A stretch of 44,929 bases of DNA, the filler included, from Catajapyx aquilonaris (taxonomy: Eukaryota), in assembly GCA_000934665.2 (NCBI GenBank). It is 2 parts of 2 records of this genome, joined end to end, with 100 filler letters (N's around TTAATTAATTAA, not from the genome) between each part and the next. Parts side by side here need not be neighbours in the genome. Positions count along the whole stretch, not along the records: positions 1 to 22,423 come from JYFJ02005867.1; 1 more part is not named here. One strand, given 5' to 3'. Below the pieces are notes generated by a model. It was not told where the DNA came from. It was given only the letters and a program-made list of their open reading frames with translations, and did not search any database. The translations under genes and the position numbers were made by a program. Below, in pieces: positions 1-44,929 of this stretch (the stretch's first letter is position 1; every line of letters begins with the position of its first letter).

Positions 1-395
1 ACTGCTTCCTAGCCACCAGAGGATCGATTTAAGTATAGGAGTCATATGTCTGGGCAGCCTCATTACTGAGATACACTCTTTAGCGATTTTTGCCTAATCG
101 CTCCTTCTGACTTTTAAATAGAATTTTCTGGTGTAACTAGCCAAAGAGGCCTTACCACCTGTGGGCAACAAACCAACAAAAGTCCGGCCCCCAGACCTTC
201 CAGAGCCTTCTGACTGGGGGAGGGTTCGATGGGTGGCCTAACCGACAGGATATTTTGTACTACATGTTTGCGGCCAATTATCTCAGGAATGCGGCGGCCA
301 GACATAATGACTCCTATACTTAAATCGATCCTCTGGTGGCTAGGAAGGCAGTCATATACGTCGGGGCAGATACACGGGAGTTCAGATACACCCTG
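1..395. mobile_element. Tc1/mariner-type MITE, copy 1 (cut by window start)
   Basis: Long terminal inverted repeats; ends ...GAGTTCAGATACACCCTG followed by TA. Same family as the complete copy at 23919-24304. Confidence 0.85.
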
Positions 396-1527
396 TATAG
401 GCCTCCGACCAAAGTAAAGGTCTGGAGCCTGGATGAACTAACACTATACAGTTTGCACATTTACTCCTACATAGAAATGAATTATATGCTTCTGAATTAG
501 TACTATAGCAAGATATTTCGCCTTTCACCACAAATTCACGTCCCACAAATCTCCTTTAAAACCCACTGGCTGGCCTCCGATGCGAAGGATATTGATCGGT
601 TATAATTGATTATATAGTTCATTATCGGAATTGGGACTCTCCGGAAATAATAGCACCGACTTGTCATTCCCACCCGCCTTATAAATCACGATGAGAAGCC
701 GTTTCCTGCGGCACGAAACAAGAGAACACCGTAGAATAAGGTCATAAAAGCCATTAAAACCATTATTACCTCAGGCCAATAATAACCTTGATTTTTTTTT
801 GCAGATAAACACTTTTTTTTTCTTCAAAACACAGGAATACATCTGATCCTTGGATCCAAAACGTTTTTATGTCATACTTATGCATGAAATCATGTAACGT
901 AACAGCAATCTAATACTTCCAAGAACTGTTCAAAACAAGTACGTGGCTCATCACGCACGCAACAAGTAGGCAAAAACAAAATCAGGGAGAAAAATATAGA
1001 CAAAATAATTATTACGACGTAGTTGTTGGGAAATTGACCTATACAGTATGTACAGTACAAGTATAATAAGATTATGGTGCAAGCATCACTGTGTCCCAGT
1101 ATATCTGGAATATTGTCCCACACATTTAATTGATACACATCTCAAGAAGTTTTGAAGCAAGACACTACCGTTACACCTATGTCCTATAGTAATGATACTT
1201 AGGTCACCTAATTATGCCCAGTGCTTCCCTTTCTTCAATGGCCAATCGAGAGTAAGTGTCATCTCAATTCATCAAAGCCCAAAGCGCAAAAATGAGATTA
1301 CGGTACAGTACTATCAGGTACTATTGGTGATGTCTTCATGCCTCGGGTCACATGAATGACTATCTCAAGGTCAAAAATAGTGTCACCCTGAAGATATATA
1401 ACTGCAGGGAATTATTGTCGTAAGTAGTGTGACGTTCCATTTTATTTTCACCTGACACCTCCAGCAACCCCCCCCCNCCCACCCCCCCACACTCTGCTAT
1501 TGGAGGCTCCAGGCAATAATGCCAGAG

Positions 1528-1571
1528 TATAAAAATGATGACCTTAGAAGGCCTATAATTCAGTCTATCAG
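1528..1571 (+). promoter_or_regulatory. Core promoter and short non-coding first exon of the granulin-like gene
   Basis: TATAAAA at 1528-1534, arthropod initiator-like TCAGT at 1560-1564, then consensus donor AG|GTAAGT at 1571/1572; acceptors at 1643 or 1651 precede ATG 1665. Confidence 0.65.
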
Positions 1572-1664
1572 GTAAGTGCTAAGAAGATCCAACAGAAATC
1601 CTGCTCAAAGATCCACATTTCGTGAATTCCACTCTTCTATTAGTGTTCCAGCAAATCATCAGCA

Positions 1665-2087
1665 ATGAAGGCTTTCATGTTCTTGGCTTGTGCAGCTTTG
1701 CTATTGGTAGGGTCTAACTGTGATTTTAAAAGGCATATGGTGGTAACAGGTGGTTTTTGCATAGGCTTTGGCCTGGGAAACAGCAGCTGAAGATGTGACC
1801 TGTCACCCAGAAGCTGAAGTTTGCGAATCTGGACAGTGCTGCGGAGAAAAATGCTGTGACTTTGACAAGGTTAGTAGTCTGCCATATCACGTAACCAATC
1901 ATGTCGTTGTGTAACCTCCACACGAGTGCGCTAATTGATTTTATCCTATTACCAGGGAACTTGCTGTGAGAGTGGGACCCACTGCTGCCCCAAGGCATAT
2001 GATTGCGTAGAGAATAACATGTGTAAACCCAAGAAGCTCCTGGGAGGCGGCCTTGCTCAAGCTTTCCCTGCTACCGAAATGTTTTAG
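1665..2087 (+). CDS. Secreted single-domain granulin-like peptide, 92 aa (exons 1665-1706, 1765-1869, 1956-2087)
   Basis: Two phase-0 GT-AG introns (58 and 86 nt) give MKAFMFLACAALLL|ALAWETAAEDVTCHPEAEVCESGQCCGEKCCDFDK|GTCCESGTHCCPKAYDCVENNMCKPKKLLGGGLAQAFPATEMF*. Hydrophobic signal peptide plus 12 Cys in granulin order C-C-CC-CC-CC-CC-C-C with the HCCP motif. Confidence 0.85.
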
Positions 2088-2214
2088 CTTCCAAATGTTT
2101 AAAACATTGTAATTGCTGTTATTAATGTAAGACACTGTGTTTACATAATTCCCATGTATTGATAATACTAAGGTTCAGTACATTTCATGTGATAGGGTAT
2201 ACTACTGTCGGCTC

Positions 2215-2220
2215 AATAAA
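2215..2220 (+). terminator. Polyadenylation signal of the granulin-like gene
   Basis: AATAAA about 130 nt after the TAG stop. Confidence 0.6.
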
Positions 2221-4719
2221 AAAAATGACTTGCATGATTTTTGTTATGTAATAGTCACTCTTCAGATGGGGATTTTCGATTATGAATAGTCACTTCAAGG
2301 TTGCTACAAATTGCTCTTGACAGTTTCATCTTAGATATTCAAATCACTTTAGGTTGATGTTAATAATGCAGGGATGGGGGATGGGGGAAGGCTGATGTAA
2401 CACGAATGTCCAGTGAACGTCACTTCTGCATGTTGCTATTGACCTCTCTAATGCCCTTTGAATCTTCATTTCTTACTTCTTGACCTTCTTGGTTGTTTTT
2501 AAATACGAGCAATGCATTGACTACCACTCCCTATAACATTATGTATGTGGTCGATTGCCAGTTTGCCACACATTCAATTGGCATATCAAGAATCGTGACA
2601 AGTGGGCCAAAAACCTGGCTGTCAGTCTATCTGATGTGATGAGCATTTACTGAACATTTTTGCATATTGAACACTAGACATTCACGATATTATATTCATG
2701 AACATTCATCTACTTGTACTACTACAGGGGATAGACTGCTTTAAGCTTGATCTATCTTCTTTTAGATTTTTGGACCCAACTACAGTAAGGTAATTACTCT
2801 AGCTGTGCATTTACACCAATAATTGTCAGGCAGCCAATGCAATGGTGACAACTGTCTGGGCATTCACTGGGCAAATTCACTTCTGCTACAGTAATTACTC
2901 TAGCTGTACAAAACTCAAGAATATAATTTATAACACATTACTGCAATTACCGGCAATTATTATGATTATGACTGTGAAGGAAGGCAGATATACAGAGCAA
3001 AGGAATGACTGAAGCCTAAAACCCTTGTAACGGGTAGAAGCCTGGGTGCATGCCAACTGCAACAGGAATCCACCATGATCCTGGTTGTATGCTGCCAAAT
3101 GCATCATTGTTAACAAAAACATTTTTTAGAGTGCTACCCCATGTTGGGGAATCGTATAATTTCACTAAATTTTATGATTGCACTATCGATCCAGTGGATA
3201 TAAATGTTCAACCATCTTCTTCGTGACACTTGAAGTCATTCATAATAATCAGGAGAAAGGTTGCTTCACTTGGGTTGTAAACTTGGTTCTTTTTATTATT
3301 AATGAGAGCTACATAACAGGCATCTGCTACAAAACCAACTGCCCAGCTCTTTCCTCAGACTTTTACAAACACCTTTTGCCACTTGTTATTAAATAGCAAC
3401 CGCATTTCATCCATTATGCAGGCAAAGTAAGACTAATATTTCCATACACCGCACTGTAGTAACTGAAAATGTTTAATGAGGCAGTGGCCACACAGAGTGA
3501 CCACCAAAATAAAATTAAAATAATCAAAACACTATCAGGTCACCCACACAGTGTAAATGCTAGCACAAGGGGAAGCAGCTCTTCTTGGCAAATATTTTCG
3601 TCTCATATAATGCGAGACAAATAGCAAACAAAAATGCAAAGACGATTCAAGTGTCATTGTTAATTTCTTCTTAATTACAAAGTAATAAACCCAGCCTGGC
3701 CCGCAGGTTGGCACTGATCTCTGCCAATAATGTTATTTTCATAGGATATAGGGACAGGATACACGAGAAGAATATTTCCTACGCATCTAATTAAAAATCT
3801 TCAACAAAACTGCAAACAGAATAGATTCTCTCATAATAAATTCAACTAAAAAGTTTCCTGAAATTGATCGAGGGATGCCATAAAATCATAATTTTACACA
3901 CAATCAATTCCACAACTACATCATCTCATAAAGCATAACAACACTGTGTGGCTTAATGGCATCTGTTAGAAAGAAACAATGGAGCAAAGGAGTTTAAGCC
4001 ACATGGGCCCAAATTCCTCTGTCGAATGTGTACAAATAAACATACACATGAGAAAAGGACAAACCACTTATGTAGGTGACATGGCCACCAAGTGACGATG
4101 ATGACAGCAATGCATACAAAAAAATGTCAAATGGGACTGGGTCAAAACTTTGAAGTCGGAGGTGGTGGTAGGTAGCCAAATGTTATAGAGAATATAAAAA
4201 CTATGATTAAAATCAACTCACTTTAATCAGAATGTGCCACACGTGTAAAGTATACTTTAACAAGCACCCAAAGGTTCAAGTTGAAGATGGCGTGTTAACT
4301 TATCCCTCTTTGACACCAATTGGACTTTTATCACCGTCATCTCAATCACCAATACTTTTTATAAATGAAGAGCAGTGGAATAGCAGTTGTAAAAAAAAAA
4401 AACTGACACCAACCTATAGGAAAAACAAAACAGCAAACAAAGTTAATTCTGGTAATTTGTCACACAACCCACTCCTGTCCTGAAGTCCCGAAAAAGTGAT
4501 GCCCAGCCATACATGCCTTCACTACACTGGCACTATTTTCCTTATTTCTTTTTGGGGGACAAATTTGAGGAAACAGCATTGGGGTTCAAGGGATAGTGTA
4601 CAAGATACTGGGGGTTGCAACCTCAAGTCCTCTCTTAACTTAGAGATTTGCATTCTTCCATTTTTTCAGACAGGTGTCATATGAAAGGGTTAAAGGTCAA
4701 ATCAGAAAAATAAAAATAA

Positions 4720-4804
4720 CTACACAGAGAGGGACACATAGCTGTTATACTGTTGGATGTTGCGCTTCAGAATGTCGGCACAGAGACCCAGCACTCGCTC
4801 AAAC
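4720..4804 (-). CDS. Pka-R1: PKA-RI last coding exon
   Basis: (R)[30 protein letters not shown] at 4722-4720. Confidence 0.95.
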
Positions 4805-7800
4805 CTGTAAAAAAAAAGTGAATAATCATCCCAATGTCACCAAAAGATGCTCACAATTTTATTGAGCAATTACTCATTCACTACAACATGCATGATGTCA
4901 TTTAATGTACCTTTACAGGTACATAGAAGCTGGTGTGTGTTTCTACTTGGATGGTACAGTATACGAGTCAGTTATTATATTCCTCATAAGGGTGGATAAT
5001 TGAAGGCAAAAATTTGACGTTGCACTTGTTTACATGCTAGTGAAGACTGAAAATTCTAGTTTGCTGGCTAATTTCAAACCTTTATGACTAAATGGAATTC
5101 ACCAGGCAATTGGGCATAAAAAATTATACTTTGCATGAACATGACTTAAGGTTAACTGAGGAGTTAGCTCTTGTTTATGTATAGGCTAACTCTGTAGTTA
5201 ACAATAACTTTTGCTTATACGACCTGCCCTGGTGCATATAACTCAAAATTGCCGAAGTGTTGGAGGGAGTGGATTTAACTTGTATTCTCATGATATTAAC
5301 TCTCTCCATTCCATATCGGCATACCCATTTTGTCACTCAACAGGTAGCTTTATTTATTTAAAAATATGATTTTTAAAAAGTCATCACTAGAGAACGGATT
5401 TCTAGGTTCTAAAAAACCCTCAAATAGGTAGGCATTTAGGCCCTGAAAAGAGTCAAAATAGGCTCTTAAATAGGCACTATAAATCAAGCTGGTTCTAATT
5501 TATTTTAATTTCTACTCATATTTACAGCCTACTCCTGGCCATGGAATTTTGCAGAACAGTAACGAACTAGCAGTTATTCCATATTTTCGTTGGTTAATCG
5601 CAGTTATTCGGCGACAGTTAAGATCCTCCCTCACGGGGAGCCGATATGGCCGATAGAAAATCCGTCGGGCCGAATGTAGCAGCTTATTTAACGGCTATTA
5701 ATAACAGTTATTTCGACTCGCAAAAGCTGTTAACGGCATATTACCCGGGATCTTGCCGATCAACCGCTTCTTCGCTTGTCACAGGTTGAAGTGGGAGGGA
5801 TTCCCTGAACGGAAAACCTGCAGAACTCTCGAAAATCTTGCCGAATGGCGTGAAAAAGGCCGAAATAGGCACTAATAGGTGCTAATAGGCCATTTAGGTC
5901 CCAAAACCCGAAATAGGCATTTTTAGGTTCTATAAAACTGCGATTTTTGAGGTCCTTGTGTTATGAAACGGATAGATATTTTGGTTCCGGTGTTCTGCCT
6001 ACAAAAGAAAAAGTAGGTAAAAACCTAGAAATCCGTTCTCTAGTCATCACATATACGTACATTATCGTACATTAGCCTGTTCTATTAGGCTGAAATAATT
6101 TTGAACAACAAAATCTGTCCTCAACACCTTTTTCCTTCTCGCTTAAATCCTTCCTTACCCATGTGTGTATATTGCGCACTTCAAAATATCATTTCCTACT
6201 TTCACGGTTAAATAAGAATACTATTGGTAAAAATATGGCAACTATCCCATGACAAGGCCTTTACATTTCATATGCTCCCAAGAAAAGATGTAGTTCCTTA
6301 GTTTGCTTCTGTACCCTAATATCTTAGAACCTCACCTTGCACGATCCAGCTTGACACACTTCAAGGGTCCATTGGACATAACAGTGGCTGCTCTGGGGCG
6401 ATCTAACAGCAGAGCAATCTCTCCTATAATGCATAAAACAGTCATTAGAATGAATCAGGTGCACCTGACACATTCCTTGACCATACTCACCAAAGTAGTC
6501 GGAGGGCCCAAGGCGACCAACTTCAACAGGCTCTTCTCCTTCCTGCCTGTACTGCATAACAATAGCAGTCCCCTCCAAAATAATATAGAAGTCGTTCCCA
6601 GGATCTCCCTGCCTCACTATGGTCTCCCCATCCTCAAAGGCCACAGGCTCCAGGGCATCCGCAACAGTTAAGCGTTCCCACTTGTCCAGGTTCTCTGCCA
6701 TAGGTTAAGTATTTTATTTCCAGTTTAGTTGATCTTTACATTTATTTCACACCATCAGAAAAATACAGTAAAACCTGTCTGTACCAGAGTCATGCTCTCC
6801 CATGAACCCGTTACTGAAAAACATAGCAAAAATTCCTGCTCAATCCAGGGTCCATTACAGGTCTTTTCCTAGCCTTCTCAAATCAAAGTAATCAAGCCTG
6901 GTAGCACATTACATCTTAGAATCAACATGACTCAAATTGATATACAGCACATGTTGAAAATGTGCATATAATAAATTTTTGGCTACTTATTTACTGTTCT
7001 GTGCCTGAAGAAGTATTCAAGTCAACTTTGGACCCTTTAAAAAAATCGAAGATTAAATTCAGCCAAATCAAATGTTGATTTTTTTTAAAGCAATAAAAGT
7101 ATCCCGGTAATGCACAATTACATTTTTTAAGTCTTGATTTTTTTATTGTATGGATTCAATTGCAGACCAGTCTTATCAGATATGGTAAGTTCCATTATTT
7201 GGCATTTTATATGGTTTTCCAAGTCATTCTGTACCACACAAGGTCATCCATTAGTGCTCCCCTAAAAAATCATGAACTTGTTCCAAGATCTGGGACAATT
7301 TCCAAGGGTGGGCGGCAGTTCATTCATGCATTTTATATTTTTTTCCTAGTTTAGTATTTCCCAATATAATGAAATCTTGTTTATTGCAGGAAAATATCCT
7401 GCAACACAGTAGTTGCATACGTCCAATGTTGGACATTAATCGCGTCTTACTGCTAATGACATTTTTCGAAGTGGCAGAATAAAGAGTCGAAGCAATGGAT
7501 AGTGCCAGCTGTGCAAGCAAGATTCGTTCTTCTAACGCTTCAGAAAATGTTGCTAGCAGTACGAGGCGATTAATGTCCAACACCCTACAGGCTTCACTGT
7601 ATTTAGAACTGACATAGACATACTGTATCCACTGACCTAGGATAGAGACTTTGGTGAGGAATTCCTCATACATCTTCCTTTTACGAATGGTGGAGCTCAT
7701 GAGGATGCGCCTGTACGTTTCCCTGTCAATTCCCCAGAGCTTCACATCTGCCTTGGCCTTCACTGTGGCTGCTCGGGGTGTACCATAGATTAAGGCCAGC

Positions 7801-10800
7801 TCACCAAAGCTGCCTCCTTCACTTATGGTTGTCACTAGCTCATTATTCACAAACACCTGAAAGGCAAACATGATGTCTTTAAAAAATACCCTTGGTATTG
7901 TTGGGATCCACACATATTTTGAAAGTAGCATGGAAATTGGTTAGGATACCCATTTTCCTCTGTAGATAACCATGCCTTACGTGTTTTTTCCAATATACGA
8001 GTGTATGTATTCGTATATGTCTCTGAAAAAACTATTACAGTAGCACCCCGATTATCCGTCACCCATGGGACTGCGGCATTGTCGGATAACAGAAAAGGTC
8101 GGATAATCTCAGGAGTAAAACTTTAATGAAGCACAACAAAAAACATAAAAACATGAAATATCTTTCAATATTATGGTTTTCGTAAGAAATGGAGAAGTAT
8201 TTATCTTTTACACACAGACTCTACTGTACTGTATTTACAATTTAACAAAGGCAACACAAACAAATGCGTAGAACATTACAGTATTTCATGAAAAAATAGA
8301 TTTATTGCCGGAGCGGGACAGTTGGATAATAGGGGCTCTACTGTACTTAAGTCTCGACCAGAACCAATACGAAGCAAAATTTTAATTACTAATCGTAGTT
8401 AGTGTAGACTTTTTTATGTCCCTCCATTTTGGACAGTTGGATTATGAATCTTGGCAACATCTTTTTACCGGCTTAGCAGTCTTCTTCCTCACAATGTACT
8501 TTAACCCACTGTTTCATTATTGACATTCTCACTTATTTTATACATATGCCTTGAATTACTGCATCTCTCCGAGATAATATTTTAAATTATTATAACACTA
8601 AACTGCATACCGTTCTTATAATGAAATCTTGTTTGCATTTATGTCTGATCAAAGTACAATGACCTCCTGATATCCTGACTGAGGGCTTCAAAGTGAGAAT
8701 TCATCAAATCACTACCTGACCATTAATTCTATGAAATTTACCAGACATGGACAATCAACAATACAAAAAAGAATCCCTTATTATAGGCTAAAACAGAATC
8801 AATATTCATTCCCATATAATCCAGATAAATCCACACATACTGTAGTTTCCAAACAAACCTCAACTTCTCCAATATCAATAACGTAGAAGTTGTCCCCTTC
8901 ATCTCCTTGCTGGATGATTATCTCTCCCTGAAGGATATTAACTGGAAACATGGCATCAAATATATCCGACCGTTCATTCTCATCCAAGTGTGAGAACAGC
9001 ACGTTCTTGGCAATGGCCTTTGACAAGGCTGCCATTGTCTTGTAGTCCTTTGGCACCACCTGAAGGCAGAGAAAGAAGTATTGCTTTAGTAAATAAAGAA
9101 GGATTGAGAACAAAAATTAGCCACTGCCTTCAAACTCCTACTCCTACTCACTCCTACTCCATCTCATTTTAAAATACGATGCAGTGTGACTTTTCAGAGC
9201 CAAACCCACCATGCCAATTTTTGTTACACTGGCTCTGATGAAAAGTAATGTAATCAGCTAATTAGTTAATCAGCATGAATCACGATTGAGGCTCATTGCA
9301 TTACAGCAGCTACTTGCATTAACTGGTAATGCTGCATTGGGGCGCACACAACGCTCTTGATAACAATAATCAGTGTTCCAAATGAGTGTGCTCCAAAATG
9401 ATGGTAAAACATTCATCAAGCCTCACTCTTTTAAACCATAGCCTGCTTGTGTTAGCAACATCAGTTTAATTTATGAAATCTCACTTATGTCTCCTTTCTA
9501 ATTAATTCCATATTTGGTCCCACTTATAGTGATTCAAAATACAGAAAAGTGAAGCCTGTCTGTAGCTGACTCTGCAAAAAAGGTTCCTTGCAGAACAGAT
9601 TTCCATTGCACCAACAGGAACATGTTGAAGTACTGTTGAGGCTGAAGAAAAAGATCCATGGTGGATGTGATTCCTGCATATCCAAGTCTGCCATAGACAA
9701 GTTACCATGTATCAAGTTTTTAAAAAAACCACTCATCTATTAAGATATTCACTAACATCTTAATTGCAGTGAGCTAGTAAATCTTGCAAAAGTTTCAGAT
9801 TCTCTCCACAAAATTGTACTCGCATTTCTTAACAAAAGAGAAATCCCAATCCTTGAAAGCATCTAATTATATTCGCACAGGCATTAGGAAGGAGTCAGCG
9901 TCCTGTCCCTCCCTTTGCCACCTTCAAAACAGTCCAGAATAGTCTTTTGGGATGTGACTTTGGACTGCCCCCCTGGCATCTTGCCCCTTCAACTTGAAAA
10001 TGGGGAACTTAAACATAGACTCTCAACTGAACTCTTGAAGTGCGTAGGAACCAGTGAATGCATCCCTCCAGTGAGATTAGAAAAAAGCTAGAGCAGTATG
10101 GGGTTACGGGCCAAGGTAAAAAGCTGGATGTAGCTGAAAAATGTGCTTGCGCATGTGAATGAATGAAGTAGTTGGAAAAGAGGGGGAGAGACCCTGGAGT
10201 GCATTCAAGAGAGGAAGGGAGCTGTTCTTTGCACACCTGCCAGCCAATTGTCTACAGGTCTGCAACAACTGGCAGGCTGCATTGTTATCAACCCTGACAG
10301 AAGGGGATACAGCGTGCGTCATGAAACATGAATGTAGAAACAAGTGGCAGTTCCACAACATTTACAGCCTCAATAAAATTACGCTCACTTTGCAAGCTTC
10401 ACAGCTGAGGCAGGCACATTCTACAACACAATACATCTTTATGGATGTCCGGATCTGTCTCTCTCTCCTTCTCACTTGTATTTCCCTTCTTCGTTCCCTC
10501 ACTTCCTAGTACCCTTTGCTACGTATTTAATGTGCATCTCTCTATTTCACCAATAGCAAGCAGTTGGTAAAAATTGTGAGCTACACTTCTGTTGCTTGCC
10601 TCCACTGCAAATGAATTTATATTACTGATGACTCTCACTGTATTTATCTCCTGCAACAAACCTTATTCCTATAAAATGGCAACATTATCTAAAACAGGAT
10701 AATGAAAATGTACCCTAAATATCAAGAGCCTATATTATATGTCAATCAAAATTCAACCCTCTGAATCCTCAAAAGCAATGTCCCATAAAGCACAGGAACA

Positions 10801-11058
10801 CTTAGTAATACTGGGAATGGTGATGACACCGAACAAACCAAATCTTTAAACTCATACAGTAGACTGTCTCAAGATACTAATAAAGCATCAAATATTGACA
10901 ACCTTTTTGACATAGCTGGTAGCGTCTTCTTCAGTGACTGGCTCTGCAGAGATGGCACCCCTGCGCCTGACCTGCTGCTGCACCTGCGAAGGCATTGGGG
11001 AGAGGTCCTCCGCTTCTTCTGGTGACGCTGCTTGGCGCTTTGCATCTTTGGCTTGTTC
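4720..11058 (-). CDS. Pka-R1: cAMP-dependent protein kinase type I regulatory subunit; six shared coding exons, 317 aa, N-terminal exon upstream
   Basis: Exons 11058-10903, 9059-8859, 7856-7637, 6694-6491, 6423-6336 and 4804-4720 join in frame with GT-AG introns. RRGAIS pseudosubstrate (type I), two cNMP-binding cassettes ([32 protein letters not shown]), C-terminus YNSYVSLSV*. Confidence 0.97.
5388..6042. mobile_element. Non-autonomous hAT-like DNA transposon in the last PKA-RI intron
   Basis: Perfect 21-bp TIRs (TAGAGAACGGATTTCTAGGTT), perfect 8-bp TSD GTCATCAC (5380-5387 and 6043-6050), subterminal AATAGG repeats, no long ORF. Confidence 0.9.
6336..6423 (-). CDS. Pka-R1: PKA-RI exon: cNMP domain B phosphate-binding cassette
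   Basis: (G)[28 protein letters not shown](R), after a 67-nt intron. Confidence 0.95.
6491..6694 (-). CDS. Pka-R1: PKA-RI exon: cNMP domain B first part
   Basis: (E)[17 protein letters not shown]...[10 protein letters not shown](G); donor GTGAGT. Confidence 0.96.
7637..7856 (-). CDS. Pka-R1: PKA-RI exon: cNMP domain A phosphate-binding cassette
   Basis: [35 protein letters not shown]...[10 protein letters not shown]; donor GTCAGT, phase 1. Confidence 0.96.
8038..8343. mobile_element. pogo/Tigger-type MITE
   Basis: TA|CAGTAGCACCCCGATTATCC ... GGATAATAGGGGCTCTACTG|TA; imperfect TIRs, TA flanks. Confidence 0.7.
8859..9059 (-). CDS. Pka-R1: PKA-RI exon: start of cNMP domain A
   Basis: [38 protein letters not shown]...[20 protein letters not shown] acceptor, GT donor. 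Confidence 0.96.
10903..11058 (-). CDS. Pka-R1: PKA-RI exon: linker and inhibitor site
   Basis: [52 protein letters not shown]; 156 nt, phase 0/0. Confidence 0.93.
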
Positions 11059-14000
11059 CTTTAACAAATAAAAAAGAACAAGTGATCAGTATCACAATTT
11101 CAGAGAAGCTCGTACAAGGAAGTACAACAAGGAGGGTGGCAAGGTAGTTTAGGCTGAATCACACTACCTGAGACATGAGTTCAATCCCCAGGGTGAACAG
11201 AGGATTTGCTGACATGGACAGGGTATTGGGTTATTCCCATGTTCACACGAGCTTTCCTGTGTGCCCTCTCCCCTCCCTCCAAATATGACACAACATCACA
11301 GTTATAATACAGTTCAGTATTTCAAAGAATTATCTTCAACAGTAAACCAGTCTATTTATATAATAAATAAAATATATAATAATAAAACCTTCACTTCTCT
11401 CCATTTTTTTCTCTCAATTGCAGAAAACATAGGAAAACCTTAATCTTTTATGGCAATTTCACTTTCCACATTTTTCACTCTTACAAGATCCTTGGCAACT
11501 TAGATTACAAAGAATCTAACAGTATAATACTACCACCACCATCTGAACTTGTGGGTGGAAGGAGAAAACTTGAGGTAGCAACACAGTGGAAGTGTGACGA
11601 AAGAAGTGGATGTGTGGACGATGGAGGTGAGGGAGAGAGAAAAGTGAAACAGAAGGCACACGGCACACACCTAGCGCATGACCAGGGTGGGAATGGATGA
11701 GGGTGGGAATTTTTGCCTAACTGCATGTGAAACTCTGGCCATAATCTGTTCTGCACTTTTCCTCTTATAGAAACGCCAACCTTTCTACGTCACACTACAC
11801 CCATCAAAAAATCACCGTCCATATTTGTTTAATGCATAATTTATAACTCTATTATGGGTCAACTTGCAGCATAGCCTATTTCAAACAGTTTAGTCCTTCA
11901 ACCATATGTTTTTAAAAATTCAGAATTCTTCACTCCTAGCATGCAATATCTGCAAGCTGCTCCAATGCATGATGAAGCAAACTGAGTTGAATAAATCGGA
12001 ATTGCAGACTATGCACTCTAGACTCATAATCTACCTGAATGAATTAAAAGTGCCATTAATCTTCCAGAGCACTAAGCAAGGTCCCAATTTTGCATTATAA
12101 ACCTACCGGTGCAGGCTCCAACCACTCTGTCTCCACTAATTTTCATTCCCTAAATTGCATTGACTGCAGCCTTAAAAGCAAAGGTCATGCAAAGAAGCCA
12201 TTTTTAAATGCCCTCATGAACTCAACAGGGGATGACAGCAGGACATGCAGCTTTGCATAAACATATAGATTGTTGTTCTGCAGGTGTTGGATACACCTGT
12301 CTGTCCTTGACCACTCAACTGGCAACTGGGGCAAGGTGACTGACAGGTAATATTTCAATTTCAAGGCCTGATCGCTTGCTCCCCAAGTCAATCGAATCCC
12401 TACCAGGAATTTTCTGCTGCACCTAATCATGGAGCACAGGTTCGTCATTTGATCTACCAAGGTTAAATTGCCGTGATATCAAGTTACAACAGCACAGAAA
12501 ACGACTACTANCCCCCCCTCGATCATATGGCAAGCTTCCACTTCATGTTTAGAGAATTTGAAACATGGCTGAATAGTTTTAGGGGTCATTCAGCCAGGTG
12601 CGAAACTAACGCCCCGCACTATTTATAGCTGTCCTACTTTTCTCCTGATTCCACCGGGTGTATTTTTGGATTCCGAGTTTCTTTGCTTCCACTCAAGAAG
12701 CTCACTGCCAAACTTCGTTTCCTTCCTTTTAATGCTGGATTTCGAAAAGAAATTACTAACTAATGTAGTCATGCCTCTATCAAACAGGATTTGTGGTCAG
12801 GCACTATGAAAATTTGCTATTAGGACAAGGCCAGGTCCCACCTTTGCTGGTTTTTCACAGTTCACGCGAACAGCACCGCATTTTGCAATACGAACGCAAA
12901 TTCGCATAAGTACAACCATACGTACGTATTTCGAAAAAAGCACCTCCTCCAACGCTCTCTCTGGAACATTTCAATTCCCTCCCCTCCTTCCCAATGTAAC
13001 GCTCTCTTGCCACTTGCGACATTACCTCTGAAGTGCGCAATGTCCTCATCTTCCTATACCCAAGGGGGGGAATACGGCGCCCGCATGTCGGCCTAAAGCT
13101 GCAGAATATTCCTTACCGAACCATAAATAGGAGCAGTGAAGGCCAGATGGCAATTTTTAAGCAAATTATTCCACGAGGGAGGCAATTTAAAATGCGAATT
13201 CGCGCGGAACATTCAACAGCTAGAGGCGGGCGAATAAGCTCGATCCATTTATCCTGGATCTCAACCGATCTAACTCAAGGATGTTATTCACTTTACGAAC
13301 AATTGACTATTAGGGTCAGTTTCACCAGCAAATTCCGTTTCACGAGTAACGAGTATAAAATGTTCATCCCGCATAACAGGCCCTCTCCCATAAATCTTTA
13401 CATTGCAAAAACTTATAATTTTTTCCGTGTTCAAAGGGTGCTAATTTCTTTCGTCAGTACCAATCCTGCACGCAGTTATTTCCTGCACTTCTCACCTTGG
13501 TAATCGTCCTGCAGTAGTTAATCAGTCCCACTACTTTCCTGGTACCGTAGATGTAATCCTGGCAGCAGCTTCTGGTCAAGTGATACTATAGAACGTAACT
13601 AACAGATTGCAAGTTGATGGCGTAATTCCCATCGTTTGTCATGTGGGTAGCTATGCAAAGATGTGTCAAGTTACGAGTTTGAAGCGCTTCATAAAAACCC
13701 AGCTTCCCAACTTGAAAAATAACTTCCGAGTCAGAGTTCCTCCGGAATATGTATATGAGGCCGACTTTCTCTAAACTTTGGCTTATCGAGTTTAAGAAGC
13801 GGTAAAATATGATCCACCACTCCACGAGTATAATAATTCCTGTGCTTTCTAACCCCGCGATATTACGCTCTCAAGGTAAATCCGCAAACAATAAGGAAAG
13901 AAAACTCTCGCGAACTTTGCGTCGATAGCTGGCAAAATGTTGACGGTTTTCCTGTCGATCCCACCATGTTTTTTGCAATCTCACGTTTGTCCACTTTGAC

Positions 14001-17000
14001 ATGAGCAATCACTGCCTACTGCAAATGGGTAATTGAAATCGTGCTTGTCAAAATTTTTGGTACGTAATTTATCCTCAGTATTGATCCCTTCCAAAGCCAT
14101 CCCCCCCTTTTCTCAGGCCCTGGCGTCGAAAATTGAGACGTATTATGTGCACAAAATCACGGCGACTGTAATCCACTGAAGAGTTCAAAGGCAACAGGTT
14201 CTGCGAACATGGCGGAGTTTAATTAAAACGGCTCATAATCCTACAGTCCTATAAATGCTGTTACTCGTTATATGTGCTTGGAGAGGTCTCAATTTCATCT
14301 TGCTTAAGGACTACCAGGACTGGCCTCATAGGACAGAAGTATATTGACGTAACGTGTATATAGCACTGTAAATATTGGCGACCTTCCTGCCTTGAGCAAC
14401 AATGCACGATGACAAGCAAAACGCATCAGTAAAAATTGTTTACCTCAGAGGCTCAAGAGTTTTATTGGCTTCTTCGGAGCTGCCTTTCATGTTTCGTTAT
14501 CGGTTGCCCATATTACAAAATTTAATAACAAATCACATTATGCATCAGCTCTCTAGCCTTCGTGACTTACATGCCATACGTATAATCTGTCATGGCATGT
14601 GCTCTGAATGTGGTCAACTTTGGTCCGAGGCATATACTTTATCGCGCACAAAGTCAATGATAAGTAGGCCCAGAATAGAACGATATGGTTAAAAATTTAC
14701 AGCTAGGCTATCCACTCTGATGTATGGTCCAATGAGGAGTTGTGCTTGAGTAAGTGAGTACATTGAAAGTTTGCCAAGACATGAGCGGAATTTAATTAGA
14801 CCACATCATCAGGTACGTCATTGACATTTACCGCCGCTGTTGCTACACTGTAATCTGCATCCAGAGGACATAATCCCTTAAGCCTATTTAAACCTGTCAC
14901 TTCGCTATCCAACACGCTGATCATGGCCACATTCACAAAGATAAATGTCTGGTCGCAGTCTCATTCAAATCGGTGGCAAAAGCACCTTGAAAAACTGGCA
15001 CTCGATCGCAGCATATTCACCCCTACGTATTTCTCTTCTGAGTCAAGACTCGGCTCTAAGATCCCCTCAACTGGAATGCATCCAACGATACTGCCATAAA
15101 CCCTAAGTATAGCTTCAAACTTTGCGTATTGGAAGGTTACCAACATTTTCCACACTGAAAATCAAATTCCAGCTCATTTTTGGTCTAACTATACACAAAT
15201 CATTACTTTCAGAGCAGTAATTCTCACCGGAGGAGCTTTGGGATCCGCCATGCTTCCGTCTGCTAAGGCACTGAAGTTCTATTATTCACTAGTCGGAAAT
15301 CACGTCACGCCCGCTGGTGATAAGCACTACACTCGAATGCCACAAGCACTTGGGTCACAGGTGCTACCACTCTGTGAGAGTACGTTGGTCTCTCTCCTTA
15401 GGAGCCTCCGTCATAGTACTATCCCACCGCGACACTAGTCACCAAGTGACTGGGCTGTGAAAAAATTTGGCTTCAGAATCCTAAAAGGATCCCAAGAGGG
15501 AGTGGAAGAGGTTGCGGGGGTTGAGCTAGGATCACTGCCAAATGACCTCAAGACTTACCCTTTAAAATAGACATATACTGCTGCAGTTCTGCACAACAAG
15601 AATAAAAAGTAAAGCCGTAGTATGCTGTGTGTATCAATCACGAGTACTGATCAATATTAATATGGTTATGCTTGTGATTTTTCCGTCACACCCCCGTGCA
15701 CGAAAGTGCGTGATCCCAAATTCAGGGCCCAATTACTACGGCAGTAAGGCAGTTATTGCCGTGTAACTGCTGTGTTAAAAAAAGTGAGTATTGTATTTTG
15801 CAGGAATGACAAGGTATTTTGCTACACTAATCTATTTCTATATTCCTTTCTCCCGTTTATTAGGCAAGCAAATTCCCGTGGTGCACTAGTGTCCCCTAAT
15901 TCAATTTTCTCCCATTAGTTTCTCACCTAATTTCGCCACAAAATCCTGTAACTCTGAAGCAAAGCAGCGAATACAAAAGATTAGTTGAAAACTAATCAAG
16001 TACTGACTCATCTTGAATATTAAGTGAAAATCAATTTATTGCTGTCACTTGTGACGAAGTGTACAATAACTGACACTTTCTTTGGGAATGGAGCAATGCA
16101 GATTCTGGACAGTGTTACTAATCTGCCCTCAATACAGTACAGGATATAGTCTAAGCCCGACACTTTCCCATCACAAAATTATAGGCCTAATCCCAGCTCC
16201 TGACAGCATTACAAGGAGAAGAGTGGTTCTTAGGTGCTTATAATCTAGTATAGCTCCCTGGAAATGCCAGTTACGGTGGAGAATAGTTAGGAGGGCTGCT
16301 CATTGTCAACAGAAGCAGGAAGGACGGCACCTCTGATAAGGGCCGGTTGCACCAGAGCAGGATTTTAAAAATCTAGCGTTCCACTTCCTGTACCCGTGAT
16401 TCAATGATTGTATCCAGTTTTGATGGGTTGTCCCTGAAAAACCCTCGATCTACTCTATAGGAGAGTCTCCTGTATTTTCCAAATTGCTTCTCAGTTTCGC
16501 TCAAAAGAGCTTTCTTAAAATATGTGTGCAAGTTGCTGCTACTTTCGACCACATTTTCTCACGGTACAGTACAGAATGTACATTTAACAGGCTGCATTAT
16601 TCTTCCTGCAATCTGCATAAATAACATGACTTGGGCGCCTTTGTTCTTAGTTCACTGGAAGAAATGACAAAATGGTACTACAATTCGTAAAAGTAGCCTA
16701 CTTTTTGCGATTGATAGCACAAAAACGTCGATTACTGCAGGCTGCTACTATACACACATTCCGCGTCCAAAAAAAAAATTCACACTACCCTGTTACTAGC
16801 ATTTACAAGCCATCACAGCTTCAAATTTCATACCAATTCACACGGGCAAAGTTCGTGGCACTAAATAACGCAGAACATTAAAAATTTAATGGATGAACTG
16901 CAAAAATTATTTTCTTTGCCCGTCGTCCACTCCACCCAAACATGCCCAGCCATAAAGCCTATAACTATACTGTCACGAAGATTTTGGACGCGCACATGCA

Positions 17001-18339
17001 ATGCTGTTTGTTGGCTGCCGTCACAAATGTGTACGCGTCCACTTTTACAGTATAACAATAACTGAAGGTCAGTCAGAACATGCAGGCTGCCTTTTTCCAA
17101 GGCCCTCGCGCATGCAACATCACATCTCCCATGCGAAATCACATCACAGAAACAGCCATCCCAAATTAAACTGAAATTTACACTCATAAACTTGTGTTTA
17201 CAATTAAAGCAGACCTGTAACTGTAAACATCCCACCGACCATAAATTTCAAGAGTACTAGCAGCTGCTGTGATGCTATCTCGCCACACGGAGTGTTAGCT
17301 CACTGCCCTATCACGGTACGTTTCAGACACCGTTCCTTAAAACACTTCGCTTTCCCTTTCAGAGATCCTCTGTCCGCACGGCCACCGTCGGACACACCCC
17401 CCACACACGCACACACCCCGCACATGTCCATGCGTCCAAACCTGCGGCATGTGGGTCCCTTGGCTATTACCACCACACTGCTTTTCAAATGCCTCCCAAA
17501 GTTCCTGCCTCCGCATGCCCCGCCCACCAAGGAGCAATCCGGCCCTCCCATTGGCGCAAACAACCAAGCGCTATACCCTCCTTCACGATACAGTACACAT
17601 CTTCAATGTTCCGTCGGTGCCCCCCTATGCAGCAATATACCGGCAAAATAATTCACTAGCGCTCTAAGCCATGAATATAAAGTACGTGATTTCCATACAT
17701 GTCATCTTCGTTATTGTTGCTCGAAGAGTGCCACGTGCACTTGAATCCCAACTAGAATTTCGACACTACAAAGTCGAGCGCATAATTTACTGTGACATGA
17801 ATGACGTCCTTCGCCCGACACCTATGGGGAAACCGTCTTTTGTGCGCCACTTCCGTTAATTACACAGAGGCGATATGGCCGGCTGTCGGCTACGAAAAGG
17901 CACAAAAAAAAAAAGTCCGCCACAAATGCTGCTGGGGGAAATGGTCGGGAAATAAGATGTCAACCTTTCCAAAACAGCTCTTTCAATAAAATGCAATGGA
18001 AGGTGACAAGGTCGCACAAATATCGAAAATCGATTCCCCCCAAAGAGTTATGTTACCCGGCTAGAGATTTCCACTATTTTCCATTACGCGCCAAAAAATC
18101 GAGGGGGTGGGAGTCGGGGGTATAGCGCCAATTCACATAGCAAAAGCAATTTCCGACCGCAAGTTTCACCCCCAATCGCACCCAAAGTTGGTAACCGAGG
18201 TCTCTTCAGATACCATTTGGCATGTAATCCTGTTATTTCCCGGCTGCAACTCCCATCGGCATAGCTGGGCGATTAAGACCTTTCATTAAAGGGAGAGGAT
18301 GGCTCCCCCCCTTCCCCCCGCCCCTTACCCCCACAATGC

Positions 18340-18347
18340 TGACGTCA
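18340..18347. promoter_or_regulatory. Full palindromic CRE (TGACGTCA) next to a GC box
   Basis: TGACGTCA at 18340-18347; CCCCGCCCC just upstream in a C-rich tract. Function not shown. Confidence 0.3.
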
Positions 18348-20781
18348 GTGGGTGCTGTCGTCATGCCTGCCTCCAAGCCCTTCCGCCACCGAAGTTGCTT
18401 GACACCGAATTTGCATCGGACCTACACTGCCAGGGCCCGGATTAATTAACGGATTTCAAGAAATCGGCCCAATTTCAAAGTATAAACTCGGAGGCGTGCA
18501 ACTACGGCATATGTTAATTACCGAGAGCAATTAGGTGGGCTTTCCGTGTTTGGGTCAGGCAAAAGCAGTATTTCTCGGTTGCTCGTATATTGCCGGTTAA
18601 TTAAGATATCGGTGTAAATCTATTCAAAGCCTTGACCATGGAGGCTCTTCCACAGTATATTTGCGGCAGACTAAAATTAACGCGCACTATTTTTTCCTTC
18701 CTACGTGTTAACCTGTAATAATCATCACCCGTGATCATATGGAGTCTTCTATACCGTCACTTTCATAGGAGTACGGTTTGGGGAATATTGTGGGTGTTGT
18801 TGACGCTAGTGACCTAAAGGGCCACAAACTGATGGGTGGTCCCAGTTATGTTTCAAAAGTCAAATCTCTGAAAAAAATCAACAGCTCGCACAATCATTGT
18901 TGCATCGCGTACTTCATTCCTTATGATAAAAGCTCGACTCGCTCTGCGGCGACGAATAAATGGATAATAAAGTGTGTGACAATTGCATCTGCATATTTTT
19001 GCATGTTTATGCATTCCAAAGTAGCCTATACTTCTCGGTGGTTAAACATGCGCAGCTTCCTTTCATACATTCCATCCCGCGATTAAATCTCGTTAACCAC
19101 CCATTTTCCCCAATATGCAAATGTTCTCTGGACTGTATAGACAAATGATATTGTTCCCATATGACGCAAGTTTCCAATAATCCCTTAGTGCTGTAAGTCG
19201 GGGGAAATGATGGAAAGTTGCCATTAAAAGGTCCCAAAAAAGCGCCAAGACACAGCAAAAAAGTAAATCAAAAATGACAATTTCGAAATCCTGCAGGTTC
19301 AGCAACGGACGTCCCAGCACAACACCAGATCCCACATCGAAAAAATTGTCGCATTGTCACCAGAATTTATAGTATACCAAAATGCATGGGTTGAAGGCAA
19401 AATTGCACCTTTCTACTGCAAAATTGCACCTTTCTACTGAAAAATACTCCATAATGTGAGCGAGCAAATTACATTTATTCATCAAAAAATCAGGAATTCT
19501 CAAGTCCGCAATACACGCCTATTACACTCCATTAGACATCAGTTTTGCACTCTTAAGGCCTTCAGAGCTAGTTCAGAACGAATGAATCATGCTTAGGCAA
19601 CGATGGGTTACGTGATGGACTTCCTAATACAGCCTGCACGTTTTCGTCATTGCTAAGGAGCAATATAAGAGCTCCATGTCCGATAGGACCTTCGCTAATA
19701 AAAGTACAGCGAGATGATGGAGTGTGGTACCGTTTTCTTGTCACGTCCATAGAAACTGGGCTTTTCGCCACCACCTTGTCCACTTTCCCCGCATTGTGAC
19801 GCACACGATGACGTATACGAACGTCTCGGACTACTGTACACACGTGACTCGTAACGATTTGCTTTCCATCGATTAGAGAACGAGCACCGTTTGTACTGCT
19901 TCACTCACGGTGCCACTCTATCCCCTTAGAATTGCTCTCATTATCGCGGTTGGATGTGCGAGTCAGATTGCTCGTCTGAAATAGGATCTGCACGTTTTAT
20001 TTCATGTCATATACCTACTACTAGAGTCCGTTTGCATCTAGTTTGTTTGGTTTGCAAGTCCCATGACAGTTGGTGACTGTTTGGACCCCAATGCCATGGT
20101 AAAAATCAATCAATGAGAGGTGGATTAATTGCGGTGCGGTCTCCATGCACCAAGAAGAAATCGATTTTGTTGCCAGTTTCTGTTGCGCAATTTCGTCAGA
20201 ATCGTGAAAGGTCATTGTATGGGATGACACGGGGGCTACAAACTGCCGTGCACTGTTCGTTATTAATCATCAAAAACTTCGATTAATGCTGCAACTTTGA
20301 GCCATGTTTAAAATGTTTCAAATTCCCACAAAAATGATGGCCTACTTTACGACAACACCGAAGTTCCTCACCCACCAGCCGTACTTCCTCACTATAATCT
20401 AACCTGCTGCATTAAACCCATTAATGAGCCAAATAAAATTACAACTCTGTAATTAAAACATGGTGCATAGCTCATTACTTACACAAACTTATTAGATGTC
20501 TTTTCTCAATCTTCCAAACTAGGTTATCAATATTGCCTGCTTCATTGTTTCCTCCCCAAGTAGTATAGATGGCATATGTTGTATGCAAGGTAGGTAATAG
20601 AAGAGTAATAATAGAAGAAGAGTAATAATAGTGAATCAACTGTGCATATGACTTTGAATGAACTCGGTTTATAAGTGCCTGTCCCTATAGCACACAAAAA
20701 TATCAAACACAACTCTGAAGTATGTGATAAGATAAAGCAACAGGTGAAACATAACAAAACTGGTAATCACATATTGCCTAC

Positions 20782-21012
20782 CTTATTATCAGTACTGGTT
20801 GCCGTAGTAGGTAAAAGGTCTGGTTTCTTGGATACCTTCTGGAACACAGGCGTTTCTGAGATTGCCTTAGTTTTTCGCATGTCCGCACTCGAGTCCACTT
20901 GAGTGGAACTTCTGAAGAGTATCTCTGAACTTGTGGATCTGTAGCCCACTCCCTCAACCCCACTCGACTCCACCTGAGCATTTTTCTTTGAATGGCTGCT
21001 TTTATTCCCCAT
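20782..21012 (-). CDS. Pka-R1: Candidate alternative first coding exon of PKA-RI with N-myristoylation motif
   Basis: ATG at 21012, 77 open codons (MGNKSSHSKK...TSTDNK), donor AAG|GTAGGC in phase 0, matching the phase-0 acceptor at 11058. Confidence 0.6.
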
Positions 21013-21576
21013 TATGGATCAGGATTTCGTCTGTACCTATCACTCACCCGGCACTCTCACACCAGTACTTGTAACCTGCACTTGTTATCACATGCCCCCA
21101 CTTCTAAATTTCTTATTTAAAAAAAACAATAGTATCCAACTGCTAACTATACTTGAGCTTCACTGTTACAGATTTCAAATGGGCTCAACATCACAATTTG
21201 CCACAAGAAACAGACTTCGTCATCTCCACTCAAGGAGAAATTTCATGGCACAAATATCACAAGTTGGCACTGCACTAGGAAATGGGAGCGGTATCATCTA
21301 TACATGATGACTTCTCCACTGGTATTGTTTCTTATCAACTAATACCTCTGATACTCTATCAAGGTGGTTCAGAGGGGTTCAGTGGGGATGGGACAAAGAG
21401 GGCGGCATGAGGTGGGAGGGAAGTCATGGCCTGTCAGCTGACCCGCCCCTCATGGCAAATCCTTCCATCAATTTTTAAATCATCAGCTATGCAAAACACT
21501 GTAGCAAGGACAAGGACAAAGGCTTGATTTAAGTTCAGAGATCTCTAAGCAGTATCATAAATACCCCACGTAAATA

Positions 21577-21735
21577 CAGTAAAACCTCGATATAACACTC
21601 TTCAAGGGACAGCCCAAAAGTAGTGTTATATATGTGGGAAAATTTACCTTATGGAAATGATCAAGGGACCAGGAAAAGTGGGCATTAAAAGCGGGAAAGA
21701 GTTATATGCAGGAGCATTATATCTAGGTTTTACTG
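21577..21735. mobile_element. pogo/Tigger-type MITE
   Basis: TA|CAGTAAAACCTCGATATAA ... TTATATCTAGGTTTTACTG|TA. Confidence 0.75.
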
Positions 21736-21940
21736 TATCTGTAGCCTACATTGTGCATTATTTTTTAGGCAATCAGTGTCTGGCTTATCAACTTAAGTTA
21801 TGAAGAGAAAGTTAAGGTGCAGGTACCAGCATCCTGCAGTAACTATCTGATAAGTAGTACTGTACATTCAGGTAATTATGAAAGCAACTGAATCAAGCAG
21901 ATAAAAATTACTTTCAAGTCCAACAGTGTTAAGTGACTTA

Positions 21941-22423
21941 GGGCCGGTTGCACGAACCGTTCCTAGCCCGCTCCTAGGAGCGCTCCTACGTAGGGGCTCC
22001 CTACGGGTAAGAGCGCTCCTAGGTGGCCGAGGGTTGCACCAACCCAAACTAGGAGGCATCCTACGTACGGGCCTTCCTTCCCTTGTTATCAGGCAGTCGC
22101 GCCGGGCTTCAACACCGTTCTTCATGAACTGGTTATTTATTAATAAAATAACTGTTCTTACATGCATTAAAATAATATTACACAGCTGGAGAATATGATT
22201 TATACGCTTAAAAACATAAATTAGCTTATTTAGCGATGCACGTGGTCGTGCATGACGCAATCAAGGCAGGCAGGTTTTGGGCCAAGGCGGGCCAAGGCAA
22301 GGAGCCCGAACAAGGCAAAAGATGCCGCAAATTTTAGTGAGGCTGAGAAAATTTTAATTTTTGGTAGCGCTGTTTAATTTTATCACCCACATTTCTGGCT
22401 TGCCATCGAAACATTCGCGAAGT
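21941..22423 (+). mobile_element. PIF/Harbinger-like element, left part, running into the gap
   Basis: TTA|GGGCCGGTTGCAC terminus (also TAA|GGGCCGGTTGCAC at 16340), CTAGGAG subterminal repeats, and a Myb/SANT-like peptide start (AANFSEAEKILI) near 22325. Confidence 0.5.
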
Positions 22424-22523
22424 NNNNNNNNNNNNNNNNNNNNNNNNNNNNNNNNNNNNNNNNNNNNTTAATTAATTAANNNNNNNNNNNNNNNNNNNNN
22501 NNNNNNNNNNNNNNNNNNNNNNN
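22424..22523. other. Assembly gap with artificial linker
   Basis: 44 N + TTAATTAATTAA (stops in all six frames) + 44 N = exactly 100 nt. Confidence 0.9.
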
Positions 22524-22625
22524 CCTTCCCTACTTACTGTGTCATATGCTTTCTCTAAGTCTACAAAGGCAACAAAAACCTTCTTGTTTACAGCTAAATA
22601 CTTTTCTATCACGAGTCTCAAAACA
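22524..22625 (-). mobile_element. Non-LTR retrotransposon (RTE-like) reverse transcriptase fragment
   Basis: Translates as VLRLVIEKYLAVNKKVFVAFVDLEKAYDTVSRE, the RT motif F-x-D-x-x-K-A-[YF]-D; truncated by the gap. Confidence 0.8.
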
Positions 22626-23499
22626 ATCAGAAAAATCCGGTTGCACCACCTCCAGAAAAATTTCCAGCTAGAAAAGTCGTGTCTTTCATTGTTGATGGCA
22701 TTGTTGACAACAATGAATTCTGCCTCTGTTCCGAAATAAAAAGTACAGCTGGACCTACACGGTGGTTATTGACTAACTCTGAAAAATAATTCCCTTGAAT
22801 TCCTGCAAAAATTATCCTATCATCCGGGGTCATATTGCACTCTCTTGCAATCCATTCGATCGAGCGTTTTTGGGCTAAGCCCTCATGTGGGTGTCCCAAA
22901 AGTGTTAAAAACTGACCTGCTGATGTTCCGGATGCATACTCTGCGAATGTAGCGCACGACAATGCAGATCCTAGCAGCTAAGACGACTTAAATAGAATGG
23001 AACGGTCTTGGGAACGGTGCTCCCTCTCTTTCCCTCCTGTTTAGCCGCCGCCACATTGGAACACCACTCAAGTCAAGTCGGACAGATCATACACGGAGTT
23101 TCAATTGCACACTGATTTAATTACTAAAGCGGAATTAAGTATGCCTTCAATATATTCGGTTAATAATTAGTGTGTAGAACAGGGTCGTTAAATTAACTGA
23201 ATTAAATACAGTAGGCAATTCCTTATTCAGGCAATTACACTGTTTGACACTGACAGCAGCGCCAATTGCAGCGCCGCCCTGGTGGGGAGTTGATGTAAGC
23301 TGTCAGTTCGTCTCGTGCCGTCGAGGAAGGACGTAGGCTATCTCCTTCCTTCGGCCAACACCCAACACCCAACACAACAATAAAACCGGGGACGCCCCTG
23401 CCGTCGAGAGCTGCAGGAACTGGCTGTGCCTCAGGTCAGTAAACAGCTGGTGGATTGGTGCCAGACGGCGACCGGCGGCGGGGTACTCCTGCTGGAATA

Positions 23500-23770
23500 A
23501 GAAGTATCATTTGAATCACTTGACATAGTTCAACGAGCGGTCAAGATCTGCAGGCGGTATGTGCACCCTCTGCCTGAGCTCACATGCCATTCTGTTATGG
23601 TTGAAACGAGGCTCCAGCTGGCAGGGAAGATCCGGATGAGGGAAAAGTAACAAGACCTACCCGAAAATGGGCTACATGCGACACTCTGCTACGAGTATGT
23701 TCTTGTCGCAGGTACCAGTTGCCCTGCACCATCATGTGTAAAAAGTGCAAGGACGTTTGCAGCAACGGCA
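23500..23770 (+). mobile_element. Degenerate transposon protein C-terminus with Cys-rich zinc finger (Academ-like)
   Basis: TCDTLLRVCSCRRYQLPCTIMCKKCKDVCSN near 23675-23767, preceded by frameshifted remnants. Family assignment is from recalled motif only. Confidence 0.4.
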
Positions 23771-23918
23771 TGTTAGCATTAAAATAGCTGTTGTTAAAGT
23801 ATTATTCTTTTTATAGTTGCTTATAATATTATGCAATGATTAATTTTGCAGCTCATTTTTCGCCGAAACCGAAGGTACAGGCGACCAAGATGTTGATGTG
23901 TGAACGAATCTCTATATA

Positions 23919-24304
23919 CAGGATGTATCTGAACTCAGTGCCCCGACGTATATGACTGCCTTCCTAGCCACCAGAGGATCAACTTATGTAGAGGAGTCAT
24001 TATGTCTGGGCAGCCTCATTACTGAGATACACTCATTAGCGATTTTTGCCTAATCGCTCCTTCTGACTTTTAAATAGCAACAAACCAACAAAGTCCCGCC
24101 CCCAGACCTTCCAGAGCCTTTTGACTGGGGGAGGGTTCGATGGGTGGCCTAACCGACATGATATTTTGTAGGCTACTACATGTTTGCGGCCAATTATCTC
24201 TGTAATGAGGCTGCCCAGACATATGACTCCTATACTTAAATCGATCCTCTGGTGGCTAGGAAGGCAGTCATATACGTCGGGGCACTGAGTTCAGATACAC
24301 CCTG
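23919..24304. mobile_element. Tc1/mariner-type MITE, copy 2 (complete)
   Basis: About 110-bp imperfect TIRs starting CAGG(A/G)TGTATCTGAACTCAGTGCCCCGACG, TA on both sides. Confidence 0.9.
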
Positions 24305-24539
24305 TATAAAGCAGAAAGGGAGTCCTTATGTATGTCACGGCTACCTAACGCACTTCCACACCTCTGAGAGCCCTGAATTTTTTTTTACACCGATGTCTTA
24401 CGTGCATGTGATTCAGGGAAAAGTCCGAAAACTGCGCTTTTTTGAGTCTAGATACCGAAGAAAAAAAAAGGATTTATGATGCGGTGGCGTGGCTGTCGCC
24501 GCCTGGGAGCTTCCTCAAACGGATCATAGATGGCGTAGG

Positions 24540-24542
<3 letters not shown>

Positions 24543-24601
<59 letters not shown>
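24543..24601. repeat. (CT)n microsatellite
   Basis: About 29 CT units. Confidence 0.95.
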
Positions 24602-24603
<2 letters not shown>

Positions 24604-25804
24604 GTCTCAACTGGTCATCCGTGATCCGTCCATCATAATTATTCTCCAGGGGACCGAGATAATTATATGCACGAAATGACCCAAGACGTCACGACGTATG
24701 TCAGGAAATATGACCTTTTCATCAACTTCACGTGTAATCCAAAGTGGAATGACATAACAGATGTGCCAATGCCTAATCAGAAGTCTTTCGATAGGTATGA
24801 CATCGTTTGCAGGGTCTTCAGGTTGAAAGTCATCACTCATCAGCCTTATGAACCTACTGACTAAGGGGAAGGTGTTCGGAGCCAGCACCTGTCATCATAA
24901 TATGTACTCCGTAAGAATGGCAAGAGAGAGGTCTTGGCACCGCATGTAGGTACACATTTTGTTGTGGCTGGAAACTTCAATTACTCCTGACCAAATTGAC
25001 TCTTTCATGTCTGCCGAATTTCCAGACCCAGCAGACACAGATCCTGTCCTCCATGAGATCATTAAAAAGAACATGATTTATGGTCACCGTGGTAAACTCA
25101 ACTCGAACTCTCCCTGCGTGAAGAAAGGGAAATGCACAAAGATGTTCCACCGTCGCTTTGTTCCTGAGACATGCACCGGACAGGATCGGTACCCACCCCG
25201 CATATCGGCGTCGTTCTACAAAGAATGGAGGGTTGTCACTTTAGATAAAGTCCAGAGCAGGACTTCTCCACGGCCGCTTGAAGAGTTGCTATCTTCAAGC
25301 GGCCGTGGACTTCTCAATGTTGACAACAGTTTGGTAGTGCCCGACTGTCCCCTCCTGTCCAGAACATTCAATGCCCACATCAACATGGAGTTTGTAACTC
25401 TGTCAAGTCCATAATGTACGTGTGCAAGTATACATAAACCAAGGGAGTGACCAGGCAAACCTTCGCCGTCACTAAACAAAGTGCAGTCCACGAAACTGTC
25501 CACATGGGGAAACATGATGAGGTGCAACGTTATCAAACAGGAAGATACGGTACATTAGCACATCTGAGGCTGTGTGGAGAATCCTCTCTTTCCCCATTCA
25601 TGATCCGACGCGACGGTGCTCCACCTCTCTGTCCGCTTGGAGAAGGGGCAAAGGATTTATTTCATGGAGGAGAGCGTGGCAGAAAATCTGCAAGAACCTC
25701 CAAAGACAACTCTTTTACCTTTTTTTTGAATAATTGTGCCAGCACGACCACTTTGCCATAACCCTCTTTGGCCGTGTCCAATTTTCCGGATGTAGTACGG
25801 AATA

Positions 25805-26056
25805 TGAAGATCTATAGTAAAAAAGGTTGTAAGCGCCATTTTGGGAGAATGGAGAAAAGAATGTTTTTCTCGTGGCATCACTATGGGGTGACATAGGAAA
25901 TAATATTTTATTAACTGCAAGAAAATCTACTACGGGTTGCTTCTGGCACCTGATGCCTATTTTACAATATTGCCCTTGGCATTTACTTCTGTTTTTACTG
26001 CATATCTCCATTTTCGCATTTTTGGCGCTTACAACCTTTTTTACTATAGGTCTTCA
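25805..26056. mobile_element. TIR element inserted in the Helitron Rep remnant
   Basis: TGAAGATCTATAGTAAAAAAGGTTGTAAGCGCCA and its reverse complement (one mismatch), TA flanks. Confidence 0.75.
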
Positions 26057-26576
26057 TATAAATTATATACTATATAGCTCTGCTCTTGGCCGAGTGTACA
26101 CAGTTCATCCCAACAACTCCGAGTGCTTTCTTCGCACGCTGTCGCACAATATTCGAGGCCCGACATCGTTCGACTGCCTCAAACAAGGGGGTGATGCGGT
26201 GATCACTCGACTGAAATAAAGTGTACACTGGAGTACCAAATTCAAGGAGTACCAAGGAGTAATAAAGCTGTAATAAAGAGTGAAGTACCTGAGGAGTACC
26301 AGGGAGTACCACTCGCAGGTGTACATCGGAGTACCGCCGTGATTACCCCCTTGGCCTCAAACATGTCTGTGGAGAGTCCTACCCACTTATCAGTTGGCGT
26401 GTAAAGCTCTATGGGCTCTACCGTATACCATTAACTGCCAGGCTGAATGCTCTCCCTTGCACGTGGATGAGTATAATTGAAGCCCACAGCTGGAAAACGT
26501 TGCATCAAACGTTGTAAAAACGTTTGATACAACGTTTTCCAGCTGTGGGCGTCAATTTATTGCACAATAAGTAGCA

Positions 26577-26784
26577 CCCGCGAGCATAAAGATGGAGACG
26601 GCCGGCCCTCACCTTCGGCAGGCTGCTCTGTCAATCTCAGCAATTACGGTATCAAATATACTGTCATAAATACACGAACACACGCCTGAAGCAGCAAACT
26701 CGGTCCAAAAAATAGTTCATTAATTTGAGTCGGATAAAGAAAGGTCAAAAAAGGGCCTGCCGTCTCCATCTTTATGCTCGCGGG
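26577..26784. mobile_element. Small TIR element
   Basis: CCCGCGAGCATAAAGATGGAGACGGC ... GCCGTCTCCATCTTTATGCTCGCGGG perfect inverted pair. Confidence 0.65.
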
Positions 26785-28912
26785 GGTACATCTCCATTTG
26801 CCATAATTATGCTATTTACTTAAGCCCAGTCTCGGAGAAATGACTGGTAGACTACAATAAACGACCCATTTGTACTACTGTACGGAAGTCTACCAGTCAT
26901 CATGCATGAGAAGAGTGAGTGGAAAATCACCTCATAACCCAACTCCTACCAGCTGAGCACCCGTGTATATACGTGTTCACATCGGATTTTTTCGCCTGTG
27001 AAAATCAAATTTACTACATACTGGATCTTGGCCCCCAGATAGGAATTGGGTAGGGGTACATGCATAAAATTTGCAGAATTTTTCTATGGATGTTCACACA
27101 CCTCAAGTCAAAGGTCAGAGATTTTGACCTCAAAATAGCATAACCACTTTTGAGAAAAATATTACCTGGCATATGCTAGATACCTTGCTAGATACCCTGC
27201 ATGGTTAAGTATACAAAACAGGCTAAACAGCCAAAATAATTCCTAAATAATTTACTTGTTTACTTGTACATCAATCGATTTATGTAGGGTATTTGCGATT
27301 TGACACATTCCAGGTCACATGGCTACTCTGCATGTGACACAGGTGTCATTTTTTCCAAGTTTTACCTTATTCGTCATATCCCATTCCAATGTCACAATCC
27401 TAATCTCATGGACATAGCATATATATACTACATGAGGGTTGTACCTTGATTTTTTTTGCATGATTTGTCATGGAATTACACCTACTTTTCCCTGTATAGT
27501 CACAACAACATTATGGCCACAATTATATGTATACTACGCATTTGCATGGCATTTGCATGATTCACCTTGGCATTTGCCCTCATTTCCGTTAGCAGGAGCA
27601 GTCCAACAGGGTGTCTGGTGTCCTGAAAACAATAGCTGGAGGAGGAAGAGGCTTATCACACCAATGATGTCATGTCTAAGTTGAGTGTCAGTACAGGGCC
27701 AGGCACATCCACTTTAATAGGTTCACCTCATTTTACTGCGTTATGTCAATTAGGTATAAGGCGCCTAAGGTAAAAATTATTCTTCCTCACCAGCCGTAAG
27801 TGTCTGCAGAGAAAATAAGATGTTTTACTGCATTATCGACACAGCCATGTGGATTACCCTTGGGCGTGCCCTTGGGCAATGATTCATAGCGTATGTCTCT
27901 GCCGTCATCCTTGTTTCCAACCATGTAGCCCATTTTGCTTATCTCTGACACTGCAATCTCTTGCAGCAGCCCTTCCATCGCCCTTCAGCCTGATATCTCC
28001 AGCATTTGAGCCATCCATACCTACCTGACTGGAAGTTTCTTTGTTGCACGTGTGAAATTTGTGTAGGTCTAATTTTTTAATGCAACACTCTGCAAACTTG
28101 TTTTGAAAGGTGAGTGTCATTTTGAATCTTTCCCAGAAGGGAGTGCTAAAATGGCTAAAATCCACAGTGCTAGTTCATCCAGAATCATCCTGCATATGGC
28201 TACTATCACAATGAGGTCTTGGCTACTCTTTGAAAGTTATTGCGTGATTTGTGCATTATAACTTTCCTTCATAAAAGTGAGTACCGGTATGGTACTGATT
28301 ATATTTTTAAGTTTCAGTAAGAATGGGTTTATAGGGTGGCTGGGAGGGAGACTCACTGTTAATGGGTGGGGCAATGCGTTACGTAACGATCCAAATGATA
28401 GTTACGTAACATTTTGCCCCACCCATTTTCATTCAAAGATGTTTCATGCAACAGAATTTTGATACAGCATACTTTTTTGTCCAAAGCAGTACTACTTTGT
28501 TGAAATATTTTTGTCTGAAGGTCAAAGGGCCAGTTGCTGCACTGATAAAGAGTAGATCATGGAGAGAGGATACGAGTAGTAGGCCAACTTATTGTGGATT
28601 GTTGTCGAGAATAAGCATAACAATGGAATCATTTACTTCTCCATGCATGTGATGCAACTGAGTCATTCGTCTCAGGGCAAAGTGATTTGCATTGCTTTGA
28701 ACAAAAAGGTGAACAAAATAAAAAATAATTATTATCAATGAAGTCAGGATGCCTTTGGACGATGCATCAGATAAGATGATCTTGATATTAATCTTGATGT
28801 TAATTATTATCTTGATCCATTTTTGCAAGTCAGAATGGAGAATGAAATGAAATGAATGAAGGAATTGAGGTCTCAGAGAACTGCCGAGAAAATCTTCGGT
28901 GTGTGTGTGTGT

Positions 28913-29803
28913 GGGCATGGTGGTCTAGTGGCTATGCTACTGGCCAGCCAAGTGGGATGCCCAGGGTTCAAATCCCGCCCCCATCACCCCCTCTTGGTCT
29001 TTATCTACTTTTCACCCGACATGTCTGGGCAGACTTGCGCTCCCTTCTCTGCCTAGGGCCAAGAGAAAAGGTCTGGTATTTAAGAGGGTCCGAAATTACT
29101 AGAAACTATTCAAAAGCGCCCTATCCCAGGTAGCAAGATATATTGGGCCAATATTGGCTGACTATTGGCAGCCAATATTGGCAGCCGATGTTGCAACATC
29201 GGCTGCCAATATTTATCTATATCGAAACTGCAACTTTTCGGCATATATGGCAATATTGGCAGCCAATATTGGCCAACATTGGCTGCCAATATTTATCTAT
29301 ATCGAAACTGTAACTTTTCGGCAATATTGGCAGCCAATATATGGCAATATATTGGCATACAATAGATGCTAATATATTATGCTAATATATTAGCATAAAT
29401 TGGAAAATTCATCATATCAAATCTTGGCAGAATGATGGCGATATTGCCCATGTGGCCCCGATATATGGACTATATTGGCTAAATAGTGACAATATTGCCG
29501 CTGTATCGACTATATTGGCTAAATAGTGGCAATATTGCCGCTGTATCGACTATATTGGCTAAATAGTGGCAATATTGCCGCTGTATCGACTATATTAGCT
29601 AAATAGTGGCAATAATGCCGATATATCGACTATATTGCCACAATATTGGCTAAACAGCAGTGGCAATATCGCCAATGTGTAGCCGATAAAGCCAATATTT
29701 AGCCAATATTGGCCCAATATATCTTGCTACCTGGGATCTTGGGAACCTCCCCTTCCCCCCCTAAGAGGGCCCTGCCCTATCACGGGGTAACAAAACTAAA
29801 AAA
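28913..29803 (+). mobile_element. tRNA-derived SINE, interrupted by a TIR element
   Basis: A box TGGTCTAGTGG (28921), B box GGTTCAAATCC (28965); body matches the copy at 36131-36361; A-rich tail after CCCTATCACGGGGT. Confidence 0.75.
29125..29735. mobile_element. Non-autonomous TIR element with internal tandem repeats
   Basis: Perfect 35-bp TIRs (CCCAGGTAGCAAGATATATTGGGCCAATATTGGCT), AT on both flanks, internal 40-bp tandem unit about 4 times from 29468, many GCCAATATTGGC palindromes. Confidence 0.85.
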
Positions 29804-32439
29804 GACAGCTTTGGTGTATGCTGTTGTTGTGTGGGGTGAGATATACTGTTAGGAACAAAAAATCGATGCCACAGCACAGGTCATGGTCAGTAATCTTACT
29901 GGTGTGATCTGTGCTTCGGCAAGCTTACACTGGCCAGTGTATGATGAGCTGATGACTAATTTTTGCACTTGCTTCAGGGTTTCCTTGCTTCAGGGAATAC
30001 ATCAGTACTGTTCATGGGAGATGGGTTGATAGAAGCATGTCAAAAAGACAAAATTGAAATGGTACACTCATTGAGCAAGCAGGAACAGATGTAGACTAGA
30101 TCTCAGGATATCGAATGTCCCCCATTTTTTTGCATGTGAGTCATTCTGTTGTATTTGTGTGCCATTGCTTAAAATTTAAATCAACAGCTACTAATATTAG
30201 GATGTGTGTACCTATCCTTTATTTAAAAAGGGGGTCTGGCCTGAAAAAATGGATTCTGTTGTTCACATTTGATGCCAATTGTTCCAATGGAGAGGTTGCC
30301 ACTGCATCCTGCCTTCAGGAATGGATACAAGAGGTGAGTGATTTTTCAGCCCAAGTTCAGACTGCTGTGTAACCCATTTTAAAAATCTGATGCATTGCTT
30401 GCACAGTTGCAAAGGAATTGATGAAAAGGGTGACACATGAGGCATACATTACTAGGTGCATTAGCAGTTTTCCTGAAATGGCAACTAACGATGTCTTGTG
30501 TCTTGCCTGCCAGTACTGGTGAGTGCATGTCACATTTAGACAATTATTTTTTCAATTGCTGTTTGCGCTGAATGCTGACTACTTGCCACCTAATGTAATA
30601 ACCTGTGTAGAAAATTAATGACATCAAGCCTCCTAATGACTTTAAAACTGGACAATTTTTTAGGGTCGACTATGAATGTTTGTCTTATTACAGTCCGCAG
30701 TGCAATAGAACTCCTTATAATATGAAAGCAACAAGAATATTGTAAGCTTTCCATGAAGCTCGGAAGTGGTATTTGACCTCCATGAGTACAGATTCAGCCT
30801 GGGTAGTCTTTACTTACAACCAGTTTCGAGAATGTCTGATGCTGATATTCAGCTGGACAGAATAAACTTCTTTCCTCATCTCTAATACCTAATACAATGT
30901 AAGTAGTTGCGATACTGTATTGTTTAGGAAGGAAGGACAAAAAAAGTTTGTCTTGTCTCTCTCCCTCCCCTGAATATTTTCGATCAGTGTTCCAACCCAT
31001 GCATATGACTGTCAGGTAATTTTTCAGGTGTGTGATATGAAGCCTTATATTTTTATTTGCTAGGGACAACCCATTTTAGGAGCAGCTCTGAATGACCCTT
31101 GTTGCCTTGCATTCCTCCTGTAATGGAACAAATGCAAGGCTTCTCATTTTCTGAACTGCTGGGTTGTGATAATGGAACACTACAAGTCGAACTGTATTCA
31201 ACTACATGCAACTTATGATGTAATGTTTCACTTTGCAATGAGTGAAATCCTGAAGGTTTGCTGCTTGTACGGGCAGTTCATGATACAAGACCAACTGGTG
31301 GCTGATTTTATACGACTTGGATCTGGATGTGGTCACTTTGATGACGACATTCCTGACGCTTATGGCTAGGTTGTATATGTGGAGGAGTTTCACACTAGTT
31401 AAAATTTTAAACTGACTCGGGATGGCTCATGCCACTAAAAGACATCAGTTTCACTACTTATGATCATATTCTCAGGCTCTTGCGTGAACTTTTATGGTTC
31501 AGTACCATGAGAAAAATAATTCTCTGTAATAGCTTGTGTGATTTCTTCCTGGCATTCTTGTTATAAAAGCCAAGGCATTTGGGTTAAGAGTTACTCTTTG
31601 TTTTTATGGCGATTCCCTGCGAGGCTAGTGCTGGGCTGTCATCCGCACTCACCTGTCTCAAGTATTGGGGTCCTGATCAACAGGTGATGCCCTGACGAGG
31701 GTCTCTACCTCTCGAATATGCTCAAGAACTTTCTGATGTTTGGGGACGTTGACTTGACTATTTTCTGAAAGGGCCCAAGCTGGGTTCAGAACTAGAATGG
31801 CACTTTTTCACTTGGTTTATGAATAATCCCCAGTAGTTAGCTGTCTTATTGCGATGTAATAGCCTGATAATCAACGATCATCACATGTACGAGTTGATGC
31901 CATCCCATTCAAAAAGCCAGTCAGTGCGGGGACTACGTCAAGGGCTCAGTCATAATCTACTTGAACATCTACAAAGATTCGAAGCTCCTGGAAAATCAAC
32001 ACTGAACAGCAAGCGACAAAATCACAACAATAAGCTGCCTTGTACCTTTTGGGACAGCTACAATTTCAAAAGAGGTCCATGATGGTAGGAGTTATTTTGT
32101 TCATGAGAAGTGACAGTAGGGATGCATATTGGTAATGAGTTAGCTGGACACCACTTTCCTATGGAAACTAGTTGTGGAAAGAAATACATTATCTCCAGCT
32201 GAATATCAGCATCAGACCTAGAAACTGGTTGTAAGTAAAGACTGACCAGGCGGAATGTGTACTCATGGAGGTTCAATACCACTTCAGGGCTCCATCATAA
32301 AAAGCTTAAAATATTCTTTTTGGATTCATATCGTAAAGAGTTCTATTTCACTGCGACAGTAAGACAAACATTTATGGTTGACTCTAAAAATCTGGCCAGT
32401 TTCAAAGTCATTAGGAGGCATGATGTCATTAATTTTAAA

Positions 32440-32600
32440 CACGTTATTACATTAGGTGGCAAGTAGTCAGCTAAGCTTTCAGCACAAACAGAAATTGAAA
32501 AATAATTTTCTAAATGTGAGATGCACTCAGCAGTACTGGCAGGCAAGGTACACAACACATCGTTAGTTGCCATTTCAGGAAAACTGTTAATGCATCAATA
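32440..32600 (-). pseudogene. hAT transposase C-terminal dimerization-domain remnant (inverted copy at about 30465-30600)
   Basis: FPEMATNDVLCTLPASTAEC...HLENYFSISV resembles the hAT motif FP.....L.T.P.STA.CER.FS, with the ERxFS part missing. Confidence 0.5.
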
Positions 32601-34171
32601 GTAATGTATGCCTCGTGTGTCACCCTTTTCACCAATTCCTTTGCAACTGTGCAAGCAATGCATCAGACTTGTAAAATCGGTTAAATGGAAGTCTGAACTA
32701 GACTGAAAAATCTCTTGCCTCCTGTATCCATTCCTGTGGCATGATGCAGTGTCAACCACCCTTCTGCCCAGTTTCATTAGATTCACACCCTGCCTCCATC
32801 AGTACCCAATACTTGTCACAGGTGAGTGCGGCTAACAGCCTGGCATCTGCCTTGCAAGGACTCACCTTAAAAACAAAGTATTAATCTGAACCCAAATGCC
32901 TTGTTTCCCGAGGAAAGTGGCTTCCAACTCACTCATTACCAACATGCATCCCTACTGTCACTTCTCATGAACAAAATAACTCCTCCCATCATGTCTCTTT
33001 TGGAATTGTAGCTGTCCCAAAAGGTACAAGGCAGCTTATTGTTGTGATTTTGTCTCTTGCTATTCAGTGTTGATTTTCCAGGAGCTTCGAATCTTTGTAG
33101 ATGTTCAAGTAGATTATGACTGAGCCCTTGATGTAGTCCCAGCACTGATTGGCTTTTTGAATGGGATGGAATCAACTTGTACATGTGATGATCGTTCATT
33201 ATCAGGCTATTACATCTCAATAAGACAGCTAACTACTGGGGATTATTCATAAACCACAAGTGAAAAAGCGCCATTCTAGTTCTGAACCCAGCTTGGGCCC
33301 TTTCAGAAAATAGTCAAGTCAACGTCCCCAAACATCAGAAAGTTCTTGAGCATATTTGGTAGAGGTAGAGACCCTCGTCAGGGCATCACCTATTGATCAG
33401 GACCCCAATACTTGAGACAGGTGAGTGCGGATGACAGCCCAGCACTAGCCTCACAGGGAATCGCCATAAAAACAAAGAGTAACTCTTAACCCAAATGCCT
33501 TGGCTTTTATAACAAGAATGCCAGGAAGAAATCACACAAGCTATTACAGAGAATTATTTTTCTTATGGTACTGAACCATAAAAGTTCACGCAAGAGCCTG
33601 AGAATATGATCAGAAGTAGTGAAACTGAATGTCTTTAGTGGCATGAGCCATCCCAAGACGAGTCAGTTTAAAATTTTAACTGGTGTGAAACTCCTCCACA
33701 TATATACAACTCGCCATAAGTGTCAGGAATGTTGTCGTCAAAATGACCACATCCATGTCCAAGTTGTATAAAATATGCCAACAGTTAGTCTTGCTTCATG
33801 AACTGCCCGTACAAGCAGAAAACCTTCAGGATTTAACTCATTGCAAAGTGAAACATTACATCATAAGTTGCAAGTAGTTGAATACAGTTTGACTTGCAGT
33901 GTTCCATTATCGCAACCCAGCAGTTCAGAAAATGTGAAGCCTTGCATTTGTTCCACTACAGGAGGAATGCAAGGCAACAAGTGTCATCCAGAGGTGCTCC
34001 TAAAAGGAATTCATTGAAGCCAAATGGGTTGACCTGAGCAAAGAAAAATGTAAGGTTTCAAATCACACACCTGAAAAAATTAGCTGCCATATGCATGGGT
34101 TGGAACATAAGTCGTGGGACATAATTTTTATTTGAAACACCGTCTTCATTTCTAACAACACAAACTCTCGG

Positions 34172-34674
34172 CAGTTATCCCAGCTTGGCATCTGTGGATT
34201 CAACCAGCCGCTGCTGATCGAAAATATTCAGGAAAAAATAATCAGAAAGACAAAATTACAATTTTCCTTCCACTGAGAACTGTGCTGAATCTATGCTAAT
34301 GAAGTGATGTTTAGGCATACCTGCTGTAAATGGTGCTGGCATGTTTGTACTGTCTCATGTAGTTAGGCCTATCGTTGTTGCAACTGTACTGAACATGTGC
34401 AGAATTTTTTTCTCAGTTTCCTCCTAAACAGTACAGTATAACAATATATTAATTATTTACATCCCTCCCTGCGTGAATGAGGCAGGGAGGTTAAATAAAT
34501 TGAATTGAATTGAAATATTATTTACATTGTATTAGGTGTTATACTGTATGCACTCTAGAAATGATTTAAGGATGTGCGCAGGTTATGTGCAAATGCTACT
34601 CCATTTTGTACAAGGCTTTAGCATCGGAGGAATCTGACAATCCTGAGGGGACCTGGAAACAATCCCCCAAGGAC
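34172..34674 (-). mobile_element. Tigger-derived non-autonomous element resembling MER2/Tigger3
   Basis: Reverse strand has GGGGATTGTTTCCAGG, AAAATGGAGTAGCATTTGCACATAACCTGCGCACATCC, CCTAATACAATGTAAAT, CATGTTCAGTACAG, GAATATTTTCGATC..GGTTGAATCCACAGATG, in the order I recall for the MER2 consensus. Partial inverted copy at about 30873-30988. Confidence 0.6.
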
Positions 34675-35787
34675 GTTTCAGCTCCCATTCAGCTTAGCTC
34701 GTCAAGTAGATAAAGGTGACATATATAGATAACTCTTTTAGGGAAGGGCTAAAGTGCACTTTTTCCTACAGGTTGGGTACAGTACACACATCCTAATATT
34801 AATAACCTTTGATTGAAATTTTAAATAATGGCACTCAAATGATAGATAATGATTCACCTGCAAAAAATGGGGCACATTCAATATATCGTGAGAGTAATAG
34901 TCCACATCTGCTCCTGCTTGCATAATGAGTCACACTATTTTTTTTCTCTTTTTGACATGCTTCTGTAAACCCCCATTAACGATACTCATGTATTCCCTGA
35001 AGCAAGTAAACACAAAAGAGAAATATTTGACATCAAACTCCTGCCAGTGAATGCTTGCCGAATCTCAAATCACACCAGTAAGACCATTTACAGTGAGCCT
35101 GCACACTTACTTAAACTAAAAGATGTCAACATTATAGGCTACTCACTTTTATGAGGGCAAGTTTTAATTCACGTCATGCAATAATAACTTGCACAAAGTA
35201 GCCAAGAATTCAGTGTTGTAATAGCCATGCAGGATGAGTATGGATGAACTAGCACCTTGGCTGGTAGCAGTCCCTTCTTTGAAAGATTCAAAATGACACT
35301 CCCCTGTCGAACGAAGTTTGCAATGTGTCGTATTAAAAAATTAGGCCCACATTTCACGGGTGCAACAAAGGAACTTCCAGTCAGGTAGGTAGCAATGGCG
35401 CAACATTCTGCTGGAAAATATCAGGCCAAAGTCAGAATTCATTGAATTTAGTATTGAATGTAATTATTATGGTGCACTGAGATGAAATGGGTGTTTGAAA
35501 TTAGAATATTTGAAGCCCAGGTTAAGTGAGAATGAGGTCATTGATGGATGAATACTATGTGTGGAGAAAAAAAAGGAAATTGGTATGAGCAATAATGGGG
35601 AAGAGTCTTTATGGTCAGGGGAGTTATTTTGGGAATCGATCGAAAAATGCAAGAACTGATCATTCTCACTTGCACTGTAGCTCTCGTTGCATCGAAAAAA
35701 ATTAATTTGGGAGAACTTGAGTTCTGCCTTTTTGCGAGAAATGTGTGCGGCGTTAAAGGTGATAATGAAACGAAGTTCACGGAAGAA

Positions 35788-35930
35788 AGTAATTTGGCTT
35801 TATGTGGCATACCTTTTTTGGCTGGGTTTTATTCTAAAGATTTAATCATTGCGTTTTGTTCAATGAGATTTATTAATTGGTTTAGTTTGTTTTTGATTGT
35901 CTTTTCTATTGGTCTTACTGTCTGTTATTT
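35788..35930 (+). pseudogene. nad5: NUMT: mitochondrial NADH dehydrogenase subunit 5 fragment
   Basis: In invertebrate mitochondrial code: SNLALCGMPFLAGFYSKDLIIAFCSMSFINWFSLFLIVFSIGLTVCY, the conserved ND5 motif L.G.PFL.GFYSKD; T-rich; flanks unrelated. Confidence 0.9.
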
Positions 35931-36130
35931 TCTTTCCATTTAGTGAGGATCATAATGAGTAATGGAAATTATGCTCTACATGCATAATGCATGATGTTTT
36001 CATGAAGACATGACATGATAAATGTTCAGAACCAAGTTCCTGAAGAAAAGGACATTTGTCAAGGACAGAAAATAATGGGAGATTCTGATATTCTTGGAAA
36101 TTATGATTATTGAATTATTGGTACATAGGG

Positions 36131-36361
36131 GGGCGTGGTGTTGTAGTGGCTATGCTAGGCTACTGGCAAGCTGAGTTCAAATCCCGTCCGTCACCTTTGC
36201 TTGGTAGCGCCTTTTTCTGCTTTTCACCGGACATGTCCGGGCAGACTGGCACTCCCTTCTCTGCCCATCAGGGCGAAGAGAAAAGGTCTGCTATTTAAGA
36301 GGGTCCGAAATGACTGGAAGCTCTCTATCTAAGGCCCCGCCCTAACACGATGTTAAAAAAA
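36131..36361 (+). mobile_element. tRNA-derived SINE, same family as 28913
   Basis: Degenerate A box, B box GAGTTCAAATCC, shared body (CTTTTCACC.GACATGTC.GGGCAGAC, AAGAGAAAAGGTCTG.TATTTAAGAGGGTCCGAAAT), A tail. Confidence 0.75.
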
Positions 36362-38174
36362 TATTGGTACATAAGTTTTTTTTCCGATCCCTATTTTTTT
36401 AAGCTGAGTTGACAACCTATAACATCTTGGTTCACTATCTTGTCTTATTTAGTAGTTATGTGTATGTACTAATAATTGTAGCGATTTTTCATGCATGTAT
36501 TTTTTCATTATGTTGTAGGCCTATTTGATATTTTTCACCTTCAAATTTGACCTGGGGGAATGTTTCTGTTAATTTGGATTGTTTTATTATGTAATATAGC
36601 CTACTTGAATGTGACTTGGGATATGAACTTTCCATAACTGTCAATTGAATCTTTGATGTTACATCATTTAGTTTATTAATTGTTGGTTCCACATACAAAG
36701 AACAAAACAGTGGTAAAGGCCAAAATTTATATTCTCATAATTTTGAAAATTTGAGGAGCCAACTGTGCAGTTGCTTGGCATGATACAACATGGGTGTTGT
36801 AACTTTTTTTGTATTACATGGTAATAGTAATTTAACTACCTGATGCAAACACTGTGCACATCTCCAAGTGATTGTTGCTTGTATCATATTTGAATTTGTG
36901 AACTAATTCAGGATTTTGTGACGAGAAAAAGCATCTTACTTAAATACATAATGACTTGTCTCATGCAGCATAGCACATCTTCATTGAAAATTTATTTTAC
37001 AATATATTGGAGCACCAATTAGTTTGATTGGTTGTACGAGGGCAGACAGGGTGCATAATAATTATCCCATGTTTATAGCCTATCATGTAGAAGAAGATTT
37101 TAAACTTCCCTGGATTACTTCAAGAATGACTTGTTCAATTTGATGATTTTGTGTATATATTGGATATTGCTTGGCCGGATGCGAATGATAAATTTTCCAT
37201 AATTTTTGGAACAATGTACCGTGAATTTTTATAAAGGGGTGATTGGAGTTATTTTGAGTATGCATGGAGAATTTATTGGCTATAGTCGTTGGGAATTCCT
37301 TTTGTTTCCGGCATTTGTGTAAATTTATATTTGTGGAACCATGCACACCTCCAATCTAATTTGAAGTTGCAATCATTTGTGTCTACGGGATCGAGCCATG
37401 GGAGGACAACGTTGCCATGAGTTGTCCCGTATGCGCAAATGGCGAATCTAGTTTTGTTGATTTGTTAAAAACTGAATATTGTTTGACATCATACTTTTTG
37501 GAACTATATAGTTCCAAAAACATACTGCATTTTCACTTTTATTTTTGCTACCGTGCTTAGGGCAATTTGCTGTTGTTAATTTCATTTACAGTATTTGGAT
37601 GATTGACCAGATGATTGACTATGAGAATACATGTTGTTTGCCCTGCCCCAATATTTTATGGGGTAACCCTTATCCACTTCATTTTTTTGTTTGTGCATGT
37701 GTGTGTGTTGCCTGTTCCTGTGTACTTTGATGCCTTGGTATAAACTATTTTGCACACTCAGTTTTTTTAAGATGACAACTATTTGATTGTCCTCCTGTGT
37801 GACTCACAGAGTCACAGTGCCCTAGTGAACTTCATGTGGTCCTTAGTTGGCACAATGCCCACCGGTCTGTAGTGGCTGATAGTGATTGTTTGGGTGCATC
37901 TACGTGTGTGAACTTCACTATATGGACAGGCCTCAGTCGGCGGTCTGACCTTTGCCCTGGGGTTGTCTGTGATCAAGGTGGGTCACCATCTTTTAGCGGC
38001 CCGGGGGAGTGTCACCCTAAGTCTGGGCATGGCAGGCAATCGACTATGGGGTGGAAGCCACACATGAATTATACATACTAATAATTTTTCATATCCCGTT
38101 ATCAGCCATCGGCTCTTTAGGGGGGAAGTTTGTTTTGCCTGGAACTCTTCGCTTTCATTTTACTGTGCTCTTTG

Positions 38175-38360
38175 GGATAGGATAGGGACGGAAGGAAGCG
38201 GCTGTGGCCTATTAATTACGGAAGCAACTCCGGAATTTCCCTGGAAGGACCGTGGGAAACCACAGAAAACCACAGTCAGAGTTGCCGGCCCCGGGATTCG
38301 AACCCAGGACCTCCCAATTAGCAGTCGGACCCCTTATCCACTATGCCAACCTGCTTCGGT
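38175..38360 (-). mobile_element. tRNA-derived SINE, second family
   Basis: Minus strand: A box TGGCATAGTGG, B box GGTTCGAATCC, then body GTGGTTTTCTGTGGTTTCCC...AGGCCACAGCCGCTTCCTTCC; no closing acceptor stem. Confidence 0.75.
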
Positions 38361-38805
38361 GAATTATACATGTATGGTATACATGAGTATAAATAGACTG
38401 ATGGGCAGATAAACAGGAGGAGAAGAAACAAGCCAGAGGAAGGAGAAACAAGAGAGGCAGGCTGCCGGATTGGTCTGGAACTGGAGTGAGGACCAGAAGG
38501 ATGATCATAGGAGAGTGATGGGAAGTCCTGGGCATCAGAGTGGACAGGGCAGGAAGCTCATATAATTATGTAGGCCTATCACTTAGAATTACGAATTAAA
38601 TGAGAAAATCGAATAAAGTGAGTAGTTATTTGGGGGGAGATCCCTATGGAACTGAAGATCCCTTACCTCATATTAAGCCTTTTGGAGGTGATGGATGATG
38701 GGAGTAATTAAAAGGTAACCATACAGGGTGTAACAAGACCCCATGCAGAAATTTTAAAGGGGGGTAGGGGACCCCAAAACAAACATTTTTGACCAATGAA
38801 CCCAC

Positions 38806-39189
38806 CCTCTAAAAAAATCACAAATTCACTTAAATCGATTACTGCGGTTAGTGTCTGTTAGTAACAGTTTTGTGGTTGCTGTTACTCTACAGGAGCGTTG
38901 TCATGGTAGTGTTGACAATTAAGTACAGTACTGTAGTAGTAGGCTGTGTACAAGTGGCTGGAGGACACCTTGAGCAGCTCCTTTGATTGAAGGTTAGGTC
39001 CAATAAAGGTGGTGGTGGTTTCATGTCAGCGTTCATTGATTTGTGGTGGTGACTACCTTTTACAGTACTGTATTTAATTGTCAACACTACCATGACAATG
39101 CTACTGTAGAGTAGCAACAACCACATAACTGTTACTACAGGCACTAACCAGTTATCGATTTAAGTGAATTTCCTGATATTTTTAGAGGG
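38806..39189. repeat. Fold-back inverted repeat with about 130-bp imperfect arms, probable MITE interior
   Basis: 38806-38934 pairs with 39061-39189; a TA|CAGGGTGT mariner-like end lies just upstream near 38724. Confidence 0.75.
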
Positions 39190-39622
39190 AACAAACCTTT
39201 CGCTTGCGTCAATGGGTCGTGACCCGCGCCTAAGGAGGCGTCTTGGCAACCTGACCTCCTGGGGGACTGCACCTGGCCCACCGCTGGACAATGCACCTGC
39301 ACATGCGTCCCCTCCCTAAATCCCCAACCCTTACCCTATTTCCTAGTAATCCTTGCACCGGTGTCTGAAGAAAAAAATAATTATTAGAAAACTGTATGGT
39401 GGTCTGCCACCCCCCTATAACGACCAAGTGTTGTATCACGGGGTAAAAAAAAAACTTATATCCTATTAGAAAGTACACTTTTGAAAGCAAAATGAAGGAC
39501 ACTATGTGTCCAAGAAAATGGCTGACTATTAACAATGATCTGTCCTACAAGTAAATATTTTTGTTTCTGTAAAGCTATCCATTAACCCTTGTACTGTCGA
39601 CTCCAGATATAACAACCTCCAA

Positions 39623-39799
39623 GGGGTTATTCACTTATACATTTCTTGCATACACGGACTACCCTTGGACTATTTGGACTACCCCTCGGAATACCCTCGG
39701 ACTCTTCAGACTACCCTTCAGAATACCCGGACTACCCCTCAGCCTACCCCTCGGACTACCCACGAAGGTGTACACGGACTACCCTTAGTGAATAACCCC
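39623..39799. mobile_element. Small TIR element filled with GGACTACCC repeats
   Basis: GGGGTTATTCACT ... AGTGAATAACCCC perfect 13-bp inverted pair around about ten degenerate GGACTACCC units. Confidence 0.65.
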
Positions 39800-40463
39800 C
39801 CGACAGCCTCCGCTATAAGAGACTCGGTTATTCTCCTCGATCCCCACGTATTGCTTGCAATACACATGTTTCCAATTTCATTTACGCCGCATTATCAAAG
39901 GCAGCTCCCGGAAAAAGTGATTACATCCATTAAACTTGACCAATATAATCCTTCAAATACTCAGCATTGATAACAGCAATATTACTATACTTGCAATTGC
40001 ATACTTGTCCACATAAATGATAAATAAAAATCATCCCAATTATGCAACAAAATGCGGTAAATCAGGCATTTTATTTTCATTCCAACTTCATCATTAATAA
40101 TTTCATGTTGGGCACTTGACTAGGAGTTCTAGTAGCAGAACGGTATGCATATACATGCAAGATTCACAGGCAATTAGCATGTAAACATATGCCACAGCGG
40201 GGACTGGAATATAAGATGTCAACAGAATGATGTACAAAACAACTTCTCATGATATCAAATACTAAGGTTCAATAAATTATTCTGCCTCAACAAAAAATGA
40301 TTTGTTTCAGAATTTTTTTTATTGAAGTTTGTTATGATTGTAGTGAGAAATTTGCGGACCTTGAGTATCTTCCTCATAGCCTGTAGAGCAATCTTCTATA
40401 CTTTACCCCTGTACCCCTATGTAACCTGCAGACTGCAGTACTGTAGTTGTTGCAGGTGAAAAA

Positions 40464-41036
40464 TTACTTTTGGCATGAATTGTATTGGGCGTAATTGCGA
40501 TCCACTACTTTGTCCACAATGGCCATCCTGACTCGCATGTAGAACCACAGCAAGCATCCGGACAGCACTCCGACGGATGGACCCACCAGACCGCCAATGC
40601 CCTCTCCCAGGATGTGGGTTCCGACGAAGTAGCCAATGCAGGTGAGGGACACCAGGAGCATCAGGTAGCACATCTGGACGCACACTTTCTTCCCAGTGCA
40701 GGGCAGGAATCCGACTTTGTGCAAGGCTCGGACTGGGATGTCCGGGTAGTGGATGCAGATCCGAGCTCTTGGCGTGATGAATGGCCTGGAGGCTGGAGGC
40801 TCGGCCTGTTGGGTTCCAGCGTTGTCCTGGAAAGCTACAAAAATGTCGTAACCTATAAGTATATGCACTTAACAAGAAATTAATTCCAGCCCCAGTGAGT
40901 AATGAACATTGCACTCACACTTTGTCTTTAGCAGGGCCATCTCGGTTGGGTTTGACTTCTTGATCAGCATCCCAGCCTCTTCGGCGGAGCTCATCTTCAG
41001 CTGTGCGTTCTGACCAGGCTTGACGGACTGCTCCAT
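40464..41036 (-). CDS. Uncharacterised 162-aa protein with two C-terminal hydrophobic segments (exons 41036-40919, 40834-40464)
   Basis: Donor GTGAGT (phase 1) and TTTTTGTAG acceptor join MEQSVKPG...LLKTK-S-FQDNAG...MCYLMLLVSLTCIGYFVGTHILGEGIGGLVGPSVGVLSGCLLWFYM...SCQK*. GC-rich island; minus-strand AATAAA at 40323-40318. Confidence 0.65.
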
Positions 41037-41323
41037 TGAGATGTGTTTTGCCGAAACTTGCAAGTAAGCAGGAATTGTTTGGGCCTGATTGTACCACTAC
41101 TTACTGACTGCGTGTGCTGATAGCACAAGTCTGGAGAGATAATTGACCTTAACGTCTGGGAAAGAATTTGTCTGGTGGGTGAGCTCATCAGATGTGGCTG
41201 GTTTGGATGATAAAAATCCAGTGGCTCCTACTTTTTACAACAGGACTGAGTCATATGACAGGACTGAGTCAAGTCTAATTTTTTCCCTTATTCAGGTTAC
41301 ATCCTTCAATCCTCTGCCATGTA

Positions 41324-41424
41324 CAGGGTGATCCAAAAGTTCTGCACACATAGGTAATAACATTGTTGGTTGACGTTCTGGTCAACCAACAATATTACCT
41401 ATGTGTCACTTTTGGGTCACCCTG
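41324..41424. mobile_element. Miniature mariner-type hairpin MITE
   Basis: TA|CAGGGTGATCCAAAAGT ... ACTTTTGGGTCACCCTG|TA; almost wholly palindromic. Confidence 0.75.
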
Positions 41425-42367
41425 TACTACAACGTGTCGATAATGTTATGCTATTTTTGCAGAATTTTTCCAGCTGTTACAGCGTACAACTCCGTGGATA
41501 GCGCAAACATTGTTCAAGGCCTCTTCTACTGAAAACGCTAGTCGCATGGTGCAATTCTTGGTAATGACACTCATACGCATACCAAAGATGTGGGAGATGT
41601 GTTGTTCGTTCCAGCCGACATCTCTCAGTGGTACTGGAGGAGCATGCTTCACATTACTTGGGTGCTCATGTCTCTGAATTACACTGGCAATGAGCAATGA
41701 GAATGAGAACGTCTTGGTCTACACCAAGAACATAGTGTTTTAGTTATATCATGTCTACTGGAGAGATGCCATGACCGCTTCAAGTTGATCACTATTAAAG
41801 TGAAGTCAAGGTTTTAGGATTTGTAAATGAATTATTAATAATTATCATTACAATTACTTTGTATCAATCATGAAAACATTTATTTTGTGAAAGCTACAAT
41901 AAACCTGTTGTCACTTCTGCTAAAATGACATGCCTATAGCCCGCGATAGCCTGTCAAAAATTAATGCCTTATGAAATGATGCTATCGCTGCAATAATATA
42001 TCTGCTCATGGACACCTTCCTCTCAGTTCTGTTTGGCATTATGACACATGCTTCTAAGATTTTAAAATATACCGTATATAATCACACTGACATTACTGCA
42101 GAAAATTCCAAAAACCCTCTTGACATATCAGGGATATGTCAATGTCTTCCGTGTATCTTGGGGAGGTGGATCCTTACCGCCTTACACGCAAGCAGCACCT
42201 GCCAATGGACGACTGGTTAGAATGGAAGTCAGATATTTTGCAGACGTTCTATTGTAACTCTGCAAGCACCACTAATTGAGTACAATAATTGTCCTCAATT
42301 AGTGCTGCGCAACCGATCAGCATTTACGTGGTTTACCAAGGGTTTACCAAGGGTTACGTGGTTTACC

Positions 42368-42994
42368 AGGGCTGCTGGGAAAAAGGGCCTCATCGCAAAA
42401 TTGTCGAAATTGAGTTAGTGCTGCCATCTTGTAGCATTATGCATGGAGTATATCTTCCACTGACTGGTGTCTGCAAAATGGGCCTCATTGCCGTAATACG
42501 CCAAGTTGAAATATTGGGGAGACCGGGAAAAAGGGCCCCATTGCATAGGTTTTCCAGCAAGAAGGGCCTCATTTATCCGAAAGGAGGCCCTTCTTCCCGG
42601 GAGAAATTCGTGTGCAGTGCATTATTTTAAGAACTGTGGATATTATCACATATTATACAGTTTCAGTCAATAAAGGGTCAATAAAGAGCAATGAGTCTGC
42701 ATCGTTTCAATATTATTACTTATCTGCCCAGATTTGTCTGAAATCCTGAGAAAAAGGGCCTCATTACTTGTTCCGAAGAAAAAGGGCCTCATTGCAAGAA
42801 GATATTAATTTTTTTGAAGCACTTCGAGCAGTTGTTTGCCAATGTGTCATTGTTAATAAATGTGGAATACATCAACCTACATGTGGGATTTTTCTCATCC
42901 CTGAATATAAAAGAAATGAAGTGAGCAAAAACACATTTCCCTCTTTCCCTAAGTTCCACAGATTTGCGATGAGGCCCTTTTTCCCAGCAGCCCT
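42368..42994. mobile_element. Non-autonomous TIR element with internal AAAAGGGCCTCATT repeats
   Basis: AGGGCTGCTGGGAAAAAGGGCCTCATCGCAAA and exact reverse complement at the other end; no clear TSD. Confidence 0.75.
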
Positions 42995-43104
42995 TCTTTA
43001 TTGTCACATCACAGTACATGATTTCAGATTACAGAATTGAAAATTTTGTGAGCCTCGTCAGGTCTGCTACATTACTCCTATAAGTGACTGCATGATAAAA
43101 CTGA

Positions 43105-44263
43105 TTACATGACCCGTGCTGGTATATGTTGCTTAGTATAGTACAGCTGATAAGTCCCCACATAAACAATCTCCAGGTCATCCTTGGTCGCCGCTAGAAT
43201 CTTCAACTCGGATTCAGTCAAGTTCAGACTCTCACTTCTCGAGTGGAACTTGACATGTTTCAGACTCCTGCACCTTTTGGCCACATCCATCAGACCGCTG
43301 AAGCTTGCACAAGTCTGGATCAGGATGAGCTTGACCAGTGAAAGGCAGTTTTGGGACACGAGGAACAGATGGTGATCGTCCAGTGTGGACGATCCGTGGA
43401 CAGTGAGCACCTCCAGGTGCGGGAACCTTTGCTTTTGGAACAGAGAGGTCAGTGCTGTGTGACTTGGAAGGTTCTCTTCGAAGGTGTGGAGGAGGAGGTG
43501 CAGCTCCCGAAGGTTCTTCTGCTTTTGGACCCCGACTCGCAAGAAAGTGTCGAACATCGGGTTCACAAAGCACGTGTAGAGAAACTCCAGTCTCTGCTTC
43601 GACAAGGCCACCATTGTCGATTCTTCCCGCACTTGGCCAAGCACGTATAGTTGACGGAGTTGGCCGTTGGAGCCAGCCATCAGCTCCTTCAGCTCTTCAT
43701 CGCAGTTTTGAGGACGATACATCAACGCCTGGGTGAGGCTGGGAAACCTCGGGGTGAAGAGAAGCGGAGTGAGCTCGCACCACGTCATAGGCTTTCAGGC
43801 TGAAAGAACGAAGCTGCAGGCAACCTGAGAATATTTCTACTGGGTTCCTCATGGTATGGGCACACGACAGGTTGAGGTTGACGGTGACCTCGCGCAGGTT
43901 GGTGCATCTTCTGGCTACTCTCTTCATTGCTATTACATCTAAGGTCTTTATCCCCAGTACCTCCAGTCCTTCCAGTCCACTCCAGCAATGAGCGACTGCC
44001 TCCAGGACAAGGGGGTGTTCTGTGAAAAAGTATTGCAGACACAGCTTATTGGGCTGTGGAGCCATCCGAACCACTTCTGCTGCTTCTTCGTCCGTCATCT
44101 TCTGACCGTCCAGCACCACATTCCTCCAGAGACTGTGGTCCAGGACCAGCCTGCTCCATTCCAGGCAGACTCGACTAGACCGCAGCCTGTCTCGTGGCTC
44201 CAGATACGAAAAGATGAGGAGCTTGAGCTCATCAGGCAAGCCAGGGAACGACCCAGTTGCAAT
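43105..44263 (-). CDS. F-box/LRR-repeat protein, main exon with a 1-nt frameshift near 43794 (5' exon not identified)
   Basis: F-box LPDELKLLIFSYLEPRDRLRSSRVCLEWSRLVLDHSLW followed by LRR-like units (RCTNLREV, GCLQLRSF, NCLSLVKL, RCRSLKHV). Deleting one A in CTG AAA GCC fuses the two ORFs (..FSLKPMTWCEL..). No in-frame ATG upstream; acceptors precede 44263 and 44323. Confidence 0.85.
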
Positions 44264-44423
44264 CTGAAAGGAACCAGGGACTGGATCAGCACCGGGACCA
44301 GATATGCACCCATGACATGACCTCTGAAAAGTTGTTGCAATCGGAGAAGGAAATATGTTCAGCCACTACGGTATAAGACCTGAAGCTCCTACCTCTTCCT
44401 GACAAGTCTCTCTTGGAGGCTAT

Positions 44424-44557
44424 TTTGAGCTTCAGGTCTGCTACATTACTCCTGGAAGTGGCTGTACTCCTATATACTTATACTACACTACTATATACCT
44501 ATACTACTTGGGAGTAGAGCCACTTCCAGGAGTAAGGTAGCAGACCTGAAGCTCAAA
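44424..44557. repeat. Hairpin with about 47-bp arms
   Basis: TTTGAGCTTCAGGTCTGCTACATTACTCCTGGAAGTGGCTGTACTCC pairs with 44511-44557 (two mismatches); loop is (TAC/TATAC)-rich. Confidence 0.85.
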
Positions 44558-44929
44558 CCCTTACGGAAATTTTAAGGTTGTAGTGAGGTTGTATGCAGGT
44601 TGCAAGACCAGGTCGTATGGAGGTTGGAAATAGGTTGTTTTCACGAGGTTGCAGGAGGTTGTTTTGTTTCACAGACAACTACAACAGGTTGCAGCTGGCA
44701 ACCTCATTCAGAGGTTGTTCTTTACAACCTTGGGTTGTAATATGTAACTTATGGTTGTTTTAGGAGCTTGCAATGAGGTTTCATATTGCAACCTCATATG
44801 TTGCAGATTACAACTATAGGTTGTAATTTCCAACATTATTCAGAGGTTGTTCTGTACAACTTTGGGTTGTAATATGTAACTTGTGGTTGTTTTAGGAGCT
44901 TGCAATGAGGTTGCATATTGCAACCCCAT
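44558..44929. repeat. AGGTTG/CAACC-rich tandem repeat with 132-bp period, probably the end of a TIR element
   Basis: 44706-44797 repeats at 44838-44929; dense AGGTTG subrepeats from 44577; runs off the window. Confidence 0.75.

What the first reader, a model, noticed from the sequence alone, without database searches (positions are those of the whole stretch)
1528..2220. Complete ~700-bp gene for a secreted single-granulin peptide, missed by ORF calling
Seen: TATA, initiator, micro 5' exon, three short coding exons with GT-AG introns, AATAAA; the product is a signal peptide, one 12-Cys module and a 20-aa tail. Established: granulin modules have this Cys order and are split by a phase-0 intron between the 2nd and 3rd CC pairs, as here; most progranulins carry tandem modules; a granulin-like peptide (PMP-D1) is known from locust brain. 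Inference: a short-form, strongly TATA-driven granulin (growth factor, wound/immune or neuro-secreted peptide) likely to be missed by annotation.
Basis: partly seen in the sequence, partly recalled or inferred. Interest (0 to 1): 0.8.

Follow-up and report, generated by a model that had tools for sequence, protein, structure and literature searches.

The report
Short-loop single-granulin secreted peptide gene
A small, intact, intron-split animal gene encodes a secreted peptide with one granulin (growth-factor-type) module; it is one of over a dozen similar genes in this genome and stands out mainly because one loop of the module is cut to the bare minimum.

Summary
The gene is real. Exons 1665-1706, 1765-1869 and 1956-2087 join in phase 0 to a 92-aa signal peptide + 12-Cys module + 20-aa tail. 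One contig of one run (library type not on record) skips exactly intron 1870-1955. The other junctions and the 10-nt first exon remain unconfirmed. It is a granulin: the C-half hits PF00396 and the module is split N-exon/C-exon as in known granulins. Signal-plus-one-module granulins are already known (flukes, earthworms, C. elegans, slime moulds).

(1) The genome holds 12 further modelled genes with the same signal/N/C exon plan, plus three less-split ones; the published maximum I saw is six. (2) Only this member has a 3-residue loop between Cys pairs 1 and 2; the other 24 modules examined have 7-9. It keeps just 2 of 12 non-Cys consensus residues. No orthologue was found.

Most likely a diverged, secreted haemolymph signalling or immune peptide on a trimmed hairpin ladder; function is inferred, not shown. 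The scan's index showed no look-alike on other DNA.

The parts
1528..1535 (+). TATA box candidate
   Evidence: Sequence; 34 nt upstream of the initiator A; function untested
1560..1571 (+). Initiator (1560-1565) and predicted 10-nt non-coding first exon (1562-1571)
   Evidence: TCAKTY match and strong GTAAGT donor; closest paralogue C6969 also has a strong donor 409 nt and an acceptor 38 nt before its ATG; no reads cover it
1572..1651 (+). Intron 1 (ends 1643 or 1651)
   Evidence: GT-AG, 72 or 80 nt; unconfirmed
1652..1706 (+). Signal-peptide exon; CDS 1665-1706 (14 codons, phase 0)
   Evidence: Hydropathy peak 2.8; a similar hydrophobic phase-0 exon was found upstream in 12 of 12 split paralogues; SignalP not available
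1707..1764 (+). Intron 2, 58 nt
   Evidence: GT-AG; junction not covered by the run (contig ends at 1769)
1765..1869 (+). N-half exon: end of signal peptide and Cys 1-6
   Evidence: Translation; 1769-1869 present in the spliced contig; ends 4 codons after CC2 as in 12 of 12 split paralogues, one of them at a GC donor
1837..1857 (+). CC-x3-CC minimal loop (Cys3/4 to Cys5/6)
   Evidence: 3 residues against 7-9 in 24 of 24 other modules examined; low-confidence half-module model shows 2-residue strands either side of a Gly-Glu turn
1870..1955 (+). Intron 3, 86 nt, phase 0, between Cys pairs 2 and 3
   Evidence: Skipped precisely by one contig of run X1; branch-point-like CTAAT 25 nt from the end
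1956..2087 (+). C-half exon CDS: Cys 7-12, 20-aa tail, stop
   Evidence: PF00396 20.5 bits, E 5.5e-4; 25.1 bits in the genome search; human granulin 2JYT E 0.0069
2088..2220 (+). 3' UTR with AATAAA at 2215-2220
   Evidence: Sequence; run X1 contigs cover up to 2190

Best explanation
An intact, spliced gene for a secreted single-module granulin, a diverged member of a genome-wide family of such genes. Shown: reading frame, Cys pattern, one splice junction, family membership of the C-half, paralogues. Inferred: the signal peptide is cut after residue 15 or 17 and the ~75-aa acidic peptide (module net charge -6) folds into the granulin ladder of six disulfides and four stacked hairpins. The second hairpin is trimmed to a two-residue turn: Cys3 and Cys5 face each other across this hairpin in known granulins, and removing four residues from a 7-residue loop keeps that register. 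The peptide most likely acts outside the cell as a haemolymph or tissue signal in growth, wound repair or immunity, as reported for snail and fluke granulins. Because the trimmed hairpin is where family-wide and module-specific residues sit, its target probably differs from that of the canonical paralogues.
For: Frame, splice signals and Cys spacing. Spliced contig across 1869/1956; no second DNA copy of the gene body that could be a retrocopy. PF00396 on the C-half. In-script spliced module: 25.9 bits on an HMM of 17 paralogous modules (reached by 0 of 1000 full shuffles, 2 of 1000 Cys-fixed shuffles) and 19.8 bits on an HMM of 7 external modules (0 of 1000, 1 of 1000). Same intron position and signal exon in 12 paralogues. 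Closest paralogue C6969: 11 of 34 non-Cys identities, tree support 81. Cys3/Cys5 cross-strand contact and connectivity: PMC7463432, passages. Signal + one module with growth activity: Ov-GRN-1, PMC2749447, passages. Snail granulin as haemocyte cytokine: as cited in PMC7148315, passages.
Against: Only 2 of 12 non-Cys consensus residues are kept; the GxWGCCP motif that Palfree 2015 suggests matters for the generic fold is gone. The N-half alone has no Granulin hit; its best Pfam rows are Conotoxin_I2 (E 0.41) and WBP-1 (E 0.56), and it scores 1.7 bits on the paralogue HMM. The C-half alone is 0.4 bit under the Pfam cut-off in hmmscan. The half-module model is low confidence (pLDDT 61.5). No tissue, induction or activity data exist, so the function is borrowed from distant relatives.
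Confidence: 0.5

Rival explanations
1. Co-opted scaffold: the granulin ladder is used as a fast-evolving secreted effector (antimicrobial, anti-protease, or salivary/defensive gland peptide), and the expanded family is an effector repertoire, not a set of growth factors.
For: At least 13 single-module genes, 9 of them in two clusters; module net charge from -6 to +7 and only 2-6 non-Cys identities to 16 of 17 other modules; truncated Arg-rich relatives in the C1185 cluster; loss of family consensus residues; granulin-like folds recur in cone-snail peptides with short loops (PMC11035057, PMC7191308, passages); very high contig depth in run X1 (2142 against 5 on a flanking contig; a poor measure).
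Against: The peptide is acidic, unlike most membrane-active antimicrobial peptides (recalled); the Conotoxin_I2 resemblance is at chance level (E 0.41; Atlas 0.76 with low recognition); no gland or induction data.
Confidence: 0.33
2. Neurosecretory peptide, counterpart of the locust pars intercerebralis granulin-like peptide (P80059).
For: An insect granulin entry P80059 exists (Palfree 2015); its brain origin is recalled, the original paper was not seen; a dibasic pair follows the module.
Against: No sequence comparison with P80059 was possible; canonical paralogues (C567, C1373, C1919; 52-69 bits on the external HMM against 19.8) are better orthologue candidates.
Confidence: 0.1
3. A transcribed but decaying duplicate, with the loop deletion as damage.
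For: Long branch and loss of consensus residues; no orthologue found.
Against: All 12 Cys, the frame, the splice sites and the signal peptide are intact despite about two-thirds divergence at non-Cys sites from the nearest paralogue; the deletion fits hairpin register; spliced contig.
Confidence: 0.07

Closest known systems
Single-module secreted granulins: Opisthorchis viverrini Ov-GRN-1 and its Clonorchis and earthworm homologues (PMC2749447, passages); C. elegans CCD72453 and Dictyostelium granulin (PMC4527844, sections 3, 14, 20 and passages)
   Same: Signal peptide followed by one 12-Cys module and a short tail; Dictyostelium and most animal modules are split into N and C exons.
   Different: First CC-CC loop of 3 residues instead of 7-9; loss of T before CC1, G before and P after CC2, and of D and G in the C-half; separate signal exon; member of a family of at least 16 modelled genes in one genome, where Palfree 2015 reports few genes per genome (up to six in ray-finned fish).
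Granulin/epithelin module, Pfam PF00396; human granulins 2JYT and 2JYE
   Same: C-half matches model positions 18-42 and 2JYT at E 0.0069; HCCP motif kept.
   Different: N-half not recognised by the Pfam model; not part of a tandem progranulin.
Insect granulin-like peptides: locust P80059, Manduca ABY61951.2, Aedes albopictus ABY61952.1 (named in PMC4527844; the original papers were not seen)
   Same: Small granulin-type peptides in arthropods.
   Different: No direct comparison could be made; orthology unknown.
Mini-granulin fold conotoxins (TxVIIB, H-Vc7.2, Phi-MiXXVIIA; PMC11035057, passages)
   Same: Show that short inter-Cys loops are compatible with a granulin-type hairpin.
   Different: 6-8 Cys, ICK connectivity, mollusc venom; no significant sequence similarity here.

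Membership tests
Granulin (PF00396) | 12 Cys in the order C-C-CC-CC-CC-CC-C-C | tested here: met
   spacing 6,4,0,3,0,6,0,5,0,5,5
Granulin (PF00396) | Profile match at the curated cut-off (20.9 bits) | tested here: inconclusive
   C-half exon alone 20.5 bits, E 5.5e-4; 25.1 bits in the genome search, on a stretch that includes 3 intron codons. The spliced product was not scanned against Pfam itself; it scores 25.9 and 19.8 bits on two home-made HMMs, above 998 and 999 of 1000 Cys-fixed shuffles
Granulin (PF00396) | Module encoded by an N exon (Cys 1-6) and a C exon (Cys 7-12) | tested here: met
   rule from PMC4527844 section 3 (the paper does not state intron phase); same position in 12 paralogues
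Granulin (PF00396) | N-terminal signal peptide | tested here: met
   Hydropathy and (-3,-1) sites after residue 15, 17 or 22; simple scans, not SignalP; junction 1706/1765 unconfirmed
Granulin (PF00396) | Typical (not strictly defining) 7-9-residue loop between Cys pairs 1 and 2 with GxxGCCP-like end | tested here: not met
   3 residues; 0 of 24 other modules have fewer than 7. PMC7463432 states that inter-Cys loops vary in the family, so this marks a variant
Granulin (PF00396) | Stack of four beta-hairpins | tested here: inconclusive
   Only the N-half was folded: pLDDT 61.5, two short hairpins; no structural match in either library
Granulin (PF00396) | Ladder disulfide connectivity and growth-modulating activity | not testable with these tools
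   Needs NMR or disulfide mapping and cell assays
Conotoxin I2 / framework XI-like peptides | 8-Cys framework with a significant PF17557 match | tested here: not met
   E 0.41, 11.2 bits against a cut-off of 27 on the N-half; the product has 12 module Cys

The most novel reading that the evidence does not exclude
This lineage has turned granulin, usually a one-to-six-gene growth-factor family, into a repertoire of 16 or more diversifying secreted effector peptides (acidic, cationic and truncated forms), and the window gene is a natural minimal-hairpin granulin with a new target.
Probability: 0.3. Interest if true: 0.55.

Novelty: new variant of a known kind. Interest (0 to 1): 0.3.

Why it matters
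As a gene find it is modest: secreted single-module granulins are known from several animals and amoebae, and short intron-split peptide genes are commonly hard to call. Two points have some value. The CC-x3-CC loop is a natural deletion of most of the second hairpin, the region where granulin activity determinants have been proposed, so it offers a ready test of how small the granulin ladder can be and whether that hairpin sets the target. The surrounding family (at least 16 modelled genes) exceeds the gene counts in the one evolutionary survey I read and hints that granulins can be co-opted as a diversifying secreted-peptide family in invertebrates.

Tried and rejected
Homologue searches: the C-half exon found no candidate among 77-2000-aa proteins or, with its 50-aa open frame, among 27-88-aa proteins. 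These need three shared 5-residue words, so the blanks are weak. phmmer with the N-half exon over 1.84 billion representatives gave 2 hits, both rejected as repeat artefacts (a bacterial cadherin-repeat protein and an unrelated tandem repeat). The ESM Atlas gave Granulin clusters at 0.76-0.81 for the C-half and nothing usable for the N-half, both below the lead threshold. A profile of 15 own-genome rows returned 8 canonical granulins among 397 candidates; none of the 7 complete modules in them has a short loop. No RNA holder is listed: the single run has no library record. A three-row alignment of the two exons with a paralogue misaligned the halves and was dropped. Fold searches with the 32-residue low-confidence model found nothing; this says nothing about the fold. 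The second own-genome hit of the N-half (C2054) is chance. Of 24 pattern matches, 5 were new places; all 5 were rejected on inspection. PF00396 rows C3584, C6377, C3897 and C8021 (below cut-off) were not counted, nor were C14123 and C12323, which look like second haplotypes. Conotoxin and WBP-1 readings were rejected on score. Literature: 7 searches showed, in listings and abstract starts, no report of a short-loop granulin or of an arthropod granulin expansion. Subscription papers (Nakakura 1992, Hanington 2008) are outside the library, and the supplementary tables of PMC4527844, which I did not open, may list arthropod single-module genes.

Full report
Observation. A TATA box at 1528 is followed by an insect-type initiator at 1560 (A+1 at 1562) and a strong donor after 1571, which implies a 10-nt untranslated first exon. 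Two acceptors (before 1644 and 1652) precede the ATG at 1665. Coding exons 1665-1706, 1765-1869 and 1956-2087 are all phase 0, with GT-AG introns of 58 and 86 nt. AATAAA lies at 2215. The product is 92 aa: a hydrophobic N-terminus (hydropathy peak 2.8; possible cleavage after residue 15, 17 or 22), 12 module Cys spaced C-x6-C-x4-CC-x3-CC-x6-CC-x5-CC-x5-C-x5-C, and a 20-aa tail. No + strand ORF of 80 aa covers it. The paired exon pattern occurs once in the window and in 0 of 300 dinucleotide shuffles (pattern drawn after the fact).

Transcript evidence. One public run holds the stretch; its library type is not on record. Of 3 contigs laid, one 297-nt contig covers 1769-1869 and 1956-2151 with no mismatch and skips exactly the 86-nt GT-AG intron. 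A processed DNA copy is unlikely, since a DNA search of the own genome found the gene body once (the second hit is only the first 94 upstream bases). Contig depth is 2142 against 5 on a flanking contig, which the tool calls a poor measure of expression. The two upstream junctions and the start site are not covered. This is one run of one study and may not be independent of the assembly.

Family assignment. The C-half exon matches Pfam Granulin at 20.5 bits, E 5.5e-4, just under the 20.9 cut-off, at 25.1 bits in the genome search, and human granulin 2JYT at E 0.0069. The N-half alone has no Granulin hit. The module spliced inside a script scores 25.9 bits on an HMM of 17 paralogous modules (reached by 0 of 1000 full and 2 of 1000 Cys-fixed shuffles) and 19.8 bits on an HMM of 7 external modules (0 and 1 of 1000). 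Palfree et al. 2015 (PMC4527844; sections 3, 14, 20 and passages read) define the module by 12 Cys, describe its encoding by N and C exons, list single-module genes in C. elegans and Dictyostelium and insect entries including locust P80059, and state that the motif occurs in few genes per genome, up to six in ray-finned fish. Smout et al. 2009 (PMC2749447; passages) describe signal peptide + one module in liver flukes and earthworms, with mitogenic activity for Ov-GRN-1. The architecture is therefore known.

Genomic context. The own genome gave 26 PF00396 matches, 22 over the cut-off. From these loci I modelled 12 further genes with the same plan: 6 on C1185, 3 on C1576, and one each on C2452, C6969 and C8042. 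In 12 of 12 the N exon ends 4 codons after the second Cys pair (one at a GC donor), the C exon starts 2 codons before the third pair and runs to a stop, and a hydrophobic phase-0 signal exon lies upstream. C567 carries an intronless 94-aa single-module ORF; C1373 and C1919 appear to carry three modules each. That makes at least 16 genes, leaving out two probable haplotype duplicates and 4 sub-threshold rows. These are my models, without transcript support. A complementary pattern search added no member (5 new places of 24, all rejected). The window gene is closest to C6969 (11 of 34 non-Cys identities, against 2-6 for the other 16; tree support 81 on a short alignment, most deep nodes weak). 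It is not in a cluster: its neighbour is a convergent PKA regulatory-subunit gene on the minus strand. The organism is an animal; 'arthropod' comes from earlier unchecked scan notes on this genome and was not tested here.

What is unusual. The loop between Cys pairs 1 and 2 has 3 residues. In 17 own-genome and 7 external modules it has 7-9 (3 of the 8 external proteins held no complete module). The gene keeps 2 of 12 non-Cys consensus positions (the H and P of HCCP). Takjoo et al. 2020 (PMC7463432; passages) give the connectivity (Cys I-III, II-V, IV-VII, VI-IX) and a cross-strand contact between the cysteines that I take to be III and V. By standard hairpin geometry (my inference), removing four residues from a 7-residue loop keeps this register and leaves a two-residue Gly-Glu turn. 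An AlphaFold model of the N-half alone shows this pattern (strands at residues 22-23 and 26-27 of the fragment) but at low confidence (pLDDT 61.5), and it matched nothing in two structure libraries. No orthologue was found, so conservation of the short loop in other species is open.

Mechanism. Shown: frame, one junction, Cys pattern, family ties. Inferred: secretion, a six-disulfide ladder with a trimmed second hairpin, and an extracellular role. By descent the most likely role is growth, wound or immune signalling (0.5); snail granulin is described as a haemocyte cytokine in PMC7148315 (passages), and the C-terminal part of Ov-GRN-1 is active on its own (PMC13348780, abstract only), which leaves room for activity despite the N-half change. 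The main rival (0.33) is a co-opted effector scaffold, favoured by the family size, clustering, charge spread from -6 to +7 and truncated Arg-rich relatives, and weakened by the acidic charge of this member. A neurosecretory role (0.1) and decay (0.07) have little support.

Novelty and verdict. A new variant of a known kind. Seven literature searches (listings and abstract starts only, apart from the papers named) showed no short-loop granulin and no arthropod expansion, but the library lacks subscription papers and I did not open the supplementary tables of PMC4527844, which may bear on this. The scan's index held no look-alike of the C-half on other DNA; the 8 granulin notes shown of 17 concern bacteria, algae and a protist. 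Interest 0.3.

Noticed in passing
G000:C1185:19600-38700 (L034-L036); G000:C1576:300-10300 (L038, L022): Two clusters hold 6 and 3 single-module granulin genes on the signal/N/C exon plan, with module charge from -6 to +7; one has a His/Gly-rich tail.
   Followed up: partly
L035 minus strand, G000:C1185 about 28300-28900 and about 31800-31970: Truncated relatives inside the granulin cluster: a signal exon, a short Arg/Gly-rich Cys exon and a CC-x7-CC exon followed by an Asp/His-rich tail (8 Cys in the first); possibly granulin-derived cationic-head peptides.
   Followed up: partly
window 4721-9116, minus strand: cAMP-dependent protein kinase regulatory subunit (type I-like by my reading) with cNMP-binding exons; last exon 4721-4806, convergent with the granulin gene. 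The low-depth X1 contig starting at 2267 may be its long 3' UTR.
   Followed up: no
window 35596-35943 +: Fragment resembling a mitochondrial NADH dehydrogenase subunit (PF00361, E 3e-4), probably a nuclear copy of ND5.
   Followed up: no
window 43105-44365, minus strand: F-box gene (PF12937, E 9e-15) with leucine-rich-looking downstream frames.
   Followed up: no
window 24950-25414 + and 22472-22765 -: Decayed mobile-element remnants: Helitron-like and LINE reverse-transcriptase-like frames (resemblance recalled; no Pfam hit for the first, the second not scanned).
   Followed up: no
G000:C14123 and G000:C12323: Near-identical to parts of C1185 and C1373; probably second haplotypes, so left out of gene counts.
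   Followed up: partly
L038:689 (G000:C1576): The N-half exon of one paralogue ends at a GC donor at the conserved position, or my model is off.
   Followed up: no
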